The notes under the pieces were generated by a model. That model was not told where the DNA came from and ran no database searches. It was given only the letters and a program-made list of their open reading frames with translations. A stretch of DNA of 64,000 nt from a bacterium. GTDB lineage: Bacteria > Patescibacteriota > Dojkabacteria > SC72. The number at the start of each line of letters is the position of its first letter. The stretch's first letter is position 1. This document shows, one piece after another, positions 1 to 64,000 of this stretch. The stretch is taken from the NCBI GenBank assembly GCA_021463465.1, contig JAJTYH010000002.1:1347-65346 (forward strand), given 5' to 3'. Made by a program: the position numbers and the translations under genes.

Positions 1-1057
1 CGCTTTTAATTATTCCGCCACCAAGGCACTGATTACCATGGTAAACTACAAGGCTTTGTCCTGGTGCAACAGCCCAAGCTGGATCAAAAAAAGACACTCT
101 ATAAGAGCCATTTCTCTCTAACATCTCTAGCTGAATGCTGTAAAGAGACCCTCTATGTCTGACCTGCCCTGAGAGTTGGATTTTATTTGGAATAGGAGAG
201 ATTTGGTTAAAGTTTTCAATTAGAGCTGTATTTGCATACAGTTTGGGGTTATGAGATCCTTTGGCTACATATATAATATTTTGCCCAACATCCTTTCTGC
301 AAACAAAATATGGTTGATCGCTACCGCCAAGTTTTAACCCGTGTCGTTGTCCAATTGTAGTAAACCATACCCCATTATGTTCCCCAACTACCTTTTGGGT
401 GTCAATGTCTATAATCTCACCTTTTTTCTCCTTTAACTCTTTTTTCAAAAAGTCCTTGATATCAATTTTGCCAACAAAGCAGATCCCCTGACTGTCTTTG
501 CGTTTAGCATTAGGTAGTCCGACTTGATTTGCAATCTCTCTGACCTCATTTTTGAGTAAATTAGACAAAGGAAAAATTGAAGCCTCAAGTTGAGATTTGT
601 TTAATTGACTGAGAAAGTATGTTTGGTCTTTATTTTGGTCTTTGGCTCGGAATAGTTGTCCTCCAACTGTTTTACTGTAGTGGCCAGTCGCAATCAATTC
701 CGCACCTTCAGAAGCTGCTCTATTTAAGAACTTGCTAAACTTGATGTATTTATTGCATAGAATATCGGGATTAGGAGTGTTGCCAATAGAGTATTGGTAA
801 AAGAAATCCTCAATCACTGCTTCACGATATTCTTTTTCAAAGTTATAGACCTTGAGTGGAATTCCAAGGTGAGTCGCTACCATATTTGCCCATTCCAAAT
901 CTTCTTTCCAAGGGCACAAATCTTCTACCCCATACTCTTCGCCTGACCAATTCTTCATAAAAACTCCAGTAACATTGTATCCACCTTCAAGTAACAAATG
1001 GGCTGCAACGGCACTGTCTACACCTCCAGATAATCCTACAAATACTTTCTTTTTCAT
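1..1057 (-). CDS. mnmA: tRNA 2-thiouridylase MnmA; the C-terminal end runs off the window start
   Basis: Minus-strand translation begins MKKKVFVGLSGGVDSAVAAHLL (PP-loop SGGxDS) with the start codon at 1057. About 352 aa are visible and align along the MnmA family. No stop is seen before position 1. Confidence 0.85.
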   Translation of the reverse strand, partial: MKKKVFVGLSGGVDSAVAAHLLLEGGYNVTGVFMKNWSGEEYGVEDLCPWKEDLEWANMVATHLGIPLKVYNFEKEYREAVIEDFFYQYSIGNTPNPDILCNKYIKFSKFLNRAASEGAELIATGHYSKTVGGQLFRAKDQNKDQTYFLSQLNKSQLEASIFPLSNLLKNEVREIANQVGLPNAKRKDSQGICFVGKIDIKDFLKKELKEKKGEIIDIDTQKVVGEHNGVWFTTIGQRHGLKLGGSDQPYFVCRKDVGQNIIYVAKGSHNPKLYANTALIENFNQISPIPNKIQLSGQVRHRGSLYSIQLEMLERNGSYRVSFFDPAWAVAPGQSLVVYHGNQCLGGGIIKS

Positions 1058-1083
1058 ATCACTGAGTATATCATGGTCGAGAG

Positions 1084-1566
1084 ATGAGCAAAGCTCTGAA
1101 ATACATATTAATAGTTGTTTTTGTTTTAATTCCAGCTGTCTTTTGGGTAGTTTTGATAAATCCCTTCAAAACCACTGAAACACAGCTTTATGAGATTAAG
1201 GTAGGGGATCAAAAATTGATGGTAAACCTGGCCGAAACGGAGCAGGAACGTTCTAAAGGGCTTTCAGGTAGGGAACGTTTGGATGGCGAGGAAGGGTTAC
1301 TGTTTGTTTTCAGCCGGGATGTTCAGTCGCCTTTTTGGATGCGTGATATGAAATTTGCAATTGACATCATCTTCATTGATCAGAACTTTTTTGTAACTGG
1401 AATTAAAAACGATGCTCAACCGTGCGAGAGCATTTTAAAGTGTCCGTTAATAATTCCTAACGACAAGTACAGGTATGTACTAGAAGTAAACTCGGGATAC
1501 GCTAACTTGCATGGTATTAAAAAGGGTACTCAGCTTGATCTTACATCTGTGACATTACGAAAGTAA
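1084..1566 (+). CDS. DUF192 (COG1430) family protein with N-terminal signal/anchor
   Basis: A 160-aa ORF with an N-terminal transmembrane helix and a conserved DUF192-like core (GLSGRERLDGEEGLLFVF...MRDMKFAIDIIF). Confidence 0.65.
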   Translation: MSKALKYILIVVFVLIPAVFWVVLINPFKTTETQLYEIKVGDQKLMVNLAETEQERSKGLSGRERLDGEEGLLFVFSRDVQSPFWMRDMKFAIDIIFIDQNFFVTGIKNDAQPCESILKCPLIIPNDKYRYVLEVNSGYANLHGIKKGTQLDLTSVTLRK

Positions 1567-2140
1567 CTTTACGAGACCATTCTTTTGGAGTATGTGGATT
1601 GTATCTGGGAGCAATCTCAGCGGGTGTGTTTGCACCACCAGCATAATAGCCTGCCAAACCTCGTGATACTGTCATGATTGCCTCTTCCCAGCTTCGAAAT
1701 GTAAAGGCGGCTTCAGCTCCTCCCCATCCCCAGGCGTTGTACGGCCTGTAAGTATTCCTACCTCCGCTTGATTCAATAATCGAAATTGCTGCTACTAAAC
1801 GGTAATCAATTCGGTAATATTTGGCTGATTGTACAAGGAATTTAGCTTTGGAAGCTAAAGGTGCCCCACGATTTTTTAAATAGTTCTGAACCCGCTTCAC
1901 TTTCCATTCATCAACCTCAAGTGAACCAATTCTTTCAATTAAGGTTAAAGGGACACTTTCAAACTTAGCTAAATTTAAATTCAGGTTAAAGTTTTCAGTT
2001 TTTAGATTGCTATACGCATAAACTTCTCCAGTATAGAAGTATTGTGGTAGTAAAGTCAGGTAGCGTTCAAAGTAACCTGCAAGCAGCAGTAGTGGAATAA
2101 TTGCTAAAAGAATCTTACTTATATATGATGACTTATGCAT
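1541..2140 (-). CDS. membrane-anchored lysozyme-like / lytic-transglycosylase-like protein (paralog A)
   Basis: N-terminal transmembrane helix. C-terminal block DYRLVAAISIIESSGG...YNAWGWGG has an E-S motif reminiscent of GH23/SLT enzymes. Clear paralog of the ORF at 10355-11062 (shared NAWGW(G/R)G and SxxESxxG). Confidence 0.4.
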   Translation of the reverse strand: MHKSSYISKILLAIIPLLLLAGYFERYLTLLPQYFYTGEVYAYSNLKTENFNLNLNLAKFESVPLTLIERIGSLEVDEWKVKRVQNYLKNRGAPLASKAKFLVQSAKYYRIDYRLVAAISIIESSGGRNTYRPYNAWGWGGAEAAFTFRSWEEAIMTVSRGLAGYYAGGANTPAEIAPRYNPHTPKEWSRKVTFVMSQM

Positions 2141-2180
2141 AGTGGGGAATTATACCAACTAACCTATAATATATGAAGCA

Positions 2181-2798
2181 GTGGTAGAGAATATTGTGCT
2201 TTGGCTAACACATTTGATTGAACAGGCTGGTTATTTAGGTGTCGCCCTTTCAATGTTTATTGAGAGCTTCTTTGTACCAATACCTTCAGAACTGATAATG
2301 CCTTTTGCCGGATTTGTAGCAAGTGAAGGGCGACTTAATCTTGGATTACTTATTATTGTAGGTGGACTCTCAAGCTATTTAGGTTCATTGCCTTTTTATT
2401 TCATAGGTTATTGGGGAAACAAGTTGATTGTTGATAAGTTTTTAAAGCAGTATGGTAAATATCTGTTTTTAACTGAGAAAGATGTGCAAAAGGGCTTTGA
2501 GGTCTTTGAATCCAAAGGTAGTATAATTGTATTACTTGGGAGGATAATTCCGGTCATTCGTAGTGTGATATCTTTTCCAGCAGGAGTTGCAAAGATGCCG
2601 TTTATCTCGTTTTCAATCTTTACCATCGTTGGCTCACTACTTTGGACCGCAATATTAGCTATTTTAGGATATATACTTGGAGCGAATTGGGAAGTAGTAG
2701 GAGATTATGTCGCTAGATACGAGCATTTGGTCATTTATGCCCTGATTGCAATAGGAGTATTTTATATGGTCTCAAGACTCATACGAACTAAGCAGTGA
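2181..2798 (+). CDS. DedA/SNARE-associated (YqaA-type) membrane protein
   Basis: A 205-aa multi-pass membrane protein with the DedA signature (FIESFFVPIPSE...GRIIPVIRSVISFPAG). Confidence 0.8.
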   Translation: MVENIVLWLTHLIEQAGYLGVALSMFIESFFVPIPSELIMPFAGFVASEGRLNLGLLIIVGGLSSYLGSLPFYFIGYWGNKLIVDKFLKQYGKYLFLTEKDVQKGFEVFESKGSIIVLLGRIIPVIRSVISFPAGVAKMPFISFSIFTIVGSLLWTAILAILGYILGANWEVVGDYVARYEHLVIYALIAIGVFYMVSRLIRTKQ

Positions 2799-4316
2799 GT
2801 GTCCAGTCATTTCAGAAGGCGAGGGAATTCCCATTATATCAAGGATTGTAGGTGAGATATCTTTTAGGGCACCATAGGGTAATGTCCGACCAGTTAAGTT
2901 GGGATCCACAATCAATAGTGGCACAGGGTTGATTGAGTGCTCGGTATCAACCTTTCCTGTTGTTAAGTTCAATAACTCCTCTATGTTGCCGTGATCGGCT
3001 GTCAATATTACTGTTCCCCCTCGAGCAACAAATCTCTTGGTCAGTTCAGCTACACAGTAATCAACGACATTAACAGCCTTGATGCATGCTTCGAGATTTC
3101 CAGTATGACCAACCATATCTGTGTTAGCAAAATTTACAAGTACAAAATCGTAGATATCGGCATTAATACGATCTATAAGTAGTTTGGTCACCTCCATGGC
3201 GCTCATCTCTGGCTTTAAGTCGTAGGTAGCAACTGCTGGGGATGGGACTTCAATACGGTCCTCTCCTTGATATTTGATGTTAGTACCACCATTGAAAAAA
3301 TATGTAACATGTGGAAACTTCTCAGATTCAGCAATTCTTAACTGTCTTAAGTTTTGCTCAGCAACTACCTTTCCAAACGGTAGGCTAATATATTCTTTAG
3401 GAAAGATAACTTTGCTTGGTACACCTTTTCGATACTCCACCATACTGGCAAAAAATAAGTTCTGAAATTTAATTGTTTTAAAGTGTGAAAAGTCAGGATT
3501 TACAAATGCATTGGTAAGTTGGAGGGCACGATCTGCTCTAAAGTTCATAAAAAGTACGACATCATTCTCTTTAATACTTGGATTGAGATTATTGTTCATA
3601 ACTAGTGAGGGCAGGATGAACTCATCGGTCTTTCCAGAAGCATATGAAGCAGTCAGAGCATCACTCCAACCTGAATAAGTGATGCCCTCACCTTTGGTAA
3701 GTAAGTCGTATGCCTGCTTAGTTCTATCCCAAGACTGGTTTCGATCCATAGCAAAATATCTTCCTACTATTGCTCCAAACCGACCTAAACCACCAAGTTT
3801 TACAAATTCAGCCTCAATCTCTTTGAAAAATATGCCTGCCTTATCCCGCGGTGTATCACGGCCATCAGTGAAGGCGTGAACAATAAGATCGCCGGCAAAG
3901 TTTTGTTGAGCAAAAAACTCTAAGGTAGCTTTGAAGTGATTGATGTGAGCATGAACAGAACCGTCGCTAAAGCATCCCATTAGATGAACTTTGGATTTAA
4001 ACTTGATAGCGTGTTTTAGTGCTTCCCACAACGTATTATTTGACCGATAATTTCCTTTTTCAATAGCACGGTCAATACGAGGAAGATTCTGACTGACAAC
4101 ACGACCTGCTCCAATATTAAGATGGCCTACTTCACTATTACCTTTAACGCCTTTAGGAAGCCCAACAGCTTCTGAAGACGCTAGTAAGTAGGTGTGAGGA
4201 TAAGTATTCCAGTAGAGGCTTAGGTTCTTAGGGGAAGCAATTGATACGGCATTGCCCTCCGAATCTGGAGCCGCACCAAGTCCGTCCATTATGATTAACA
4301 TGACCTTTTTTTTCAT
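2772..4316 (-). CDS. gpmI: 2,3-bisphosphoglycerate-independent phosphoglycerate mutase
   Basis: A 514-aa ORF starting MKKKVMLIIMDGLGAAPDSEGNA, with conserved iPGM metal-binding blocks (VLVNFANTDMVGHTG; ILTADHGN). Confidence 0.9.
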   Translation of the reverse strand: MKKKVMLIIMDGLGAAPDSEGNAVSIASPKNLSLYWNTYPHTYLLASSEAVGLPKGVKGNSEVGHLNIGAGRVVSQNLPRIDRAIEKGNYRSNNTLWEALKHAIKFKSKVHLMGCFSDGSVHAHINHFKATLEFFAQQNFAGDLIVHAFTDGRDTPRDKAGIFFKEIEAEFVKLGGLGRFGAIVGRYFAMDRNQSWDRTKQAYDLLTKGEGITYSGWSDALTASYASGKTDEFILPSLVMNNNLNPSIKENDVVLFMNFRADRALQLTNAFVNPDFSHFKTIKFQNLFFASMVEYRKGVPSKVIFPKEYISLPFGKVVAEQNLRQLRIAESEKFPHVTYFFNGGTNIKYQGEDRIEVPSPAVATYDLKPEMSAMEVTKLLIDRINADIYDFVLVNFANTDMVGHTGNLEACIKAVNVVDYCVAELTKRFVARGGTVILTADHGNIEELLNLTTGKVDTEHSINPVPLLIVDPNLTGRTLPYGALKDISPTILDIMGIPSPSEMTGHSLLSSYES

Positions 4317-4422
4317 AGGCAGTTAAAAAATATCATACATGATGGATTATTTTTTTCATATACTATATAATCTCCAAGTCTTGTGTAAAGTTTTCCTTTT
4401 AATGTAAAATACACTCCCAGAG

Positions 4423-4878
4423 ATGGACAGACAGATTAAAGATAAAATCCAATTGAGCTTGCTGAAGAAAAGACCTGAAGTAAAGGTTGGAGATACTGTT
4501 AAACTTTCAATGAAGATTAAAGAAGGTGATAAATCTCGAACTCAAATGTTTGAAGGTGTGGTTATTCAGAAGCGTGGTTCGGGTATTGATAGTACGATTA
4601 CAGTTCGTAAAATTTCTTACGGAGTAGGGGTTGAAAAAATTGTACCAATGCACTCTCCGGCTTTAGGTAAGATCGAAGTAGTAAAGAGAGGTAAGGTACG
4701 AAAAAGTAAGTTATACTTTATGAAATCAAGAATAGGTAAGCGAGCTTTGAAGATTGAAGGTATTGAAGATGTTTATTTGACTGATGAGGCTGAGGAGGTA
4801 GTTCCTGCAGCGCAAACTGATTCTACGGAACATGCAACCGAGGCCGAAACTGAAGCTAAGACCGAAGAGAGTAAATAA
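4423..4878 (+). CDS. rplS: 50S ribosomal protein L19 with acidic C-terminal extension
   Basis: The L19 core (VKVGDTVKL...EGDKSRTQMFEGVVIQKRGSG...SPALGKIEVVKRGKVRKSKLYF) is followed by a roughly 35-aa T/E/A-rich tail. Confidence 0.9.
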   Translation: MDRQIKDKIQLSLLKKRPEVKVGDTVKLSMKIKEGDKSRTQMFEGVVIQKRGSGIDSTITVRKISYGVGVEKIVPMHSPALGKIEVVKRGKVRKSKLYFMKSRIGKRALKIEGIEDVYLTDEAEEVVPAAQTDSTEHATEAETEAKTEESK

Positions 4879-4952
4879 GCGGGAGTAGTTCAATTGGCTA
4901 GAATGTCTCCCTTCCAAGGAGAAGGTTGCGGGTTCGACCCCCGTCTCCCGCT
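4879..4952 (+). tRNA. tRNA-Gly (anticodon UCC)
   Basis: Hand-folded cloverleaf: acceptor GCGGGAG/CTCCCGC, anticodon stem TCTCC/GGAGA with loop CTTCCAA, T-loop TTCGACC. No encoded CCA. Starts immediately after the rplS stop codon. Confidence 0.85.
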
Positions 4953-5011
4953 GTTGTATTCATTATCCCAACGTATTGATTAAATGCCTGAATAATAATA
5001 AAATTACATAG

Positions 5012-5641
5012 ATGCCAACTATCAATTTAGGTGATGACAATCAGAAAACTCTTCCCCAGCCCCCGCCAGTACAAGATGACTGGGTTGATCCATGGAGTGG
5101 AAGCTTCGGTCCAAGCACACCACCGTCTGAATCAAAAAGCAAAAGAATGACTCCACAGGAGCGAGTGGGAATGATAGAAACCCTTTATACTGAAATTCTT
5201 GGACGAAAACCCGATACTCGTGATATTAACTACTACAAATACAGCACCCTTACAGAAGAAGAGATTCGTAAGCAGTTAATCGCTGGCAATGAGCATAAAC
5301 AGTTACTACTTGATGGCCGTGATTACAAAAAAATGAAGGAAAGAGCTCTTCAATCAGAAACAAGGGTAAGAGTATTAGAAGGTCAGATTAGGGATCAAGT
5401 TGAAGAGTTTAAGCAGTTAACAACCCTTTTAAAAGAAAAAAACCGCTATATCCAAGAGATTAGAGAGAAACTTAACGAACGTTTTGACACACATCCATTC
5501 AAACAGATTGACGAACAAACTTTTATTAGTGAATCGTCACAGCCAAACTCTACACATTTTGTTGAATCAGCTAAGCCCGAAGTTGAAAAAAGCGAGAGTT
5601 TATTAGATAAGATTCGTAAGGCTATTGAGGCTTTATCTTAA
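5012..5641 (+). CDS. hypothetical protein with a DUF4214-like motif and a coiled-coil C-terminal half
   Basis: LYTEILGRKPDTRDINYYK resembles the DUF4214 consensus. Downstream is a heptad-rich, K/E/Q-rich region. Confidence 0.4.
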   Translation: MPTINLGDDNQKTLPQPPPVQDDWVDPWSGSFGPSTPPSESKSKRMTPQERVGMIETLYTEILGRKPDTRDINYYKYSTLTEEEIRKQLIAGNEHKQLLLDGRDYKKMKERALQSETRVRVLEGQIRDQVEEFKQLTTLLKEKNRYIQEIREKLNERFDTHPFKQIDEQTFISESSQPNSTHFVESAKPEVEKSESLLDKIRKAIEALS

Positions 5642-5649
5642 AATAGGAT

Positions 5650-5958
5650 TTGAGAATGCAAGTAGTAATTGGAGAGAGATTGAGAAAGGTCAGGCAAGAA
5701 AGAGGGATTTCCCAAAAGAAACTGGGTCTGATGTTGGGTCTTTCTGATAAAGCCGTAAGTGCATATGAGAGTGGGCGCACATTTCCTCCTTTAGGCACTC
5801 TTTTTCGGATAGCTAAAGAACTTGGGTGCGATATAACGTACTTTTTTACTGCAGATCAAAGCGAAGCTAATGTGAATGATCAATTACTTAGAATTGAAAC
5901 ATTATTACAAACAGTGAACGGCGAAGTACAAAAATTGAAAAAGAGCATTTCTAAATAG
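5650..5958 (+). CDS. XRE-family helix-turn-helix transcriptional regulator
   Basis: LRKVRQERGISQKKLGLMLGLSDKAVSAYESGRTFP is a classic Cro/C1 HTH. 102 aa. Confidence 0.7.
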   Translation: MRMQVVIGERLRKVRQERGISQKKLGLMLGLSDKAVSAYESGRTFPPLGTLFRIAKELGCDITYFFTADQSEANVNDQLLRIETLLQTVNGEVQKLKKSISK

Positions 5959-6655
5959 GGGCGTTTATCTGTCTTTCTAATTCATCTACAGCCTTATTAT
6001 GTAGATTTATCAACTCATTTAAACGTCTTACTTTTTCGGAACTTGTGAGTTCGAAATAGTTGTTTAAAAAGTAGTTTAACTTCTTAGGGTATTGCGAGTC
6101 GTTTATAAATAAAATGATGCCTTCCACATTAAAACTTTGACAATCGTTGAGAGTTTTATTGTTAGAAATCTGTTTTATACAAGTGGTAAGATTCTTTACT
6201 TGGTAATAATAGTCAATTATTTTAATCCTACCATTTATTTTCAACGCATACTCTTTGATATGTGCTTGTTTGAGGTTGTCTTCTTCTAAGTAACTCTGTA
6301 CCAACATCGATTTTGAACGATATTTAGCTAATTGTGAAAGAAGTTCATCATGAGCTATTAATTCTTCAGTGATATTTAAAGCCTGTGAGGTATATCCATC
6401 GGCTTTTACTAAATTGCCTCTAAAGTCTGAGATATCTTTGTGTCTGCGATTAACAAATGATATAGCCAGCTCTTCATTTTGATTGAACTCATTAATTAGA
6501 GCAGAACGCTCCTGTTCCATCTGAAGAAATGAAGTATTCAATTTGGACAGAAGAGGCTTTAAATATACAACAAGAAAAATCGTGCTAACCACAAGAATAA
6601 TAAAGAGTGGAAGAAGAGGGGGAAATTTGGGATTTAATCTGGAAGGTTGAACCAT
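5951..6655 (-). CDS. hypothetical membrane-anchored protein
   Basis: N-terminal transmembrane helix (LLPLFIILVVSTIFLVVYL). The rest is K/N/E-rich with no recognisable domain. Its stop overlaps the XRE gene stop convergently. Confidence 0.4.
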   Translation of the reverse strand: MVQPSRLNPKFPPLLPLFIILVVSTIFLVVYLKPLLSKLNTSFLQMEQERSALINEFNQNEELAISFVNRRHKDISDFRGNLVKADGYTSQALNITEELIAHDELLSQLAKYRSKSMLVQSYLEEDNLKQAHIKEYALKINGRIKIIDYYYQVKNLTTCIKQISNNKTLNDCQSFNVEGIILFINDSQYPKKLNYFLNNYFELTSSEKVRRLNELINLHNKAVDELERQINAPI

Positions 6656-7218
6656 TTGTCAAATCTTTTCTTGGACTTAACGGCGTAAATATATCCTACA
6701 TAACCAGCAAGAGCAAGAAACCCAGTCACTACTACCCATTTCAATATCATTCCTGTTTTATAATTTTGCGAAACTGGATCAGTAAGCAAGTCGTCAGTAA
6801 AGTTGATTAGAACTGAGCCAGAGGAGGTGTAGTTAGTATTAAATTGCCAGGCTATCACATTGGCGGCAATATTGTATGAACCCGAAGCTTGAGGTTTGAT
6901 TAATGCTTTATACGTATAAGTCTGCCCTGCAATTACTCCAAAAAAACGAGGGTATTTAGGTATAATCTCAACTCCACTCGGAGCATCCCAATCTATCTCT
7001 ACCTTGTTTGAATCTATTGTTGCTGTAAATTCAACAAAGACAGGTACATTCTTATTCCAAGCAGACTGCGACTCTGTATAAACTCGGACTGTAAAATACT
7101 CAAAAGAGGGGTTCGTAGTTGCCCCTGGAACGACAGGAGTCTCCTGCGCAAAAGTTCTAAACGGTAATAGAGTGACTAAAAACAATAGCAATAAGAGTAA
7201 AATTTTCTTCATAATCAT
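6634..7218 (-). CDS. secreted hypothetical protein with C-terminal TM anchor
   Basis: Signal peptide (MIMKKILLLLLLFLVTLLPFRTFA) and a C-terminal hydrophobic segment followed by a basic tail (VVVTGFLALAGYVGYIYAVKSKKRF). Confidence 0.45.
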   Translation of the reverse strand: MIMKKILLLLLLFLVTLLPFRTFAQETPVVPGATTNPSFEYFTVRVYTESQSAWNKNVPVFVEFTATIDSNKVEIDWDAPSGVEIIPKYPRFFGVIAGQTYTYKALIKPQASGSYNIAANVIAWQFNTNYTSSGSVLINFTDDLLTDPVSQNYKTGMILKWVVVTGFLALAGYVGYIYAVKSKKRFDKWFNLPD

Positions 7219-7641
7219 TTATTTTAACAATTTTAAGATGACATCAGAATAGGTTTGAAAAGCATCCACAGCGTCATCGTTATTAATCTCAATGTTCTCG
7301 TGTACGATTTGGTTTCTTAATTTGTGATAAAACCAGATGTCATTATAGGATTTCTTAGATAAAAAGGGTTTTGATTTCTTAAGATTCTCACCGCATCCTA
7401 AACTATTTTTGTGCCTAAGTTGAAGGGCTTTAGACAAAATTGCATCAAGCCTAACAATACCGTCTCTATTTGTATAAGGATTACTCAAAGTCATTGTGTA
7501 TTTAATATCATCAAGCTGTTTGAGTAATTCACTTTTTTCTTTGAAGGGAATATCGCGTGTTTTAGCTAGTGCAAGCAAAAAAATAATTAGAAGACCTATG
7601 ACTAGACCTATTGTTAGCATTAACGCATAATCCTGAACCAT
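7219..7641 (-). CDS. hypothetical protein with N-terminal TM helix
   Basis: A 140-aa ORF with an N-terminal hydrophobic helix, directly abutting neighbours on the same strand. Confidence 0.4.
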   Translation of the reverse strand: MVQDYALMLTIGLVIGLLIIFLLALAKTRDIPFKEKSELLKQLDDIKYTMTLSNPYTNRDGIVRLDAILSKALQLRHKNSLGCGENLKKSKPFLSKKSYNDIWFYHKLRNQIVHENIEINNDDAVDAFQTYSDVILKLLK

Positions 7642-9335
7642 TTCTTGTTAATTCTAACATAAAATATGTTAAGCAAAAAAAGCAGAGCCAAGAAACCTAA
7701 AAAGAGTAATAGCTCCGAAAGTACTTGTGTTTTATCGCTTATTCCTGCAATTTGATTTTCAAAGTTCAGTACTTTCTTATCACCTAAAAGCGTAAATACC
7801 TCTAAAGAAGTTTGAGATGGAAAACTTCGTGTTTGCCCTGGGAGTATAAGTTCGTTGACAGTCCCCGCTTTAACAATGACAGGTACATTGCCGCGGTTTT
7901 CCATGGATCTGTCAAAAGACACTACATCAAAATTAGCATCTACTGTCGTAGCTACCGGTGTAATAACTAAATCATTTTTAGATAAAAAGGGTAGCTTAGG
8001 ATGGGTAGGGTTACTGCTTCTGATCAAAAGCTTGAGATAGTTAGGTGAATTCGGTTCAACCGCACCCTTGCTATGCATGTCTTCAAGTGAGGGATCTAGC
8101 AGAGTCCATTGTTTGGTGTCAAAGTTGTAATACTCAACCCATGAATGGTAGAAACCTTCTTGAGTATAAACTGAGGCTTTGGGAATATAACCGACCACCA
8201 TACGTGCAGGTATTGAGGCATTTCTTAAAAGTGCAATCAGTAAATCTACATAATCTTCAGGTACTGCAAAAACCTTCCGGCCTATCGCAACATCTGCGCC
8301 CCCACGGAGAGCGCTTTCAAAAGATGTATCTGCTGTGAGAGTACTCTTTGGGGCAAGAGAAAGCTTTTCTACCACATATGTATTTAAATCCTCAGGTTTA
8401 AACTCGGGCTTATTTTCTAGAAAACCCTTTACCCTGATAAGCTCAAATTCATTAGTTAAATTCCAGTAACCTTGCGTTAGTAAATCGCTTTCTTGATAAG
8501 TCTCGTCATTTGAAAGATCTTTCTTGATTATGTAGCCAGAAATATTCACAGCTTCCTGTCCCTTTGGATTAACAATAAACCCAAGTACAATGTTTTCATC
8601 ATTGTCTAAACGTTGAGTAATAGGTTGGGGAGAAATTGAGCTAATTACGAACTGCTGTTCACTGTCGGTAAATGGTAGTGTCAGTTCATGAATTACAGGT
8701 TCCTCGCTTTCATTTAGATAAATCTTGTTGAACTCGTACTTGTATGTAGGAGGAGTTCCAAATAAGATTGAGATCTCTTGACCAGTAATTCGAGTGAATT
8801 CGTAAGAATTGTACGAGTAGTTAGTTCTTTTGGTCTGTGCTCCCTCGCTCCAGGATACCGCAGGATCATCTGAAGGGTAGATTAATGTGACTTTTGTGAC
8901 ATCCAACCCTGGTATTTTGCCGATTACTTTTGCAAACCCTCCGCTCTTATCAAAGCCTGAAAGCGATTCAAAGGTGATGTCGAATTCAAAGTTATCTCTT
9001 GGAGGAATGACCTTAGTTCCGAAATTGATTATGAGTTCAGTACCATTACGTTGGAGATGACTTGTCAACTTTGCAGAAGTCGGTTGATTTTTGAGTTTGA
9101 GATTCTGAATACCTTGATAAGGAAGCAGTATCGTGTAGTAGTTAAGTACCGCTGGTTCTCTACTCTTATTCTTTAAATCTATTGTTAAAACCGTATTGAA
9201 ACGTCCTTTCTCGTAAGCATACTCAATTCTACCCGTGGAAGTGAGTTGTTCGGCGGCCAAAGCTCTATCAGAAAAAGCGAGAGGGAGATTAAATAGTAAT
9301 AGGGTCAGAAGAAAAAAGCCAAGTAAATTTTTCAT
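7620..9335 (-). CDS. secreted transglutaminase-like (TGase-core) domain protein lacking the catalytic Cys, with C-terminal TM anchor
   Basis: Signal peptide. The block VPEDYVDLLIALLRNASIPARMVVGY...FYHSWVEYYNFDTKQWTLLDPS matches the TGase-core consensus (GvCEDYA...GIPAR...HaWvEvy...D), but the catalytic Cys position is Pro and the 571-aa protein has no cysteine at all. C-terminal hydrophobic anchor plus basic tail. Confidence 0.6.
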   Translation of the reverse strand: MKNLLGFFLLTLLLFNLPLAFSDRALAAEQLTSTGRIEYAYEKGRFNTVLTIDLKNKSREPAVLNYYTILLPYQGIQNLKLKNQPTSAKLTSHLQRNGTELIINFGTKVIPPRDNFEFDITFESLSGFDKSGGFAKVIGKIPGLDVTKVTLIYPSDDPAVSWSEGAQTKRTNYSYNSYEFTRITGQEISILFGTPPTYKYEFNKIYLNESEEPVIHELTLPFTDSEQQFVISSISPQPITQRLDNDENIVLGFIVNPKGQEAVNISGYIIKKDLSNDETYQESDLLTQGYWNLTNEFELIRVKGFLENKPEFKPEDLNTYVVEKLSLAPKSTLTADTSFESALRGGADVAIGRKVFAVPEDYVDLLIALLRNASIPARMVVGYIPKASVYTQEGFYHSWVEYYNFDTKQWTLLDPSLEDMHSKGAVEPNSPNYLKLLIRSSNPTHPKLPFLSKNDLVITPVATTVDANFDVVSFDRSMENRGNVPVIVKAGTVNELILPGQTRSFPSQTSLEVFTLLGDKKVLNFENQIAGISDKTQVLSELLLFLGFLALLFLLNIFYVRINKKWFRIMR

Positions 9336-9591
9336 ACTTTCTTAGAATCTGTTTAATTAGAGGGGTTTTGCTGGTAATACCCTTCTGTGTAAGCGTTTTG
9401 TCCCAACTAATTTTCTTAGGTGTGTTCGCCAGCCTATATTCGGGGTTTCGAACAATCTCTTGCTTGGCGTTCTTACGAATAACATAATATGACATACCCC
9501 TCATGTCATCAAGTGAATCATGAATTTTGATCCCACTAAAAGAGTATTCGGCAATGATTAATGGTGTCGCTTTAGTATTTGCTAAGCACAT
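9289..9591 (-). CDS. hypothetical protein, translationally coupled to the upstream ORF
   Basis: The frame opens just after a TAA. An ATG (9591-9589) overlaps the upstream ORF's stop. The ORF table offers a TTG start at 9606. Confidence 0.35.
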   Translation of the reverse strand: MCLANTKATPLIIAEYSFSGIKIHDSLDDMRGMSYYVIRKNAKQEIVRNPEYRLANTPKKISWDKTLTQKGITSKTPLIKQILRKYEKFTWLFSSDPITI

Positions 9592-10019
9592 TTCAAAATT
9601 TGGCAAAACAATTGCCTTCTGACCCTTTTCAAGTTAGTGTAGTAAATATCACCCTCGAATTTCTGTCCGAAATCTTGCATCATAAGTACACCTCCACCGT
9701 ATACAACCTCAATCAATCGGGGGTAGCTTTCAACCATATTGGCACGAGTTTTGACGAATTCTATCCCTGCAAGGTTTGGCATAATTACATAGAAATTAAT
9801 CTCTAAATTCTTACTCTTATATATTCCATCTTGATCAAGGCATGTGTATTTGTCATAAAAAGTTTCCGGACATGTGACTTCGTTGTTTAGCAGTTGTTTA
9901 CGGATATCATCAAGGCCGATTCTTTGAATTTGCTGAAATTGTAAGCCTGAGGCCATTAACGTTTCATTTTCAAAATGAATAGGAAAACCAGAGGATTTTC
10001 TCAAATCGATCTTCGTCAT
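9582..10019 (-). CDS. hypothetical protein
   Basis: A 145-aa ORF with no recognisable motif. Its stop overlaps the ATG of the next small gene (ATGTGCTTAG junction). Confidence 0.4.
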   Translation of the reverse strand: MTKIDLRKSSGFPIHFENETLMASGLQFQQIQRIGLDDIRKQLLNNEVTCPETFYDKYTCLDQDGIYKSKNLEINFYVIMPNLAGIEFVKTRANMVESYPRLIEVVYGGGVLMMQDFGQKFEGDIYYTNLKRVRRQLFCQILKCA

Positions 10020-10041
10020 GGAGAAATTATACCACAGGGGT

Positions 10042-10332
10042 TTAATCGGTCGAAAAAGCCTTTACCATCTCAATTACTACATAACCAATGATGAGATAGA
10101 AGAAAAGTGCTACTACCGAAACAAGTTCTAGACGGAAGACATTTATCTGTAAGACTTCAAAATCGAGCACGCCTTTAAACGGCGAAACAAAGTATCCGCT
10201 CCACCTCAATATAGAATTGACAATACTGCCACCATCAGGAATATTGAAGAAAATAAGGCTAATTCTCAGGACAATTAATGCCTGTACAGAGACAGTTGCA
10301 ACGTAAAGTAATCTAGCAACAAGTTTAAACAT
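10042..10332 (-). CDS. YggT-family small integral membrane protein (putative)
   Basis: A 96-aa two-helix membrane protein with a central SPFKGVLDF-like segment, similar in size and topology to the YggT/Ycf19 family. Confidence 0.4.
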   Translation of the reverse strand: MFKLVARLLYVATVSVQALIVLRISLIFFNIPDGGSIVNSILRWSGYFVSPFKGVLDFEVLQINVFRLELVSVVALFFYLIIGYVVIEMVKAFSTD

Positions 10333-10354
10333 ATCTCCAAATTATAATAGCAAT

Positions 10355-11062
10355 TTAGATCTTTTCAAGATTCTCCAAATAGAAGTCTAATTCAAGCATG
10401 AATTTAGTTACGCCGTTAGCCCATGCATGAGCGGGATTGGCATAGCATGGTGGACAGTAGACTGGTTCAATCTGGAAAGGTGTGAGGCTAGTTCCGTAAC
10501 CGATTGCCAAACGCTGAGTTACAGTCTGGATACCTTCTTTCCAAGTAACAAACTCGCTGTAAGCCCCCCCTGGACCACCTCGCCACCCCCAGGCGTTGTG
10601 GGTACCGCTATGAGGAATAAGATTTCCAAAGGCTGACTCTACACCGGAAATTGATGCGACAAGCCTCCAATCTAATCCTGTGTCTTCTGCTTCAGTTACA
10701 AGCACATCTGAGTATGGGTACATTGGAGAGTTATAATCAAGTAAAAACTTTCGCATAGCTAAAATTCTTGGGTTACTTGTTTTGATTCCAGTCCCACCAT
10801 TAAGAAGAAGGGTTGAGGAGTCACCTATCAGATTTGAGCGAAGATCTAGTGATGAACCGTTTTTTCCGATTACTATTTCACTTAGATTTACCCCATTCCG
10901 ATAGGTTGATAATGTCATAGTTTCCACCCTGGAATTAATACCAGCAAATACAGGTTTCAATACGGTGAATCGTAAGAGGCCATATATGGAAAGTACAACC
11001 AGGATAGAGAGCATAATCCTAGAAAGTTTAGAAAAAAGTGTCTCTTTGCTAACATTTGTCAT
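10355..11062 (-). CDS. membrane-anchored lysozyme-like / lytic-transglycosylase-like protein (paralog B)
   Basis: N-terminal transmembrane helix. DWRLVASISGVESAFG...HNAWGWRGGPGG...FVTWKEGIQTVTQRLA parallels the ORF at 1541-2140. Confidence 0.4.
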   Translation of the reverse strand: MTNVSKETLFSKLSRIMLSILVVLSIYGLLRFTVLKPVFAGINSRVETMTLSTYRNGVNLSEIVIGKNGSSLDLRSNLIGDSSTLLLNGGTGIKTSNPRILAMRKFLLDYNSPMYPYSDVLVTEAEDTGLDWRLVASISGVESAFGNLIPHSGTHNAWGWRGGPGGAYSEFVTWKEGIQTVTQRLAIGYGTSLTPFQIEPVYCPPCYANPAHAWANGVTKFMLELDFYLENLEKI

Positions 11063-11117
11063 GATTGTTCAGTATAGCAGATTTACAAGTTTAACCTCTA
11101 ACATTAAAATGGGATAA

Positions 11118-14100
11118 ATGTTTACCCACTTACATGTTCATACAGAGTACTCACTACTTGATGGCGTTAATCGCATACCTAACCTGGTAGCTAAAGTTAA
11201 GGAGTTGGGTATGAAAGGCTGTGCCATAACGGATCATGGCAATCTGTATGGCGCTTTTAAATTTTATTCTGAGATGAAAGATAATGGTCTTAAACCTATT
11301 ATCGGTTGTGAATTGTACATTGCCCCTCGCTCAATGCATGAGAAAGAAATGGGTATTGATAACAAGTATTTCCATTTGACTGTGCTTGCTCAGAATTTAG
11401 TTGGGTACAAAAACCTTCTTAAGCTTGTTTCCCTGGGACATACCGAAGGATTTTATTTCAAACCCAGGGTCGATTGGGAAGCACTGAAGCAGCATTCGGA
11501 GGGACTCATTGTACTTTCGGGGTGTCTTTCAGGAGTGCTTAGCAAGCGTATTGTTAACGCTCAGATTGACCAAGCTAAAGCTGAGGCCGCTAAATACAAA
11601 GAGGTTTTCAAAGACCGTTTCTTTATTGAGATTCAGAAGCTAAAGATTGAGGAGCAAAATCCTGTAAACGAAAAACTAATGGAAATTGCTAAAGAATTCA
11701 ACATACAGACTGTTGCTACATACGATGTTCATTTTTTGGAAAAAGGTGACGAAACCGTGCAAGAAGTATTGTGGGCAATTGCTGATGGTAAGAGTTTAGA
11801 TGACCCAACTCGTAGAGTTGTGAATACAAACCAATGTTATTTTAAAACTGACGAGGAGATATCAGAAGATTTTAAGGGATACGAGGGGGCAGTTGCTAAC
11901 ACACAGAAAGTTTTTGATATGGTAGAAGAGTTTGATATCACTTTTGGGCGCGTTGAGCTGAGCTTTGGCGACCTTCCAAAAGGAATGTCGACCAAGGAGT
12001 TTGTAAGGCAGTTGGTGTATGAGGGAGCAGCAAGGAAATATCCAAAGGTTACGAATGAAGTCAAGCAGCGTATTGACTATGAATTGGATATAATTAGTGA
12101 CAAAGGCTACGACACATATTTTTTGGTGGTTGCAGATTTCATCAAGTTTTGCACGGATAATGACATTATGGTTAGTGCGAGAGGCTCCGCAGTGGGGTCA
12201 GTAGTGGCGTATTGCTTGGATATAGCAAGTATCGATCCTATTAAATGGGGACTATACTTTGAGAGGTTCTTAAACCCTGGGAGACCCAGTCCACCTGATA
12301 TTGATTTGGACTTGTCTGATGTTAGGCGGTTTGAAGTTATACAGTATGCTCAGCGCAAATACGGCAAGGATTGTGTTAAACAGATTATTACCTTCTCAAA
12401 ATTGCAGACACGATTAGCCATCAGGGATGTGGCAAGGGTTCTTGGAATTGACCTACTTACCGCCGACAAGCTTTCCAAGATGGTAAAGGTGGAATTTGGT
12501 AAGACTAAATCCTTTGATTACATGATGGATAATAATTCTGAGTTTGCAGAATTGATTAACAGTACTGAGAAAACACAAGAGTTAGGGAAGATAGTTCGTA
12601 AAATTGCAGGAATGGCCCGAGGGGTGTCGATGCATGCTAGCGGTATAGTCATAACCCCAACTGCAGTTGATAATTATGTGCCTGTACAGCCAGATTCAAA
12701 GACTGACGAGGTGGGAATGACTCAGTATGAAATGACTGACCTTGAAACCATTGGGATTTTAAAACTAGACTTTTTAGGACTTAGAAACCTAAGCATTATA
12801 GACAATGCTCTAAAAAAAATTGAAAGAAGCGAAGGGAAAAGAATCGACTTAGCCAAAGTTGATACCGAAGATGAACGGGTCTATAAATCATTAAAAGAAG
12901 GTAATACCACTGGTCTGTTCCAACTTGAAGGTGAGGGTATGACAAGAGCGCTTATTCAGATTGAACCTCGTACAGCCGAGGATATATGTTACCTGCTTGC
13001 GGCATATCGTCCAGGACCTATTCAATTTATTCCAGAATATGTAGCTGTTCAGAGAGGTCAAAAAAAACCTAGATACATCCTTCCTGAATTGGAACCAATT
13101 CTAGGTGTTACCAACGGCGTTATTTCCTATCAGGAACAAGTCATGAGAATTGCTGTTGATATTGCAGGGTATTCTCTAAGTGAAGCAGATAACATGCGTA
13201 AGGCGATGGGTAAGAAGAAAATGGACATCATGTTGGAAGAAGTCGATAAGTTTGTTGAAGGAGGGAAACGTAAGGGGTTTCCAGTGGATAAGCTAAAAGA
13301 ATTAGGAGACTTGCTTTTGAAGTTCGCTAACTACGGTTTTAATAAGTCTCATTCAGCAATGTACGCAATGGTAGCCTACTACACCGCCTATCTCAAAGTT
13401 CACTATCCTTTAGAATATATGGCAGCATTGCTTGAGGCTGATTTAGGTAGATTTGATGATATGATTAAAGATACACTGGAGTGTGAACGAATGGGTATTA
13501 AGATTTTACCGCCTAACGTCAATAAATCAGGCTTTTATTTCTCAGTCGAGCAGAGTGACCAACAAAGTATTCGTTTTGGACTTGGTTCGATTAAAAATGT
13601 CGGCCAGGATGTGGTGAAAAACATTGTAGAAAAGAGAAACGATGGAGGAAACTTTCTTTCGTTAGATGATTTTGTATTTCGTTTGATTGATCGTAAATTG
13701 CAACTTAGAACGGTTGAGTACCTAATAATGGCAGGGGGTATGGATGAGTTTGGTGATAGGCAAGCCATGATAGATGTACTCCCCAGCATTATTGAAAAAG
13801 CTAAGAAGTACAATCAGATAGCTAACTTAGGACAAATTGATCTTTTTAATGCTTCTCAAAGTGGAGATGTAAAAGTTAGTTTCCCTCAGACACCTTTATC
13901 GGCTTCCACAACCACAGCAATTCATCAGTTACTTCGTTGGGAGAAAGAATTACTTGGCCTATACTTTAGCAGCCACCCACTGGATAATCTGAAGGAGTTT
14001 TTTGTAGGTAAGAATGTCATGAGTATAAGAGAGGTTCGTGGTGGAAAACCTAACAGCTTAGTTATTTTAGGCTGTTTAATTTCCAATGTTCGCAGAATTA

Positions 14101-14519
14101 CGACAAAAAACAATGAACGGATGGCTGTCCTTACAGTTGAAGATAAGACAGGAAGCATTGATGTCGTTGTATTCCCTCGTGCTTACGAAGAAGTGAAAGA
14201 TATGTTTGAACCTAATAAACCTGTGTTAATTGCTGGTAAACTTAATTTCCGGGACGATACACCCTCAATCATTTTTGAAAAAGCCAAGTATATAGATGAA
14301 GGAAAGTTCAGCACTGATTTTAAGGGTGTCATTTTTAAAATCACAAATAAACATAAAAAAGCCGATATCGCGAAACTTAAGAAGTACATAGTTGATAATC
14401 CAGGTGATATGCCTGTTAAGGTCGTTATGCATGAGAACGGCAGTCCCAAAAAAATCGATTTGAGAAAAGGCATTGCCTTAACTGACGAAGGTAAGCAACT
14501 TCTTCAGATTTTCTCGTGA
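11118..14519 (+). CDS. dnaE: DNA polymerase III alpha subunit
   Basis: A 1133-aa ORF with the PHP domain start (MFTHLHVHTEYSLLDG), polymerase core and OB-fold regions conserved throughout. Confidence 0.95.
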   Translation: MFTHLHVHTEYSLLDGVNRIPNLVAKVKELGMKGCAITDHGNLYGAFKFYSEMKDNGLKPIIGCELYIAPRSMHEKEMGIDNKYFHLTVLAQNLVGYKNLLKLVSLGHTEGFYFKPRVDWEALKQHSEGLIVLSGCLSGVLSKRIVNAQIDQAKAEAAKYKEVFKDRFFIEIQKLKIEEQNPVNEKLMEIAKEFNIQTVATYDVHFLEKGDETVQEVLWAIADGKSLDDPTRRVVNTNQCYFKTDEEISEDFKGYEGAVANTQKVFDMVEEFDITFGRVELSFGDLPKGMSTKEFVRQLVYEGAARKYPKVTNEVKQRIDYELDIISDKGYDTYFLVVADFIKFCTDNDIMVSARGSAVGSVVAYCLDIASIDPIKWGLYFERFLNPGRPSPPDIDLDLSDVRRFEVIQYAQRKYGKDCVKQIITFSKLQTRLAIRDVARVLGIDLLTADKLSKMVKVEFGKTKSFDYMMDNNSEFAELINSTEKTQELGKIVRKIAGMARGVSMHASGIVITPTAVDNYVPVQPDSKTDEVGMTQYEMTDLETIGILKLDFLGLRNLSIIDNALKKIERSEGKRIDLAKVDTEDERVYKSLKEGNTTGLFQLEGEGMTRALIQIEPRTAEDICYLLAAYRPGPIQFIPEYVAVQRGQKKPRYILPELEPILGVTNGVISYQEQVMRIAVDIAGYSLSEADNMRKAMGKKKMDIMLEEVDKFVEGGKRKGFPVDKLKELGDLLLKFANYGFNKSHSAMYAMVAYYTAYLKVHYPLEYMAALLEADLGRFDDMIKDTLECERMGIKILPPNVNKSGFYFSVEQSDQQSIRFGLGSIKNVGQDVVKNIVEKRNDGGNFLSLDDFVFRLIDRKLQLRTVEYLIMAGGMDEFGDRQAMIDVLPSIIEKAKKYNQIANLGQIDLFNASQSGDVKVSFPQTPLSASTTTAIHQLLRWEKELLGLYFSSHPLDNLKEFFVGKNVMSIREVRGGKPNSLVILGCLISNVRRITTKNNERMAVLTVEDKTGSIDVVVFPRAYEEVKDMFEPNKPVLIAGKLNFRDDTPSIIFEKAKYIDEGKFSTDFKGVIFKITNKHKKADIAKLKKYIVDNPGDMPVKVVMHENGSPKKIDLRKGIALTDEGKQLLQIFS

Positions 14520-16012
14520 TAGAATATCTTGTGAATACACAACTCCAAGACAAGATCACCTTACTCCCTAGGTCGAGTGGCATTTATAAGTTTTTGAACC
14601 GTGAAGGTAAGGTTTTATATATTGGAAAAGCACATAACTTAAAGTCACGAGTTTCAAGCTATTTTTCAGATACCCATCTAGATCGTCCGCGAATTGTTGG
14701 GATGATTCCTCTTATAGCAGATATCAACTATGTTGAAACAGATAATGATATTGAGGCACTAGTATTGGAGTCTGCGTTAATAAAACGGGAGCAGCCTAAA
14801 TATAATACTGATGCAAAAGATGATAAATCGTACTCATACCTTTATATTAATATTAAACACGACTATCCGACGGTAAGGATTGTAAGACAGGTTTCCAAAG
14901 CTGAACTTAAAGAAGGGAAACTTTTTGGCCCGTACCCAAGCGGTGGTTCGGTTCGTAGAGTTTTTCATTATCTCCGAAGGATATTTCCTTTCTGTACAAG
15001 TAAAGATCCAACTAAACCTTGTTTTGATATGCATATCGGACTCTGTCCAGGTCCAATTCCCTCTCAGGAGTATCGTAAGAATATTAATGGAATAATTGAG
15101 TTCCTTAAGGGCAAAAGCAACCATCTTATTAAAAATGTGGTCGATGAAATGGAGTTAGCTTCAGATAATCAAGAATACGAAAGTGCGGCCATATTACGTG
15201 ACAAGGTTAATGACTTGCGTTACCTGACCTCAAAAATAAGAGTAGATAATATGGAAAATGAGCTTGAATATGTTCAAATCCGGAGACAGCGAGCTAAGAA
15301 AAGACTGCAAAGCTTAGCCAAAGAATTGAACATAAATCAGATTCATCGAGTTGAATGCTACGATATTTCCAATCTTCAAGGCAAGTTTGCTTATGGATCA
15401 ATGGCTGTTGCTATTGATGGTATTAATGATAACAGTCAGTATCGAATATTTAAGATTAGGGGTGTCGATATACCTAATGACCTAGCAATGTTATCAGAAG
15501 TCTTGAGGAGGAGGATTAAATATTTAAGAAACGAACTAGATGTAAGCCTAGGGCAAATTCCGACTATTATTCTGATTGATGGGGGTGGAAATCAACTACA
15601 AGCCGTAAATGACCTTGTTCCGAAAGATATCGTACTACTTGGCATTACTAAAGGTAGGAAATATCGGAGAAAAGGAGGTAGATTGCTTGATGAGTTCTGG
15701 AAGATAGAGAATAATGAGATAGTACAGTTGAAATTAAGAAATACACAGTCCTTATCACTACTGAGAGATGAAGCCCATCGATTTGCACTACTTCATCACC
15801 GCAAAGCCAAAGCTAAAGGTAACATCAAATCCTATCTGGATGAAATCCCACTTGTCGGACCAAAAACCAAAAAGCTTTTGAAGCAAGCATTTAGTTCTAA
15901 AGAACTGCTGCGTAGTACAAGCAGGGAAAAGCTTGTGGGGATTGTTAAAAACTCTAAAATTGCTGATGCAATTATTGAATACTTTAAGGCTGAACTGTCT
16001 CAACCTGGGTAA
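14516..16012 (+). CDS. uvrC: excinuclease ABC subunit C (compact form)
   Basis: GIY-YIG N-terminus (SGIYKFLNREGKVLYIGKAHNLKSRVSSYF), a UVR motif (AAILRDKVNDLRY), an RNase H-like endonuclease region and C-terminal HhH. The GTG start overlaps the dnaE TGA (GTGA). Confidence 0.85.
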   Translation: MIEYLVNTQLQDKITLLPRSSGIYKFLNREGKVLYIGKAHNLKSRVSSYFSDTHLDRPRIVGMIPLIADINYVETDNDIEALVLESALIKREQPKYNTDAKDDKSYSYLYINIKHDYPTVRIVRQVSKAELKEGKLFGPYPSGGSVRRVFHYLRRIFPFCTSKDPTKPCFDMHIGLCPGPIPSQEYRKNINGIIEFLKGKSNHLIKNVVDEMELASDNQEYESAAILRDKVNDLRYLTSKIRVDNMENELEYVQIRRQRAKKRLQSLAKELNINQIHRVECYDISNLQGKFAYGSMAVAIDGINDNSQYRIFKIRGVDIPNDLAMLSEVLRRRIKYLRNELDVSLGQIPTIILIDGGGNQLQAVNDLVPKDIVLLGITKGRKYRRKGGRLLDEFWKIENNEIVQLKLRNTQSLSLLRDEAHRFALLHHRKAKAKGNIKSYLDEIPLVGPKTKKLLKQAFSSKELLRSTSREKLVGIVKNSKIADAIIEYFKAELSQPG

Positions 16013-17063
16013 GGTTTTGCAGCATATAATTGAAGAAAGGTTCATTTTCTTCAAACGCAGCTATCACATAGATCAAAGTGTTAGAGTTGTTTTTTACTGC
16101 TACTATGGAGCCAAAATCTGAGCCTTTGTTAACTGTTGCACGGACCGCGTATTCTCCTCTAAACTCAGTTTCTACCGAATTAACTACCTGCCACTTACTT
16201 TTATGTTTTTTGTTGAAACTCGCAATGAAATTATCTATATAACCGTCATAAGTATTCCCGCCGTTATATCCGACTGGTTCTAAATAAATAATGCTATTAT
16301 CACCAAGCCTTTGAAATGAAACCCCTTGAAAAGATTTAATGCCAGTTGCGTAATACTTCGCGGTGTACTCTGTTGGGAAATTTAAACGCCAAGGAAAATC
16401 AGGAAGTAGATCTGCTTTTTCGGTGGTTAATAATAAAAGTTTCCTAGCAATTTCCTTTTTTACCTCATCCTCCAGTCCTGTTTGAGCTTGTTTTACAGTA
16501 ACTGTTTGATACCACACATCGTTTAATCTAGAATATATTCTCAGCCCTTTGTCACCTTTAACCCAATACTCCCCAAAAAGTCGATCTTCTGAAGTAATTG
16601 AAACTGAAAGCACATGCTGCCATTCTTTAGGCGGTAGTTGCTCAACATAAAATGAAAAAACATCGGCTATCTCAGCATCTTTGGGTAATCTGTAAACACT
16701 ATTTCCCAATGAAATGAAGTGCTTAACCGTTTCGTCATCTGTGTCATTACTAAAAATGAACTCGGAACCAGGGTAGGCGGGGATATCAAAACCGTAAACT
16801 TGTTCTGTCGATAAAACTGCTTCTTTTTCTGATCGCAAAGCGACAATATAGCGATAGGTCCAGAGTCCTAATAAAACAAGTAAGGCGATTGATAAAAGAA
16901 AAATTGCAAAAAGTAGAACTGTACCAACAAACTGTCGTTGAATTTGCTGTAAAACTCGTTTTTGCTGTTTGGATTTGGTCTTCAGAACTACGCCAATTCG
17001 GTTAACTTTTTTGATTCGTCCTTTTCGTACTTTAAAGATCACATTGTTTGGATGTTTTGGCAT
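15984..17063 (-). CDS. hypothetical membrane-anchored protein
   Basis: Basic N-terminus followed by one transmembrane helix (VLLFAIFLLSIALLVLLGLW), then a roughly 280-aa extracytoplasmic region with no recognisable motif. Its 3' end overlaps the uvrC 3' end convergently. Confidence 0.4.
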   Translation of the reverse strand: MPKHPNNVIFKVRKGRIKKVNRIGVVLKTKSKQQKRVLQQIQRQFVGTVLLFAIFLLSIALLVLLGLWTYRYIVALRSEKEAVLSTEQVYGFDIPAYPGSEFIFSNDTDDETVKHFISLGNSVYRLPKDAEIADVFSFYVEQLPPKEWQHVLSVSITSEDRLFGEYWVKGDKGLRIYSRLNDVWYQTVTVKQAQTGLEDEVKKEIARKLLLLTTEKADLLPDFPWRLNFPTEYTAKYYATGIKSFQGVSFQRLGDNSIIYLEPVGYNGGNTYDGYIDNFIASFNKKHKSKWQVVNSVETEFRGEYAVRATVNKGSDFGSIVAVKNNSNTLIYVIAAFEENEPFFNYMLQNLTQVETVQP

Positions 17064-17124
17064 ATTATTAATTTATACCAATGTTTTGTAATCTTCAAAT
17101 GCATAGTATAATCATTAGCTCTAA

Positions 17125-17195
17125 TGCGGGATCGTCTAATGGTAGGACAACGGCCTTTGAAGCCGTGTATCTTAGTTCGAATCTAAGTCCCGCAA
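17125..17195 (+). tRNA. tRNA-Gln (anticodon UUG)
   Basis: Hand-folded: acceptor TGCGGGA/TCCCGCA, anticodon stem ACGGC/GCCGT with loop CTTTGAA, T-arm CTTAG-TTCGAAT-CTAAG, short D-arm. No encoded CCA. Confidence 0.8.
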
Positions 17196-17207
17196 TTTCC
17201 TATTTGT

Positions 17208-18068
17208 GTGTTATATTTTAATGTTATGCGTATACCTTTGCCCAAGCATTACTACAAAATCGTTGATCTCAAATTTGAGAGCAAAAGAATCAGAACATAT
17301 AGGTTTGGAATCGGACCCAAAAAGATACTCTCACTACCTGGCTTTCCTCACTCCGGGCTGACTTACCTCTATTTTCTTCTTAAATATGACCTTAAAAAGG
17401 TTCAGTTCATTACTTTTGACTTACCAGGCTGGGTAGGCAATTCAGAGAATATTTTTGAAGAATTAGGATATAACGAGGAACAGTTGATCATTCTAGTAGA
17501 ATTGATTATTAACAAGTATGAACTTAATCATTTTAGTGTAATTGGATACTCGTTTGGTTCAAGTTTAGCAGCAAGACTTGTTGGCTTAAATAAATATCGA
17601 ATCGAAAAACTCGCTTTAATATCTCCTGTACTTGATGGTGATCAAATTACATATCGCAGATGGCTGTTAAATACGCTCCGACAATTTAAGATATACGACT
17701 ATCTTAAACTGCATATCTATAGGAAAATGAACATTTATAAAGCCCAGCTTATTAAACTTGGTTTAGACCCTTCACTGCTGGATGAATATCAGAAAATGTT
17801 CAAGAATTCAGACAGTAAAGTACTGCTTGAAAGCATAGATAAACTATTCACAAGTAACTACTCATCCTACCTAGACAATTTTGATGCCGACAAGATCTTA
17901 ATTGCCTCATCTAAGGATGAGTCGCCATATATTAAGGAGCAATCTACTCTGTTGCGTCGTAAATTAAAAGGGGAGAAAACCCTTTATTTGGAAGGTAATC
18001 ATGAAGATTTTATTCTTCATCCAGAAACAGAAATGGTGGTGAAAGTCATTGACTTCCTAATCAAATAA
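17208..18068 (+). CDS. alpha/beta-hydrolase fold protein
   Basis: GYSFG nucleophile elbow (GxSxG), with an Asp and a His downstream (NHEDFILHP) consistent with a catalytic triad. The true start may be a few codons in. Confidence 0.6.
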   Translation: MLYFNVMRIPLPKHYYKIVDLKFESKRIRTYRFGIGPKKILSLPGFPHSGLTYLYFLLKYDLKKVQFITFDLPGWVGNSENIFEELGYNEEQLIILVELIINKYELNHFSVIGYSFGSSLAARLVGLNKYRIEKLALISPVLDGDQITYRRWLLNTLRQFKIYDYLKLHIYRKMNIYKAQLIKLGLDPSLLDEYQKMFKNSDSKVLLESIDKLFTSNYSSYLDNFDADKILIASSKDESPYIKEQSTLLRRKLKGEKTLYLEGNHEDFILHPETEMVVKVIDFLIK

Positions 18069-18069
18069 T

Positions 18070-20052
18070 TCAGTTGAGTCGTAGTTTAAGCTCTTTGATT
18101 TCATCCCGTAATTTAGCGGCTTTCTCAAATTGTAAGTTATGTGCATAGAGATGCATTTGGTCCTCAAGGTTTTGAATTACTCTTTTAAGCTCTTTCCTGT
18201 TCGGTTTGTCAGTCTTGACCCACTGAGAGTAGCTGATTTGTGGCTGCTCATCATCTTGCACTAAACGCTCTCTAATAGCCTTAATTATACTTTTTGGAGT
18301 TATATTATACTTCTTATTATACTCTGACTGATATTTCCTGCGTCGATTAGTTTCGTCAATTGCGTATTTCATACTATCCGTTACTTTGTCTGCATACATA
18401 ATAACCCTACCTTCAACGTGTCGTGCAGCGCGTCCAATTGTTTGAACCAAGCTGGTTTTGGACCTAAGAAACCCTTCTTTGTCAGCATCAAGTATCAAAA
18501 CCAACGAAACCTCAGGTAGATCAATACCCTCTCTCAAGAGGTTAATACCTACCAATACATCGTATTCTCCCAATCTAAGGTCTCTTAATATATCAACACG
18601 CTCTACAGTATCTACATCAGAATGAAGATACTGAACCTTCAGTCCTGTGTCTTTAAGGTAGGTGGCAAGGTCCTCAGCCATCCGCTTGGTCAGTGTTGTA
18701 ATGAGAACGCGATGACCTTTATCGACAGCTCCTTGGGCTTCCCTAATCACATCGTCAATCTGGTTTTGTGTAGGTCGCACTGAAACCTCAGGATCTAATA
18801 AGCCAGTAGGTCTCACCAAAAGCTCAGCTACTTCGCCGTGGCTATCTTTAATCTCCCATTCACCCGGGGTAGCTGAAATATAAACAGTTGAGCCCATTTT
18901 GTCGTAGAATTCGTTAAAAGTAAGTGGACGGTTATCTCTAGCGGTTGGCAACCTAAACCCATATTCAATCAAATTATCCTTTCTAGCTTTATCACCATTA
19001 GACATTCCGCCTACCTGTGGGATTGTAATGTGTGATTCATCAACCAAAAGTAAATAATCATCGGAGAAATAATCAAGGAGCGTAAATGGAGGTTGCCCTT
19101 CTTTGCGACCGTCAAAATAGATTGAGTAGTTCTCCATACTCTTGCAAAAACCTACCTCTTTAATCATCTCGACGTCGTACATTGTTTTCTGGTACAAACG
19201 ATTCGCCTCAAGCTCTTTACCGAGATTCTTTAAGAAATCAGTTCGCTTCTTAAGATCTTCCTCAATTCTATGAATCGCACCTGCAAGTACTTCGGGTTCA
19301 TAAACCATTGAGGTAGCTGGGAAGACCTCAACTTCTTCTTTGACTTGAAGTTTGTGTCCAGTGATACTGTCAATATAAGAAAGCCTTTCAATTTCATCTC
19401 CGAAAAACTCAATCCGCAAAGGAAAATCATCGTACGTCATGAAAATATCTACCACATCACCCTTAATTCTAAATTTGCCTGAAACAAAGTCCTCACCTTG
19501 TCGAGTATATCTCATTAAAGTTAGCTTCCTGGAAAGGGTGGCAATACTTAACTTTTCTCCTACCTTAAGAGTTAGGGCTTGATTAGCGTAGTTTTTAGGA
19601 CTTCCGATATTATATATACATGAGACTGATGCAACAATTATAGTATCACTTCTGGTTACTGCGGCATTCATAGCTGAAAACCTTAAACGCTCAATCTGTT
19701 GGTTAGTTTCAGATTCTTTTTCTATATAAAGATCACGGTTAGGAAGGTAAGCTTCAGGCTGGTAGTAGTCATAATATGAAACAAAATATCGTACAGCATT
19801 ATCTGGAAAGAACTCTTTAAATTCTTCAAACAGTTGTGCCGCCAGAGTTTTGTTGTGTGAAAGCACTAATGCTGGTCTATTGGTTCTGTTAATCAAGTTT
19901 GCCATAGCAAACGTCTTACCTGAACCTGTTACTCCTAGAAGCACCTGCTTGTTTTTACCCCTATTAATGTTATCAACTAGCTTATCAACAACCTTAGACT
20001 GCTCAACTGAGGCATCAAAGGTTGATTTTAATTGAAAAGGTTTATGAATCAC
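18070..20052 (-). CDS. uvrB: excinuclease ABC subunit B
   Basis: A 660-aa ORF with Walker A (GVTGSGKT), helicase motifs, and the C-terminal UVR domain (AAKLRDEIKELK). Confidence 0.95.
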   Translation of the reverse strand: MIHKPFQLKSTFDASVEQSKVVDKLVDNINRGKNKQVLLGVTGSGKTFAMANLINRTNRPALVLSHNKTLAAQLFEEFKEFFPDNAVRYFVSYYDYYQPEAYLPNRDLYIEKESETNQQIERLRFSAMNAAVTRSDTIIVASVSCIYNIGSPKNYANQALTLKVGEKLSIATLSRKLTLMRYTRQGEDFVSGKFRIKGDVVDIFMTYDDFPLRIEFFGDEIERLSYIDSITGHKLQVKEEVEVFPATSMVYEPEVLAGAIHRIEEDLKKRTDFLKNLGKELEANRLYQKTMYDVEMIKEVGFCKSMENYSIYFDGRKEGQPPFTLLDYFSDDYLLLVDESHITIPQVGGMSNGDKARKDNLIEYGFRLPTARDNRPLTFNEFYDKMGSTVYISATPGEWEIKDSHGEVAELLVRPTGLLDPEVSVRPTQNQIDDVIREAQGAVDKGHRVLITTLTKRMAEDLATYLKDTGLKVQYLHSDVDTVERVDILRDLRLGEYDVLVGINLLREGIDLPEVSLVLILDADKEGFLRSKTSLVQTIGRAARHVEGRVIMYADKVTDSMKYAIDETNRRRKYQSEYNKKYNITPKSIIKAIRERLVQDDEQPQISYSQWVKTDKPNRKELKRVIQNLEDQMHLYAHNLQFEKAAKLRDEIKELKLRLN

Positions 20053-20103
20053 TTTGACTCGTATATAATGCTAACTGGTTATTATACAATTAATTAAGAA
20101 ACT

Positions 20104-21875
20104 ATGCCTGAACTTAAAAGGTTATCGGATGAGTTGATTAGTCAGATCGCGGCTGGAGAAGTGGTTGAACGACCTGCTTCTGTACTTAAAGAATTAATAG
20201 ATAATTCAATAGACGCTGGCGCTACTCAGATAAAGGTAAAGCTCAAAGATGGTGGTCTGAAATTGGTTGAGGTTTCTGACAACGGTAGCGGAATGCCCAA
20301 AGAAAATCTTTTGAAAGCTTTTGAACCGCATACGACAAGTAAGATTTCTAATCTGAAGGATCTTAGTGACATAAGGACGATGGGATTTAGAGGAGAAGCC
20401 TTAGCAACAATACTTTCGGTAGCTCAGGTAGAAGTCACATCAGGGCATGACAAGAGTGCGTATTCAATCGTGTTTTCTCAGGAACGCACACCGAAAAAGG
20501 CGGCTCGGAATATAGGTACGACAGTTTCTGTGGCTAACCTTTTCTTCAATACCCCAGCTAGACTAAAGTTTATGAAGACTGCAGAGACGGAATATCGTAA
20601 GATTTTGGAGGTATTTAATAGCTATGCCTTAGCTTATCCTAAAATTCACTTTATTCTTGAAAAGGATCAGAAAGAAGTCTTTAATCTTCCCTCCAGAAAT
20701 GAGGTGAATTTGGACAAAAACAGGGTATTTGAGGTTCTGAAAAAAGCTTTTGTGGAGCGAATGATTCCGATTAAGTCTGAAGGGGCAGGTATTAAAATTA
20801 TCGGACTGATAGGACATCCTTCGGATAGTGCTGTAAAGCAGAATGAACAGTATGTTTTTGTGAATAACCGTCCAATTTGGGATAACGGTATATCAAGAGC
20901 TATACACCAAGGTCTTTCCCGCTTTATTCCACATATGTTTAAGGTGCCGTTTATTATAAAGCTTTTTGTTAAAGCCGATTTAGTTGATGTAAATGTCCAT
21001 CCACGTAAGGAGGAAGTGAAATTTATCAATCCTTTCAGGGTTTATATAGCTATTGAGCAGGCGGTCAAACAAACCGTAGAGCAAGCGACCCAAATGGCAT
21101 ACACGCCACCATCTTCATTTAAGCAAAGTCAACCTACCAAAGGTTACTTATTTGACAACACTGAGATAACTTATACGAAACAAAACGACGTGAAGGAGGT
21201 GAGATTTGGTAAAAAAACTTCTGATTTTAATATTTCCAGAAGCATTGACTTTACCAAGCATATATTGAGAGCTGAAGATACTCAAACCTTTAAGTCTGAA
21301 CCTTTTAAAGCGGTTTACCAACTGTTTAATAAGTATATTGTCATAGAATTTGAAAGTGGGATTTGGCTGATTGATCAGCATGCGGCAGCAGAGAGAATTA
21401 CCTTTGAAAGGTTAGAGAAACAGTATCAAAGTAAGAAGAAAGAGATTCAAAAGCTTTTGGTTCCAACCACAATTGAGATTAGCGATGCTGAAAGTTCCTA
21501 TTTAAAGGAAAATCAGCAATTTTATGAGGATTTAGGCTTTGAACTTAAAATCAATGAGAATGTTTTAGAGATATATTCCATTCCTTCTTTCTTGATGGTA
21601 GGTGGAGTAGAAGAAGTTTTTAAATCGTTATTTGACATCAAAGACGGAGTTACCGATCTCAAGGATAATTACGAAAAAAAATGGGAGATATTTTTGCTGC
21701 TATTGCCTGCCACAGTAGTGTTAGAGCTGGTCAGGGGCTTTCTACACCTGAACTTATCAACATTTATCAAGAACTAGGTCAATGCCGAAATCCTTTTTCT
21801 TGTCCTCACGGCCGTCCTGCAGTGTGGAAGCTGCCATTGACTGAAATCGACAGTCATTTTTTACGGACATACTGA
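20104..21875 (+). pseudogene. mutL: DNA mismatch repair protein MutL, interrupted by a single-base indel in an A8 homopolymer (21674-21681)
   Basis: The N-terminal 20104-21777 piece carries the GHKL ATPase (ELIDNSIDAGA...SDNGSGM). The conserved MutL C-terminal endonuclease/dimerisation motifs (IAACHSSVRAGQ...CPHGRP) sit in a different frame (21681-21875). The switch coincides with the A8 run; adding one A (or removing two) restores ...DNYEKKMGDIFAAIACHSS. Confidence 0.7.
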
Positions 21876-22741
21876 TGAGATATCTAAAGCTACCTATCAA
21901 AGGTAATCTAAACATAACAGAGGGTTGGATTTATACTCAGGAAGAGCGCAAAATTCATCACAACTACTTTCATAAAGGGGTCGATTTCCAGACTTCGTAT
22001 CACCAGCCTATCTTTGCTAGTGCAGATGGGTTTGCAGTAGCCTCATACCATAGATTTCCACTTAACGATCCCTTAGGTATGCCTTTACTTTATATGAACA
22101 AACCACTCTCTAACGGTTTAGGATTATTTGTACAGATTTATCACCCACCAAAAGTTTACGGAGCGAATGAATGGAGAATTACGCAGTACGGGCATTTATC
22201 AGAGTTGAAAAACCATAAGTTACTTCGAAACACAGGCCCAATTGATTATGACTTGGAAGGCAAAATCATTAGAAGAAACAAGCGAAAACGAAAATACAAA
22301 CTCAGCGAAATAGAGCTTAACAAATTAATCTCAAAATTTAGAGTATTAAAAAAGAAGTTTTCTTGGATTAGTAACATTTATGGTTATAACTTTTTTGGCG
22401 ATATTTATACTAAGGAGTCATATATCTTAACCCCAGATGAGATATTGGTATTAGTAAAAGAGAATCATCCGAGTGTTTGTAAGGTAAAACAAGGTGAGCA
22501 GATTGGATATAGTGGTCAGTCGGCTGTATTTTATGGCAATCTTCCTTATAACGAAGATAATATTAAAAGTATTAATGAATTTGAAAATACATGGGACGAA
22601 ATTCATCTGCACTTCGAAGAAGCTACACGTAACTGGAAAAGTGGTGCAAAGATTGACCAGAAAGATGCATTTGGGATATATAAGAGCAAGAAATGGTACC
22701 AAGGAAAAGGTTTGATGCATTCAATGTTTGCTGACCTATAG
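21875..22741 (+). CDS. M23-family (LytM-like) metallopeptidase
   Basis: HKGVDF...PIFASADG (HxxxD motif) and a downstream HLHFE (HxH) motif, with a roughly 100-aa K-rich insertion. The ATG overlaps the mutL TGA. Confidence 0.55.
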   Translation: MRYLKLPIKGNLNITEGWIYTQEERKIHHNYFHKGVDFQTSYHQPIFASADGFAVASYHRFPLNDPLGMPLLYMNKPLSNGLGLFVQIYHPPKVYGANEWRITQYGHLSELKNHKLLRNTGPIDYDLEGKIIRRNKRKRKYKLSEIELNKLISKFRVLKKKFSWISNIYGYNFFGDIYTKESYILTPDEILVLVKENHPSVCKVKQGEQIGYSGQSAVFYGNLPYNEDNIKSINEFENTWDEIHLHFEEATRNWKSGAKIDQKDAFGIYKSKKWYQGKGLMHSMFADL

Positions 22742-22747
22742 ATACGA

Positions 22748-23431
22748 TTGATATACTCAGTCGTGATCAAGGTTAGAAATCTTCGGAAAATCTACAAGCC
22801 GAGTAAGAAAGTTCAAGTACATGCTGTGAATGATGTCTCTTTTGAGATTGATCATGGCAGTACTGTTACAATTGTTGGGCCTTCTGGTTCTGGTAAATCT
22901 ACAATCCTTAATATTTTAGGAGGACTAGACTCACAATACATGGGCGAGGTGATGGTGAATGATAAAGAAGTTCGTAAATACAATCCAAATTATTATCGAA
23001 GACATGTTCTTGGTACTATATTTCAACAGTTTTACCTAATTCCTTCATTAACTGTTGCTGAAAACATTCTTTTACCCATCAAATTTGGGAAACAGTTAAA
23101 CAAGGCTCAAACAATGGAGAGGTTAATGTATCTTTTAGAACGCGTAGATCTGAAGAATCGAGCCAATCACTTACCCAGCGAACTCTCTGGAGGCCAAGCA
23201 CAAAGAGTGGCAATAGCAAGAGCATTAATGGGAAAGCCTCAGATTTTGCTTGCTGATGAACCAACAGGGAATTTGGATTCTAAAACAGGGAGAGAGATTT
23301 CCAAATTACTTTTTGACTTGAATAAGGAAGAACAAACTACCCTTGTAATAGTAACACATGACAAGAAACTCTTTAAACAAGCGTCGGAGAGCATTTATTT
23401 AAGAGATGGTAAAACTGTAAAGTCACTTTAA
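22748..23431 (+). CDS. ABC transporter ATP-binding protein (MacB/LolD-like)
   Basis: Walker A GPSGSGKST, signature LSGGQAQRVAIARAL, Walker B ILLADEPTGNLD. TTG start. Confidence 0.85.
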   Translation: MIYSVVIKVRNLRKIYKPSKKVQVHAVNDVSFEIDHGSTVTIVGPSGSGKSTILNILGGLDSQYMGEVMVNDKEVRKYNPNYYRRHVLGTIFQQFYLIPSLTVAENILLPIKFGKQLNKAQTMERLMYLLERVDLKNRANHLPSELSGGQAQRVAIARALMGKPQILLADEPTGNLDSKTGREISKLLFDLNKEEQTTLVIVTHDKKLFKQASESIYLRDGKTVKSL

Positions 23432-24708
23432 TGTTTAAATACGCTTTACAAATCATATTCAGACGTAAACTCAGAACTTTTCTGACCAGTTTGGGAATTA
23501 CAATAGCCATCGTGCTTCTAGGTTTCATTATATTTGGAATGGGGGATTTACAGAAGCTTTTTGTGAACGAATTTAACTCACAGTTTCAGCCAAATCAGGT
23601 TATAGTATCCCGTTTTGGATTAAACTCGATTCTTCCATCAGCTGATGACTCAGAAAAAAATGAAGAAATAAAGAAGGCAATTTTCAATACTAAAGTAATT
23701 AACGAGATTAGGGCTCGTGATGACGTAAAAAGCCTGGAACCACAAGTTCTAGTATCTGGTATGCAGATGAGATTAAAAGGTAGCAAAAAGGTCTATGGTC
23801 AACCGTTCATTTCGGGCTGGGATGCAACCAGAGATAATCCGTACTTTGTAAGCGTAACTTCTGAGCAAGATAAGCCTGGCAAGGGTGAAGTTTTTGTTTC
23901 GACTTTCTTTTTAGATTTTTATAACAAATCTGTCGAAGAAGTTATAGGGAAGACAGTTTTTATTGAGTCTTCAAATGCGTCAATTTTTACAACTAGGTCA
24001 AAGAGTAATTTTAATAAAAGCTTTAAATACAAAATTACTGGTGTCTTCAATCCGGGACAGGATCGTAACGACGCAATGTTAAATACTAAAGAAGCCTTAA
24101 ATCTATTGGTAGATATTGGTGGCTATAAGAATAGTAGTGAGTATTTAAATGAAATAGGTTACGATCAGTTAATGATTACTGTAAATCAAGATGAAATAGA
24201 AAACTTTAAGACTGATTTTGAAAATAGGTACGGTTATAAACCGATTTCCTCTGATGAAATTCTAGGTTTTTTGGGTAATATTACTCAAGGTTTGACTGTT
24301 GCACTCGCGATGTTTGGGTTAGTTTCTGCTATTGTTGCTTCAATTGGAATTATCAATACTATGATTATGAGTATTTATGAACAGACAAAAGAGATTGGAA
24401 TTATCAAGGCCATTGGAGCATCAAACTTTCAGGTTTTAGTAATCTTCCTGATTCAATCAGCTTCAATCGGTTTAATTGGTGGTCTACTCGGACTAGGTAT
24501 TGTATACATTGGAATGAAAGTTGCAGATCCTTATATTGTTGCCGAGCTTGGCAAAGCTGGCTTTACTCTTACTCGATACTTCACTTTTGACCCTAAGATT
24601 GCATCAGTGATTATAGGATGTAGTATTTTTGTAGGTGTAGTTGCTGGCATATATCCTGCATCAAGAGCGGCAAGACTTGACCCTGTCAAAGCACTTAGGT
24701 ACGAGTAA
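23431..24708 (+). CDS. ABC transporter permease, FtsX/MacB-like
   Basis: N-terminal transmembrane helix, a large periplasmic domain, and the C-terminal FtsX 4-TM bundle. Its start overlaps the ATPase stop. Confidence 0.8.
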   Translation: MFKYALQIIFRRKLRTFLTSLGITIAIVLLGFIIFGMGDLQKLFVNEFNSQFQPNQVIVSRFGLNSILPSADDSEKNEEIKKAIFNTKVINEIRARDDVKSLEPQVLVSGMQMRLKGSKKVYGQPFISGWDATRDNPYFVSVTSEQDKPGKGEVFVSTFFLDFYNKSVEEVIGKTVFIESSNASIFTTRSKSNFNKSFKYKITGVFNPGQDRNDAMLNTKEALNLLVDIGGYKNSSEYLNEIGYDQLMITVNQDEIENFKTDFENRYGYKPISSDEILGFLGNITQGLTVALAMFGLVSAIVASIGIINTMIMSIYEQTKEIGIIKAIGASNFQVLVIFLIQSASIGLIGGLLGLGIVYIGMKVADPYIVAELGKAGFTLTRYFTFDPKIASVIIGCSIFVGVVAGIYPASRAARLDPVKALRYE

Positions 24709-24710
24709 AG

Positions 24711-25295
24711 TTACAAAGCTAGCCTCTTCTCAACTACATCCCAGTTAACTAACTGCCACCAATTTTCAACATAAGCACCTCTGTCGTTTTTGTAGTCTAG
24801 GTAATAGGCATGCTCCCAAACATCAATTGCCAGCAACACATTGTAAGTGTTGAGTCCTAGCAAATTGTGCTTCTCTAATTGGCCAATTAATAGATTTCCA
24901 TTATTATCAGAGTATAAAATCGCCCAACCAGAACCTTCAACAGTCTTTGCGGCTTCAGAAAACTCATTTTTAAAGGCATCATAAGAACCAAAGCTTGACT
25001 CTATTTTTTTCTTCAGAGAGTCTGAGGGTGCGTTACTTTCCTTTACAGCCCGCATATTCTCCCAAAATAACTCGTGCATTACATGGCCATTAACATTAAA
25101 GCTAAGATCTCTCATAATCGCCTTAACATTTACGAGGTCTCCTTTTCGACCTTTTTCAAGTAGTTCGAGCGCAGCATTAGCGCCATTTACATATGCCATA
25201 TGATGTTTATCGTAATGAAGTTGTACTATCTCTTTTGAAATAACAGGGGAAAGTGCGTCATATGCGTAAGGCAATGGCTTTAATTCGTATTTCAT
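24711..25295 (-). CDS. sod: Fe/Mn superoxide dismutase
   Basis: MKYELKPLPYAYDALSP...HHxxY and the C-terminal DVWEHAYYLDY metal-binding motif. The likely start is Met5 of the tabulated ORF. Confidence 0.9.
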   Translation of the reverse strand: MKYELKPLPYAYDALSPVISKEIVQLHYDKHHMAYVNGANAALELLEKGRKGDLVNVKAIMRDLSFNVNGHVMHELFWENMRAVKESNAPSDSLKKKIESSFGSYDAFKNEFSEAAKTVEGSGWAILYSDNNGNLLIGQLEKHNLLGLNTYNVLLAIDVWEHAYYLDYKNDRGAYVENWWQLVNWDVVEKRLAL

Positions 25296-25392
25296 ATTTA
25301 AAAGCAATTAACTTAACATTTTGATTTTAACGTTTTCTTTTCATACAATCTAGTTTAAAATTCAATAAGTAATTTGAGCAGGTTTAATTATT

Positions 25393-25683
25393 ATGAAAAT
25401 GAACTATTCTCTGGCGAGCAGATATTCACGAATTTTTAAACTGATGGGCAACCCTTATACATTAATAATCTTAGACCATCTATTTGAGAATCGTAAACCT
25501 ATGACACTGGAAGAGCTTGTCGTCGTGTCTAAAACTACTAAAGGAACAGTTCAATCAATCTGTGAGGAGCTTTATGACCTTACTATTGTCGATCGTGATT
25601 ATGCTGGCGAAACGACCACTTATACTGCACTAGATACAAGTTATGCCAACTACATTGAAAAGATGATTGAATATATCGATTAA
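25393..25683 (+). CDS. ArsR/SmtB-like winged-helix transcriptional regulator (putative)
   Basis: A 96-aa ORF. RIFKLMGNPYTLIILDHLFENRKPMTLEELVVVSKTTKGTVQSICEEL fits the ArsR HTH pattern. No metal-binding Cys pair is apparent. Confidence 0.45.
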   Translation: MKMNYSLASRYSRIFKLMGNPYTLIILDHLFENRKPMTLEELVVVSKTTKGTVQSICEELYDLTIVDRDYAGETTTYTALDTSYANYIEKMIEYID

Positions 25684-26639
25684 GCTTCTTGTAGGTATTT
25701 TTCTACCTCTAGTACAGCACTTACAGCCATCCCTGATGCCGTTGCGGCTTGCCTATACGTGTAATCCACACAATCTCCTGCAGCAAATACCCCTTTGATA
25801 TTTGTAGAGAATCTATAGGGAAGGGTGTAACCTGACTTTATCTGCTCTATGTTTTCATACATCACACGTTCCTTTGTATAGATATATCCTTTCTCATCAA
25901 GCTGTACTCCTGAATCCGCAAGAAAAGTAGTGGCTGGTATATGCCCAATGGCTAAAAACAGACCTTGAGTGCTTACCGTTTGTTCTTGGCCATTCGCTAT
26001 AACTTTCACGGCTTCAACCCTATCTTCTCCTATAACTTCTTTAACTGTAGTATTCCACAACACCTTAATTTGTGGATGATTTAAAACTCTTTCTTGCATG
26101 ATTTTTGAAGCTCTAAAAGTATCTCTGCGATGGACAACTATTACATTCTTAGCAAATTTAGTTAGATATAGAGCTTCTTCCATTGCGCTATCTCCGCCTC
26201 CTACAACCACAACATCCTTATCTTTAAAGAAAAAACCATCGCATGTTGCACATGCTGAGACTCCGTGGCCTCGTAGACGTTGTTCAGATTGTAAACCAAG
26301 CCATTTAGGCTCTGCTCCAGTCGCTATTAACAATGCCTCGGTCTCGTATTCCTCATCAGTTTCTGTCATTACTTTTATCACTGAGCTAGTTTTTACCTCT
26401 TTTATTTTCTGCGATACTATTCTGGTACCAAACCTTAAAGCTTGATTACGAAATTGCTGCATCAATATAGGTCCCAATATTGGATTCTCAAATCCTGGGT
26501 AATTTTCAACATCGGAGGTTAAACCTAGCTGTCCACCAGGAATACCTTCAAAAAGTATCGGATTAAGAAGTGCTCGTGAAGCATAAATAGCTCCTGCTAA
26601 ACCAGCAGATCCACCTCCAATAATAATCAGTTTCTCCAT
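25680..26639 (-). CDS. trxB: thioredoxin-disulfide reductase
   Basis: N-terminal FAD site GGGSAG, redox-active CATCDG, and NADPH site GGGDSAMEEALYL. Confidence 0.9.
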   Translation of the reverse strand: MEKLIIIGGGSAGLAGAIYASRALLNPILFEGIPGGQLGLTSDVENYPGFENPILGPILMQQFRNQALRFGTRIVSQKIKEVKTSSVIKVMTETDEEYETEALLIATGAEPKWLGLQSEQRLRGHGVSACATCDGFFFKDKDVVVVGGGDSAMEEALYLTKFAKNVIVVHRRDTFRASKIMQERVLNHPQIKVLWNTTVKEVIGEDRVEAVKVIANGQEQTVSTQGLFLAIGHIPATTFLADSGVQLDEKGYIYTKERVMYENIEQIKSGYTLPYRFSTNIKGVFAAGDCVDYTYRQAATASGMAVSAVLEVEKYLQEA

Positions 26640-26653
26640 AACTCTTAAGTATA

Positions 26654-27103
26654 CTAGTGTTTTATATATTTTTGAAATAGTGACTGGTACCTTTTAAAGG
26701 TATACAGAAAGCCTGAATGTAATGGTTTGGGTAATTTGTCTAATGAAAACCATGAAAAAGTTTCAAACTTATTTGGCTCGTTGTTTCTAACTTCTTTAGG
26801 GTCAACTAAAACAAAAAAGGGGATAGCAACCCAATGTGTTTTTTTCCCGTTCAACAAGCGAAAAATAGTATGTACTGGCACAGCCTCCTGAATAGTTATA
26901 TTCTTGCACCCATACTCTTCTTTTATTTCCCTGACAACATTTTGTTCAGGAGTTAGTCCTAATTCAAGTAGACCAGAGCCAGGATCCCACCTACCTTGTT
27001 CATCCCGAGCATTACGACTACGTTTACTTAACAGGAAAAGGCCATTGCCATCATTACAGTAAAATGGAGTACATATTCCGACGTAGTCTATACCTGGTTT
27101 CAT
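26654..27103 (-). CDS. NUDIX hydrolase
   Basis: Nudix box GSGLLELGLTPEQNVVREIKEEYG (GX5EX7REUXEEXGU). Confidence 0.75.
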   Translation of the reverse strand: MKPGIDYVGICTPFYCNDGNGLFLLSKRSRNARDEQGRWDPGSGLLELGLTPEQNVVREIKEEYGCKNITIQEAVPVHTIFRLLNGKKTHWVAIPFFVLVDPKEVRNNEPNKFETFSWFSLDKLPKPLHSGFLYTFKRYQSLFQKYIKH

Positions 27104-27112
27104 ATCGTTATA

Positions 27113-27186
27113 TCGGGGAGACAGGACTTGAACCTGCGACCTCTGCGTCCCAAACGCAGCATTCTAGCCAACTGAACTACTCCCCG
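27113..27186 (-). tRNA. tRNA-Pro (anticodon UGG)
   Basis: Reverse complement folds with acceptor CGGGGAG/CTCCCCG (C1:G72, typical of tRNA-Pro), anticodon stem CTGCG/CGCAG with loop TTTGGGA, and T-loop TTCAAGT. Confidence 0.85.
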
Positions 27187-27217
27187 AAAAGTACTCTTCC
27201 GAGTACTTAATTAAAAC

Positions 27218-27550
27218 TTAGTATTTGTTTACTAAATCCAAGGCAAATTTTGAAACGTTGGGGATATCCCATCGCTCTCCCTTGTATGCCTTCAGGGCAG
27301 CCATAATGGTTAAAATCAAACCAATAAGGTTAACAAAAGGCGCAATACAAACTACTAGGGACAACACTAAGAGCACAAGAGTGATTACTGAGAATTGCGC
27401 TGCATAGTATCTCACAAAAAGATCCTTCTTTTCAACTAAAAACACTACCACTGCTATCATAGGAATACACGCTACAACAGCCAGAAGCGCATTATCTTTG
27501 TTAAATTTAATATCATCTAACGTTACGACTCGTTTAGCCTCTGTTGCCAT
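27218..27550 (-). CDS. small membrane protein (DUF4870/Tic20-like, putative)
   Basis: A 110-aa ORF with 2-3 transmembrane helices. FVRYYAAQFSVITLVL resembles the DUF4870 core. Confidence 0.3.
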   Translation of the reverse strand: MATEAKRVVTLDDIKFNKDNALLAVVACIPMIAVVVFLVEKKDLFVRYYAAQFSVITLVLLVLSLVVCIAPFVNLIGLILTIMAALKAYKGERWDIPNVSKFALDLVNKY

Positions 27551-27661
27551 AAAAATATGTATAAAATTTAAAAACTGCAGTTAAGTATATTAATTCTCTT
27601 ATTAATAATCAAGGTATCAGTATTTAATTATATAAGCTGTTGTAAACTTAATTAGAGCCAG

Positions 27662-27676
27662 GTATACTACGTATAC
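27662..27676. promoter_or_regulatory. candidate LexA operator: GTATAC-N3-GTATAC, embedding the perfect 10-bp palindrome ACGTATACGT
   Basis: Palindromic half-sites 23 bp upstream of the lexA start codon. Only one copy was seen in the window, so the assignment is tentative. Confidence 0.25.
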
Positions 27677-27698
27677 GTTAAGTTAATTATGAAAGTTT

Positions 27699-28340
27699 AT
27701 GAACCCTTACGTAACCGAAAAGCAGGTGAAGGTCTTGACTATAATTAGGGATTTTTACCTAGAAAAAGGCTATGCACCATCGCTTTCAGAACTCCAACAG
27801 CTTTTAAAGATTAGCACTAAAAGGGGGGTTGTGAACCATCTAATTGCACTTGAAAAAAAGGGTTTTATTATACGAACGAGTGAAGCCAGGGGGATTCAGC
27901 TAGTAGAGGAAGGTGAGTATGAATATATGGTTGGAGTCCCTATATTAGGTTATGCAAACGCAGGTACTCCTCTTGCAATGGCTGAAGAAGCACGTTTGGG
28001 CGTTCTACATATAGATAAGGCTCTTCTTAAACACAAAAACGACCTTTTTGCCCTTATCATTAAAGGTGACTCTATGAATCAAAGAGTAATTAACGGCAAA
28101 AAACTTGAGGATGGTAGTTTTATTGTTGTATCAAAACAGAGCGAGATTCGATCCGGCGATGCAGTTGTAGCAATCTTGGACAATTCAGCTACAGTTAAAT
28201 CGATTAAATACGATGAAAATATGATTGTACTTTATCCTCAATCAGATAATGAAAGACATATGCCAATCTACTTAGATAAATATAGCAACTCACTAATCAA
28301 TGGCAAGGTTGTGATGGTATTGGATAATCCCAAGTATTAG
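27699..28340 (+). CDS. lexA: LexA repressor (S24 peptidase)
   Basis: N-terminal winged HTH (LTEKQVKVLTIIRDFYLEKGYAPSLSEL), an Ala-Gly cleavage region (ANAGTP), catalytic Ser in GDSM, and a downstream Lys. Confidence 0.85.
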   Translation: MNPYVTEKQVKVLTIIRDFYLEKGYAPSLSELQQLLKISTKRGVVNHLIALEKKGFIIRTSEARGIQLVEEGEYEYMVGVPILGYANAGTPLAMAEEARLGVLHIDKALLKHKNDLFALIIKGDSMNQRVINGKKLEDGSFIVVSKQSEIRSGDAVVAILDNSATVKSIKYDENMIVLYPQSDNERHMPIYLDKYSNSLINGKVVMVLDNPKY

Positions 28341-28403
28341 TTTTCTTGATAAAACCCTTTTCCCAGTGTAGGATATATCTTATCCTAACTTGATTTTTCT
28401 TTT

Positions 28404-29681
28404 ATGAGTAAGACAAAAGTTGCCGTCATCGGATTAGGTTATGTAGGCTTTCCATTGCTTTGCGCTATTGCTAAATCCGGTAAATATGAACCAATCGGTT
28501 TTGACCTTTCTAAGGAGAAGATAGATTTAATTAAAGAGTATAAGTCGCCTATCAAAGATGAGTTGGCAGAGAAATTAGTTAAAGAAATAAAATATGAAGC
28601 GAGTAACGAACCAGTAATTCTTAAGAACACCCAAATCTTTATTATTTGTGTTCCGACTCCAGTGGATGAGCAATTCGACCCAGATTATGGACCCATTATT
28701 TCAGCTGTTCAGACAGTCGCTCAATATATTATTAAAGGTTCCTACGTTGTCATTGAATCAACAGTTAACCCAGGTACTTGTGAAGAAATAGTTCTTCCAT
28801 TATTAGAAAAGCTAACAAAACTTAAAGCAGGGATTGATTTTGAGTTAGCCCATTGTCCTGAGCGTATCAATCCTGGAGATCCAAAGTGGAATGTACTCAA
28901 TATCCCTAGAAATATAGGTGCTTTGACAAGTAAAGGCACTAAATACCTGGCTGATTTTTATCGTTCATTTATTGATGCACCGATCAATGAAATGGAAACA
29001 ATTAAAGAAGCTGAGGCGACCAAAATCATCGAAAATACCTTTAGAGATATAAATATTGCCTATGTAAACGAACTGGCAAAGTCTTTTGATGTATTAGGTA
29101 TTGATTTAGTAAATGTTATAAAAGGTGCAAGTAATAAACCCTTTGCTTTTATGGCACATTATCCTAGTTGTGGTGTAGGAGGGCACTGTATTCCAGTTGA
29201 CCCATACTATCTGATTGAACGTGCCAAGAAGTCCGGATTTGACCATAAGTTTTTAAGATCGGCAAGGACAGTAAATAATAGTATGCCAGAGTATACCGTC
29301 AACAAACTTCTTATGGCGTTAAATGAGAGATCAAAAGCTATGAAAGGCTCTACAATTGCCTTACTCGGTCTTTCATACAAACGCGATATTGGTGATTTGC
29401 GTGAAAGTCCAGCTCTAATTATTAGGAAAATATTACAGAAGGATTATTTAGCTGACTTAAGAGTTTATGACCCATATAACCCAGAACAAAGTACTCATAA
29501 AACATTGGACGAAGTATTGAAAAATGTTGATGCAGTATTAATTGCAACTGATCACACTGAATTCAGAGAATATCCTAACGAAAAGTGGGCTAATGTGCCA
29601 ATAATCATTGATGGTAAAAATTGTTTAGATAAGAAGAAACTCCTATCATTAGGGCTAACTTACAGGGGGATTGGGCGATAA
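28404..29681 (+). CDS. nucleotide-sugar dehydrogenase (UDP-glucose/UDP-ManNAc dehydrogenase family)
   Basis: N-terminal Rossmann VAVIGLGYVGFPL, a catalytic Cys region (GVGGHCIPVDPYYL), and the C-terminal UDP-binding domain. Confidence 0.85.
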   Translation: MSKTKVAVIGLGYVGFPLLCAIAKSGKYEPIGFDLSKEKIDLIKEYKSPIKDELAEKLVKEIKYEASNEPVILKNTQIFIICVPTPVDEQFDPDYGPIISAVQTVAQYIIKGSYVVIESTVNPGTCEEIVLPLLEKLTKLKAGIDFELAHCPERINPGDPKWNVLNIPRNIGALTSKGTKYLADFYRSFIDAPINEMETIKEAEATKIIENTFRDINIAYVNELAKSFDVLGIDLVNVIKGASNKPFAFMAHYPSCGVGGHCIPVDPYYLIERAKKSGFDHKFLRSARTVNNSMPEYTVNKLLMALNERSKAMKGSTIALLGLSYKRDIGDLRESPALIIRKILQKDYLADLRVYDPYNPEQSTHKTLDEVLKNVDAVLIATDHTEFREYPNEKWANVPIIIDGKNCLDKKKLLSLGLTYRGIGR

Positions 29682-30398
29682 AGACCGTTTCTGCAATGAA
29701 ACTATTTGATCGGCAATCATACTTTTCAAATCATTAGAGGCTAAATTCTCCGGTTCAATTGGATTTCCAAAATATATCCTTGAAGTATCTAGGTTTTCCC
29801 ATTTTTCAGAACAGTCTATGAATACAGGTAAAATACTGACTTGAGCATGTTTAGCAATAAGACCTGTACTGGATTTAATTGAAATCTCTTTGCTGTAATC
29901 GTGCTCTCTTGATCTCCACACGCCTTCACCGAAAGTAAGTATGACGTTATTTGCACTGAGAACTTCCGAAGCGCTTGCTATCAACGAAGAGTTGTCTCTT
30001 CGCCCGCTCATTTTATTTGCAGAAATAGCATGAATGGATGAGAGTAAGCCTTGAGAAAACGAAGTAAACACATCACGAAAATGTTTAAATGCTGGTGATT
30101 GACCAAGTAATTCATCGTTTATACCTGCAATAATGAAAGGGCTTTTCTTACCTATCATCTCAATTGTCTTTGCAAGAAGAACCACATCAGGTGTTAACCC
30201 TGACTCAATATCGAATTTACCCAAAGATTCTATTGGTCCGATGTGGTTTGAAACAACAATAAAGGGTCTGTCCTTCATACTTTCTAATTGTTCAGCATTT
30301 TTAACGATAATTGATTGACCTTTGAGCTGAAATTCGCGAAAACGAAGCATTGGCTTTAAACTAACCTCCCCAAATGCTTTACCAAAATGCTTAAACAT
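29655..30398 (-). CDS. PlsC-like acyltransferase (putative)
   Basis: VVSNHIGPIES (NHxxxxD-like motif I) and FGEGVWRS (FPEGTR-like motif III). Confidence 0.4.
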   Translation of the reverse strand: MFKHFGKAFGEVSLKPMLRFREFQLKGQSIIVKNAEQLESMKDRPFIVVSNHIGPIESLGKFDIESGLTPDVVLLAKTIEMIGKKSPFIIAGINDELLGQSPAFKHFRDVFTSFSQGLLSSIHAISANKMSGRRDNSSLIASASEVLSANNVILTFGEGVWRSREHDYSKEISIKSSTGLIAKHAQVSILPVFIDCSEKWENLDTSRIYFGNPIEPENLASNDLKSMIADQIVSLQKRSLSPNPPVS

Positions 30399-30440
30399 TG
30401 TAGTATCAAAATATAGCTAATATTTTGATTATACCACATT

Positions 30441-31223
30441 TTGTATTCGTATTCGGTAGTCATTCCAACCTTAAATGAAGAAGACAAAATAGCAAAGCTA
30501 ATTGAAACTTTAAAGTCTCAAACATATCAGCCTAAAGAGATAATTTTGGCTGACATTTCTACCGATAAAACCCCGGAAATAGCTAAAAGAATGGGAGCCT
30601 TGGTTACGGAAGGAGCTGGGGATTTCTTTGTAGGAAGAGCACGTAATAACGGAGCCAAACTAGCGACTGGCGATGTGATTTTTTTCTTTGATGCCGACAA
30701 TCTACTTAATGACACCAAATATATTGAAACCTTTCTAAATGAGTTCGAAGAATTGAAATTAGATGCAGGTCATTCGATACTTGTTTCTCCTGTCAAGTCA
30801 TTTTTAACTGCTCTTTTATTTTCCTTTTATAACCTAGTACGTATGGTCGGTCCTACGTTACGAACTATATTTTCAGATGTCGGGTCGGGAATAGCTGTTA
30901 AACGGTCGGTATTTGAAGCTATTGGAGGCTTCCGAAATGACATTCGTAATTCAGAAGACATTATTTTCTTGGGCTCACTTATTAAGTCTGGATATAAATA
31001 CCGAATTCTTAGAACTAAATTGGAAACTAGTGATCGTAGAATTAGAAACAAATCGCCATTTTTACTTTTGATTTTATTTTTTCTCCTTCCAATTGACACT
31101 TTCCTGAAGAAACGCGGATACAACAGTAGTAATAAGATAGTTCACATAATAGAAAAGCTCTATCAAATGAAGAAACTAAACCTCAGCGATTTGAAAAAAA
31201 AGTATTCCTATGAAAACAATTAA
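30441..31223 (+). CDS. family 2 glycosyltransferase
   Basis: SVVIPTLNEEDKI...FFFDADN (DxD) is a GT-A fold start. TTG start. Confidence 0.7.
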   Translation: MYSYSVVIPTLNEEDKIAKLIETLKSQTYQPKEIILADISTDKTPEIAKRMGALVTEGAGDFFVGRARNNGAKLATGDVIFFFDADNLLNDTKYIETFLNEFEELKLDAGHSILVSPVKSFLTALLFSFYNLVRMVGPTLRTIFSDVGSGIAVKRSVFEAIGGFRNDIRNSEDIIFLGSLIKSGYKYRILRTKLETSDRRIRNKSPFLLLILFFLLPIDTFLKKRGYNSSNKIVHIIEKLYQMKKLNLSDLKKKYSYENN

Positions 31224-32108
31224 TTAAGGTTTACGCTTTACACCTTTTTTAAAGTTCAACCAAGCGAAAGTTACTATAGATGTAACTAGCCCTGCTACAG
31301 CTATCGCCCCTATAACTGGTTTTTTCACTTTTGACTTATAAAGCAACTTATACAAAGGTTCAATCCTATCCTCAACAATACTCTCCACTTGTAAATAGAA
31401 ACCTTTGATTTTGGAATACCTATACATTTGTAAAAACATTTTGTAGTAGGTCTTTAATGCCTCGGTTAAATGCTTTTTCTCAAACTGGGTAGTAATAAAA
31501 AGCTCTGGACAATATATAGTCCTAACCCTTAGCTCATTGCTCACATAATGCATATTCATGACTTGTTCTAAAAGATAACCTTCATTTTTTTCAAAAGGAA
31601 TTCTTTGAAACTCTTTCTTCCAAAATGCCCGTTCACCTCCATTAAAGCGCGAAGTCCATGATTGAGCCCATCCAATAGGAGAAGCCCTATCACCAGCACG
31701 GTCAAGTATTGTCATATCAAAGTCTTTGTTAAGTATGTAGTAGAGCATTTTATAAAGATACTCATACTTAAGTCCTACCAAGTCAGCATCAATCAAGCAG
31801 ATAATCTCACCTTTGCTAATTTGAATTCCAGAAATTACTGCGTTACTTTTACCTTTATTGTTTTTTATATCAACAACCTTTACCTTATTATTGCGCTGAG
31901 AATAGTAGTTCATCACAGACAATGTATTGTCTGATGAACCATCATTAATTAAAACAATTTCTGAAAAACTTGGGAAGCTAACAACCACATCAAGTACCTT
32001 ACTTATCCTTTTACCTTCATTAAAAGCTGGGATAACACATGAAATACCTACATGTTTACGGTTTAAAATCCTATTGACTTCAAAAGAATAATCTATCGAT
32101 TTGGACAT
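31224..32108 (-). CDS. family 2 glycosyltransferase, polyprenyl-phosphate (DPM1/GtrB-like) type with C-terminal TM helix (tandem copy 1)
   Basis: CVIPAFNEGKRI...LINDGSSDNT...LIDADL, then a C-terminal hydrophobic helix. Roughly 60% identical by eye to the adjacent ORF. Confidence 0.7.
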   Translation of the reverse strand: MSKSIDYSFEVNRILNRKHVGISCVIPAFNEGKRISKVLDVVVSFPSFSEIVLINDGSSDNTLSVMNYYSQRNNKVKVVDIKNNKGKSNAVISGIQISKGEIICLIDADLVGLKYEYLYKMLYYILNKDFDMTILDRAGDRASPIGWAQSWTSRFNGGERAFWKKEFQRIPFEKNEGYLLEQVMNMHYVSNELRVRTIYCPELFITTQFEKKHLTEALKTYYKMFLQMYRYSKIKGFYLQVESIVEDRIEPLYKLLYKSKVKKPVIGAIAVAGLVTSIVTFAWLNFKKGVKRKP

Positions 32109-32112
32109 GTTT

Positions 32113-32994
32113 TTAATTGTCTTTACTAAACTTCTTTCGCCTGAGATTTAACCATAAAAAAGTGCCGATGGAAACCACTAACCCCGTAGCTACAATTGCT
32201 CCAACAACAGGTTTCTTAACCTTACTATGCTTCAGAATCTTGTACAAAGGTTCGATTCGGTCTTCTACAATACTACCTACCTGGTAATAAAAATTTTGGG
32301 TGTGTGAATGTTTGTAGATTTCACGAGTAATCTTGGCATAGGATTCCAAGGCAGGTAACAAACCTTTCTTGTTCCACTGATATTCACCCTTTAAATCAGG
32401 GCAATAAATAGTACGGACACTTAAATCGTTCTCCATATAGTACAAATTAATTTCCTGTTCAATTGCATACCTTGATCCTTTCGCGAACTTAACTTTTTCA
32501 AAATCCTTTCGCCAAAAAGCCCGTTCACCACCAATAAATCGAACTACCCACGATGCAGCAATACCAAGCGGAGCCATCCTGTCCCCACCACGATCTAGGA
32601 TTGTCATATCAAATTCACCAGAAAGAACAAAATAAAGCATTTTGTAAAGGTAATCGTGGGATAACCCCTGAAGATCAGCATCCACAAGACTGATAAGTTC
32701 AGACTTTGATGACTCAATCCCTTTCTTTACAGCGTTAGTTTTACCTTGGTTAGGTTGGATATCAACAACCTTGATCTTGGAGTAAGTCCTTGCATAATAG
32801 TTCATAACATCCAAAGTATTGTCGGATGATCCATCATTAACAACTATAATCTCTGACAGAACAGGGAAGTTTACCAACACGTTTAATACTGTTGAAATTC
32901 TTTTACCTTCATTAAATGCAGGAATAATAAAAGCAATGCTTGTGCGTTTACGATTAAGTAACCGATGCACTTCAAACGAATAATCCAAATCCAA
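32113..32994 (-). CDS. family 2 glycosyltransferase, polyprenyl-phosphate type with C-terminal TM helix (tandem copy 2)
   Basis: FIIPAFNEGKRI...VVNDGSSDNT...LVDADL. Collinear paralog of 31224-32108. Confidence 0.7.
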   Translation of the reverse strand: MDLDYSFEVHRLLNRKRTSIAFIIPAFNEGKRISTVLNVLVNFPVLSEIIVVNDGSSDNTLDVMNYYARTYSKIKVVDIQPNQGKTNAVKKGIESSKSELISLVDADLQGLSHDYLYKMLYFVLSGEFDMTILDRGGDRMAPLGIAASWVVRFIGGERAFWRKDFEKVKFAKGSRYAIEQEINLYYMENDLSVRTIYCPDLKGEYQWNKKGLLPALESYAKITREIYKHSHTQNFYYQVGSIVEDRIEPLYKILKHSKVKKPVVGAIVATGLVVSIGTFLWLNLRRKKFSKDN

Positions 32995-33070
32995 GGTTAA
33001 TAAATTTAGATCGTCTGTTGGATAAGATACTATGGATTTTAAATCAAATCCAGTTAGTGCTCAAACATAA

Positions 33071-33508
33071 ATGAAAAGAAGTAATGGATTTGCAATACTG
33101 GGATATTTCATTAAAATGGAACAAAGAGCTAAACTCAGATTTAAACAAATGGAATTCTTTTTTAGAAAATTTTCACAGAGGATCGCAGGTTTTGTAGGTA
33201 ATCCAATAGCCTTTTTTATGGCAGTTGTAGTTATTGTTGCTTGGGCTATAACTGGACCTATGTTTGGGTTTTCGGATACATGGCAGTTAGTCATTAATAC
33301 TGGTACAACAATCATAACCTTTTTGATGGTTTTCTTGATTCAAAACACTCAGAATCGTGATAGTAAAGCGATTAACCTTAAGCTTGATGAGCTTATTGTT
33401 GCAGTAAAATCAGCTCACAACAACCTTGTTGAAGTAAATGAATTATCAGACATCCAGCTCGAGAAACTTGAGGAAAAATTTAAAAAAATGGCTCACAAAC
33501 GGAGCTAA
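33071..33508 (+). CDS. low-affinity iron permease-like small membrane protein (Pfam PF04120-like)
   Basis: Two transmembrane helices followed by QLVINTGTTIITFLMVFLIQNTQNRDSKAINLKLDELI, as in bacterial Fet4-like small proteins. Confidence 0.45.
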   Translation: MKRSNGFAILGYFIKMEQRAKLRFKQMEFFFRKFSQRIAGFVGNPIAFFMAVVVIVAWAITGPMFGFSDTWQLVINTGTTIITFLMVFLIQNTQNRDSKAINLKLDELIVAVKSAHNNLVEVNELSDIQLEKLEEKFKKMAHKRS

Positions 33509-33510
33509 GG

Positions 33511-34374
33511 TTACCAGCTTCTTGAGCTACCACCGCCGCCACTTGAACCACCACCAAAGCTAAATCCTCCACCACTACGACCAGAACCAGACCCTGGATG
33601 AAAGATTCCTCGTGAAGAGTACAAAGCTTTACCTATAGCAGTACGAGAAAGAATATAGTCAATTAGAAGGCCCAATAGTCCAGCTAGAATCGGCAAATAG
33701 AATAAGTTGTGTGCGTAACCGTAAACGCCCCCTAGAACAGCCCCTACAACCCCACCAAGCCACCAACTACGTGTTCCAGCTAGTACGTATCCAAAGAATA
33801 TCAAGGCGAAAATCAAAATTTCAAATAAATCATCATCAACTCCCTTCTTCGCATTAACCTGTGATACTACTGTAGGATCTTCTTTAATTAAACCTATTAA
33901 TGCGTTAATTCCATCCTGCATACCTTTATCATAATTACCTTCAATGAAACGTGGCACCATAAATTCGTCTTGTACTCTTCCAGTAAGTGCGTCAGGCAAG
34001 ACACCTTCCAATCCATACCCAACTTCAATCTTAGACTGTCGTTGTGCTGCTGAAACCGAAATCAAAAGTCCATTGTCGACATCTTCCTTTCCAATTTTCC
34101 ACTGCTCAAAAAGCTTTACTGCATAATCTTCTATGGTAGTACCCTGAAAATCGGCAACAGTTACAATCGCAATCTCAACCGTGCTTTCCTTTTCAAACTC
34201 TCCAAGTTGCTGCTCGAGCGTTTGATCATCACTTAAAATATTCTCAAAGTCACTGACAAATCCTTGATAATCAGGAAAAGCTAATGTGGGTTGAGCAAAA
34301 ACCGGCTGATTGTAAAAATACAGACCAAAAAGACTGCATAAAAACAGGCACAGAAGTAAAACTTTTTGCAACAT
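33511..34374 (-). CDS. TPM-domain (YgcG-like) protein with Gly-rich C-terminal tail
   Basis: Signal peptide. TPM core (FVSDFENILSDDQ...EIAIVTVADFQGTTIEDYAVKLFEQWKIG...NGLLISVSAAQRQSKIEVGYGLEG), a transmembrane segment, then a (GGS)n tail. Confidence 0.7.
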   Translation of the reverse strand: MLQKVLLLCLFLCSLFGLYFYNQPVFAQPTLAFPDYQGFVSDFENILSDDQTLEQQLGEFEKESTVEIAIVTVADFQGTTIEDYAVKLFEQWKIGKEDVDNGLLISVSAAQRQSKIEVGYGLEGVLPDALTGRVQDEFMVPRFIEGNYDKGMQDGINALIGLIKEDPTVVSQVNAKKGVDDDLFEILIFALIFFGYVLAGTRSWWLGGVVGAVLGGVYGYAHNLFYLPILAGLLGLLIDYILSRTAIGKALYSSRGIFHPGSGSGRSGGGFSFGGGSSGGGGSSRSW

Positions 34375-34977
34375 TTAGTTTTCTAAATCAACCACAGGAG
34401 CACTATCAGCACCTTGAGTAGCCTCAAATAATGGCTTAGCTTCAAAACCTAGCATTCCAGCTAAGATATTTGTAGGAAACAGCTTCACTCTCGTATTAAA
34501 GATTGTGACGCTGTCATTATATCTTTGTCTTTCAACAGCAATACGATTCTCTGATCCCGCAAGCTCTGTCATCAAATCCTTCACAGTTTGATCACTTTTC
34601 AGCTGAGGATAATTTTCTACAACAACTAAAAGTCTGCTCAAAGCAGATTCAAGCTCGTTAGCTGCATTGACCTTATCATTTGAACCAGCAGAAGCGTTTC
34701 CGTACTTAGTTCGTGCATTTGCAATGTCAGAGAACACTTTCTGTTCTTGTGCTAACACTCCTTTAGTTGAATTCACAAGGTTTGGGATTAAATCAAAACG
34801 TCTCTGAAGCACTACTTCGACTTGAGACTGCTTATTTGCAACATCCTGTTCAAGTGTGACCAAGCTGTTATACATCCCAACCAGATAAAGCACTGCAAGT
34901 ACGAGTACCCCACCTAAGATTAACAATATTTTGTTCATATTTGATTCACTTATATTATTTCGAATAGATTGTAGCAT
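34375..34977 (-). CDS. lemA: LemA family protein
   Basis: N-terminal transmembrane helix followed by the LemA core (GMYNSLVTLEQDVANKQSQVEVVLQRRFDLIPNLV...VVENYPQLKS). Confidence 0.85.
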   Translation of the reverse strand: MLQSIRNNISESNMNKILLILGGVLVLAVLYLVGMYNSLVTLEQDVANKQSQVEVVLQRRFDLIPNLVNSTKGVLAQEQKVFSDIANARTKYGNASAGSNDKVNAANELESALSRLLVVVENYPQLKSDQTVKDLMTELAGSENRIAVERQRYNDSVTIFNTRVKLFPTNILAGMLGFEAKPLFEATQGADSAPVVDLEN

Positions 34978-34987
34978 ATTTACTATT

Positions 34988-35434
34988 ATGATTTATAATA
35001 TGCATGTGAATTGGGAGAAAACATATACAATCTTTACGCGACTTTCTTTTTTCATTATTTACTTTTGGTTTGGATTATTAAAGGTTATAGACAAAAGTAG
35101 CGCTACCCCATTGGTAGAGGATCTTTTTGTTAAACTTTTTTCAACTGAACCTTCGTCCCTTTTCTTTGTTCTATTTGGTACTTTTGAAATGTATATTGGG
35201 ATTCTTTTCCTTATACCTAAGCTGACCGTTACAGCATTAGTACTGGTCTCGTTACACTTGTTAGCAACCTTTCTACCATTGTTTCTGCTTCCAAATCATA
35301 CATGGACAGATTTTGGGGCATTAGGGGTAGAAGGGCAATATATTTTAAAGAATATGTTCATCATATCTTCAGTAATCGGGCTTTGGATATCTTATACTAA
35401 AAAAGTAGATTCCAACAAAGACAGTATAATGTAG
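34988..35434 (+). CDS. hypothetical polytopic membrane protein
   Basis: Four predicted transmembrane helices. The start was moved to an internal Met to avoid overlapping lemA. No motif recognised. Confidence 0.3.
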   Translation: MIYNMHVNWEKTYTIFTRLSFFIIYFWFGLLKVIDKSSATPLVEDLFVKLFSTEPSSLFFVLFGTFEMYIGILFLIPKLTVTALVLVSLHLLATFLPLFLLPNHTWTDFGALGVEGQYILKNMFIISSVIGLWISYTKKVDSNKDSIM

Positions 35435-35645
35435 ATAAATGAATCAGAGCGAAGCTACATTCAAATATTTAAACAACCTACTTCAATATTACCGCTTCAA
35501 GTATAATCACTAAGGTTAAAGAGCTGAAAAGTATCTATTGCATTTGATTTTCTTGCCAACTTTACCAACAAAACAGACTATCAAATGTTGTTGGGATATG
35601 AAAAAGAGTACTTGGTAATCTCAAGCTGATTTACGCACAATAGCA

Positions 35646-36707
35646 TTACGGAGTTACACTCAGTTCGTTTAACCAGTTTTTCCATTTCTCACTTGCAGGC
35701 TTTTCGCTGCCATCATTGTATCTTATTCCTAAAGAATCAAACAAAGGCTGTTCTTTTGCACTTATTTGCTTATAATTCCTCAAGTCATTGAGATAAATAG
35801 TGTTAATAAACTCAATGTCTCTAAGCATTCCAGCTTTTTCTCTTAATAGTTCGTAATAACCAACCTGCTGAGATTCATTCCAGGCATACCCAGCATCGCT
35901 TAAGGCTTTGTTTTTTGCCGAGAACTTGGACTGTGTTGGCCATGCAGTTTCAGTTATAACGATGGGCTTGGAGATATATTTTGAAAGTTCAGTCAGATAC
36001 CCTTCAGGGATGTCATCAGGTGTTTTATATTCCATAAAAGGAAAGACAGTAAACCCAATTACATCTACATATGGTTCAATTTTATCAATAAGGTCCATCT
36101 GTGCCTTATTATCGCTTGCCTTACTCATTAAAAAGGCTTTACCCCTAAGTGAATCATAGTGAAATGTCACAAAAAACTTCACATCAGGATAAGTTTTTTT
36201 AATATACAAAGAGATATCCTTCAGCATAAAGATAAAGTACTGGAACTCATTTGGATACTTAGTTTTAAGTAGATTAATCTCATTCCCTATTGCTAAATAT
36301 TTAATATGCTTGTGCTTATTCAAAATTTGAGCAATGTTAACCTTTAATGCATCAATCTCACTGACCCATTCTTCAGGCCTTTGAAACCCTAGCACCAATT
36401 CCACCGGAAGTGAGGTCTGAGATGCAAGAGCGTCAATAGTGTCGATGCTTTTCCAGTCCACATGAATACCGTAGATTTGAGCGTATTCATCAAGCTCTTG
36501 CCAGTAATTAAAGGTTTCAGTAGGGGAGGGAGTCGGAAAGTGTGGCGGAACATATCCAGAAACTCCTAACAGATACGGCTGTATCACGTCGGTTGATTGG
36601 TTATTCAAAGTGGAATCTCTATTTTCAAGCTCCGACTTATTTTTAAACAAACCCACAACAACCAGGATAGTAAGTGCAATTAAGCTCCAAAAAATCAATC
36701 GCTTCAT
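35646..36707 (-). CDS. secreted clan GH-A (TIM-barrel) glycoside hydrolase
   Basis: Signal peptide. IGNEINL (acid/base Glu of an NE motif) and VITETAW (nucleophile Glu) are spaced as in GH5/GH26/GH113-type enzymes. Confidence 0.5.
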   Translation of the reverse strand: MKRLIFWSLIALTILVVVGLFKNKSELENRDSTLNNQSTDVIQPYLLGVSGYVPPHFPTPSPTETFNYWQELDEYAQIYGIHVDWKSIDTIDALASQTSLPVELVLGFQRPEEWVSEIDALKVNIAQILNKHKHIKYLAIGNEINLLKTKYPNEFQYFIFMLKDISLYIKKTYPDVKFFVTFHYDSLRGKAFLMSKASDNKAQMDLIDKIEPYVDVIGFTVFPFMEYKTPDDIPEGYLTELSKYISKPIVITETAWPTQSKFSAKNKALSDAGYAWNESQQVGYYELLREKAGMLRDIEFINTIYLNDLRNYKQISAKEQPLFDSLGIRYNDGSEKPASEKWKNWLNELSVTP

Positions 36708-36716
36708 GATATACTT

Positions 36717-37475
36717 ATGACACTATTACCTTCACTTTACAACCACCTACAAGACTTGGAAGAACAAATAGGTTTTACAACTGGAGTCCTCTTCAAATTT
36801 CCCCAATTTACTTTGAAGGAAAAGGTAAATCTTTTCTATGAGTGTGGTAGTACAGCAATTGAGGTGATGTATCATAATACTGAAGTAGGGGATAGATCTT
36901 TTGAAAATGAAGTAAGGGAGTTGGATTTAAATAAATTTCAATATAGATCCCTTCATTTACCCAAATTCCCTTTTGATATTAACGAACGTACTCGAGAAGT
37001 AATTAGTAATATTAAGGAATTTGATAGACATAATAATTTCCACGCTTTCATTATTCACCCTGATGAAGTTAGAAACTGGGATTCACTATCAGATATAAAA
37101 GATAAGCTGTTAGTGGAAAACATGGATCGCCGGAAACTTGATGGTAGAAGTGTAGAAGAAGTCAAGAAATATCTTGAAATTGGAGACTTCAATATGGTTT
37201 TAGATATCAATCACACATATTCTCATGACCCAAGTATGAATCTATTTAAAAAGTTTATTGAAAACTTTAAACCCAAAATCAAACAACTTCATATTAGCGG
37301 GTTTGACTCATACTTTGACCATGAGCTAATGTATAAAGTAAAACAGGATGTTATGAATGAACCGTTGAAACAATTTAAAGGCATCCCAAAAATAATTGAG
37401 AGCGTTGTCTGGGATAATATCGACTCAAAAGTAGCTTTAAAAAAAGAGCTCGCTTACTTCAAAGCATTCCTTTAA
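36717..37475 (+). CDS. hypothetical protein, possibly xylose-isomerase-like TIM barrel
   Basis: Weak resemblance only (FIIHPDE...LLVENMD...DINHTYSHD). Confidence 0.25.
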   Translation: MTLLPSLYNHLQDLEEQIGFTTGVLFKFPQFTLKEKVNLFYECGSTAIEVMYHNTEVGDRSFENEVRELDLNKFQYRSLHLPKFPFDINERTREVISNIKEFDRHNNFHAFIIHPDEVRNWDSLSDIKDKLLVENMDRRKLDGRSVEEVKKYLEIGDFNMVLDINHTYSHDPSMNLFKKFIENFKPKIKQLHISGFDSYFDHELMYKVKQDVMNEPLKQFKGIPKIIESVVWDNIDSKVALKKELAYFKAFL

Positions 37476-37540
37476 CTCACACATGCTGTGACTAAGCCAG
37501 CCATTGCAATGTCTAAAACCTAATCCATAATATCAATAAT

Positions 37541-37915
37541 TTAAAGTTCAGTTATTGGACTTGTCCCAGGATTCACCGTCAGATTAAGGCTTTTATAATA
37601 ATCTGCATAATCGGCATCTAACAGAATATCCCGATGGATATTATTACTCCCATTTACTGTGACTACATAGGTACAATCTCCATTATTAAATGAAATTGTT
37701 CCACTACCTGTGTAAGTAGTATTCTGAGCTATTTTCCGAAAAGCCTCTTCCTTACAAGAGTAGAGCTGCTGTTCTAAGAAAGTACTGGCAATAAAACCTA
37801 TTGTGGAAATCTTGTAATTAACGCTTAAAATCGAAAGTGCAATTCCTCCAGCCAATGAAATGGCCGTCATAGCAACTACTGTTATTAAGGCTATATTACC
37901 CTTATATTGTTTCAT
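37541..37915 (-). CDS. pilus-associated hypothetical protein with N-terminal TM helix
   Basis: A 124-aa ORF with an N-terminal hydrophobic helix, sitting at the distal end of the pilus operon. Confidence 0.3.
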   Translation of the reverse strand: MKQYKGNIALITVVAMTAISLAGGIALSILSVNYKISTIGFIASTFLEQQLYSCKEEAFRKIAQNTTYTGSGTISFNNGDCTYVVTVNGSNNIHRDILLDADYADYYKSLNLTVNPGTSPITEL

Positions 37916-38397
37916 TTGTCTTGTACTAAGAATTCAAAGGACTCTGTATATCCAACAACATTGCTATGACCTAAGGTAATTGATATCGTAACACCCACGG
38001 TGTTACTGTCGGTGTCCACATGTTTGGTTGCCCTAAACTTCTGAACTACTACCCCATCAGGAGTAAGAGTTATATCAGTTCCACGATTATAAATAATATC
38101 GCCACCACTCCGAGTGTATGAAACATCTCCATTTGAAGTCGTGAATACTACTCTTCCCGAATCACTATCATAGACTGACGAGCCATCATTAAACCCAGTT
38201 ATACTTCGTTCAACCTGCGTAAAGTGTTCCCGTACAAATATTACATTGCGGCTCAACTCAATTCTATTTCGCGCATCCACATTCTTATTCGAAACAAAGA
38301 CAAAAAACTGTACCATTGAAAGAATAATAACTGAAAACAAAGCAAGATATAAAATCAGCTCAACCAAAGTCATTGCCTGATAACGATTATTTCCCAT
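37912..38397 (-). CDS. type IV pilin-like protein (minor pilin/pseudopilin)
   Basis: Prepilin-like N-terminus QAMTLVELILYLALFSVIIL, matching G/A-x-T-L-V-E followed by a hydrophobic helix. Confidence 0.5.
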   Translation of the reverse strand: MGNNRYQAMTLVELILYLALFSVIILSMVQFFVFVSNKNVDARNRIELSRNVIFVREHFTQVERSITGFNDGSSVYDSDSGRVVFTTSNGDVSYTRSGGDIIYNRGTDITLTPDGVVVQKFRATKHVDTDSNTVGVTISITLGHSNVVGYTESFEFLVQDK

Positions 38398-40330
38398 AAT
38401 TTAGCGTCACTGATTTTAGTGTAGGCGTACTTATGCTGTCAGAAGTATAAAAAGCGCGATACTGAAAATACCTATTGTTACTAATTACACTTGGTAAAGC
38501 GCTACCACCTCCACTGGTAAAATATGTTCCCGGAGTGCCATCACTACCTACAAAGGTTCCAGTAAGGTTTGAAGTAGCACCGCTTCTAACTTGAAATCTT
38601 AATGTAGTATTGGCCGGCACTGTACTATCCCAAGAAAGCATATAAAAGTCTGTTAGCGCCGAGTTCGAATCAAAAACAGAAGATGTATAGTTTCCAGATA
38701 CCAAATACCCATATCCTGTTTCTCCTCCTCCTTCACCTGGACCACCACGCAAAATCTGAAAATCGTTGGTATTGTCATTAGTAACAATATACGAAAAAGA
38801 GTTCATATCAACATCTGTCACAGCATCTATATCATTAATCCCTGCATTATATTGCATACCACCACAGCGAGTAGGAGAGGCTTCATTAGTAATATTAAGT
38901 ACTTGATACTCTTCTCCACCTGAACCTACTAAAATTGCTCGGTCATCTGCCTCAACAATTGCAATGCCTTTAATGCTCGTACCGTTTGCTTCGTAACTGC
39001 CAATAATCGGTCTGGCACCCGATTTGCTCGAAGTGTTTATAATGAAAAACTCCCGTTCACTTGAGGAGCTTTCAGTACCAAAGTAAACGCGATTAGTGTC
39101 ATCACTCACATAAAGGTCGTGTGTCTGCTGATTATTAACGGAGGTTTGGGAAGTTATAATCATATCAGCAGGATTGCCAATATTGGTAATTACAAGCTCA
39201 TACCAATCATCATCAAGCGACGCATACATATAGTCACCCTTTATAACGATTTGACTAACACTTGCTGTTTGAAATAGGTTTTGGTTCAAAGAAATCTGCT
39301 CAATCCCAAGTTGCGCCCTTGAACCTGTTTTGGTGGTTAAATTAAAAGTAAAAACATAACGTCCTGCTGCTACATAACCTATATCTCCAACTACATAAAC
39401 TGAATTAGCATCTTCAGTCCTTGAAGTGTTAAAATATCCAACCTCAGTATAAGGGGTACTCGAGATATCTAGTATCACAACCTCTTTATTGTTTTGTGTC
39501 GTTGCTAAATATGCATAGTTACCACTAACAAAGATATTATTAGTAAGGTAGCCGTTGAAGGTACCATCGACGTTAATTGTAGGAGTCTCAACCCCTGAAA
39601 TACTAAGTTTTGTAAAAGCTACACCAGAAGAGTTGCCGCCCGTCCCAAGATAGGTATTACCTGGGAAAGAAAAGAGCGTCTTAGCGGTTGCACTTCCTGG
39701 AATATTGTACTGATTGATTGCCAACTCAGGCTCACACCAGTCAGGATAAAAGACTTGTTTTAAAACCACTTCACCTCCTGCAGTGTTAGTAGCAATAGTT
39801 TGAGCATAAGTTCCGGTATCAAATTCTGCTTGGCTTGTTTGTACCCAGGTCTTGGTACTCCAGTCATTCAGGAAAAGACTTGAAGAGTAAGTTTTTTCAC
39901 GACCTAATTTGTCTTCCCAAACAAAAGAAATCACTACCTCTTTAGTGTGTGGATCAACTGTCCCTGTAGGTACAATGTTGCCACTCCCATCACGTTGAAC
40001 GTTTGAGATAGTAAAGGAGTATGAAATGTCGCCAAAAGAATAGGTGCCGTCTTCAATTGTCACTGTACTACCACTCTGCTCAATGTACATAGGAGTGTTG
40101 GAAGTATTCTGGTCAATCTCCCCCCATGATCTCTCCTTAATTAGCTGTATTTCTTTAAAAATCTTCTCGCGGTATATATCTGCACTTACACGTCTCTGAT
40201 AATCATAAGATGAACTGAACAAATCAATTGAGATTAAAACAATGGGGGAGGCAATAAGTCCAAAAATCCCAATAGCGATAAGCATCTCGACTAAACTGTA
40301 TGCTTTGTATTTGAGTTTAGCGTTGAACAA
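38387..40330 (-). CDS. large type IV pilin-like protein (minor pilin / tip-associated)
   Basis: N-terminus KAYSLVEMLIAIGIFGLI (prepilin-like), then a roughly 600-aa beta-rich, S/T/G/N-rich region. Confidence 0.5.
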   Translation of the reverse strand: MFNAKLKYKAYSLVEMLIAIGIFGLIASPIVLISIDLFSSSYDYQRRVSADIYREKIFKEIQLIKERSWGEIDQNTSNTPMYIEQSGSTVTIEDGTYSFGDISYSFTISNVQRDGSGNIVPTGTVDPHTKEVVISFVWEDKLGREKTYSSSLFLNDWSTKTWVQTSQAEFDTGTYAQTIATNTAGGEVVLKQVFYPDWCEPELAINQYNIPGSATAKTLFSFPGNTYLGTGGNSSGVAFTKLSISGVETPTINVDGTFNGYLTNNIFVSGNYAYLATTQNNKEVVILDISSTPYTEVGYFNTSRTEDANSVYVVGDIGYVAAGRYVFTFNLTTKTGSRAQLGIEQISLNQNLFQTASVSQIVIKGDYMYASLDDDWYELVITNIGNPADMIITSQTSVNNQQTHDLYVSDDTNRVYFGTESSSSEREFFIINTSSKSGARPIIGSYEANGTSIKGIAIVEADDRAILVGSGGEEYQVLNITNEASPTRCGGMQYNAGINDIDAVTDVDMNSFSYIVTNDNTNDFQILRGGPGEGGGETGYGYLVSGNYTSSVFDSNSALTDFYMLSWDSTVPANTTLRFQVRSGATSNLTGTFVGSDGTPGTYFTSGGGSALPSVISNNRYFQYRAFYTSDSISTPTLKSVTLNYGK

Positions 40331-40757
40331 AGACTAAGCCCTCTGAATTTAGTTGAACCACTGAAGTAGAACTTCCAAACACGGCTGTAACTGAACCGCT
40401 GACATTAGGCCTCAAATCATTTTTTTCAAAGTGAATCTCAATCCCACCTCCTAGTGATGCACCTAAAACTACACCTTCGGTCAAAATCTGTTTAGTGGAA
40501 ATGTTTTGTGCATAAGAGTTACCTGTATACATGATGACACGGTCAGATTGGATCAAAAGACCGTATTCTGCATTTTCGTAGCCGTTAAAGGCATTCTGCT
40601 GCTGATTATAGATTGAGGACGCGACTATACTTGCCATTGCCTCTGCTTTTGAAGAGTAGATTTGCGAAATAGTAATCGGAATCAAAAAAGAACCCAACAA
40701 AGTGATAATTGCCACTACGACTATAATTTCAAGCAAAGTAAAGGCACTGTAGCGCAT
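40317..40757 (-). CDS. type IV pilin-like protein (pseudopilin)
   Basis: N-terminus SAFTLLEIIVVVAIITLLG is a canonical class III signal (FTLLE). Confidence 0.6.
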   Translation of the reverse strand: MRYSAFTLLEIIVVVAIITLLGSFLIPITISQIYSSKAEAMASIVASSIYNQQQNAFNGYENAEYGLLIQSDRVIMYTGNSYAQNISTKQILTEGVVLGASLGGGIEIHFEKNDLRPNVSGSVTAVFGSSTSVVQLNSEGLVFVQR

Positions 40758-40759
40758 GG

Positions 40760-41851
40760 TTAGTTAATGCTTCCTATCAACTGATAAATCGGTCCTACAA
40801 TTGTTATTGCCAAAACCCCAATCATCACGGCAACTAGAATCAACATAACTGGTTCAAGTAGTGTTGCTAGATTTTCGGTCAAGTCAGTAACCTCCTCAGT
40901 ATAGTAATCAGCTAAGAAAGCAAGGTTCTCTTCCAGAGTGCCAGTACCTTCAGAAATCTCCAGAATTTTGGTATATGTCTCAGGAAATAATTTGGGGTGC
41001 AGTGCTAATGCCGTAGCCAGGTTTTTACCACCTTTTACATCTTTTCTAACCTCTTCCAAGGCATTTATATACTCCGTGTTATTGACACTTTCTGCTGCAA
41101 CTTTAAGCGATTGCGAGAACGAGGTACCGCTTTCTAGCAAAATTCCCAACGTTCGAGAGAAGTTTGCTAAAAAACGAAAGCGATTTACCTTTCCAAGTAC
41201 AGGAAAGCGAAGTGAAATATAGTCAGAGATACGCCTTCCAATTTTGGTCTTAAGAAAGATATACCCAATCAGTCCAAGTGCCACTACTCCTAGCAAGATA
41301 TATAAACCATTAGTTCTCATGAATGCCGTAGCATCGAGAATCGCCTTAGTAAATGGTGGAATGTTCTTAAATGAGCTAAAAAGTGCTTCCATTCTGGGCA
41401 GAATGAAAAACACCATTCCCAACATTTCAACTCCTGTCAAAGAAAAAATGATAATAGGGTAGGTCATAGCTCCTTTAATCCGCTTATCAAATTCATACTT
41501 CTTTTTCAGATACTCCGCCAAAAAAAGCAGGTTCTTCTCTAATACCGCTGCCTCTTCACCCACAGTAACAAGTGAGACTACCATCTCAGAAAAAATCTTA
41601 GGATATTTAGACATAGATGAAGATAAGTTATTTCCTGCGGCCAAACTCGAATAAATCTCTTCGAAAGCTTTTCGTAAGCGTGCGTCCTCAGACTGTTTAC
41701 CAAGAACTTTAATACTCTCAGAAAGTGATAAACCGGATTTAAGCATCAGTGCAAGATGGCGAATTGCTAGTGCAACATGTAAATCAGACACTTTGCTTAA
41801 GTAGACTTCTGACGTAATACCAGGTTTTTTAACTTCTCTGGGTTTATTCAT
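40760..41851 (-). CDS. pilC: type IV pilus assembly platform protein PilC (GspF family)
   Basis: Two GspF repeats and three transmembrane segments. 363 aa. Confidence 0.85.
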   Translation of the reverse strand: MNKPREVKKPGITSEVYLSKVSDLHVALAIRHLALMLKSGLSLSESIKVLGKQSEDARLRKAFEEIYSSLAAGNNLSSSMSKYPKIFSEMVVSLVTVGEEAAVLEKNLLFLAEYLKKKYEFDKRIKGAMTYPIIIFSLTGVEMLGMVFFILPRMEALFSSFKNIPPFTKAILDATAFMRTNGLYILLGVVALGLIGYIFLKTKIGRRISDYISLRFPVLGKVNRFRFLANFSRTLGILLESGTSFSQSLKVAAESVNNTEYINALEEVRKDVKGGKNLATALALHPKLFPETYTKILEISEGTGTLEENLAFLADYYTEEVTDLTENLATLLEPVMLILVAVMIGVLAITIVGPIYQLIGSIN

Positions 41852-43196
41852 GCAAAGAGGTAACCTTAACTAATTCGTCTAAAGTAATCATTCCAGTTCT
41901 AAGTTTAATCATTCCGTCTTCCATAAGTAGTACTAGACCGTTTTTACGGGCAACAGATAGTAGCTGGTCAGCTGTAACATTCTTTGCAATAACCTCTCGT
42001 ACATCTTTTGTAACTTCAAGTAATTCATACAAGCCAATTCGGCCTTTATAACCTAAGTTGTTACATGCATTGCAACCTACAGAATCGTAGACTGAATCAC
42101 CTACTTTAAGTAATTTAACAATATCTGCCCTAATTTTAGACAGCTCGTCTAAGTCAGCTTTATTAACTTTCCTAGCTTTCTTACATTCCTGGCAAAGTCT
42201 TCTGGCAAGTCGCTGCGCAATCACTAAAGTCAGAGTAGAGGCAGCCAGATAACTCTCAATTCCCATGTCTGTTAAACGAGGAATAGTGGTAACCGCATCG
42301 TTCGTGTGTATTGTCGAAAGCACTAGATGGCCTGTCAAAGCAGCATTAATGGCAATACGTGCTGTCTCAGCATCACGAATCTCACCAATCATCATAATAT
42401 TTGGGTCTTGTCGTAAAAGAGCTCTAAGCCCAGTTGCAAAGGTCAAATCAGTTTTGGTATTCACCTGCACATGATTAACACCCTCAATGTCATACTCCAC
42501 TGGGTCTTCTACCGTAACAATATTCTTCTCACGGGTATTTATCCCCTTAAGTAATGTATAAAGAGTTGTAGTTTTGCCTGACCCAGTTGGACCTGCAGCA
42601 ATAATCATACCGAAAGGTTTCTTCTGATTCTTCTCTACAATCTCCAGGTCTTTGGCTGAAAACCCAAGGTCTGTAAGGGTAAAGTCGCGTCCAGTATCGG
42701 TTAAGAGTCTAAATACGACTTTTTCTCCCTTGGTAACGGGCAAAATGGAGATACGGACATTGAGCTTTGCACCATCAATCTTAAACTCCACACGGCCATC
42801 CTGGGGAATGAAGTGCTCATCTGTTTGCAGTCTCGAGATAACTTTAATCTTAAAAATCAACAGATGTTCCATCTCTTTAGGAATCTCTAACATATCGTGA
42901 AGGGAGCCGTCTATTCTGAAACGAATAATCATTGAAAGCTCACGAGGTTCCATATGAATATCGGAAGCACGATTAAGCAATGCCTCTTTCACTATACCTT
43001 CAAGCAATACCCCTACATCTTCGGAAATGTCATTTTTGAGGCAGAAGTCCACTTCAGGACTGGTTACAAAGCCTTCAGCCAATCGGCGAATATGTTTTAA
43101 TTCTTCTTTAGAGTCAACAGGTAGTGTAGCTTCAGTCTTCGACTCCTCTTTCGAAACCTTCTCCTCTTTTTCCTCCTTTAAATCTATCTTTTTCAT
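41844..43196 (-). CDS. pilB: type IV pilus assembly ATPase PilB (GspE family)
   Basis: Walker A GPTGSGKTTT, Asp/His boxes, and a tetracysteine region (CQEC...CNAC). Confidence 0.9.
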   Translation of the reverse strand: MKKIDLKEEKEEKVSKEESKTEATLPVDSKEELKHIRRLAEGFVTSPEVDFCLKNDISEDVGVLLEGIVKEALLNRASDIHMEPRELSMIIRFRIDGSLHDMLEIPKEMEHLLIFKIKVISRLQTDEHFIPQDGRVEFKIDGAKLNVRISILPVTKGEKVVFRLLTDTGRDFTLTDLGFSAKDLEIVEKNQKKPFGMIIAAGPTGSGKTTTLYTLLKGINTREKNIVTVEDPVEYDIEGVNHVQVNTKTDLTFATGLRALLRQDPNIMMIGEIRDAETARIAINAALTGHLVLSTIHTNDAVTTIPRLTDMGIESYLAASTLTLVIAQRLARRLCQECKKARKVNKADLDELSKIRADIVKLLKVGDSVYDSVGCNACNNLGYKGRIGLYELLEVTKDVREVIAKNVTADQLLSVARKNGLVLLMEDGMIKLRTGMITLDELVKVTSLHE

Positions 43197-43234
43197 TATG
43201 GGCAGTATAAACGAGTAATGCTAAAATATATCAG

Positions 43235-43263
43235 AAAAAAGAAGGGGTGTCATAGGACACCCC
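43235..43263 (-). terminator. Rho-independent terminator/attenuator after pilA
   Basis: On the minus-strand transcript, GGGGUGUC-CUAU-GACACCCC (8-bp GC-rich stem, 4-nt loop) is followed by UUCUUUUUU. It lies between the pilA stop and the pilB start. Confidence 0.55.
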
Positions 43264-43289
43264 TTTCAACTGCAATGAAGTTACTAACT

Positions 43290-43724
43290 TTACTGAGTTA
43301 CTGAAATCACCTTACCGTTTTCTGCGTTAGGTGCATTTACTTGGACACGGTTTGTAGCCGTAGTACAAATTGTATATCCAGTTACAGCATCAGTACCACC
43401 AGTTGGATCAGCAGGAATAGCAGGAATATAATCAGGAACCAAAGTAGTCCCGAGATTCAATCCAGCTGTACCAATAGAAGTTGGAGTCGCAGTACATGCT
43501 GCAATCGTACCAAGACTGGCAACAGTGTTGTTACCTGCAACATACTGGGATACTGCACTAAGTATTGCACTCACTTCAGATGCTCTCTCTGCATTTCGAG
43601 TATCTGCAAAGTTCTTATTTGGGTTAATAGCAACAATCGTTACAGTTGCCAAAATAGCAATCAATGCTACTACTACAAGGATTTCAATAAGGGTAAATCC
43701 TTGGAATTTACTTGCTCGCTTCAT
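43290..43724 (-). CDS. pilA: type IV major pilin
   Basis: MKRASKFQGFTLIEILVVVALIAILA is a canonical prepilin leader plus N-terminal helix. 144 aa, T/A/G-rich globular part. Confidence 0.8.
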   Translation of the reverse strand: MKRASKFQGFTLIEILVVVALIAILATVTIVAINPNKNFADTRNAERASEVSAILSAVSQYVAGNNTVASLGTIAACTATPTSIGTAGLNLGTTLVPDYIPAIPADPTGGTDAVTGYTICTTATNRVQVNAPNAENGKVISVTQ

Positions 43725-44028
43725 AAATTAGACAGTTTATTTTAAATCTTAACCATTCAGTATTGCATAGGCTAAATGTGTAGTCAAGCACAGTACAATA
43801 GTCTAAAGACTGCCATCTTTGCCGTTAGTAATCAATCGATAAGCGAGCCTGTAGAAAGCAAAAAAGGTACAAGAAAAGAATCAGACAGGCATTCCGAAAC
43901 CCCTTGATGTTTACACTGATGAAACTATTGATTAGTTATTGAACGTTGTCGACTTGGAAAATATAACTACAGCGAACCTTTGTCAACATTTAGCCTTGCT
44001 CATGCCTGAATTGAAAGATTGGTTTAAA

Positions 44029-45483
44029 CTAGCTAACCGATAAATTGCCATTACTCAGATTCAAAATCTTATCAATATTCAAATGTTCAACCGAATATAC
44101 ATCGTGGGATATTAACAGTACAGCACCCTTAAACTCATTTAAACACCGTTCAACAACTTCTTTCGTTTCTATATCTAGATGCTGAGCTGGCTCGTCTAAA
44201 ATAAGGAACTGGTACTGATCCCTCTCACTTCTTTCAGAAAAAAGCGAAAATTTAAGTCGTGCCTGTTGCCCTGGTGAGAGTATTTTAACTGGTTTAAGTA
44301 AATCGTCTTGGGTAAACATATACTTTTCTAAAATTTTGGGTAACTGATAATACGAATAATTAGTGTGTTTTTGATAATAATCAATCAGTTTTTCTGTTTC
44401 ATTCATAGGTTTTTGCTTTTGCTCAAAATATCCTACATTTACATTCTCTCCTAAATGAATCTGACCACTGTCAAAAGCTTCTAATCCTAATATACACTTA
44501 ATTAAAGTAGTCTTGCCTTGACCATTGGCACCTAACAACCAAAGTTTTTCATTACCACGTATCTCCAAACTAATATCATCCAACACTACCTTTTCACCAA
44601 ACGACTTCGACAGGTTGCTGACCCTTACCACTAGTTTAGAAGAGTGAACTTCACCTTGAATTGTTAATTGTGCATACTCTTTCTTCACATACTGCTTTAC
44701 TTCACGGTCAGAAACTTCACGTTCAATTCGCTTTTTCGCTGCTTCAGTTGCACTACCACTACGACTACGGATAATCCCAGCCTGTGCTTTAGCCAACAAA
44801 ACTTCTAATCTTTTCTTATGTTCAATAAACCGATTGAATTCTAATTCCTTACGCTCTACCCACCTACTTTTATGTGACAGATAGTCAGTATAATTACCTG
44901 GAAATTGAAGTAATGAAGCTTGATCAAGCTCCCATATTTGGTCGACAGTGCTATTTAACAAATCACGATCATGCGATATAACTAAGATTGCCCCTTTAAA
45001 AGATTTAAAGAAGGTTTTCAACCATGAGATACCTAAAATATCTAAATGGTTGGTAGGTTCATCCATTAGTAGTAGGGTAGGGTTTTCATAAAGTATCGCT
45101 GCCAATTTAAGTCGCATCTTTTCTCCACCTGATAGCGTATTAATTTCCTGATACTGATCTACTAAAAAGCCAAGCTGTCCTAGCACTTTCTCAACCGTCC
45201 AAATATCCCCATTCTTCTTACAGATATCTTCAATATACTCCCCAACCAACATTCCTTCGTTAAAATCAAACTCCTGGTCTAAATAACCGATACGTTCACC
45301 ATCTAGCAAGAGTTTTCCCGAAGTAGGACTATGCTGTCCCATAATGATTTTGAATAGTGTGGACTTCCCTGTACCGTTACGACCAATCAAGCCTATCTTT
45401 TCGCCATTTTTGATAGCAAAGTTCACCTCTTTAAACAAGGTGTGATTGTTAAAAGTTTGTGTCAAACCAATACCCTTAATCAT
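44029..45483 (-). CDS. ABC-F family ATPase (two tandem ABC domains, no TMD)
   Basis: Walker A GRNGTGKST and GANGQGKTT, with signatures LSGGEKMRL and LSPGQQARL. Confidence 0.8.
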   Translation of the reverse strand: MIKGIGLTQTFNNHTLFKEVNFAIKNGEKIGLIGRNGTGKSTLFKIIMGQHSPTSGKLLLDGERIGYLDQEFDFNEGMLVGEYIEDICKKNGDIWTVEKVLGQLGFLVDQYQEINTLSGGEKMRLKLAAILYENPTLLLMDEPTNHLDILGISWLKTFFKSFKGAILVISHDRDLLNSTVDQIWELDQASLLQFPGNYTDYLSHKSRWVERKELEFNRFIEHKKRLEVLLAKAQAGIIRSRSGSATEAAKKRIEREVSDREVKQYVKKEYAQLTIQGEVHSSKLVVRVSNLSKSFGEKVVLDDISLEIRGNEKLWLLGANGQGKTTLIKCILGLEAFDSGQIHLGENVNVGYFEQKQKPMNETEKLIDYYQKHTNYSYYQLPKILEKYMFTQDDLLKPVKILSPGQQARLKFSLFSERSERDQYQFLILDEPAQHLDIETKEVVERCLNEFKGAVLLISHDVYSVEHLNIDKILNLSNGNLSVS

Positions 45484-45522
45484 AAGGTTGATTTTAACAT
45501 GTTACACTAGTGGAGTAGAGGA

Positions 45523-46047
45523 CTAACGCTTTTTGGAAGCATTTCTTTCGAGTTCTTCTTCGTATCTGTCTTTCACTTTTAAGTACAAACCTAGAGAAAG
45601 TAGTAAGTAACAGAGAATCATAATCTGAAACCAGAGAAAACTTCCATAATCCACTTTTTGGAATGCGACTATATAAAGAGGTGAGGCGATAACATTTATC
45701 AATAAAGCAAAGGAATTAATTCTTAGAAACCTCTTTATTGCTTCAAACCCTAACACTCTTCTTATTACTGGCTCAGGCTTGGTATGCAAAATTACATCGT
45801 ATGCCTTACTCTCTTTATTTCCCCCAATTCCAATTTTTTTGAAAGCACTATTTGCTGACCAATCGAGGAAAAGGCCCGTAAAATAAAGAAAAGGAACAAC
45901 CAATATAAACAACAGGGGCGATCGAATCAAAAGCAAGTTATAAAACTTGTGGCCTTCGCAATAAAAAATCAGTGTTACAAGTGGGATACTCCATGCGCTC
46001 AGTCCTCCAATTATATATTCAATCATCATTGTAATCACAAAGTTCAT
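45523..46047 (-). CDS. hypothetical polytopic membrane protein
   Basis: A 174-aa ORF with 4-5 predicted transmembrane helices. Last gene of the kinase-containing operon. Confidence 0.4.
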   Translation of the reverse strand: MNFVITMMIEYIIGGLSAWSIPLVTLIFYCEGHKFYNLLLIRSPLLFILVVPFLYFTGLFLDWSANSAFKKIGIGGNKESKAYDVILHTKPEPVIRRVLGFEAIKRFLRINSFALLINVIASPLYIVAFQKVDYGSFLWFQIMILCYLLLSLGLYLKVKDRYEEELERNASKKR

Positions 46048-46067
46048 ATCCTTAAATAAGGTATTTA

Positions 46068-46754
46068 TTACTGCTCAAAAACAACTGATTCTACTTTTGC
46101 ACCTAGTTTTTTCACAATATCAATCAACTCGTGCTTCATTGCTTTGGGACCACAAATATAAAAGTTTGTATTAAAGTCACCTACATTCTTCATCAAGAAA
46201 CTTTCATTAATCCTCCCATATTCTAAAGTGTTTTTTTGTTCACGTGTCAATGTAAAAATAAGATCTTGTGGATTACGATCAAATATCTCAATTAGTTCTT
46301 CCCTAATTATTATGTCTTCCTCGGTTTTGTTAGAGTAAAAAAGCTTATTACCTTCAATTTCGTTCTTGCTTTTTAATTCTCTTAAGATAGCTATAAACGG
46401 TGTTATTCCAGCGCCTCCAGCGATAAAAATACCTTTTCCTTGATAATTGATTGTCCCCCAAGGTTCACCAATTAGAAGTTCGTCACCCTCATTTAGCGTA
46501 TATAGCTTTTCAGTCATTCCAGAATGATTAGGAAATTCAGAAACATTATAGCTTTTGATTGTAAATTCAAGATGATTGTCAGAGTTCAGGCATGTGAATG
46601 TAAATGGGTGTAGGTTTTCAACCCATCCTGACTGGTTTATTGCAACATCTGTAGCTTGACCTGGCGTGAATTTATACCCGTTTGGTTTTTCCGTGATATA
46701 TCTACGTACATCGTGTGTAATATTCTCAATTTTTATAATTTTAACTTTATCCAT
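46068..46754 (-). CDS. ferredoxin-NADP reductase-like FAD/NAD(P)-binding oxidoreductase
   Basis: An FAD-binding barrel with HPFTFT (RxYS-like), an NAD site IAGGAGITPFIAIL, and C-terminal YICGP. 228 aa, no Fe-S or transmembrane domain. Confidence 0.6.
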   Translation of the reverse strand: MDKVKIIKIENITHDVRRYITEKPNGYKFTPGQATDVAINQSGWVENLHPFTFTCLNSDNHLEFTIKSYNVSEFPNHSGMTEKLYTLNEGDELLIGEPWGTINYQGKGIFIAGGAGITPFIAILRELKSKNEIEGNKLFYSNKTEEDIIIREELIEIFDRNPQDLIFTLTREQKNTLEYGRINESFLMKNVGDFNTNFYICGPKAMKHELIDIVKKLGAKVESVVFEQ

Positions 46755-46770
46755 CTAAACTTTTATCAAT

Positions 46771-48045
46771 TTATTTGCCTCTAACTATATCACTTACTTC
46801 TTTTACAATCTTTGATGCACTATCAAAGTTGCCTTCTGATATTTTACCTTTGTGGAAGATTTCAAAAAAGAATTCATCTAACTTCTTAAGCGTAATTGAA
46901 TCTAAATTTGGATTGTATCTTCCAACTTTTCTCAAACTATCAGATCTATACATTGGGATTTTTGCAGTCTTATCTAATTCCTTTGATGAATGAGGAGACA
47001 CACCAGTGAAAGAGTAGTAAACAGTGGCAGCAAAGCTATACAAATCATCAAATTTAGTAGGAGAATTACCTAGTAGAATACTAGGTGACATATATTCAAA
47101 CGAAGAAACCGCGGCGGCTTCTTCAGGAGTTGTACTCTTAACTAGATCGACTGACTTAACAGATTCCATATCAATCATCTTTACTAAAGGTCTTGTATGT
47201 ACATCTTTTACATATTCTAACTGCCAATTACCTTTGCCACTGCTTGGAACAACAAATTGGCCGGGCTTAATATCTCTATGAACGGCATTGTTTGCGTGGA
47301 TATGATCAACAGCATTTGCACAATCACTTAACATCACTAAACGTGGTTCACTTTCTAAAAGAGTAACATCGATTCCTTCAAGAGAAGGTCCAGAAACATA
47401 TTCCATGACTAAAACTGGATGAAAAGCATCCCGAGAATTCGTTCCGTTACTCTCTTCTTTTCGAAGGAAAGTAGAATCATATATTTTAACAATGTTTGGA
47501 TGGTCAGGTACAGTATTAAAACCGAGCATTTCTTGCGTACTTTTAACAAATGCAGCATCAATCCCTTCAAAACTTGAATCAAATACTTTTATAGCAACTG
47601 GCCTTTCTAAACGTTCATCTTCTGCTAGCCAAACCTCTCCATAGCCTCCGTACTTACCTCCGCTTAAAAATCCAACGACATGGTATCTGCCGTCATTTTG
47701 TACTTCAAACGCTCGAAAGCTTCCAGTTGAACCCATCTTTACTATCGCAAAATCATGCTGTAAAACTTTAATCACATCATCGATATGCGGAAGCTTATCT
47801 TGTTCTAAGACTAACTGTTCACCAATTGTTGATACTTTGTCTCCCTCTTTAACTCCAATGGATGAGAATGAATCCGGTGCATTTATTTGAATATTCGGAG
47901 ATAGAACAACCTTACCATCTGAGAGTGGAGGACCAAGATTTGCCTTAAATTCTTTAACAGGAAACTCCATAACTATTGGCTCAAGGTTATCTGTTTTTGG
48001 ATTTCTTATTTGTCCGATTGTAGTTTTAAAGGTACCATCACCCAT
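46771..48045 (-). CDS. Hanks-type Ser/Thr protein kinase-like protein with degenerate DFG/APE motifs
   Basis: Gly-rich loop GGKYGGYGEVW, VAIKVF (beta3 Lys), HRDIKPGQ (catalytic loop, N replaced by Q), KMIDME in place of DFG, and YMSPS in place of APE. A roughly 130-aa N-terminal extension of unknown fold. Confidence 0.6.
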   Translation of the reverse strand: MGDGTFKTTIGQIRNPKTDNLEPIVMEFPVKEFKANLGPPLSDGKVVLSPNIQINAPDSFSSIGVKEGDKVSTIGEQLVLEQDKLPHIDDVIKVLQHDFAIVKMGSTGSFRAFEVQNDGRYHVVGFLSGGKYGGYGEVWLAEDERLERPVAIKVFDSSFEGIDAAFVKSTQEMLGFNTVPDHPNIVKIYDSTFLRKEESNGTNSRDAFHPVLVMEYVSGPSLEGIDVTLLESEPRLVMLSDCANAVDHIHANNAVHRDIKPGQFVVPSSGKGNWQLEYVKDVHTRPLVKMIDMESVKSVDLVKSTTPEEAAAVSSFEYMSPSILLGNSPTKFDDLYSFAATVYYSFTGVSPHSSKELDKTAKIPMYRSDSLRKVGRYNPNLDSITLKKLDEFFFEIFHKGKISEGNFDSASKIVKEVSDIVRGK

Positions 48046-48089
48046 ACATGAGTATATTCATATCTTTAGAAGTAAATCAAACGAGATGG

Positions 48090-49862
48090 CTATAATTGGG
48101 ATTCAGCAAGCAAACGATAAGTAACAGCCTGTACAAACAAATATAAGTCATATTTAGAGGCTTTGGAAAGGTTTTCTAGAAATCGATTCAAATCAGGATG
48201 TGCTTGAGTCATAGTCGCAATAGCCTGCATATAACCTTTTTGTGACTTTATACTAGCAAGTAACCTGCGAGCGTAAGTAAGGTTTTCCTCTAAATTTGGA
48301 ATCGTTTCCCAATGATTGATATTGCCATTACTAAGATCTAATACGAAGTCTATTTTTTTCAATGGCTTCGAATCATTTGTTTTTGACCTATAAGAAACAA
48401 TAAACTGAGTTTTCTGATCACTAAAAGATGAGAAGCCTGTGAGATTAAAAGGGGTTTTACGTCTTAATTCAACTGAATCAGGAATATCAGTAGAAGGTGG
48501 TAAATCCAGAGCTTTTATATTGGTGATTCGTACTACAAAATCATTAGGTGAACGTGAATAGTCTTGGTTAGGAATGTTTATGATAATTTGAATATTGCCA
48601 TCTGCACTTACGAATTTCTTAATTAAACACGCTTTCCCCATTAAATTGTCTGGTGAATCAGCTATTTCAACCTCAAAATCACCTAGATTTACGGTCCCAC
48701 TTTCATACCATTCACCATTAAGCAGTTTAAGTACATCTTCATTATCCGAGACGCTTTCTAGTGATTCAACTCCTACGATGTTTAACTGAGAACTAAAAAG
48801 TAAACTAAGATATTTCGCAATTTCATTTTTAGTTTGGTCAGGGATGAACTTGGCATTTTTTTCACTTTCATAAAATATTCTTTTTAATGGTTTTTTATCT
48901 GTTTTCACGACTGCTTGAGGGATGAGTTTAATCGGTTTAACTAAGCCACTAAACTCAGCAATAAGGTCGGGAAGGGGAGTAGGGTGCTCTGGTGCAGGCT
49001 GACGGGTAATTGTATAGTTGATTGCAGATTGGTCTGAAAGCTCTTGGCTTAAATAATCAGTCAGGGTAGAAACAAATGCAATATTACATTGTGATAAATC
49101 TTTTTTTCTTAAATCTCGATGTTCCTTAAGAAATTTCACCAAATCTAACTGTTTTAAGTCAAAGTCTAAATTATATTTTTCAGCTAAAATAATACCATCA
49201 AGGATTCTATTTAATATATGGATTTCCGGACTTTGTTCATTCAGAGCTTTGGTTCTAGCTGTAATCTTTTCAATCAAATCATACACTGATACATCATCAT
49301 CTTGGCTCCGATCACTCTCGGTTAATATATTTACCACATCATCCGAGATTTCAATTTCATCAATTAATCCAGGAGTTAATCCTTTAGAGCCGTTATTCTT
49401 AATGAGTGTATCTTTACTACTAATTTGGAGGCTCTCCAAATATTCTCGTTCAAAAGTATCCCTTACATGCCTATACGCAACAATTTCATCTGCTGTTAAA
49501 GGTATGCTCTCAAAATCATTTAACTCGTAGTTAAAGTCAGTCAAAGTGTTATCTAACTCAGTACCTTTCAATGGAACCTGACCTGCCTCAATCTTTTTCT
49601 TTTTAACATCTTCCTTCATTGTTCCTATAAGTTGGAGATACGATGCAAGTGCAGAACCCCTTTGGTCCTGATTTAAATTTTCTGAGCTATAAATCAGTTC
49701 CGAGTTTAAATCCTTTAGCTCAGGGTAAAAAGATACACATTGAGACCTCAGGGCAAGAAGTGTTTCCTTTTCAAACGGGTGTAATTCAAATCGAACAGGT
49801 TGCGTTTTGACATCCTCAGTTGCAGCGATTTCGACTGAAATTTGTTTCCCATCTCTTAACAT
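48090..49862 (-). CDS. large hypothetical cytoplasmic protein (590 aa)
   Basis: No transmembrane segment and no motif I recognise. Acidic, D/E/L/N-rich. Confidence 0.4.
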   Translation of the reverse strand: MLRDGKQISVEIAATEDVKTQPVRFELHPFEKETLLALRSQCVSFYPELKDLNSELIYSSENLNQDQRGSALASYLQLIGTMKEDVKKKKIEAGQVPLKGTELDNTLTDFNYELNDFESIPLTADEIVAYRHVRDTFEREYLESLQISSKDTLIKNNGSKGLTPGLIDEIEISDDVVNILTESDRSQDDDVSVYDLIEKITARTKALNEQSPEIHILNRILDGIILAEKYNLDFDLKQLDLVKFLKEHRDLRKKDLSQCNIAFVSTLTDYLSQELSDQSAINYTITRQPAPEHPTPLPDLIAEFSGLVKPIKLIPQAVVKTDKKPLKRIFYESEKNAKFIPDQTKNEIAKYLSLLFSSQLNIVGVESLESVSDNEDVLKLLNGEWYESGTVNLGDFEVEIADSPDNLMGKACLIKKFVSADGNIQIIINIPNQDYSRSPNDFVVRITNIKALDLPPSTDIPDSVELRRKTPFNLTGFSSFSDQKTQFIVSYRSKTNDSKPLKKIDFVLDLSNGNINHWETIPNLEENLTYARRLLASIKSQKGYMQAIATMTQAHPDLNRFLENLSKASKYDLYLFVQAVTYRLLAESQL

Positions 49863-49892
49863 TTCTTAAAGTTTGACAGGTTATTAATTAGT

Positions 49893-50552
49893 TTAAAGCC
49901 ATTTATTTAAATTTAGGGTGCTTTGGCCACTTTCATCTGTAACCATAGGCTGTTCTTTAGCCCAGTTTAAGAGATTCACTCTTTTGACTAAATTTGTCCA
50001 TTGACCATTTTCTCCAATAATCATTGAGTAGTCATCCGTTCCAAGGTTCTTAGCTAACACTTTAGATTTCATATTGGGATTTTTTGACTGCAACAACATC
50101 AATGCTATATACGCCATTTTTTTGTCAAAAGGATCGGAACTATCTGTGTAATCTCTATAAAGACATACTGTTATTTGACCATAGCCAGGTTCCATATCAA
50201 AACCACTTAAATCAGCCAAAATTACTTCACAAATATGTGGGTCAGTTAGTGGTTTAGAATCAGGCCCTCTTTTGTTATCAATTACACGTGCAAAAGAGTT
50301 AGAAATACCATCTGAAATCAACTCAACATTGTAAGGTGAATTTGAAAGTTCAAAGTCGGCCATAAAATATCCCACATCTGGCCCAATTGTTGGACATGCC
50401 ATTGTCTGAAATTGATATTGCCGTTGATTAACTGCTTCGTCTATGCCAATACCGGATAAATATTGCTCACTTTTTCCTCTAATGTATTTCACTTTTGCCT
50501 CACCCACAGTCATAGGAAGCTTATCCCTTACTGCTGTTTGTCTAGTAAACAT
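49893..50552 (-). CDS. hypothetical protein (219 aa)
   Basis: No recognisable motif. First gene of the operon. Confidence 0.4.
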   Translation of the reverse strand: MFTRQTAVRDKLPMTVGEAKVKYIRGKSEQYLSGIGIDEAVNQRQYQFQTMACPTIGPDVGYFMADFELSNSPYNVELISDGISNSFARVIDNKRGPDSKPLTDPHICEVILADLSGFDMEPGYGQITVCLYRDYTDSSDPFDKKMAYIALMLLQSKNPNMKSKVLAKNLGTDDYSMIIGENGQWTNLVKRVNLLNWAKEQPMVTDESGQSTLNLNKWL

Positions 50553-50665
50553 ATTTATAAGTATTGACTTAATAGAAAATTAAATCATAACTCCATATGT
50601 TTTACAATTATGATTAAGAGCGAACCGAAGTATTGTCAAGGATAATTGAATCAAAAAGGTTGATG

Positions 50666-53266
50666 CTATTCTTCTTTTTTCTCTTTTATATACTTGTATG
50701 TCCCAGCAATGAGTAATAAGAAAAGAATAATAAGCCACCAAAACTCAAATACATTTGCTCTTATTTGCTTTTCAAGCTCTTTATCCTGTTGTGTATTCTC
50801 AGTTTGAGAGGGTGTAGAAGGCGCAGTTGGAGTTGAGATAGGGGATTCAACCTCATTTTCATCGCCATCATCACTTTTTTCTTCGGTATTGTTTATATCA
50901 TTTGAAGCAGTGTAAACAACATCTGGTTCAGATTCACTATTACTATTACTATTACTATTACCATTTCCCTCATTTTCTTCTTCGTTTTCATCGTCTACAG
51001 GCGGTTCTTGAACTGTTGTTACTCCAAGCACACCCTCCGCAGATGTATCTGAAACTTTGTAATAATCGGTACCGGAAATATTAACAACACTTAAACCGAA
51101 ATCTCCTTCGTTCAATGGGATGTTTCCAGTACAGTCACTAGTAATTTCCGATAAGGAATCAACCTCAGGACATATAACCACCCCAGTATTACCAGTCTTT
51201 TTTACAACATAAAGATCGTATACTTCAGATACACCTGGTGCATCAGAAGGGTTGAGACCTTGAATCATTGTTTTTGATTCTGAAGGTAAGGAAATGGGGT
51301 TAACTTCACTCCAATCTCTGTCATCTGATAAATCTACATCAAAATCAGCTACAAGATAGTCACCAAAACTCATCTTAGATTGAATCGAATCAAGACCAGG
51401 AGTAGAAGGATCATAAAATTTAGTGACTAAACTTTCCTCTGTATCAACATTTACGACATCTGAACTAGGTGTTAGATTAAGTATTCTCACGCCCTCAGCA
51501 ATCATATGCACTCTACTACTATTATCATCAGCAACAAGTAAGAAATTTCCAATTGGGTGATATGTAATACCAGAGGGGTTATTAAACTGTGTAATTCCAG
51601 TTCCAAAATCTCCGAATGATTCTATAAAATTCCCTGTACTATCATATTTATGAACTTTATTGCCAAACATATCGACGACAAAAAAGTTGCCGTCAATATC
51701 TTGCGTTATACCACCTAATCTTACTGAACGATTTGTACTACCAGAATCAAAATCTTCAATATATACACCTGTTGAACTAAACTTTTGAATTCTTCCAGTT
51801 TCTGCTCCATCAACTCCTTCATAGTTATCAACCACATAAATATTATCAGCTCCATCTACATATATACTCTCAGGAATCATGAACTCACCATTTCCAGTTC
51901 CTAGTTGACCAAATTGTGAAATATAATTACCGCTTGAATCAAATATCTGCACTCGAGCATTAAAATAATCTGATACAACGATGTTACCATTAGATAATAT
52001 TCCTAGCCCTCGAGCTTCGGCAAACTCTCCATTACCTGTACCACTTGCCCCAAATGAAAAATCTAACGTACCGTCGGAATTAAAAACTTTAACACCACTT
52101 ATGTGACTGATGTAAATCTTATCGGCGTCATCAACTTTCATATGGTAAGCCGCGATTTCTCCAATATCAGAAAAATCTAGAAGTGTGCTTACATAAACTC
52201 CACTTGAGTTATACTTGTTAACTTCGGGTGCAAAAGGTCCATTATAAAGGACTAGGATATCTCCGTTGCTATCTACAGCAACACTAGTAGGAATTGTTAA
52301 CAACCCGTTCTCTGTTCCACTATTTCGATACCCCCATTGAAAGATGCCTAGTGAGTTGAATTTCAAAATTGAATTTAGATTCCAATCAGAAACGTAAATA
52401 TTGTCATCATCGTCAACAGTTAAATACTGTGGAGCCATAAATTCATCTTCACCTGTACCATTTGTACCAAACGAAGAAATCCAAGTTCCATCACTTTCAA
52501 ATCTATGAATTTTAGGGTCATTTTGATCAGTAACTAATAGCTGGCCATTACTAAGTATGGCAATATCTTTTACAGCATTAAAATTACTACCAGAAGCAGT
52601 AGCATCAAAATTAAACATGAAAACCCCGTTTGAATCAAAAACCACAACTCTATGGTTCGAACCATCAGTAACGTAAACATTTCCAGTAGAATCAGTTGTC
52701 AAACCTCCAGGCTCATTTAATTCTCCATTTCCACTTCCAAATGTCCCAAAAGAAGAGATATAAGTACCATCTTTTTCGAAATGTTGAACATTATGCTTGT
52801 TATAATTCGAGATAAAAATTGTATCACTAAACGAGTCCCATACAATCCCTTTTGGGGTGGTAAACTTTTCCTCTTCGGCTCCACAATCACCCCAAGATGA
52901 TAGGTAACCACCGTTTGAGTCTAATATATATACTTTGCAGTCTGATAACACATACAACTTTCCACTACTATCAACTGTCAGACCGATAATTTGACTAGCA
53001 AATTCGCCTTCATTACTCCCACTTCTTCCAACTGTCCTTAGAATCTCTTTAGATTGGTTGATTTTAACCAATCTATTACCAGCATAATCCACATACCAAA
53101 TATTTCCATCGGGAAGAACCGTCAAATCAAAAGGAACCCCAATATTTGTATAAGAGTTGGGAATATTTTGATACGTGTTATAACCAGCGAATGACGTTGA
53201 AACAAGTGTTAGGAATAAAAAGATTGTCCAAAATGTTATTTTTTTAATCACTCCTGATACTACCAA
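50666..53266 (-). CDS. secreted NHL-repeat (beta-propeller) surface protein with C-terminal TM anchor
   Basis: Signal peptide, then at least 12 NHL-like repeats (YVTDxxNHRVxxFDxxG), an acidic (NS)n/E-rich linker, and a C-terminal transmembrane helix plus KEKKEE tail. Confidence 0.7.
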   Translation of the reverse strand: MVVSGVIKKITFWTIFLFLTLVSTSFAGYNTYQNIPNSYTNIGVPFDLTVLPDGNIWYVDYAGNRLVKINQSKEILRTVGRSGSNEGEFASQIIGLTVDSSGKLYVLSDCKVYILDSNGGYLSSWGDCGAEEEKFTTPKGIVWDSFSDTIFISNYNKHNVQHFEKDGTYISSFGTFGSGNGELNEPGGLTTDSTGNVYVTDGSNHRVVVFDSNGVFMFNFDATASGSNFNAVKDIAILSNGQLLVTDQNDPKIHRFESDGTWISSFGTNGTGEDEFMAPQYLTVDDDDNIYVSDWNLNSILKFNSLGIFQWGYRNSGTENGLLTIPTSVAVDSNGDILVLYNGPFAPEVNKYNSSGVYVSTLLDFSDIGEIAAYHMKVDDADKIYISHISGVKVFNSDGTLDFSFGASGTGNGEFAEARGLGILSNGNIVVSDYFNARVQIFDSSGNYISQFGQLGTGNGEFMIPESIYVDGADNIYVVDNYEGVDGAETGRIQKFSSTGVYIEDFDSGSTNRSVRLGGITQDIDGNFFVVDMFGNKVHKYDSTGNFIESFGDFGTGITQFNNPSGITYHPIGNFLLVADDNSSRVHMIAEGVRILNLTPSSDVVNVDTEESLVTKFYDPSTPGLDSIQSKMSFGDYLVADFDVDLSDDRDWSEVNPISLPSESKTMIQGLNPSDAPGVSEVYDLYVVKKTGNTGVVICPEVDSLSEITSDCTGNIPLNEGDFGLSVVNISGTDYYKVSDTSAEGVLGVTTVQEPPVDDENEEENEGNGNSNSNSNSESEPDVVYTASNDINNTEEKSDDGDENEVESPISTPTAPSTPSQTENTQQDKELEKQIRANVFEFWWLIILFLLLIAGTYKYIKEKKEE
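50936..50965. repeat. hexanucleotide tandem repeat (ACTATT)x4 plus one degenerate unit, inside the NHL gene
   Basis: Direct reading of the sequence. On the coding (minus) strand it encodes NSNSNSNS. Confidence 0.7.
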
Positions 53267-53409
53267 AATTATTTAAAAACATCTAATGGCTAGAGTTATT
53301 TTTTATAGGGACAAAGCTTTCGCAGCTTTGCTTAAAAAAGTAAGTCAATCCTATATCTTGTGATATAATAGCCATTTGTAATTTCACACTATGTCTAATC
53401 TTAAAAAGC

Positions 53410-54372
53410 ATGGATGGACCATTTGACAGTATTTTAATAGGAGACTCAATCTATATTGTTGGCCATAAACATCCAGACGTTGATTCAATCGTCTCTGCAT
53501 TTGCATATCAAATATATAGGCACTCAAAAGGAGATTTTAACTATAAAGCAATTAGGTGCGATGAAACAAATGACCTAACCAAATGGCTTTTTAAAAAGTT
53601 TAATACAGAAATCCCTCCATTGATTACTAATATTTCGAATCAACAAGTTGTACTTGTTGATCATACGGATCCGCAACAACGGGCAGATGGTTGGGAATCA
53701 GCAGATATAATTGAAGTCTTAGATCATCACAAACTTAATCTTGAAACTAGTATCCCACCTAAAATCACTATACGTCCTTATGGTTCAACTTCAACATTAA
53801 TTGCACAAAAGTTTCTCGAAACAAGTACAAATATCAAAATGGAGTTGGCTGGACTTATGCTCGGTGCAATTCTTGATGACACCCTCGCACTTAGATCTCC
53901 GATTACTACCGAGACCGATAAAGTATGCGCAGGGAAACTAAGTTCAATTTCAGGTCTAAATGATGTATCAAGCTTTGCAAGAGAGCTATTTTCGGAAAAA
54001 GATAAATGGAAGAAAATGAAGGCCGAGGATATTATTGATTCGGATACAAAATCTTATCTTATTAATGGCGTTTCAGTACAAATTTCACAGGTTGAGACAA
54101 TGGATAATCAACTTTTAGCCAATTCAAAAGGCGAGAAAATTCACGAGATTCTTGAACTTCAAAACAATAAAGATAAAAAGGATTTACGCATTGTGATGCT
54201 AACAGACTTAATACGCAATGATTGCATACTCTATGCAGTAGGGGAAAAGAAGGAATTAATCGAAAAGATTTTCAATGTTAAGCCCAGTAATGAAATGTAT
54301 TTTATTCTTCCTGGTGTTTTATCAAGAAAAAGGCAAGTCGAGGCTCCACTTATACAATATTTATCAAAGTAA
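53410..54372 (+). CDS. ppaC: family II (DHH/DHHA2) manganese-dependent inorganic pyrophosphatase
   Basis: HKHPDVDS, VLVDHTD, DHHK and GAILDDT motifs. 320 aa. Confidence 0.8.
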   Translation: MDGPFDSILIGDSIYIVGHKHPDVDSIVSAFAYQIYRHSKGDFNYKAIRCDETNDLTKWLFKKFNTEIPPLITNISNQQVVLVDHTDPQQRADGWESADIIEVLDHHKLNLETSIPPKITIRPYGSTSTLIAQKFLETSTNIKMELAGLMLGAILDDTLALRSPITTETDKVCAGKLSSISGLNDVSSFARELFSEKDKWKKMKAEDIIDSDTKSYLINGVSVQISQVETMDNQLLANSKGEKIHEILELQNNKDKKDLRIVMLTDLIRNDCILYAVGEKKELIEKIFNVKPSNEMYFILPGVLSRKRQVEAPLIQYLSK

Positions 54373-54398
54373 CTTCTGTTTCCCTGTCTAACAACTTA

Positions 54399-55262
54399 TT
54401 ATTGTAATATTTCCCGCAGAATACTTTCACGATTACGAACATAATCATAAAACCCTCCAACGAAGTTATACTTACTTTTAATAAATATCATCCACTTTTT
54501 AATAAAAAGTTTCTTTGCTGTTTCATACAAAAAAGAATCATACATATTTACGCTTGTTAACAGTCTTAAGTTGTTAGTGCTAAGCTCAATACTTTCAGAG
54601 TTTTGACCAATTACCATTTGTCTCTCCTCTTGAATTGGCAGGCTTACTCCAATAATATTCCCGAGAAGAATCAATGATTCTTCATGTAATTCGCATATTC
54701 CAAAGAAATTAAGTGTCAAAAGTTTTATTAGTATGCCTATATGTATCAACGATGAACTTCCACTTGTAACTTTTGTCAAAGATAAATCTTGACCACAATA
54801 GTAGGATTCACTACTAGCAAGGTTTAAAATGTATTTTGATGGTTCAAACTTTGAGAGTAAGTATCTGGTTTGCACGTTGTAAAATCTATGTGCAATCTCT
54901 GGTTTTAAAAGATTCTGGACTAAATTTGAATCCAAATGAAAACTTGTATCAAACCATCCATTATCAATTGGATACTTATGTGTATGTTTTAACTGCGAAA
55001 TTGTTCTGTATAAAGGGTTTCGGAACATAGAAAAAACGAACCGACCTTTCGTTATTTTAGGATTATTCCCAAAATGCCCAACTATAAAACGAAATTTGCT
55101 ATTGTAAAGATCATTGATTGCCCTTTCTTTGTCATTACTCAAACTGATTTGTTGCCAATTAAGATATGGATTATATTCACTTTCCTTAAATATACTCCTT
55201 ATAGAAGTATACGTTGATGTACCAGATGTTTTTGGGATATGTAAAAAATAAATCTTTTGCAT
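54399..55262 (-). CDS. sulfotransferase-like protein (putative)
   Basis: The N-terminal FLHIPKTSGTS resembles the PAPS 5'-phosphosulfate-binding motif of carbohydrate sulfotransferases (HIxKTGGT). Confidence 0.35.
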   Translation of the reverse strand: MQKIYFLHIPKTSGTSTYTSIRSIFKESEYNPYLNWQQISLSNDKERAINDLYNSKFRFIVGHFGNNPKITKGRFVFSMFRNPLYRTISQLKHTHKYPIDNGWFDTSFHLDSNLVQNLLKPEIAHRFYNVQTRYLLSKFEPSKYILNLASSESYYCGQDLSLTKVTSGSSSLIHIGILIKLLTLNFFGICELHEESLILLGNIIGVSLPIQEERQMVIGQNSESIELSTNNLRLLTSVNMYDSFLYETAKKLFIKKWMIFIKSKYNFVGGFYDYVRNRESILREILQ

Positions 55263-56028
55263 TTTACATAGTTCTAATTAAAAGTTAGTCCTAACGAATT
55301 TTACAATACAATAACTTGTTTTAAAAAAGCTATTCATTTTTCACGGAACTACATTCTCAAATAATAACTAAACTCATAATTAATAATTCAGATTGAAAGA
55401 ATCCTTTTGAAAAGTATGATAAAAGAAGCCTAATTGTTCATTTAAGTGTTTCTTAAAGTTGCAGTTAGCTTCTGTCTGGAAAAGGAGTTAAAACTCGTAA
55501 ACCATTGTTATCACAAAATTCTTTTGCAAACGGTAGTATTTGTTCTGATGCAGGTTCATGATGCAGATAACTAAAGGTATAGGTAAATCCAGATTGTGTG
55601 TAAAGATTTAAGCTTGTTACCTTAACATCAGCTATCTGCGACTGAAGGCAACATGGGTGTGAGCTAAAACCAACTATACCTAAAGGAATATGTCATTGCA
55701 TTGATGTTCTTAACTCAGATACAGATGTGAAGGCTCCTAGATACTCATGACCTCCATACATGTTTAGTTTATCGCCTACTAACTTTTCGTAGTATTCAAG
55801 ATTGTGGATATTCGTTTCAATAGTCATAGAGGGCCATTTTATCACAAACACTTATTTGAAAACCATTTATCTCAAATGATTTTTACGTATTTTCAATACA
55901 TCATTACTGCTTAATTTAGCCTAATTATCAAACGTTCATTTTTTAAAAATTAAATTTGATTTTTAATGATGTATTGCATAAATTGAACGAATACAGGAAC
56001 CAATTAGTTTTAAATTACGCTATTTGAA

Positions 56029-57174
56029 ATGACAGATAAAACTCAAAAAGCACTAAATATTTGTATTGATAGTCTTAGAAAATGTTACGAACATAAAGGA
56101 ATTTTAGCAGGAAGGCATCATTTTACTGATTTTTGGGCCAGAGATGCTTTTTTTGCTGCAATGGGTTCACTTAGTATTGGTGATTTTGAAATTGTTAGCA
56201 ATCAAGTTGAAATGTTTTTTTCTTTCCAACGAAATGATGGAATGATTCCATATCGTATTATGCGCAGTCAGTTCTCAGTGAGTAAATATTTAGGGATGAG
56301 TCACAAACTATTTACAAACCCAAAACCGACATACCGTCTAAGATCGATTGGTCCTTATGTGTTGGATGGAACAACTTTAAGCATTTTATTTTGGGCGCTT
56401 TTAATACAGAAAAACCGTATTAATCTAAATTTAGAGAAAAAAGTAAAGAAAGCATTGGAGTTTCTTAAAACTCGAGAACGATATGGGTTACTCTGGGAAG
56501 GCGTTATGACTGAATGGAACGATACTGCTTGGAAACACGGCAACCTACTATATTCCAACATTATTTATTGGAAAATGTATAAAGAGCTTTACAGTGCTTC
56601 AGAGAAGTTCAAACTTCTTAAAGTTGAAGATCTCAAGAACAAAAAAGAATCAATTGAACGGGCTTTAAGAGCTAGATTGTGGAATGGGCAGTATTTTAAC
56701 GACTGGAACGGTTACTTCAAGCATGATTACTTTTATTCCTTTGGTAATTCATTAGCAATTGCCTGGGGCTTAACAACTGATAGCGAAACAGACTCAATTT
56801 TAAGCAAGGCAAAGTCAGCAGTATTTGATTTCACATTGGAATCTAACACCCCGAAATACCCCTGGTGGAGAATTGATATTATTAACCATCTAACTGGAAC
56901 ATCAGACTATCAGAATCAAGGCATACTCTGGATGGCCCCTGCCGCCGCTTATATTATGGCTTTAACAAAGGCAAAGAAGTTCAGGAATCTTTCAATGTTT
57001 ATTGAAAGATTATCAAACAAAATTATTAAGGATGGAACAATTTTTGAAGTGTATGAGAGAAACGGTTTACCTGTTAACAGACTTTTTTACAAATCTGAAA
57101 ATCCTTTTGCTTGGGCCTCCGGGCTTTTAACTGCAGCATTTAATGGTTTTAAACGTCTTGAAGAAGAATCTTAG
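56029..57174 (+). CDS. (alpha/alpha)6-barrel glycoside hydrolase (GH15/GH63/GH100-like, debranching-enzyme-like)
   Basis: HFTDFWARDAFFA, WEGVMTEWNDTAW and W-rich toroid repeats. Confidence 0.5.
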   Translation: MTDKTQKALNICIDSLRKCYEHKGILAGRHHFTDFWARDAFFAAMGSLSIGDFEIVSNQVEMFFSFQRNDGMIPYRIMRSQFSVSKYLGMSHKLFTNPKPTYRLRSIGPYVLDGTTLSILFWALLIQKNRINLNLEKKVKKALEFLKTRERYGLLWEGVMTEWNDTAWKHGNLLYSNIIYWKMYKELYSASEKFKLLKVEDLKNKKESIERALRARLWNGQYFNDWNGYFKHDYFYSFGNSLAIAWGLTTDSETDSILSKAKSAVFDFTLESNTPKYPWWRIDIINHLTGTSDYQNQGILWMAPAAAYIMALTKAKKFRNLSMFIERLSNKIIKDGTIFEVYERNGLPVNRLFYKSENPFAWASGLLTAAFNGFKRLEEES

Positions 57175-57218
57175 TTATCCTATTGTGAGTAAGCATTTAA
57201 TTTATTAAATTTAACATT

Positions 57219-57722
57219 ATGAGTAGGTTAATTACTTGTCTCTGGTTTATAAATAATAATGGAGAGGAAGCAGTCAATTACTATGTTGAAGCTTTTAATT
57301 CTGCACCTGGCAATCATGTCGCAAAACTAGGAGACATTACAATGGCCCCGAAGGCGTCTGAAGAGGTATCTGGCATTGCCGAAGGGTCTATTATGACAGC
57401 TGAATGCGAACTTGATGGAACAAACTTTATGTTCCTTAACGGAGGTCAAGTTGAACAGTTCAAATTGAATGGTTCAACATCCTTTATTATTGAATGTGAG
57501 ACACAAGATGAAATCGATTTTTTCTGGGAGAAGCTTTCTGCTGCTCCCGAGGCTGAGCAATGTGGTTGGTGTACAGATAAATTCGGCGTAACGTGGCAAA
57601 TTGTTCCAAGAATTCTGGACGAAATGATGAGAGACCCTAAAAAAGCTGATGCTGTAACTGCAGCATTTATGCCTATGAAGAAAATCGACCTCGAGACGAT
57701 TAGGGTTGCGGGTAAGACGTAA
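57219..57722 (+). CDS. PhnB-like VOC-superfamily protein (3-demethylubiquinone-9 3-methyltransferase domain)
   Basis: ITCLWFINNNGEEAVNYYVEAF...FFW...FGVTWQIVP matches the PhnB/YjdN family. Confidence 0.7.
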   Translation: MSRLITCLWFINNNGEEAVNYYVEAFNSAPGNHVAKLGDITMAPKASEEVSGIAEGSIMTAECELDGTNFMFLNGGQVEQFKLNGSTSFIIECETQDEIDFFWEKLSAAPEAEQCGWCTDKFGVTWQIVPRILDEMMRDPKKADAVTAAFMPMKKIDLETIRVAGKT

Positions 57723-57955
57723 GGAAGGACTCCATAAAGTCTTCTTCATACTCACCTGAACATTAATTAATTGATTAAAATGCACCTGATTGCATAGTTG
57801 GTTATGGATGTAGTTTTACTCTTGCTAAAGATCTTCCACATTAAAAGACGCAAGTGCAACTCTTTGATTTATCTGCTTAAGTGAAAACATAAACAAATAA
57901 TCGTTTTTTGGTATCATCCTTGTAGTGATAAGTTCAATATCGGCTCTATTTTATT

Positions 57956-58504
57956 ATGACAGCAGAAACAACATTTGAAGTAAGTGGCCAGCAATTTGAA
58001 TTAGGACTTCTTGAATTAAAGGATGTAGAAGATTTAGTTGAAGTCGCCAGACAGTGGGTAAGAAATAGACATACAGGACAAGTAGAAGAAGTGGAACTTG
58101 CCGAAATTAAAAGCAGAATGCTATCAAGTTTACAATCTCAAGAATACAGATACTTTGTAATACGAGATAATGAAAGCAAAGCAATAGGTTGTTGTGCAAT
58201 AAGAGAACCAGAAGAAGCAATGCAACAATACAAATCATCGCCTGATAGAAAAACCTCTGAATTTGTAAATGTGTTTCTAGACAGCAAACACAGAGGTTTA
58301 GGACTAGGGTATAGACTTATGAACTATATGTTTGAAAAAGCGAAAGAGTTGGGTCAAGAAGAAGTTATATGGAATAGTGGACCAAGATACAAAAATAGTG
58401 CTTGGGACTTTTATAACAAATTAGCTGGTGAACCTATTTTTGTTGCAAAAGAATTTTACGGTAAAGATGGGGATGCTCCAATTTGGAAAAAAGTAATTTC
58501 TTAA
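57956..58504 (+). CDS. GNAT family N-acetyltransferase
   Basis: HRGLGLGYRLMNYMFEKAKELG is the GNAT motif A (R-x-x-G-x-G). Confidence 0.7.
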   Translation: MTAETTFEVSGQQFELGLLELKDVEDLVEVARQWVRNRHTGQVEEVELAEIKSRMLSSLQSQEYRYFVIRDNESKAIGCCAIREPEEAMQQYKSSPDRKTSEFVNVFLDSKHRGLGLGYRLMNYMFEKAKELGQEEVIWNSGPRYKNSAWDFYNKLAGEPIFVAKEFYGKDGDAPIWKKVIS

Positions 58505-58894
58505 AATAGCGCTACTATTACAGATTTTTCAACAAAGACAGACGAATATCAATTAAGTGCATTTTCCTTTCCAGAAGTATCAGAGATTAGAAGTTTTGCT
58601 ATTGAGTTAGCACTAAAGTCGGGTCTTTTTAACCCAAAAACTGATGTATGGTTAGAAAGAATACAAACAAGGTATTTAGATACTGGCCAAAGATTGGGAG
58701 AGACAACTGGAGGTGATGCTCTTTTATCACTTATTAAGAGAGCAACCTTTCTACGGAATAGGAGAGTTGTGTGTTTAGTAACAAGTTTATCTGCAGTAAT
58801 TGATACTGAGAAACTACTTACGTTTTACCTTAAGAATGGATTTAGCCTCAGTGAAATAGAAGGTGTTACTTTCGCATATTTAGATATTCAATAG
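58505..58894 (+). other. open frame in phase with the upstream GNAT (separated only by TAA) encoding a second GNAT-like C-terminal segment with no canonical start for 63 codons
   Basis: Hand translation of the frame shared with 57956: ...RLGETTGGDALLSLIKRATFLRNRRVVCLVTSLSAVIDTEKLLTFYLKNGFSL is GNAT motif A/B-like. The first ATG/GTG/TTG in this frame is at 58694. Confidence 0.3.
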
Positions 58895-59099
58895 CTAAAT
58901 GATTGGTTTTGTTATACTTGTAGGATATTTTACATTAAACTTCATGACAAACTTCAGTTTCAAAAAAAATATGTTGATTGATTTCGTTATACAAGTGATA
59001 GATGAATAACTGAGCTGGAATTATAATTATTTATCGTTTTGAAAAAGAAAGTAGAACACAACAGAGAATGTATTGGCAAACTAAGCGAATAATTCAAAT

Positions 59100-60059
59100 A
59101 TGAAAACTGTTTTAACAAAATCCGGAAAAGAGCTCTCTCCGATAGGAATAGGCACATATGGGATTGGCGGGAGAGGGCATCGTGATGTAAAGCTAAAAGA
59201 TAAGAAGGACGAATCAATATATGTACCGGCAATAATCACTCAATTACAAACAGGCTATAACTTTTCGGAGATATCTCTGGGGTATGGCCACGGAAAATCT
59301 GCTGAATATTTTGCACGTGCAAGACGAGAGAGTGGAATTGAAAGGGACGAGCTTTTCCTTACCAATTCAATATACCCAAGAGATATTTTGGATTTAAAAG
59401 TGTTAAAAGAAGATGTAGAGAAAATGTATGAAATATTCGAAACAGACTACTTCGATTCAACACTTGTGACACAATCATTAATTGTTAAATTTGGGTATGA
59501 GCAGGTGATAAAGATGCTTTGGGATCTTCTAAAGAAGAACAGAACCAGATATGTTACTCTTTCAAACTCAAATAAGAAACTAATCAAACAATTCCACGAT
59601 GAATTTAAGGGAAGTTTCTTTGCTCATGAAACTCACATCAGCTATGAAATTAGACTATGTCAAGATGAAGGTATCTTTGACCTCTCAAACAAACTCGGTC
59701 TACAAACCATTATTTGGAGACCCTTGCGACAAGGTTTGACAGCACAACACAACTGGGAGCTTCTACTTAAACTCTCTGAAAAGTATGGTAAAACTCAAAA
59801 TCAAATTGTACTCAACTGGATGATGTCACTCGGTTTTAAGCCAGAAGTATTTTCAACATCGATTACTCATATAAAAGAGAATTGGGAAGCAATGCAATTT
59901 GAACTTACAAAAGATGATTATGACGCGATAACAAGGCACCGAATACCAAACTACTCTCCACCAAAGATTAACTGGGATAATATGGGAAATGGGGATAGTA
60001 TCGTCCTGCCTGTTATGAATTTTGAAGAGGATTACAAGAAACCTACTCAGAATCAATAG
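59100..60059 (+). CDS. aldo/keto reductase family oxidoreductase
   Basis: IGIGTYGIGG and an overall 319-aa AKR (TIM-barrel) pattern. Confidence 0.7.
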   Translation: MKTVLTKSGKELSPIGIGTYGIGGRGHRDVKLKDKKDESIYVPAIITQLQTGYNFSEISLGYGHGKSAEYFARARRESGIERDELFLTNSIYPRDILDLKVLKEDVEKMYEIFETDYFDSTLVTQSLIVKFGYEQVIKMLWDLLKKNRTRYVTLSNSNKKLIKQFHDEFKGSFFAHETHISYEIRLCQDEGIFDLSNKLGLQTIIWRPLRQGLTAQHNWELLLKLSEKYGKTQNQIVLNWMMSLGFKPEVFSTSITHIKENWEAMQFELTKDDYDAITRHRIPNYSPPKINWDNMGNGDSIVLPVMNFEEDYKKPTQNQ

Positions 60060-60130
60060 GAAAAGCCTTAAATATCCGACGGATCTGTTTGATTAATCAA
60101 ACTTTATAGTATAGAATCCAGCACTTTCAC

Positions 60131-60370
60131 AAGGAGGTTGTGATGAAAACAAAGAAGAGAGAGCAAGAAAAGAAGACGGGAAAGGGAGGAGGAAGGCAGA
60201 AACAAACGAGAGAAAAGAAAAGGAGGAAAGGCTGGATAAATCGTAAGTAATCACGAAATCTAAAAAGAAAGGAGGTGAGGGAGTTGGCCCAAACCAAAAA
60301 AGAGAAGAAAAAAAAGGAAAAGGGGAAGCAGAAACCGACCGCTAAAACCAACGGCAAGAAAGGACACTAG
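60131..60370 (+). other. 240-bp polypurine (AG-rich) tract with repeated AAGGAGG motifs and two tiny Lys/Arg-rich ORFs
   Basis: The + strand is almost entirely A/G. AAGGAGG-N5-ATG (60143) opens a 35-codon ORF, MKTKKREQEKKTGKGGGRQKQTREKKRRKGWINRK. AAGGAGG-N8-TTG (60284) opens a 28-codon ORF, (M)AQTKKEKKKKEKGKQKPTAKTNGKKGH. Confidence 0.4.
60143..60250 (+). CDS. candidate 35-aa highly basic micro-protein with a canonical SD
   Basis: A perfect AAGGAGG is placed 5 nt upstream of the ATG, and the 35 codons end at TAA. The composition could instead just reflect the purine tract. Confidence 0.25.
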   Translation: MKTKKREQEKKTGKGGGRQKQTREKKRRKGWINRK

Positions 60371-60550
60371 TCCCATTCTGCCTCCAAAAGTGGGCTTATT
60401 CAGATTCAACATCACATGAGTAAGCCCACTTGCAACATTTTTCACACTCTCAACCGTTAAGAAAAATTTTGTTTTCGACCAAAATACTACTATAATACTG
60501 CCACTTCGAACATTTTTGTTGACTCAAATAATTGGAAATCTACTAACCAG

Positions 60551-62317
60551 ATGAGAAATATCTTTAAAATTATAAAGCTAAGCAAACCACTACACGGTTT
60601 GATGCTCTTAATTATTGTAATTGTAATACTTGGAACCCTTTTTGAAATTGTCACACCACTTCTTTCTGGAAAAATCCTAGACGAGGTAATTAGGCAATCA
60701 ACAAACCAAACGAAAGAATTTAGTAAACTCTTCACTCTTTTGGCACTTTCACTTTCATCAATTATCATCTACTTAGCGCTAAGGTCACTAGGGCAAAGAT
60801 TAGGCGACCATCTATCTGGGAAAATAAGAAAATTCCTCACAGAAATATTCTATGATAAAGCATTGAAGATCTCACAATCGTATTATGATTCAGAAATTTC
60901 AGGAAAATTAGTCAACCAGTTAAATAGAGGAATTGCTTCAATACAAGAATTTGCGAATGCCTCAACCAACTTTATCATCCCAACCTTTCTACAATCTTTT
61001 ATTGTTATAGGAATCCTAATGTACTTCAACCTATACTTAGGAATCTTAATGATTTCAATCCTTCCTATCTATCTATGGATTACATCTATCTCAACAAAAA
61101 GATGGGGGCTCAAGGAGGAAGGTAAAAATAAGATTGAAGATTTAACAAGAGGAAGGATTCAGGAGGTGATATCCAATATTAAACTTGTTAAAGGATTTAC
61201 GTCTGAGAAGAGAGAATTTAAGCTGCTTTCAACAAACTTAGACCAAATAAACGCAATATATAAACAGCAAAGTACAGAATTTCACCTTTTTGATTTTTTA
61301 AGAGAGTTAATTCTTAATGTAATCCTTTTTGGAACCGCTTAGATTATCTACAACAATACTTTAAATGGTCTTATTACCGTTGGGTCAGTCATTGTTTTAA
61401 TACAGCTTGTTGACAGAGCAAGATCATCCCTTTTTGGAATGTCATACATCTTAGGACAAATACAAGCAATCGATTCGGGCTCCAAAGAGTTTTTTGAAGT
61501 TTTAAATATTGAGACTACAGAAGATTACAACAAGAAACAAAAGTTTGAAAAAATTAAAAACCCAAAAATTGAGTTCCAAGATGTTACTTTCCAATATGAC
61601 AGTAATAAAACTGTACTAGAAAATGTTTCTTTTGATTTAAGTAAAAATGAAATGGTAGCACTTGTTGGCCCAAGTGGAGCAGGGAAGTCTACAATAGTTA
61701 ATCTGCTTCTCAAGTTCTATAACCCTACCTCAGGAGCCATTACATTTAATGGGAAAAAGTATTCAAAACTCTCACATAACCAAGTTAGGAATAATATAGC
61801 ATTAGTATTTCAAGAGAATGAACTCTTCTCACTATCTATCAAAGAGAATGTTGCATATGGAAGCGATATTGATGATAAGAAAGTCATATCTTCGCTTAAA
61901 AAAGCTAATGCCTGGGAATTTGTAAGTAACTTAGAAAAAGGAATAGATACCTAAGTAGGGGAAAGAGGAATTAAGCTTTCTGGCGGTCAGCGGCAGAGGA
62001 TTCAAATTGCTAGAGCCATATACAAAGATGCACCTATACTAGTACTTGATGAAGCAACATCAAGTTTGGATGCTAAATCCGAAAGTGATGTTTCAGAAGC
62101 TATTGAAAATCTTGTTAAAAATAGGCTAGTTATCGTCATTGCACACAGATTCTCAACAATTCAAAATGCGACAAAGATTATAGTTTTAAATAATAAAAAG
62201 GTAGAAGCAATTGGTGCACCACATATTTTAGCAAAAAAACCAGGTATTTACTCTGAACTTCTTAAGTATCAGATAAAGGGGAATAAGAAACTGCTCAAAA
62301 AGTTTGAGTTGTATTAA
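60551..62317 (+). pseudogene. MsbA/Sav1866-type ABC exporter (TMD-NBD fusion) interrupted by two in-frame stop codons (TAG 61340-61342, TAA 61952-61954)
   Basis: The ORF-table pieces 60551-61342, 61439-61954 and 62066-62317 all lie in one frame. Hand translation across the stops is continuous and conserved: ...LFGTA*IIYNNTLNGLITVG... (TM helix 6) and ...NLEKGIDT*VGERGIKLSGGQRQRIQIARA...VLDEATSSLD... (Walker A GPSGAGKST; signature and Walker B lie beyond the second stop). Confidence 0.75.
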
Positions 62318-62326
62318 CCTTTTGTA

Positions 62327-62818
62327 ATGGATAAAAAAATTTTAAGGGAATTACTTTACGAGTCTGATTCCTCTATTTATGATATTTGTCAAAGTCCAGA
62401 AGAGCTAATTGAAGTACCTTGGGGTAAGATAATTCACGACCAAAGATTACTACCATTACTTGAGCTAATTCTCCCTCAGCTTGATTATGGTTTTAATCTT
62501 AAATTGGAACTCATAGATTGCTCAATTGCACTTGGAGTTATCGAGGCACAAAAACAGCATGGAAGTTATAAAAGGGAGGTGCCTTCAGAGAATCTAGTAG
62601 ATCTCAACTTTACTCGAATTTATATCCCAATTTCTGGTTCAATGCTTTTTTCAATTAATAACGAAAATATAAGTATCGACCCAAAAGAGCTATTGATAGT
62701 ATCAAATCATGTGACCTGCAATTTTATTTCTTTAGAACAAAGACAAACAAAGTTCTTAATTATTGATTTTCCGCCGTTTGAACCTGCGTTTGACACGTAT
62801 TTATCGAGTAATAATTAG
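62327..62818 (+). CDS. hypothetical protein
   Basis: A 163-aa ORF with no recognisable motif. Confidence 0.3.
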   Translation: MDKKILRELLYESDSSIYDICQSPEELIEVPWGKIIHDQRLLPLLELILPQLDYGFNLKLELIDCSIALGVIEAQKQHGSYKREVPSENLVDLNFTRIYIPISGSMLFSINNENISIDPKELLIVSNHVTCNFISLEQRQTKFLIIDFPPFEPAFDTYLSSNN

Positions 62819-62956
62819 CAAGCAACTTCAAGCTGTAATTTCAAAGTTATATAGAGGTCGATACCGTCGGATTTCTACGGAAACATTGTGCTGTGTGTAA
62901 AAGCCCATTAAAAATGGTATCGTATCTTGGACAGACCCAATTTAAAAAGGTACAAA

Positions 62957-64000
62957 ATGAAAAAACTCTTGGTAACTATGCTAACTCCTATCCTGATTAG
63001 CTTAATATACCTAGTGCAAACTCCCCAAAACATATCCGCTTCATTAAATACTTGGCTACAAACAGATTGGAGCGGAGGAAATGGACAAACTTCTTGGAGT
63101 GACGACACTAAGTACAACGTATCAAGCAATGTCGTGGCAAATGATTCAATCAGCCTAACAAATAGTAACAATTGGAACGACAGTAACTGGTTATATAGGA
63201 AAAAAATTACCTTTAATAATTCAGCGCAAGCAGAAAACCTTGATAATTTCATCGCAATGGTCAATTTGACCTCAGATAATTTTGATTTCACTAAGACAAA
63301 AGCAAATGGTGAAGATATTCGTTTTTTTGATGAAAACGGTTCAACTGCTTTAGAATATGATATTGAGGAATTTAATCAAAGCGCACAGGAGGCAATTATC
63401 TGGGTAAAAGTACCCAGAATTGATGCATCATCATCAACTGATAACATCATTATGTATTACGGAAATACATCTGCTAATGACTCACAAAACCCAACTTCAG
63501 TGTGGTCATCATACGAGCTCGTTTATCAAATGAATCAAGATCCATCAGGCTCAGCTCCACAAATTCTGGATAGCACAAACAATAATAGAGATGGAACTAC
63601 TTTTGGCTCTATGGCAAGTAATCAGTTGTTAACTGGTAAAATCGGTTCGGGTATTAACTTTGATGGGGTCAATGACTATATTAATGTAGGAAATATGAAC
63701 CCACATACATATGGAAGCGCAACCTTTTCGGCTTGGTATAAGTCATCTATCAATACATCAACTGATGATCAATATATCCTCCTTTATCTAGGTGGAGATA
63801 GACTTGTATTTGGTTTAACTGATGATTCAGGGAAAGTAGATCGAGCTAGGTTCTGTCTTAAGGAAAGCTGTTTCTTTGGTACTACCGATGTTGTAGACCA
63901 ACAATGGCACCATATTGTTGTTGTTAGAGATTATAATTCTACCCACAAACTATTTGTTGATGGCAATCTACAATCAAGTACCGCAGCACCGTTTCTTGGA
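62957..64000 (+). CDS. DUF2341 plus LamG/concanavalin-like domain surface protein; the C-terminal end runs off the window
   Basis: Missing from the ORF table because it has no stop. ATG at 62957 with a signal/anchor (LLVTMLTPILISLIYLV). NWLYRKKITFNN...GEDIRFFDENGSTALEYDIEEFN...IIWVKVPRI matches DUF2341. Then GINFDGVNDYINVG...W...LFVDGN is LamG-like. In frame through position 64000. Confidence 0.6.
   Translation, partial: MKKLLVTMLTPILISLIYLVQTPQNISASLNTWLQTDWSGGNGQTSWSDDTKYNVSSNVVANDSISLTNSNNWNDSNWLYRKKITFNNSAQAENLDNFIAMVNLTSDNFDFTKTKANGEDIRFFDENGSTALEYDIEEFNQSAQEAIIWVKVPRIDASSSTDNIIMYYGNTSANDSQNPTSVWSSYELVYQMNQDPSGSAPQILDSTNNNRDGTTFGSMASNQLLTGKIGSGINFDGVNDYINVGNMNPHTYGSATFSAWYKSSINTSTDDQYILLYLGGDRLVFGLTDDSGKVDRARFCLKESCFFGTTDVVDQQWHHIVVVRDYNSTHKLFVDGNLQSSTAAPFLG

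Follow-up and report, generated by a model that had tools for sequence, protein, structure and literature searches.

The stretch of DNA analysed here (the window) spans 64,000 nucleotides of a genome that appears to be Saccharibacteria-like (CPR/Patescibacteria) and would use the standard bacterial code. It carries a GNAT N-acetyltransferase gene, a small open frame just behind it and an ABC subfamily-B exporter with two internal stop codons, together with further features listed in Table 1. In a first-pass annotation, three stops within 4.4 kb had been read as interruptions of otherwise conserved coding sequence. This reading holds for the two stops in the exporter, TAG and TAA, both of which are present, but not for the TAA of the acetyltransferase gene, which is a normal gene end.

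Table 1. Features of the window, with their positions in the 64,000-nucleotide stretch.
Feature	Position	Strand	Remarks
T4 run (T5 elsewhere) in a cupin-type glucose-6-phosphate isomerase (GPI) gene (PF06560)	9626..9629	-	private to the window assembly
A8 run (A9 elsewhere) in mutL	21674..21681	+	private frameshift; 557 aa vs 590 aa
Orphan frame of 120 codons in the 766-bp gap	55465..55827	-	in-frame TGA 55693-55695; six-frame scan
GNAT N-acetyltransferase gene, complete	57956..58504	+	182 aa; ends with TAA 58502-58504
Predicted separate small gene, ~125 codons, rare family	58517..58894	+	HMMER homologs; ATT at the start position, 58517-58519
ABC subfamily-B exporter, TMD + NBD, 588 codons, two nonsense codons	60551..62317	+	Pfam domains span the stops; intact relatives
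Internal stop TAG, codon 264 of the ABC exporter	61340..61342	+	private to the window assembly
Internal stop TAA, codon 468 of the ABC exporter	61952..61954	+	in 5/5 covering assemblies of the species
T7 run within the gene for a DUF2341/LamG secreted protein	63322..63328	+	T7 in frame

The acetyltransferase ORF and its TAA lie exactly where they had first been placed. The gene product matches Pfam Acetyltransf_1 (E=2e-11), and all 13 homologs are 173-187 aa long, none of them spanning both the acetyltransferase and the frame behind it as one ORF. In the 11 aligned homologs, which share the conserved C-terminus DAPxW[RK]K, the chain ends 0-4 residues from the stop position of the window. Nucleotide and protein similarity to relatives breaks off at the same TAA, and the relatives' loci continue 3' of it with unrelated genes, often on the opposite strand. 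Based on the length of the homologs, and on the aligned ones as well as the similarity itself ending there, we regard this TAA as the natural end of the gene, and the view that it breaks a conserved coding sequence had to be dropped. The gene is a full-length member of the single-domain, ~180-aa GNAT family (PF00583), with the same N- and C-termini and an identity of 59-84% to most homologs and of 42% to the most distant aligned one. While tandem-GNAT proteins exist, for example MshD and Eis, the window gene is not of that type; the frame downstream is unrelated in sequence and missing from the relatives' loci. The acetyltransferase gene would be intact and horizontally mobile, simply terminating at its TAA.

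In the same phase, the frame behind this TAA stays open for 129 codons, up to a TAG at 58892-58894, and, as had been seen from the sequence, it lacks ATG, GTG or TTG for 63 codons, the first of these being a TTG at 58694 (codon 64). An exhaustive HMMER search yielded two homologs, both distant (P0134, E=3.6e-9; P0135, E=1.4e-7), whose start methionines align with an ATT of the window that is identical in three other assemblies (L001-L003). The homologs begin with M-T-N-[YL]-S, compared to I-T-D-F-S in the window, and all 23 invariant columns of the alignment are kept in the window frame. There was no Pfam or NCBIfam match to this gene, even at E<=10, and its comparison with the GNAT alignment by hhalign reached a probability of 0.1%. 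Judged from these comparisons, the frame is a separate small gene of a very rare family rather than a continuation of the acetyltransferase; it would start 12 nt 3' of the GNAT stop, sharing its phase by chance. Of the earlier proposal that it encodes a second GNAT-like segment, a faint resemblance in fold is left, whereas a match in sequence is absent: an AF2 model of the product, itself weak (pLDDT 56), retrieved GNATs as nearly all of its top 50 PDB matches in Foldseek (E=0.05-0.6), suggesting that the product may be weakly GNAT-like by fold only. Gene callers overlook this member of a rare family, whose start position is occupied by ATT.

Weak translation from AUU, perhaps through reinitiation once the GNAT gene has terminated, is one possibility for the small gene; a recent loss of its ATG is the other. 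AUU is a known though weak bacterial start codon, used in E. coli by infC and pcnB. The arrangement in the window, an ATT in the place of the homologs' ATG and 12 nt past an upstream stop, resembles these cases and also termination-reinitiation coupling; it differs from infC and pcnB in that the small gene has no known autoregulatory logic and could equally be a start-loss pseudogene. Such an ATG-to-ATT loss, which would constitute a second fixed lesion in the accessory region, has in our estimate a little less than an even chance of being correct. It agrees with the methionine found at the aligned position in both homologs, with the absence of an alternative ATG, GTG or TTG over 63 codons and with the presence of other lesions in the same region. 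However, a frame of 125 codons has stayed open in a 35% GC context, the family-invariant residues are all retained, AUU starts do occur in bacteria, and the position right after the GNAT stop would permit coupled reinitiation.

Conceptual translation of the exporter frame straight through both stops (with X in their place) gives matches to ABC_membrane (PF00664, residues 18-286, E=3.9e-25) and ABC_tran (PF00005, residues 356-504, E=3.9e-35), and the relatives in this CPR-wide family are intact proteins of 588 aa with 56-75% identity. Like the MsbA/Sav1866-type half-transporters, the frame comprises a membrane domain of six helices in its N-terminal part and, behind it, a single nucleotide-binding domain, with recognisable Walker A, LSGGQ, Walker B and H-loop motifs; unlike them, it is broken, at codon 264 in the window assembly only and at codon 468 in every assembly of the species that covers it. 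At codon 264, all other assemblies of the species (L001, L002, L003 and L101) have TTG for leucine, with T in place of A61341, and relatives have S, V, I or A, with TCC, GTA and ATA among the codons; the 263-aa product truncated at the TAG is known only from a 332,333-bp NCBI contig, the source of the window. The TAA at codon 468, by comparison, is found in the window, in L001-L003 and in L101 (GCA_020853275.1). Relatives have GAG or GAA at this codon, for a conserved glutamate shortly before the LSGGQ motif, Walker B (ILVLDEAT) and the H-loop (IAHR), which all lie 3' of the stop. The suspicion that the stops are sequencing artefacts may thus be justified for the TAG, as for the mutL frameshift described below, both of which occur in one assembly only, but not for the TAA, which every covering assembly shares.

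Over the 120 codons 3' of the TAA, the protein is 81-87% identical to relatives; at codon positions 1 and 2 the identity amounts to 87-89%, against only 33-37% at the saturated position 3, indicating that this segment was under purifying selection until recently. Besides the two stops, the frame contains no frameshift or other decay, and no inter-strain SNP falls inside it. From its sequence, we take the exporter to be a pseudogene, or at least the bearer of a lineage-wide nonsense codon, although the lack of further decay and of inter-strain SNPs in the frame means that it may still function. In our model, codon 468 changed from GAA or GAG to TAA, a nonsense mutation that would have inactivated the exporter. 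The truncated product would retain the membrane domain, Walker A and the Q-loop, but not LSGGQ, Walker B and the H-loop, and, going by the known ABC mechanism, it would not hydrolyse ATP. The lesion at codon 468 is evolutionarily recent. Taken as a pair, the two stops represent ordinary gene decay, possibly with an assembly error on top, and the pseudogene is of an ordinary kind.

Tolerated readthrough had been raised as another explanation for the stops, by which TAA/TAG readthrough or suppression would yield a full-length exporter and a GNAT-GNAT fusion. The frames are indeed open and conserved past each stop, yet we consider this extremely improbable. Most of the 61 genes in the window end with TAA (42) or TAG (14), and a further 5 with TGA; the only tRNA genes within the 64 kb are those for Gly(TCC), Gln(TTG) and Pro(TGG), with no suppressor tRNA among them; and no significant or unusual RNA structure that could stimulate readthrough was found 3' of the stops. 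Furthermore, the GNAT family never continues beyond its TAA, the TAG of the exporter is missing from all sister assemblies, and a single gene is affected. With all three stop codons terminating genes, recoding is not supported, and the standard bacterial code would apply, though a suppressor tRNA or a changed release factor could be encoded beyond these 64 kb. Reassigned codes are known from Gracilibacteria/Absconditabacteria (code 25, UGA=Gly) and from Mollicutes (code 4, UGA=Trp), and the window resembles such genomes in that it also represents a CPR lineage with in-frame stops in otherwise conserved frames, and in that short contigs with the ORF in the 766-bp gap have been gene-called with TGA=Trp. 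The stops of the exporter, however, are TAA and TAG rather than TGA, and they affect just one conserved gene. Between 5985 and 64000, where the ORFs of the window match the gene calls of near-identical contigs, the exporter gene and a single orphan frame, the latter with TGA, are the only places with in-frame stops.

This orphan frame lies in the gap at 55263-56028, which had been interpreted as a frameshifted gene remnant. The gap is there and contains the orphan frame with its TGA, but it is not evidently the remnant of a known gene: the frame has no Pfam or NCBIfam match, and the one homolog listed for it in the database, P0136, turned out to be this very locus, gene-called with TGA=Trp. 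Three contigs that match it at 100% (L107, L108) and 99.7% (L109) all carry the TGA. Same-phase frames after stops, together with code-4 calls on short contigs, can thus mimic recoding in CPR genomes.

Compared to near-identical assemblies, the window assembly has nine private differences, comprising six SNPs and three single-base homopolymer deletions. They include the TAG (61341), the A8 run in mutL, the T4 run in the GPI gene and five further substitutions; the TAG, both of these runs and four missense variants occur only in the source contig of the window, and the private protein variants were absent from every other assembly among 15 billion proteins. The mutL homopolymer frameshift described earlier is thus present, although in the window assembly alone, with near-identical contigs having A9 and a protein of 590 aa; the run is the longest A-run of the region, and the frameshifted product is truncated before its C-terminal end. 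The T4 run splits the 243-aa GPI gene into ORFs of 145 aa and 105 aa, the second product being called with 100 aa. The private gene-breaking lesions, at 9.6, 21.7 and 61.3 kb, are scattered through the window, and the clustering that had seemed notable at first does not apply to them. All six private SNPs are non-synonymous and only one is a transition, while inter-strain SNPs are synonymous in 99 and non-synonymous in 32 cases, with 85 transitions and 58 transversions. Lacking synonymous changes and dominated by transversions, the private differences can be put down either to errors in the consensus or to mutations so recent that they have escaped screening by selection.

We give even odds to the possibility that the private lesions (TAG, mutL A8, GPI T4 and missense SNPs) are consensus errors, for example of a long-read assembly, with only the shared TAA being biological. 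All three private indels are single-base homopolymer deletions, one of them in the longest run of the region; the private SNPs, none of them synonymous and five of them transversions, fit random error, for which transversions and transitions are expected at 2:1, and they differ from natural inter-strain SNPs. However, the T7 run at 63322, which restores the ORF of the secreted protein, is independently present in another contig (L102, SRR26868053), indicating that some private differences are real and weakening a pure assembly-error reading. Alternatively, the lesions could all be real, stemming from a mutator clone that became deficient in mismatch repair through the mutL frameshift and is gathering homopolymer slips and point mutations, among them a second hit in an already dead exporter gene. 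We think this unlikely. The shortened mutL product, the three homopolymer length changes within 58 kb, the absence of synonymous changes expected of unscreened mutations and the natural occurrence of T7/T8 variation are in its favour. On the other hand, mutation spectra in mismatch-repair-deficient cells consist mostly of transitions, which the private SNPs of the window do not resemble, and the mutL A8 run is found in no independent assembly.

Taken together, the 4.4 kb very probably hold three unrelated things, namely an intact acetyltransferase gene, a separate small gene and an exporter inactivated at codon 468, with the private differences being errors or recent mutations and with no need for readthrough. 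For annotation, this means that 'pseudogene' is the appropriate label for the species' ABC exporter and 'complete' that for the acetyltransferase gene, while the nine private differences, including the frameshift in mutL and the nonsense TAG, call for caution before mutator biology or genome decay is inferred. The value of the analysis lies in annotation and quality control; it does not advance a biological question. The surroundings of the exporter are lower in GC (31-35%) and loosely packed, have no synteny in the relatives fetched, and also contain the orphan TGA frame, the ATT-start gene and the surface-protein gene with the T7/T8 polymorphism. This co-occurrence makes some local relaxation of selection plausible, so that the earlier suggestion to this effect keeps some support from the exporter pseudogene in its loose, low-GC stretch, but loses the supposed GNAT interruption as an argument.

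One could further imagine homopolymer tracts acting as switches, with the poly-T tract turning the DUF2341/LamG gene on (T7) or off (T8), mutL A9 giving access to a mutator state, the small gene expressed via AUU reinitiation, and the private TAG and the GPI frameshift originating from a mutator clone; we hold this combination to be rather improbable. The tract itself is reminiscent of phase-variable contingency loci. Six other samples (among them L001-L003, L101 and L103) have the T8 allele, which splits the gene into 124 + 665 aa, and the length polymorphism shifts the reading frame between sequences that are otherwise identical.

The segment 57956-62317 had been described in the first-pass annotation as a cluster of three in-frame stop codons, taken as a sign of local decay, but we find that only one gene in this interval is broken. 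This gene encodes an ABC exporter, in which both of the proposed in-frame stops could be located (see table), with the Pfam domains ABC_membrane (residues 18-286) and ABC_tran (residues 356-504) extending across them. Many CPR genomes encode a conserved protein of 588 aa belonging to this family, of which the closest intact representative is 75% identical; the nearest kin of the gene come from Candidatus Saccharibacteria MAGs (72% and 68% identity), followed by the CPR lineages Curtissbacteria and Dojkabacteria. The TAA, codon 468 of the frame, is common to the window, three Logan assemblies and the MAG GCA_020853275.1. It aligns with a glutamate of the NBD motif DT-E-VGERG at the loci of the closest intact relatives (L004, L005 and L006), which is encoded as GAG or GAA in the two closest ones; a single G-to-T change in the ancestral Glu codon GAA is sufficient to generate it. 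LSGGQ, Walker B and the H-loop are all encoded 3' of the TAA and, given the established mechanism of ABC proteins, a 467-aa product without these elements should be ATPase-dead. Over the 120 codons past the TAA, protein identity to the relatives is still 81-87%, with codon positions 1 and 2 being 87-89% identical, whereas position 3 reaches only 33-37%, indicating that strong purifying selection acted on this segment until late in its history and that the lesion is recent. At codon 264, the TAG, each of the four other assemblies reads TTG (Leu) and the relatives have S, V, I or A; the 263-aa product of the TAG allele occurs on no contig except the window's own. We infer that the exporter gene is an ordinary, recently inactivated pseudogene. 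An exact-pattern scan of JGI contigs for the stop site gave no match, and L004-L006 have no neighbouring gene in common with the window.

Coordinates of the disrupted or re-examined reading frames and of the differences private to the window's assembly
Feature	Position	Strand	Remark
T5 to T4	9626-9629	-	splits 243-aa glucose-6-phosphate isomerase gene (PF06560)
A9 to A8	21674-21681	+	MutL cut from 590 to 557 aa
Orphan 120-codon frame	55465-55827	-	in-frame TGA 55693-55695
GNAT ORF	57956-58504	+	natural TAA stop at 58502-58504
ABC exporter frame	60551-62317	+	in-frame TAG 61340-61342, TAA 61952-61954
T8 to T7	63322-63328	+	DUF2341 reading frame restored
Six SNPs	6621, 34058, 42128, 49013, 49939, 61341		0/6 synonymous

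Two further observations concern this gene and its surroundings. In L101, the near-identical contig of GCA_020853275.1, gene calling turned the fragment behind the TAA into a 115-aa protein with an ATT start (1660-2007 of the contig, 61970-62317 of the window); a Shine-Dalgarno-like GGAAAGAGGA directly abuts this ATT, too close for normal initiation. The ABC gene is preceded by a 250-nt tract of 79% purine (60121-60370), with an aldo-keto reductase gene on its other side. This tract is missing upstream of the ABC gene in the relatives, and a GCA_020853275.1 contig begins within it, ~240 nt before the ABC start codon. Two tiny and highly basic ORFs are found in the tract, at 60143-60250 (35 aa, MKTKKREQEKK...) and 60284-60370 (28 aa, MAQTKKEKKKK...), each behind a strong Shine-Dalgarno-like GGAGG.

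The TAA of the GNAT gene had been counted as a third interruption of conserved coding sequence, but it coincides instead with the end of the protein family. With the conceptual read-through product as query against 5.8 billion proteins, we obtained 13 homologs, every one of them 173-187 aa long and covering merely the first 52-58% of the query; in an alignment of 11 of these, each protein ends 0-4 residues past a conserved C-terminal DAPxW[RK]K. At three homolog loci (84%, 75% and 61% identity), nucleotide similarity to the window stops ~10 nt before the stop codon and protein similarity at residue 179-182, and the DNA farther 3' is unrelated to the window, often carrying a gene on the opposite strand. 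Homolog lengths and C-termini that match the stop, together with the absence of downstream synteny or similarity, lead us to reject a GNAT-GNAT fusion or readthrough and indicate that this TAA is the natural end of the gene. The GNAT gene is intact, next to the ABC pseudogene and an overlooked small gene. At L090 (1-3629) and L091, two loci of GNAT relatives, it adjoins a serine recombinase and a Transposase_mut gene, the closest homolog (84%) lying directly downstream of both. Such neighbours, and the recurrence of GNATs that are 59-75% identical in MAGs bearing the names Dojkabacteria and Atribacterota, suggest that the gene moves horizontally.

Behind the GNAT stop, a frame in the same phase is indeed open for 129 codons, up to a TAG at 58892-58894, and has no canonical start for 63 codons, as previously noted; the first one is a TTG at 58694 (codon 64). 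Judging from its homologs, this frame is a different gene (58517-58894). Searching 1.84 billion cluster representatives exhaustively with HMMER, we recovered two relatives only: P0134, of 159 aa (E=3.6e-9), and P0135, of 124 aa (E=1.4e-7). The alignment has 23 invariant columns, among them those of FNP..D.W and FY..NGF. In it, I-T-D-F-S of the window lines up with M-T-N-[YL]-S of the relatives, whose Met is the first residue in P0135 and an internal one in P0134; the window's isoleucine codon is ATT 58517-58519, 12 nt past the GNAT stop. As the homologs' Met aligns with this ATT, which is unchanged in three other assemblies, the small gene would be either AUU-initiated, perhaps through reinitiation after GNAT termination, or a recent start-loss pseudogene. 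JGI metagenome contigs and viral contigs contained no relative of the family. On the GNAT-like motif proposed for this frame in the first-pass annotation, the evidence points both ways: it has no match in Pfam or NCBIfam and scored a probability of 0.1% when compared to the GNAT alignment with hhalign, both of which speak against the idea, whereas weak support comes from a low-confidence AF2 model (pLDDT 56), whose PDB matches were almost all GNAT structures, with weak E-values of 0.05-0.6.

The 766-bp gap (29% GC) had been interpreted as the remnant of a frameshifted gene. We find only the orphan minus-strand frame with its in-frame TGA. P0136, the sole protein in the databases to match it, shows Trp where the window has the TGA, but cannot serve as an intact ORF proving a sense codon: the three contigs from which it derives are 99.7-100% identical to the window and all carry the TGA, the Trp resulting from a translation-table-4 gene call on short contigs. 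Neither Pfam, NCBIfam nor other protein databases held a further homolog, which argues against a remnant of a known gene; the frame is an orphan, possibly a decayed gene. Tolerated readthrough, a more speculative proposal, finds no support either. The 61 genes of the window terminate with TAA (42), TAG (14) or TGA (5), and the three tRNAs detected in a tRNA scan of the window are all ordinary, on which grounds we reject a global stop-codon reassignment. RNA after the gap TGA and the ABC TAA folds no better than shuffles (z = +1.0 and -0.18) and an Rfam scan of 53-64 kb gave nothing credible, so that a SECIS-like or readthrough-stimulating RNA is not supported at these sites.

Near-identical contigs (99.2-100%) are present in the Logan assemblies SRR17318674/75/76/79, SRR30163052, SRR26868052/53, SRR31850038 and ERR10655368, as well as in the NCBI MAG GCA_020853275.1; no mention of the accession or run identifiers was found in the literature. 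Comparing 5985-64000 with these sister assemblies, we found nine differences in total that are private to the window's assembly. The homopolymer frameshift previously reported in mutL (20104-21777, + strand) is present, but this allele is seen in the window's assembly alone; L084 and L104 carry A9, which in the sister assemblies exceeds every other homopolymer in the stretch compared. A split of the glucose-6-phosphate isomerase gene, which encodes a cupin-type enzyme, had been overlooked: T4, in place of T5 in L104-L106, yields two minus-strand ORFs, 9582-10019 and 9289-9606. The 143 SNPs between natural strains comprise 99 synonymous and 32 non-synonymous changes (85 transitions, 58 transversions); from these totals, the chance of all six private SNPs being non-synonymous is ~3e-4 (hypergeometric), although SNP 6621 may be intergenic, since the gene in question is called from a start downstream of this site. 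With none of six synonymous compared to the natural 99/32, the private set has not been filtered by selection and must reflect errors in the consensus or else mutations of very recent date. Five of the six are transversions, a bias compatible with random error but not typical of MMR deficiency, which disfavours a mutator origin. The T7 allele, which restores the frame and recurs in the independent contig L102 (SRR26868053), is by these signs a real polymorphism. Private differences call for read-level checking, on which the choice between consensus error and recent mutation rests for the other eight sites.

The gene containing the poly-T tract, from 62957 to beyond 64000 on the + strand, encodes a secreted DUF2341/LamG/Pur_ac_phosph_N protein. 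It is a single intact ORF with signal peptide in the window and L102 (T7), and is split into 124 and 665 aa in L001-L003, L101 and L103 (T8). The tract thus resembles a contingency locus for phase variation, here in a CPR bacterium.

Lying at 9.6, 21.7 and 61.3 kb, the private gene-breaking lesions are dispersed. What stands of the proposed clustering is the ABC TAA, the one certain lineage-wide lesion in the loosely packed stretch at 55-63.4 kb, which is lower in GC and shows no synteny with the closest relatives. The same stretch holds the polymorphic T7/T8 tract and two uncertain lesions, namely the TGA in the gap and the ATT at the small gene's start position; together with the absent synteny, these features make a mild local relaxation of selection in this accessory region plausible. 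The novelty of these results is low, their value lying chiefly in annotation and quality control.

ORF maps, Pfam matches and related loci depict a gene-dense genome of ~36% GC. At 26241-28931 (~2.7 kb; NUDIX, lexA and UDP-glucose dehydrogenase genes), the window contains most of the 27-44 SNPs that separate it from L085 (SRR30163052) and L086 (GCA_020853275.1), with flanks nearly identical in all three; by this concentration of SNPs, the segment looks like a recombination tract.

Follow-up and report, generated by a model that had tools for sequence, protein, structure and literature searches.

In this study, a short purine-rich tract in 64,000 nucleotides of a Dojkabacteria contig (the whole stretch analysed, hereafter the window) was found to carry two very small open reading frames (ORFs), each preceded by a strong Shine-Dalgarno (SD) motif. 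Our preferred reading, which we hold tentatively and at less than even confidence, is that the tract is an orphan, self-contained cassette of SD-led micro-ORFs, that its purine richness is a by-product of Lys, Arg, Glu and Gly codons, and that its products would be disordered polycations. It is preferred because two arrangements of SD, start codon and ORF are improbable given the dinucleotide content of the tract, because both SD motifs reach beyond pure purine (AAGGAGGT and AAGGAGGTGA), because the tract is preceded, at a suitable distance, by a promoter-like site and is followed, past the second stop codon, by a hairpin of very high stability, and because the second ORF weakly prefers its own frame. 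Against it stand the lack of homologues, the absence of the tract from relatives, the absence of a gene call and the openness of all forward frames, together with the missing frame signal in the first ORF, a depletion of T-ending codons, the SD-poor host and the decaying neighborhood.

A purine-rich tract in an intergenic gap

The tract (60131-60370, + strand) lies in a 491-nt gap between an aldo/keto reductase (AKR) gene (59100-60059) and an ABC-B exporter gene (60551-62317); the best matches of both genes are in assemblies of Candidatus Dojkabacteria (Candidate Phyla Radiation, CPR). Its purine content is 81.25% (A 50%, G 31%, C 12%, T 7%), compared with a background of 50.3% over the whole window and a 99.9th percentile of 77.5% among 240-nt windows. 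It ranks first among the 240-nt windows and is the sole stretch above 72% purine on either strand of the 64 kb. The three longest unbroken runs of purines in the window, of 33, 24, and 19 nt, likewise belong to it. The first-pass annotation had described this strand as almost pure A/G; the tract is real, but with 19% pyrimidines the wording was somewhat overstated. Tandem Repeats Finder detected no tandem repeat array. Runs of eight A do not discriminate, because ordinary genes of the window also have such runs. The tract sequence is the same in five independent assemblies of one population (the NCBI genome and four Logan assemblies). This indicates that it is not an assembly artefact, and the identity within one population is uninformative on selection.

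Two micro-ORFs behind strong Shine-Dalgarno motifs

Both SD-ORF arrangements that had been reported were exact in the sequence and in the ORF list: AAGGAGG-N5-ATG opens a frame of 35 codons, and AAGGAGG-N8-TTG opens one of 28. SD1, AAGGAGGT (60131-60138, +), stands four nucleotides before the ATG at 60143; its AAGGAGG core (60131-60137) is separated from that ATG by N5 (TTGTG). Eight nucleotides of SD1 are complementary to the canonical 16S 3' end, CACCUCCUU, a sequence taken from general knowledge and not from this genome. ORF1, MKTKKREQEKKTGKGGGRQKQTREKKRRKGWINRK (60143-60250, +), has 35 codons and ends at the TAA at 60248-60250. SD2, AAGGAGGTGA (60269-60278, +), is a 10-nt match to the complement of the anti-SD and stands five nucleotides before the TTG at 60284; its AAGGAGG core (60269-60275) is followed by N8 (TGAGGGAG), so that GGAGG ends 8 nt before the start codon. 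ORF2, MAQTKKEKKKKEKGKQKPTAKTNGKKGH (60284-60370, +), has 28 codons, ends at the TAG at 60368-60370 and is in the same frame as ORF1. Thus both micro-ORFs have an SD 4-10 nt before the start codon and an open frame behind it, and they are the sole intergenic cases of GGAGG, start codon and ORF in the window.

The content of Lys plus Arg exceeds 40% in both peptides, as had been claimed: 17/35 residues (49%) for ORF1 and 12/28 (43%) for ORF2. The ORF1 peptide has a pI of 11.8, a charge of +13.5 and a GRAVY of -2.7; the corresponding values for ORF2 are 10.5, about +10 and -2.4. Neither peptide contains a signal or leader sequence, a hydrophobic stretch or a hydrophobic face.

The spacing of the SD motifs had also been taken to argue against pure chance, and composition-controlled shuffles bore this out, with P at or below about 0.003. 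The tract was shuffled 3000 times within its native flanks, its dinucleotide content being kept; GGAGG then occurred 1.16 times on average (5 observed) and AAGGAGG 0.32 times (3 observed), and AAGGAGGT, seen twice in the tract, was expected 0.03 times. An arrangement was scored as an SD, a start codon 4-10 nt further on and an ORF of at least 25 codons. Two such arrangements had a probability of 0.003 with the GGAGG core and 0.0003 with AAGGAGG, and with AAGGAGGT they never appeared in 3000 shuffles. For at least one arrangement, P ranged from 0.07 to 0.002 by motif length (0.018 for AAGGAGG and 0.002 for AAGGAGGT). The DNA of the two SD-ORF units aligns better than that of shuffles (P = 0.003), and the likeness of their peptides is not significant (P = 0.14, composition controlled). 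Since the units are alike in DNA, both SDs may stem from one duplication, and if so, the value to consider is the P for one arrangement or more.

These figures bear on a close rival of the cassette in our confidence, namely low-complexity sequence without a function, set in an accessory region from which genes are being lost, with SD-like motifs and ORFs that are incidental. We consider this explanation possible rather than probable. Such a sequence might be a decaying remnant of Lys/Glu-rich coding DNA or a purine tract grown by local duplication. The DNA likeness of the two units, perhaps the trace of one duplicated event, speaks for this explanation, as do an internal direct repeat of 21 nt with 76% identity and a third AAGGAGG (60220-60226, +) within ORF1, which no start codon follows. 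However, even one arrangement with AAGGAGG or AAGGAGGT is uncommon by composition, as the single-arrangement probabilities indicate.

Open frames and coding signal

Stop codons need T, and T is so scarce in the tract that each of its three forward frames is open; an open frame at this place is therefore no evidence of coding, and under the low-complexity explanation the ORFs come free with the composition. The same composition acts on the other strand, where the long ORFs rich in Phe, Leu, Ser and Pro (53, 61, and 76 aa) had been called spurious. We agree: they are a mirror effect of the polypyrimidine strand. One could suppose instead that the minus strand encodes a small hydrophobic peptide and that the + transcript is its antisense partner, in the manner of a type I toxin-antitoxin system, and a GGAGG-N4-ATG followed by MGLVSFLAVGFSGRFLLPLFLFFLLFFGLGQLPHLLSF, a 38-aa ORF, would suit this. 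We regard it as the least probable explanation of all, as ORFs of this kind are the expected by-product of such a strand, no promoter-like site lies nearby on it, and none of the ORFs is called as a gene anywhere or conserved in any part.

The coding tests gave a mixed result. Given the two peptides and the codon usage of the genome, the expected purine fraction is 0.805 +/- 0.016, and 0.836 was observed. Coding would thus account for most of the purine richness (80.5% predicted versus 83.6% observed), and the tract may largely be a reflection, at the nucleotide level, of peptides composed of Lys, Arg, Glu and Gly, residues for which the preferred codons consist of purines. T-ending codons are depleted relative to genome usage, with 3 in the ORFs versus 10.3 expected (P = 0.002), and neither GGT nor ACT, which the genome uses most often for Gly and Thr, occurs there. 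In a three-frame comparison of codon likelihood, ORF1 showed no frame preference, and ORF2 favored its own frame weakly, by 6-11 bits. Both the silence of ORF1 and the departure from genome codon usage speak for low-complexity sequence.

The shared frame of the two ORFs raises a further explanation. Between them stand a single TAA and 11 sense codons (SRNLKRKEVRE), and each SD, when translated in the frame of the ORFs, gives Lys-Glu-Val (AAG GAG GTN). The tract could hold one gene for a polycationic protein of ~75 codons that was split by a nonsense TAA at 60248, "SD2" being nothing other than in-frame Lys-Glu-Val codons. The intervening codons are as rich in Lys, Arg and Glu as the ORFs, the spacer is 79% purine, and the exporter 1.7 kb downstream carries one fixed GAA-to-TAA change and one polymorphic TTG-to-TAG change. 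On the other side, two ORFs share a frame in one case out of three anyway, SD2 matches the anti-SD complement over its 10 nt at 8 nt from a start codon, and the 74-aa read-through is as devoid of homologues as its parts. We consider a split gene unlikely. Reassignment of stop codons was also considered and rejected, since TAA is the commonest stop in the window and ends 37 of 56 long ORFs.

Boundaries of the tract and the downstream exporter

Upstream of the tract, a consensus scan located a promoter-like site, TTGATT-N17-TAGAAT (60089-60117, +), with 9 of 12 matches. From it, a putative transcript would start near 60124 with a leader of ~19 nt that holds SD1. Four sites of such score were found versus 1.7 expected; such sites are common in AT-rich DNA, so the support that they lend to a promoter at 60089-60117 is positional only. 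Downstream, from 18 nt past the ORF2 stop, lies an inverted repeat (60388-60431, +; 93% complementary) that can form a hairpin whose 15-bp stem encloses a loop of 14 nt. Its predicted stability is -23 kcal/mol (z = -6.1), which none of 200 shuffles equaled, and it is unique in the window. On its 3' side follows GCAACATTTTTC, with a T-run at 60438-60442, and the hairpin is best described as terminator-like, not canonical. Beyond it, boxes that may serve the exporter can be read off the sequence (60491-60546, +): a perfect TATAAT at 60491-60496, and TTGACT (60519-60524)-N16-TACTAA (60541-60546), the last of which ends 4 nt before the ATG at 60551. This layout fits the leaderless-like pattern of other genes in the lineage. 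Since the hairpin and the exporter's own boxes come between, the tract looks like a separate unit rather than a part of the exporter mRNA; that is, it looks like a transcription unit of its own between the promoter-like site and the hairpin.

For the cassette, the order on the + strand would then be the promoter-like site (60089-60117), a short leader with SD1, ORF1, SD2, ORF2 and the hairpin (60388-60431). From these elements, we infer that it may be transcribed and translated and that its peptides may have a function. The products would be intrinsically disordered polycations with net charges of about +13 and +10, for which nucleic-acid or ribosome binding would be the most plausible activity. 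The promoter-like site and the unusually stable hairpin that frame the tract also count against low-complexity sequence.

The first-pass annotation had further proposed that the tract is a leader or ribosome standby element of the transporter. In its fuller form, the tract would be a 5' leader of the exporter that acts as a standby site or as an attenuator with a Lys-rich leader peptide; it does precede the exporter in the same orientation, with a Lys-rich short ORF and then a hairpin. We find this highly improbable. The tract is separated from the ATG at 60551 by 180 nt, the -23 kcal/mol hairpin and the promoter-like boxes, and a separate TATAAT serves as a promoter-like element for the exporter, together with a -10-like box that stands 4 nt from the ATG, as in the leaderless-type genes here. 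An attenuator requires alternative pairings, which cannot form because the tract is polypurine; none was found, the sole strong hairpin stands after the stop codon, and the tract folds as a single strand. Three orthologous exporters have no such tract in their upstream gaps of 6-120 nt, and the exporter here is itself broken.

The downstream ABC exporter had been described as disrupted, and this is correct; the gene (60551-62317, +) is colinear with orthologues of 588 aa and is interrupted by two in-frame nonsense codons, not by frameshifts. In place of the first, TAG at 61340-61342, the four other assemblies of the population carry TTG (Leu), and both orthologues that were examined have Leu or Ile. 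The second, TAA at 61952-61954, aligns with Glu in the orthologues. The protein comprises only the ABC_membrane and ABC_tran domains, and its gene contexts are unrelated among relatives. It is a housekeeping-type ABC-B protein and a neighbor of the cassette, not a part of it. A cationic antimicrobial peptide or bacteriocin with a dedicated, peptidase-bearing exporter is not supported, as the peptides have neither a leader nor a hydrophobic stretch and the exporter has no domain beyond those two. For the same reasons, and given the missing hydrophobic face and the strongly negative GRAVY values, the suggestion that the peptides are antimicrobial-like appears unlikely.

Elsewhere in the neighborhood, an open frame of 129 codons runs on past the stop of a GNAT acetyltransferase gene. 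A third in-frame interruption at this place was not established, as the open frame has no Pfam match and no similarity to GNAT. Overall, the region shows an accessory character with gene decay, which keeps alive both the relic reading and that of a gene split by a nonsense codon. The two nonsense codons of the exporter next door and the orphan open frame in the gap after the GNAT gene are in line with low-complexity sequence. Streamlined CPR genomes rarely retain gaps of 490 nt, and this counts against it.

The framed, purine-rich character of the tract would also suit a non-coding RNA that works like a Csr/Rsm sponge and sequesters either the anti-SD tail of the 16S rRNA or a protein that binds GGA. 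At the tract there are 13 GGA motifs in 255 nt versus ~3 at the mean rate of the window, and 5 GGAGG versus 1.2 expected; T is depleted beyond what the peptides require. Like CsrB and RsmY/Z, the tract would be a promoter-to-terminator unit dense in GGA. Unlike in those RNAs, its GGA motifs are not in stem-loops: the predicted fold is essentially unstructured and single-stranded, with the motifs outside hairpin loops. Rfam searches of the window, at gathering thresholds and at a permissive E of up to 10, returned only three tRNAs and nothing at the tract; no CsrA-like protein is encoded within the 64 kb, and the tract is not conserved. A sponge RNA is thus distinctly unlikely.

Homologue searches and related loci

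No homologue of the peptides was found in any collection searched. ORF1 had 0 phmmer matches among 1.84 billion representatives, and the 74-aa read-through from ORF1 to ORF2 had none in a word-indexed search of 5.8 billion proteins. The micro-ORF peptides matched nothing in Pfam, NCBIfam or the PDB sequences at E up to 10, and exact-sequence look-ups returned no record of ORF1 or of any of eight candidate ORFs from the two strands. Peptide patterns, with confirmation by tblastn, also gave nothing when metagenome and viral contigs were scanned, and no pipeline called a gene at the tract on either strand. A DNA pattern of SD plus MKTKK(R/S) was tried on metagenome contigs and rejected; its 44 loci were all ordinary, unrelated genes in SD-using organisms. 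The intergenic region had no blastn match in phage and plasmid collections, so a mobile or phage origin is without support.

The tract is also absent from seven loci of relatives whose flanking proteins are 68-76% identical. AKR orthologues with 71-76% identity (L005, L009, L010, and L011) have unrelated genes directly 3' and no purine tract, and exporter orthologues with 68-73% identity (L006-L008) stand in unrelated neighborhoods, again with no purine tract in the short gaps before them. Conservation of the A/G tract and synteny of the micro-ORFs had been proposed as a check, and neither was found at these seven loci; the nearest relatives are only 68-76% identical, which gives the comparison little power. 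The lack of homologues and of conservation favors low-complexity sequence, the main rival, which the first-pass annotation had listed as a relic. This explanation gains from these results and loses from the improbability of the SD arrangements by composition; moreover, neither the window nor the related loci yielded a source gene for such a remnant. Genuine cationic peptides, also on that list, stay the best single reading, at the tentative confidence given above and with no homologue, no conservation and no clear frame signal to their credit.

Shine-Dalgarno use in the lineage and comparison with known systems

The strength of the two SDs is at odds with their surroundings. Within the window, an SD-like motif was found upstream of only 2 of 57 long ORFs, the other 55 being without one, and allowing alternative starts in the first 50 codons added only weak candidates, in 3 of 57. 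In the loci of the relatives, 2 of 72 called genes have a strong SD motif, and rplJ and rplL have none. When the window and these loci are taken together, 4 of 129 genes have any SD-like motif. In both, many start codons are preceded at 4-11 nt by the end of a TATAAT-like box, a layout of the leaderless type. The lineage is thus nearly SD-free, and a native SD-led gene would be an exception. AGGAGG as such is neither depleted nor enriched across the window (28 observed versus 21 +/- 4.7 expected), and four of these occurrences are found within 144 nt of the tract. Another AGGAGG, at 5785 on the minus strand, is antisense to a + strand ORF of 102 aa, which by eye resembles a helix-turn-helix regulator. 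No 16S rRNA gene was found in the window. The anti-SD motif itself is reported to be kept in CPR bacteria outside part of the Parcubacteria (PMC9297842).

In several respects, the micro-ORFs resemble unannotated SD-led small ORFs: they are short and have a strong SD at canonical spacing, a promoter-like site of their own and a terminal hairpin. They differ from these in that the host is almost SD-free, the peptides are extreme low-complexity polycations, and there is neither a homologue nor conservation. In size, share of Lys plus Arg and lack of a hydrophobic core, they are also like the very small basic ribosomal proteins. That group includes bL34, bL36, Thx, the mycobacterial bS22 and bL37, and the eukaryotic eL41, which have 24-46 residues, 40-70% Lys plus Arg and no hydrophobic core. 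Unlike the micro-ORFs, which are orphans, those proteins are conserved in their clades, and the peptides did not match the families bS21, bL34, bL36, Thx, bS22 or bL37 in Pfam, NCBIfam or the PDB sequences at E up to 10.

The closest functional parallel is rpsU, the gene for bS21, in Flavobacteriia, and the resemblance is one of logic only. In Flavobacterium johnsoniae, rpsU is the one gene with a strong SD; it is autoregulated because ribosomes without bS21 expose the anti-SD (PMC9976891, PMC13000453, PMC7797042). As in rpsU of this species and other Flavobacteriales, a strong, extended SD here precedes a small and very basic protein in a lineage that otherwise lacks SDs. Unlike bS21, the micro-ORF products have half its size, share no sequence similarity with it and are not conserved in relatives. 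As a long shot, one may imagine that the only strong SDs mark genes for tiny polycationic, ribosome-associated proteins in this lineage and that their translation reports the state of the anti-SD in an autoregulatory manner, as for rpsU/bS21 but with unrelated proteins. On that equally speculative footing, the 16S anti-SD tail would normally be unused or masked in this near SD-free lineage of leaderless type.

In sum, the meaning of the tract depends on which reading holds. If it is a relic, it would merely mark gene decay in an accessory region. If translated, the two micro-ORFs of the cassette would count as genes that depend on an SD, whereas initiation elsewhere in the lineage does without one, and this exception could reveal what the retained anti-SD does in CPR bacteria. 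Their polycationic micro-proteins would then be plausible candidates for unrecognized components of the ribosome or nucleoid in small CPR cells.

The ABC-B exporter and its surroundings

The ABC-B exporter gene (window 60551-62317) is colinear with its 588-aa orthologues, and only two in-frame nonsense codons, a TAG at 61340 and a TAA at 61952, interrupt it. The TAG site is polymorphic within the population, four Logan assemblies of which have TTG (Leu) there. The TAA, where the orthologues carry Glu at the aligned site, is common to all assemblies covering that position. Because no frameshifts were found in the gene and its motifs are intact apart from the nonsense codons, the inactivation of the exporter looks very recent. 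Between the hairpin (60388-60431) and the exporter start lies a 17-nt direct repeat, whose copies, CCACTTGCAACATTTTT (60426-60442) and CCACTTCGAACATTTTT (60501-60517), are 75 nt apart; copy 1 shares bases with the hairpin's 3' arm and with the T-run.

The purine-rich tract (60131-60370), which carries the small Lys/Arg-rich frames ORF1 and ORF2, also holds a hydrophobic 38-aa ORF on the minus strand (60265-60385; MGLVSFLAVGFSGRFLLPLFLFFLLFFGLGQLPHLLSF) behind GGAGG-N4-ATG. This ORF is most likely a by-product of the polypyrimidine strand. In one relative, a small called gene (L007 7817-7948, minus strand) adjoins the orthologous ABC exporter, and its product is likely MANSNNQGGNNGGSQRGKEKREGGRNQESNS. 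The peptide is hydrophilic and rich in G, N, Q, K, R, and E, like ORF1 and ORF2, and the DNA encoding it is purine-rich; it showed no detectable similarity to either ORF1 or ORF2, and no family match.

The frame of a GNAT acetyltransferase gene (57956-58504) stays open beyond its TAA for 129 further codons (58505-58894). No early start codon is present in this extension, which neither matches a Pfam family nor resembles the GNAT gene; it may be a coincidence, or a gene whose start has been lost. At 63321, near the point where a 117/124-aa gene meets a DUF2341/Laminin_G_3 gene of 665 aa, a T-run is one T shorter in the window than in the four Logan assemblies from the same population.

Shine-Dalgarno motifs and start-site layout

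Shine-Dalgarno (SD) sequences are almost absent from this lineage, as represented by the window and six loci from relatives (L006-L011). Among the window's 57 long ORFs, 2 have an SD-like motif upstream, as do 2 of the 72 genes called in the relatives' loci; none precedes rplJ or rplL in the relatives' loci examined. A literature search found no paper reporting such an SD-poor, leaderless-type layout for CPR bacteria. In both the window and L006-L011, the start codon often lies 4-11 nt past the end of a TATAAT-like box, which suggests that the mRNAs of Dojkabacteria are mostly leaderless or have a very short leader.

Follow-up and report, generated by a model that had tools for sequence, protein, structure and literature searches.

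The ABC exporter gene described here is most readily understood as an ABCB-type half-transporter (type IV fold) that has been inactivated by point mutation and now persists as a recent pseudogene, a reading that the analysis as a whole places at a probability of about 85%. The gene belongs to an uncultured bacterium with a small genome, of Patescibacteria/Dojkabacteria-like character, and lies within a window of 64,000 nucleotides, the term being used throughout for the whole stretch of DNA that was analyzed (assembly GCA_021463465.1, contig JAJTYH010000002.1). Two in-frame stop codons interrupt the gene, and the two do not have the same standing. The TAA at codon 468 is in all likelihood a real nonsense mutation and not an artefact of assembly, because it is reproduced in all four of the other assemblies that read across it; within the limits of the sampling, the clone is fixed for it. 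The TAG at codon 264 is private to the genome record of the window.

Structure and family of the interrupted gene

The interval 60551..62317 (+) can be read from end to end as a single frame of 588 sense positions and a terminal TAA, with exactly two internal stops and no frameshift, as the initial annotation of this DNA had described. The ORF pieces called within it (60551..61342, 61439..61954, and 62066..62317) all fall in the frame of the ABC gene, and the stops at codons 264 and 468 leave no uninterrupted ORF for the whole protein (Table 1). When the stops were written as X, Pfam recognized an ABC_membrane domain at residues 18–286 (PF00664, E = 3.9e-25, 89.5 bits against a cut-off of 28) and an ABC_tran domain at residues 356–504 (PF00005, E = 3.9e-35, 121.9 bits, far over the cut-off). 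Each of these matches spans one of the stops. Hydropathy places six hydrophobic segments in the membrane domain, and the motifs of the nucleotide-binding domain (NBD) are complete in the conceptual translation, in the order Walker A, Q-loop, X-loop, LSGGQ, Walker B, and H-loop. The domain matches and the motif map thus agree with the earlier description of a membrane-domain and NBD protein whose motifs continue in order across the stops. The X-loop, TEVGERG, is a motif peculiar to ABC exporters; it immediately precedes the signature motif and makes contact with the two coupling helices of the membrane domain (PMC3971661, PMC6488656). In the region 60000–62450, the count of promoter and terminator sites was not above that of shuffled sequence.

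Table 1. Features of the interrupted ABC exporter gene, in window coordinates
Feature	Position	Strand	Residues or codon	Basis and status
Whole interrupted gene, ABCB-type half-transporter (6-TM ABC_membrane and nucleotide-binding domain), now a probable pseudogene	60551..62317	+		Frame, Pfam, orthologs
TAG, near the outer end of TM5	61340..61342	+	264	Private to the window; TTG (Leu) in sister assemblies
Walker A, GPSGAGKS	61667..61690	+	373–380	Motif map; 5' of the TAA, kept in the 467-aa product
Q-loop		+	419–422	Motif map
X-loop, T-[stop]-VGERG	61949..61969	+	467–473	Motif map
TAA, in place of the first Glu of the X-loop TEVGERG	61952..61954	+	468	Present in L001–L004
ABC signature, LSGGQ	61976..61990	+	476–480	Motif map; 3' of the TAA, untranslated
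Walker B, ILVLDE	62036..62053	+	496–501	Motif map; 3' of the TAA, untranslated
H-loop, AHR	62141..62149	+	531–533	Motif map; 3' of the TAA, untranslated

The intact ancestor would have been a homodimeric exporter of the ABCB type, comparable to Sav1866, BmrA, and MsbA. Sequence matches in the PDB include Sav1866 (2hyd, E = 1.2e-69), BmrA (E ~4e-69), a lipid A-core flippase of the MsbA type (9bd6, E = 4.9e-70), and the halves of ABCB1 (E ~1e-113). None of the NCBIfam equivalog cut-offs was reached by the product of the gene, and scores against the two MsbA models fell well below theirs (TIGR02203, 343 bits against 602; NF008381, 269 bits against 867). The designation "MsbA-like" given in the initial annotation therefore holds for the fold, on the strength of the PDB matches and the pair of Pfam domains, but not for identity with MsbA, and it carries no assignment of substrate.

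Assemblies of the same clone

Sister loci were retrieved by looking up one product (P0002) together with the neighboring 163-aa protein. P0002 was an exceptional match, identical to the window over its 450 aa (100%), with Leu at codon 264 and an end (...EKGIDT) that falls at the TAA. Four assemblies read across both stops (L001–L004): SRR17318676, SRR17318675, and SRR17318674 from Logan, and the NCBI MAG GCA_020853275.1, in which the locus is on JADYZE010000063.1. The SRR17318675 locus is on a 288-kb contig. Contigs from SRR26868053 and ERR10655368 are short and start 3' of both stops, and a further contig of 332 kb, reported with the same neighboring genes, lies with its sequence outside the comparison.

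Over 3.7–11.7 kb, the sister assemblies match the window except at position 61341 and at the T-run 63322–63328. Position 61341 is an A in the window and a T in all four sister assemblies, so that codon 264 is TTG (Leu) in these and TAG in the window. The TAA at 61952–61954 is present in each of the four that cover the site. The T-run is seven bases long in both the window and the contig from SRR26868053 (L005), and eight in five others. Gene calls at the sister loci end at the TAA, with products of 450 aa (P0002, from a later start) or 467 aa (P0121, MCC7290375.1) that are followed by a fragment of 83 or 115 aa. The products specific to the window, ABC pieces of 263 and 171 aa, have no exact-product record, and a 40-base pattern around the TAG (with N at the variable base) was unmatched among GTDB species representatives and JGI metagenome contigs.

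Independent assemblies of one clone can in this way stand in for read pile-ups, separating the fixed TAA from the record-private TAG. The claim of a double nonsense mutation, made from the window alone, survives for the TAA (four of four sister assemblies) and not for the TAG (none of four, with TTG in its place). It had been proposed that sense codons in the raw reads would expose an assembly or consensus error; in the sister assemblies, which are not reads, a sense codon was found at the position of the TAG and the stop itself at that of the TAA. The assemblies that carry the TAA are all at least 99.9% identical and represent the sampling of one clone, not independent evolutionary tests.

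Conservation at the two stop positions

When 5.8 billion clustered proteins were searched, 8000 matches were obtained, the best 120 of which were examined. Among these best 120 of 8000, 119 are full-length proteins of 547–644 aa, most of exactly 588 aa, with 54–74% identity, and the named sources are Candidatus Dojkabacteria and other Patescibacteria MAGs. Only the truncated cluster exceeds 74% identity; an intact allele above this value is absent from the 5.8 billion clustered proteins, where one of at least 360 aa would have topped the ranking; contigs long enough to score have thus yielded no intact allele of this species. A scan of genome contigs for related loci likewise gave nothing closer than 72% identity, and hence no diverged strain of the same species by which the TAA could be dated. 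A 72%-identical relative has an uninterrupted gene of 588 aa with GAG at codon 468. Its gene sits in an unrelated neighborhood.

Codon conservation was evaluated on an alignment of 93 full-length orthologs, each a single gene without interruption and nearly all close to 588 aa in length, and sense residues occupy both positions in all 93, with a stop at neither codon in any of these diverged relatives. At codon 468, the first Glu of the X-loop, 77 of the 93 have E and seven have Q, the remainder having D, T, A, or N. At codon 264 the residue is aliphatic in 90 of 93 (I in 52, L in 28, and V in 10). The expectation that each stop replaces a single sense residue is borne out, and the related loci are single full-length genes with sense codons at these sites rather than two or three separate genes. 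The earlier proposals that codon 264 should encode an aromatic residue and that the first stop lies in TM6 have to be given up: the sister assemblies have Leu (TTG) there, and by hydropathy the codon belongs to TM5, close to the outer limit of the fifth hydrophobic segment (~246–267), which is followed by the short polar loop NNTLNG and then by segment six.

The remainder of the gene resembles its orthologs. Of the 176 alignment columns with at least 95% conservation, it deviates from the orthologs at five, each time by a conservative change, where the orthologs themselves deviate at 2.0 ± 1.9 on average, and its identity to the orthologs segment by segment matches ortholog-to-ortholog values, including the segment 3' of the TAA.

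Consequences of the TAA

The first event was the change of codon 468 to TAA. The ancestral codon was probably GAA, for Glu, the majority residue, from which a single step leads to TAA; a change from CAA (Gln) would be the other route. Translation would then stop after residue 467. From what is established of the ABC mechanism, the product would be expected to retain the membrane domain with its six helices as well as Walker A and the Q-loop, and to have lost the signature LSGGQ and the X-loop together with Walker B and the D- and H-loops. With these elements missing, the truncated protein would be unable to close the ATP-sandwich dimer or to hydrolyze ATP, and the pump would be dead. A full-length product is, by this reasoning from sequence, probably absent from the cell.

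Inactivation appears to be recent on the scale of protein divergence, because the coding sequence, stops aside, has not decayed, and yet to be older than the spread of the clone over the sampled runs. If the TAG is real, the TAA came first and the TAG second. The locus has what would be expected of a nonsense pseudogene, with a stop at a conserved sense position, orthologs that are single intact genes, and TAA and TAG codons that terminate other genes of the window. No paralogue that could make the loss harmless was found in the ~80 kb examined. The family has a near-fixed length among many relatives; that a successful clone should have lost it is mildly unexpected and counts to that extent against inactivation.

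Recoding and reinitiation

An intact frame with internal stops could also be the mark of a gene that is still expressed. A full-length transporter would be made if the stops were decoded, which leaky or programmed readthrough could bring about, as could a suppressor tRNA or, at the TAG, pyrrolysine; decoding of both at a useful level by a near-cognate or suppressor tRNA, such that a working transporter is still produced, is very improbable, as is recoding in general. The attraction of this explanation lies in the perfectly kept frame and in the 120 codons 3' of the TAA, which are as conserved as those of the orthologs, but the recency of the inactivation fully accounts for both. Seven of the 93 orthologs have Gln at codon 468, so that near-cognate insertion of Gln would presumably be tolerated, and the window includes a gene for tRNA-Gln(UUG). 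Against this, TAA is the commonest terminator of the window (38 of the 56 other genes, with TAG ending 13 and TGA five), neither stop occurs in a diverged ortholog, and the TAG is simply TTG in the sister assemblies, which marks it as newly arisen rather than as a site of conserved recoding. Both release factors recognize TAA.

The sequence around the stops and across the locus offers no sign of recoding machinery. The 100-nt stretches 3' of the two stops showed no more stable predicted RNA structure than shuffled sequence (z = +0.97 and +0.52). The window and flanking loci (~80 kb) hold genes for tRNA-Gly(UCC), tRNA-Gln(UUG), and tRNA-Pro(UGG) only, with no suppressor tRNA and no Pyl or Sec machinery, and an Rfam scan of the whole window returned three tRNAs and nothing else. 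Pyrrolysine at the TAG was rejected, the codon being TTG in the sister assemblies and the position aliphatic in the orthologs. Also rejected was a genome-wide phenomenon of in-frame stops: the same-frame ORF pairs of the window included no further conserved gene with an interruption, the other pairs with Pfam matches being separate neighbors (M23 peptidase and FtsE; LemA and TPM) and the pair 7219..7641 and 6634..7218 having no Pfam match. The initial annotation was right that TAG and TAA are genuine terminators here (lexA ends in TAG, rplS and uvrC in TAA), and its preference for a recent nonsense pseudogene over readthrough is upheld by the TAA in four of four assemblies and the absence of recoding signals. 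Should readthrough nevertheless occur, the fact that a widespread clone is fixed for the TAA would point to tolerated or regulated low-level expression and not to loss.

The NCBI annotation of GCA_020853275.1 invites another interpretation, as it presents the locus as two CDS, MCC7290375.1 (467 aa) and MCC7290376.1 (115 aa). A membrane domain with the N-terminal piece of the NBD (467 aa) and a separately initiated C-terminal piece of ~115 aa would in that case assemble into a functional split transporter. This is scarcely credible in view of the gene structure. The 115-aa call starts at an ATT (61970), and the sole SD-like purine run abuts that start; the division between the two pieces lies in the X-loop, in the midst of the NBD fold; and the first piece of the window is itself cut by the TAG. 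Single full-length genes account for 119 of the best 120 of 8000 matches. The first canonical in-frame start after the TAA is the TTG at 62066, 3' of the signature and Walker B, and a functional C-terminal piece made by reinitiation was rejected for its position past Walker B. Inactivation by the TAA remains the preferred reading of the locus.

Origin of the TAG

In an inactivated gene, the change of codon 264 from TTG (Leu, TM5) to TAG would be a second event, either a later and selectively neutral hit in a dead gene or a consensus error, and the odds that the TAG is real are roughly even. About 5.3% of the substitutions possible in the ABC gene would create a stop. That the 1.8-kb gene should acquire another stop would, roughly estimated, be a coincidence of ~0.5% under the neutral-hit or the error model; the figure combines 3–5 private substitutions, the 2.8% share of the window that the gene occupies, and the 5.3% of changes that make a stop.

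The TAG is not the only private change in the record. Relative to the other assemblies, the window has five substitutions, all non-synonymous and four of them transversions, and three homopolymer runs that are each shorter by one base. In mutL, the poly-A at 21674–21681 has eight residues in the window and nine elsewhere, which shifts the frame at about codon 523 and gives a protein of 557 aa instead of 590 aa that has lost the CPHGRP region; the 557-aa MutL has no exact-product record. In a cupin-type pgi-like gene, a T5 run (at ~9626–9629) has become T4, and the 243-aa gene is split into ORFs 9582..10019 and 9289..9606. The third is the T-run 63322–63328, 3' of the ABC gene, where T8 has become T7 and the version in the window is a continuous frame.

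This pattern fits residual long-read consensus error and a subclone without mismatch repair equally. Under the first account, the TAG is an error of consensus or polishing, the true genome has TTG, and the gene has a single nonsense mutation, a possibility that comes close to even odds without reaching them. Three private one-base shortenings of homopolymers are the classic pattern of such error, two of the three break otherwise intact conserved genes, and the TAG is in none of the four other assemblies while the window-specific products are nowhere on record. None of the other assemblies, in turn, has indels private to itself. Against error stands the recurrence of the T7 run in L005, an independent Logan contig from SRR26868053 with 100% identity across 1374 bp. 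Further points that argue against error are that the private substitutions of the window (3–5 in ~53 kb) are similar in density to those of the others (~1 private SNP per 12 kb), that most homopolymer runs of 7–8 bases agree between assemblies, and that a T-to-A substitution is atypical of homopolymer-type error.

The alternative in which the TAG is a real, later mutation depends on the slip in mutL. A contraction from A9 to A8 that removed the C-terminal CPHGRP would have produced a mismatch-repair-deficient subclone, a mutator in which further homopolymer slips (in the pgi-like and DUF2341 genes) and substitutions, the TAG among them, could then have accumulated. This sequence of events is possible but rather unlikely. 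It would be consistent with the 557-aa MutL of the window and its shifted tail, where L007, L008, and L011 have 590 aa with CPHGRP, with the location of all three private indels in homopolymers, and with the non-synonymous nature of five out of five substitutions. Loss of mismatch repair yields mainly transitions. Four of the five substitutions are transversions, however, and natural variation among the other strains is ~2:1 in favor of transitions; sequencing error predicts the same indel pattern, and the numbers are too small for a test.

Discussion

The ABC gene locus is most probably an ordinary recent nonsense pseudogene, a fresh instance of a known phenomenon, and is of little importance beyond annotation. 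The practical consequence falls on the NCBI record of the sister MAG, where MCC7290375.1 and MCC7290376.1 should be marked as one pseudogene. The private changes of the window have a bearing on the record as a whole. If the mutL frameshift, the broken pgi-like gene, and the second stop are real, the record would represent a mutator subclone of an uncultured Patescibacteria bacterium, and if they are errors, it needs polishing before gene loss is inferred from it. The loss of a uniformly conserved family in a clone seen across many runs is mildly notable, as is the occurrence of several gene-breaking private changes in one record.

The conceptual protein shares with Sav1866, BmrA, and MsbA an N-terminal ABC_membrane domain of six transmembrane segments, a C-terminal NBD, and all of the NBD motifs, including the X-loop TEVGERG; it differs from them in that the ORF of the window is interrupted. 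Systems of recoding, such as pyrrolysine at UAG, suppressor tRNAs, and the reassigned stops of some Patescibacteria and phages, also place an in-frame TAG or TAA within an intact frame. In this gene, by contrast, the stops are not conserved in diverged relatives, the TAG is absent from the sister assemblies, both codons are normal terminators, and neither machinery nor signal for recoding was found in the sequence examined. The closest counterparts are the point-mutation pseudogenes of bacteria, with which the locus has in common an in-frame stop at a conserved site, the use of a normal terminator codon, no other visible decay, and, if the TAG is real, a second disabling hit in one sublineage. 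Nothing of substance separates it from these; what is unusual is that a very uniform family has been lost, and that the clone in which this happened is seen in many runs.

Recurrence of the clone and its substitutions

Comparison of the whole window with the matching contigs from other assemblies (L001–L019) identified a near-identical clone across several accession series, with sources that include SRR17318674-79, SRR30163052, SRR26868053, some of the ERR106553xx runs, and GCA_020853275.1. Most of these contigs share 99.8–100% identity with the window, and the few with lower values (99.2–99.4%) originate from SRR30163055 and ERR10655368. The window differs from the other assemblies of the clone by five substitutions, at positions 34058, 42128, 49013, 49939, and 61341, all of which alter a protein (S/L, A/P, T/S, T/K, and stop/L). 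Four of the five are transversions, a number of events (n = 5) that is too small for a statistical test.

Features compared among assemblies of the clone (window positions unless stated)
Feature	Position	Strand	Details
Cupin-type pgi-like gene (PF06560)	9289..10019	-	T-run at ~9626-9629
mutL	20104..21777	+	poly-A run at 21674-21681
Region 5' of the ABC gene	60060..60550		low-complexity purine-rich run at ~60300-60360
Large DUF2341 + LamG surface-type protein gene	62957..64000	+	T-run at 63322-63328
Interrupted ABC gene in JADYZE010000063.1 (GCA_020853275.1)	241..2007		window 60551..62317
MCC7290375.1			467 aa; NCBI product of the interrupted ABC gene
MCC7290376.1	start 61970		115 aa; NCBI product of the interrupted ABC gene; ATT start

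The ABC gene and its upstream region

In GCA_020853275.1, the interrupted ABC gene is represented in the NCBI annotation as two proteins and not as one pseudogene. The 490 bp upstream of the gene do not contain a convincing gene or an Rfam match, and promoter-like sites occur in this region at a frequency that is not above that of shuffled sequences. The sequence of the region is the same in all assemblies.

Length differences in homopolymer runs

Several genes differ among the assemblies through the length of a homopolymer run. The poly-A run of mutL is A8 in the window and A9 in three of the matching contigs (L007, L008, and L011), such that, in this comparison, the frameshift is confined to the window. 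The resulting MutL is 557 aa with a changed tail, compared to 590 aa in the A9 form, and the C-terminal CPHGRP region is lost. If the A8 run is not a homopolymer consensus error, it represents a genuine mutator allele. Similarly, the pgi-like gene, a single 243-aa gene in GCA_020853275.1 (L013), is split in the window into two overlapping ORFs (145 and 105 aa) because T4 is present in place of T5. The DUF2341 + LamG gene is unbroken, with T7, in the window and in the Logan contig from SRR26868053, and is broken into 124 (or 117) and 665 aa, with T8, in five other assemblies. This difference could be erroneous; otherwise, it could reflect homopolymer slippage or phase variation, or the strains with T8 could carry a genuine frameshift.
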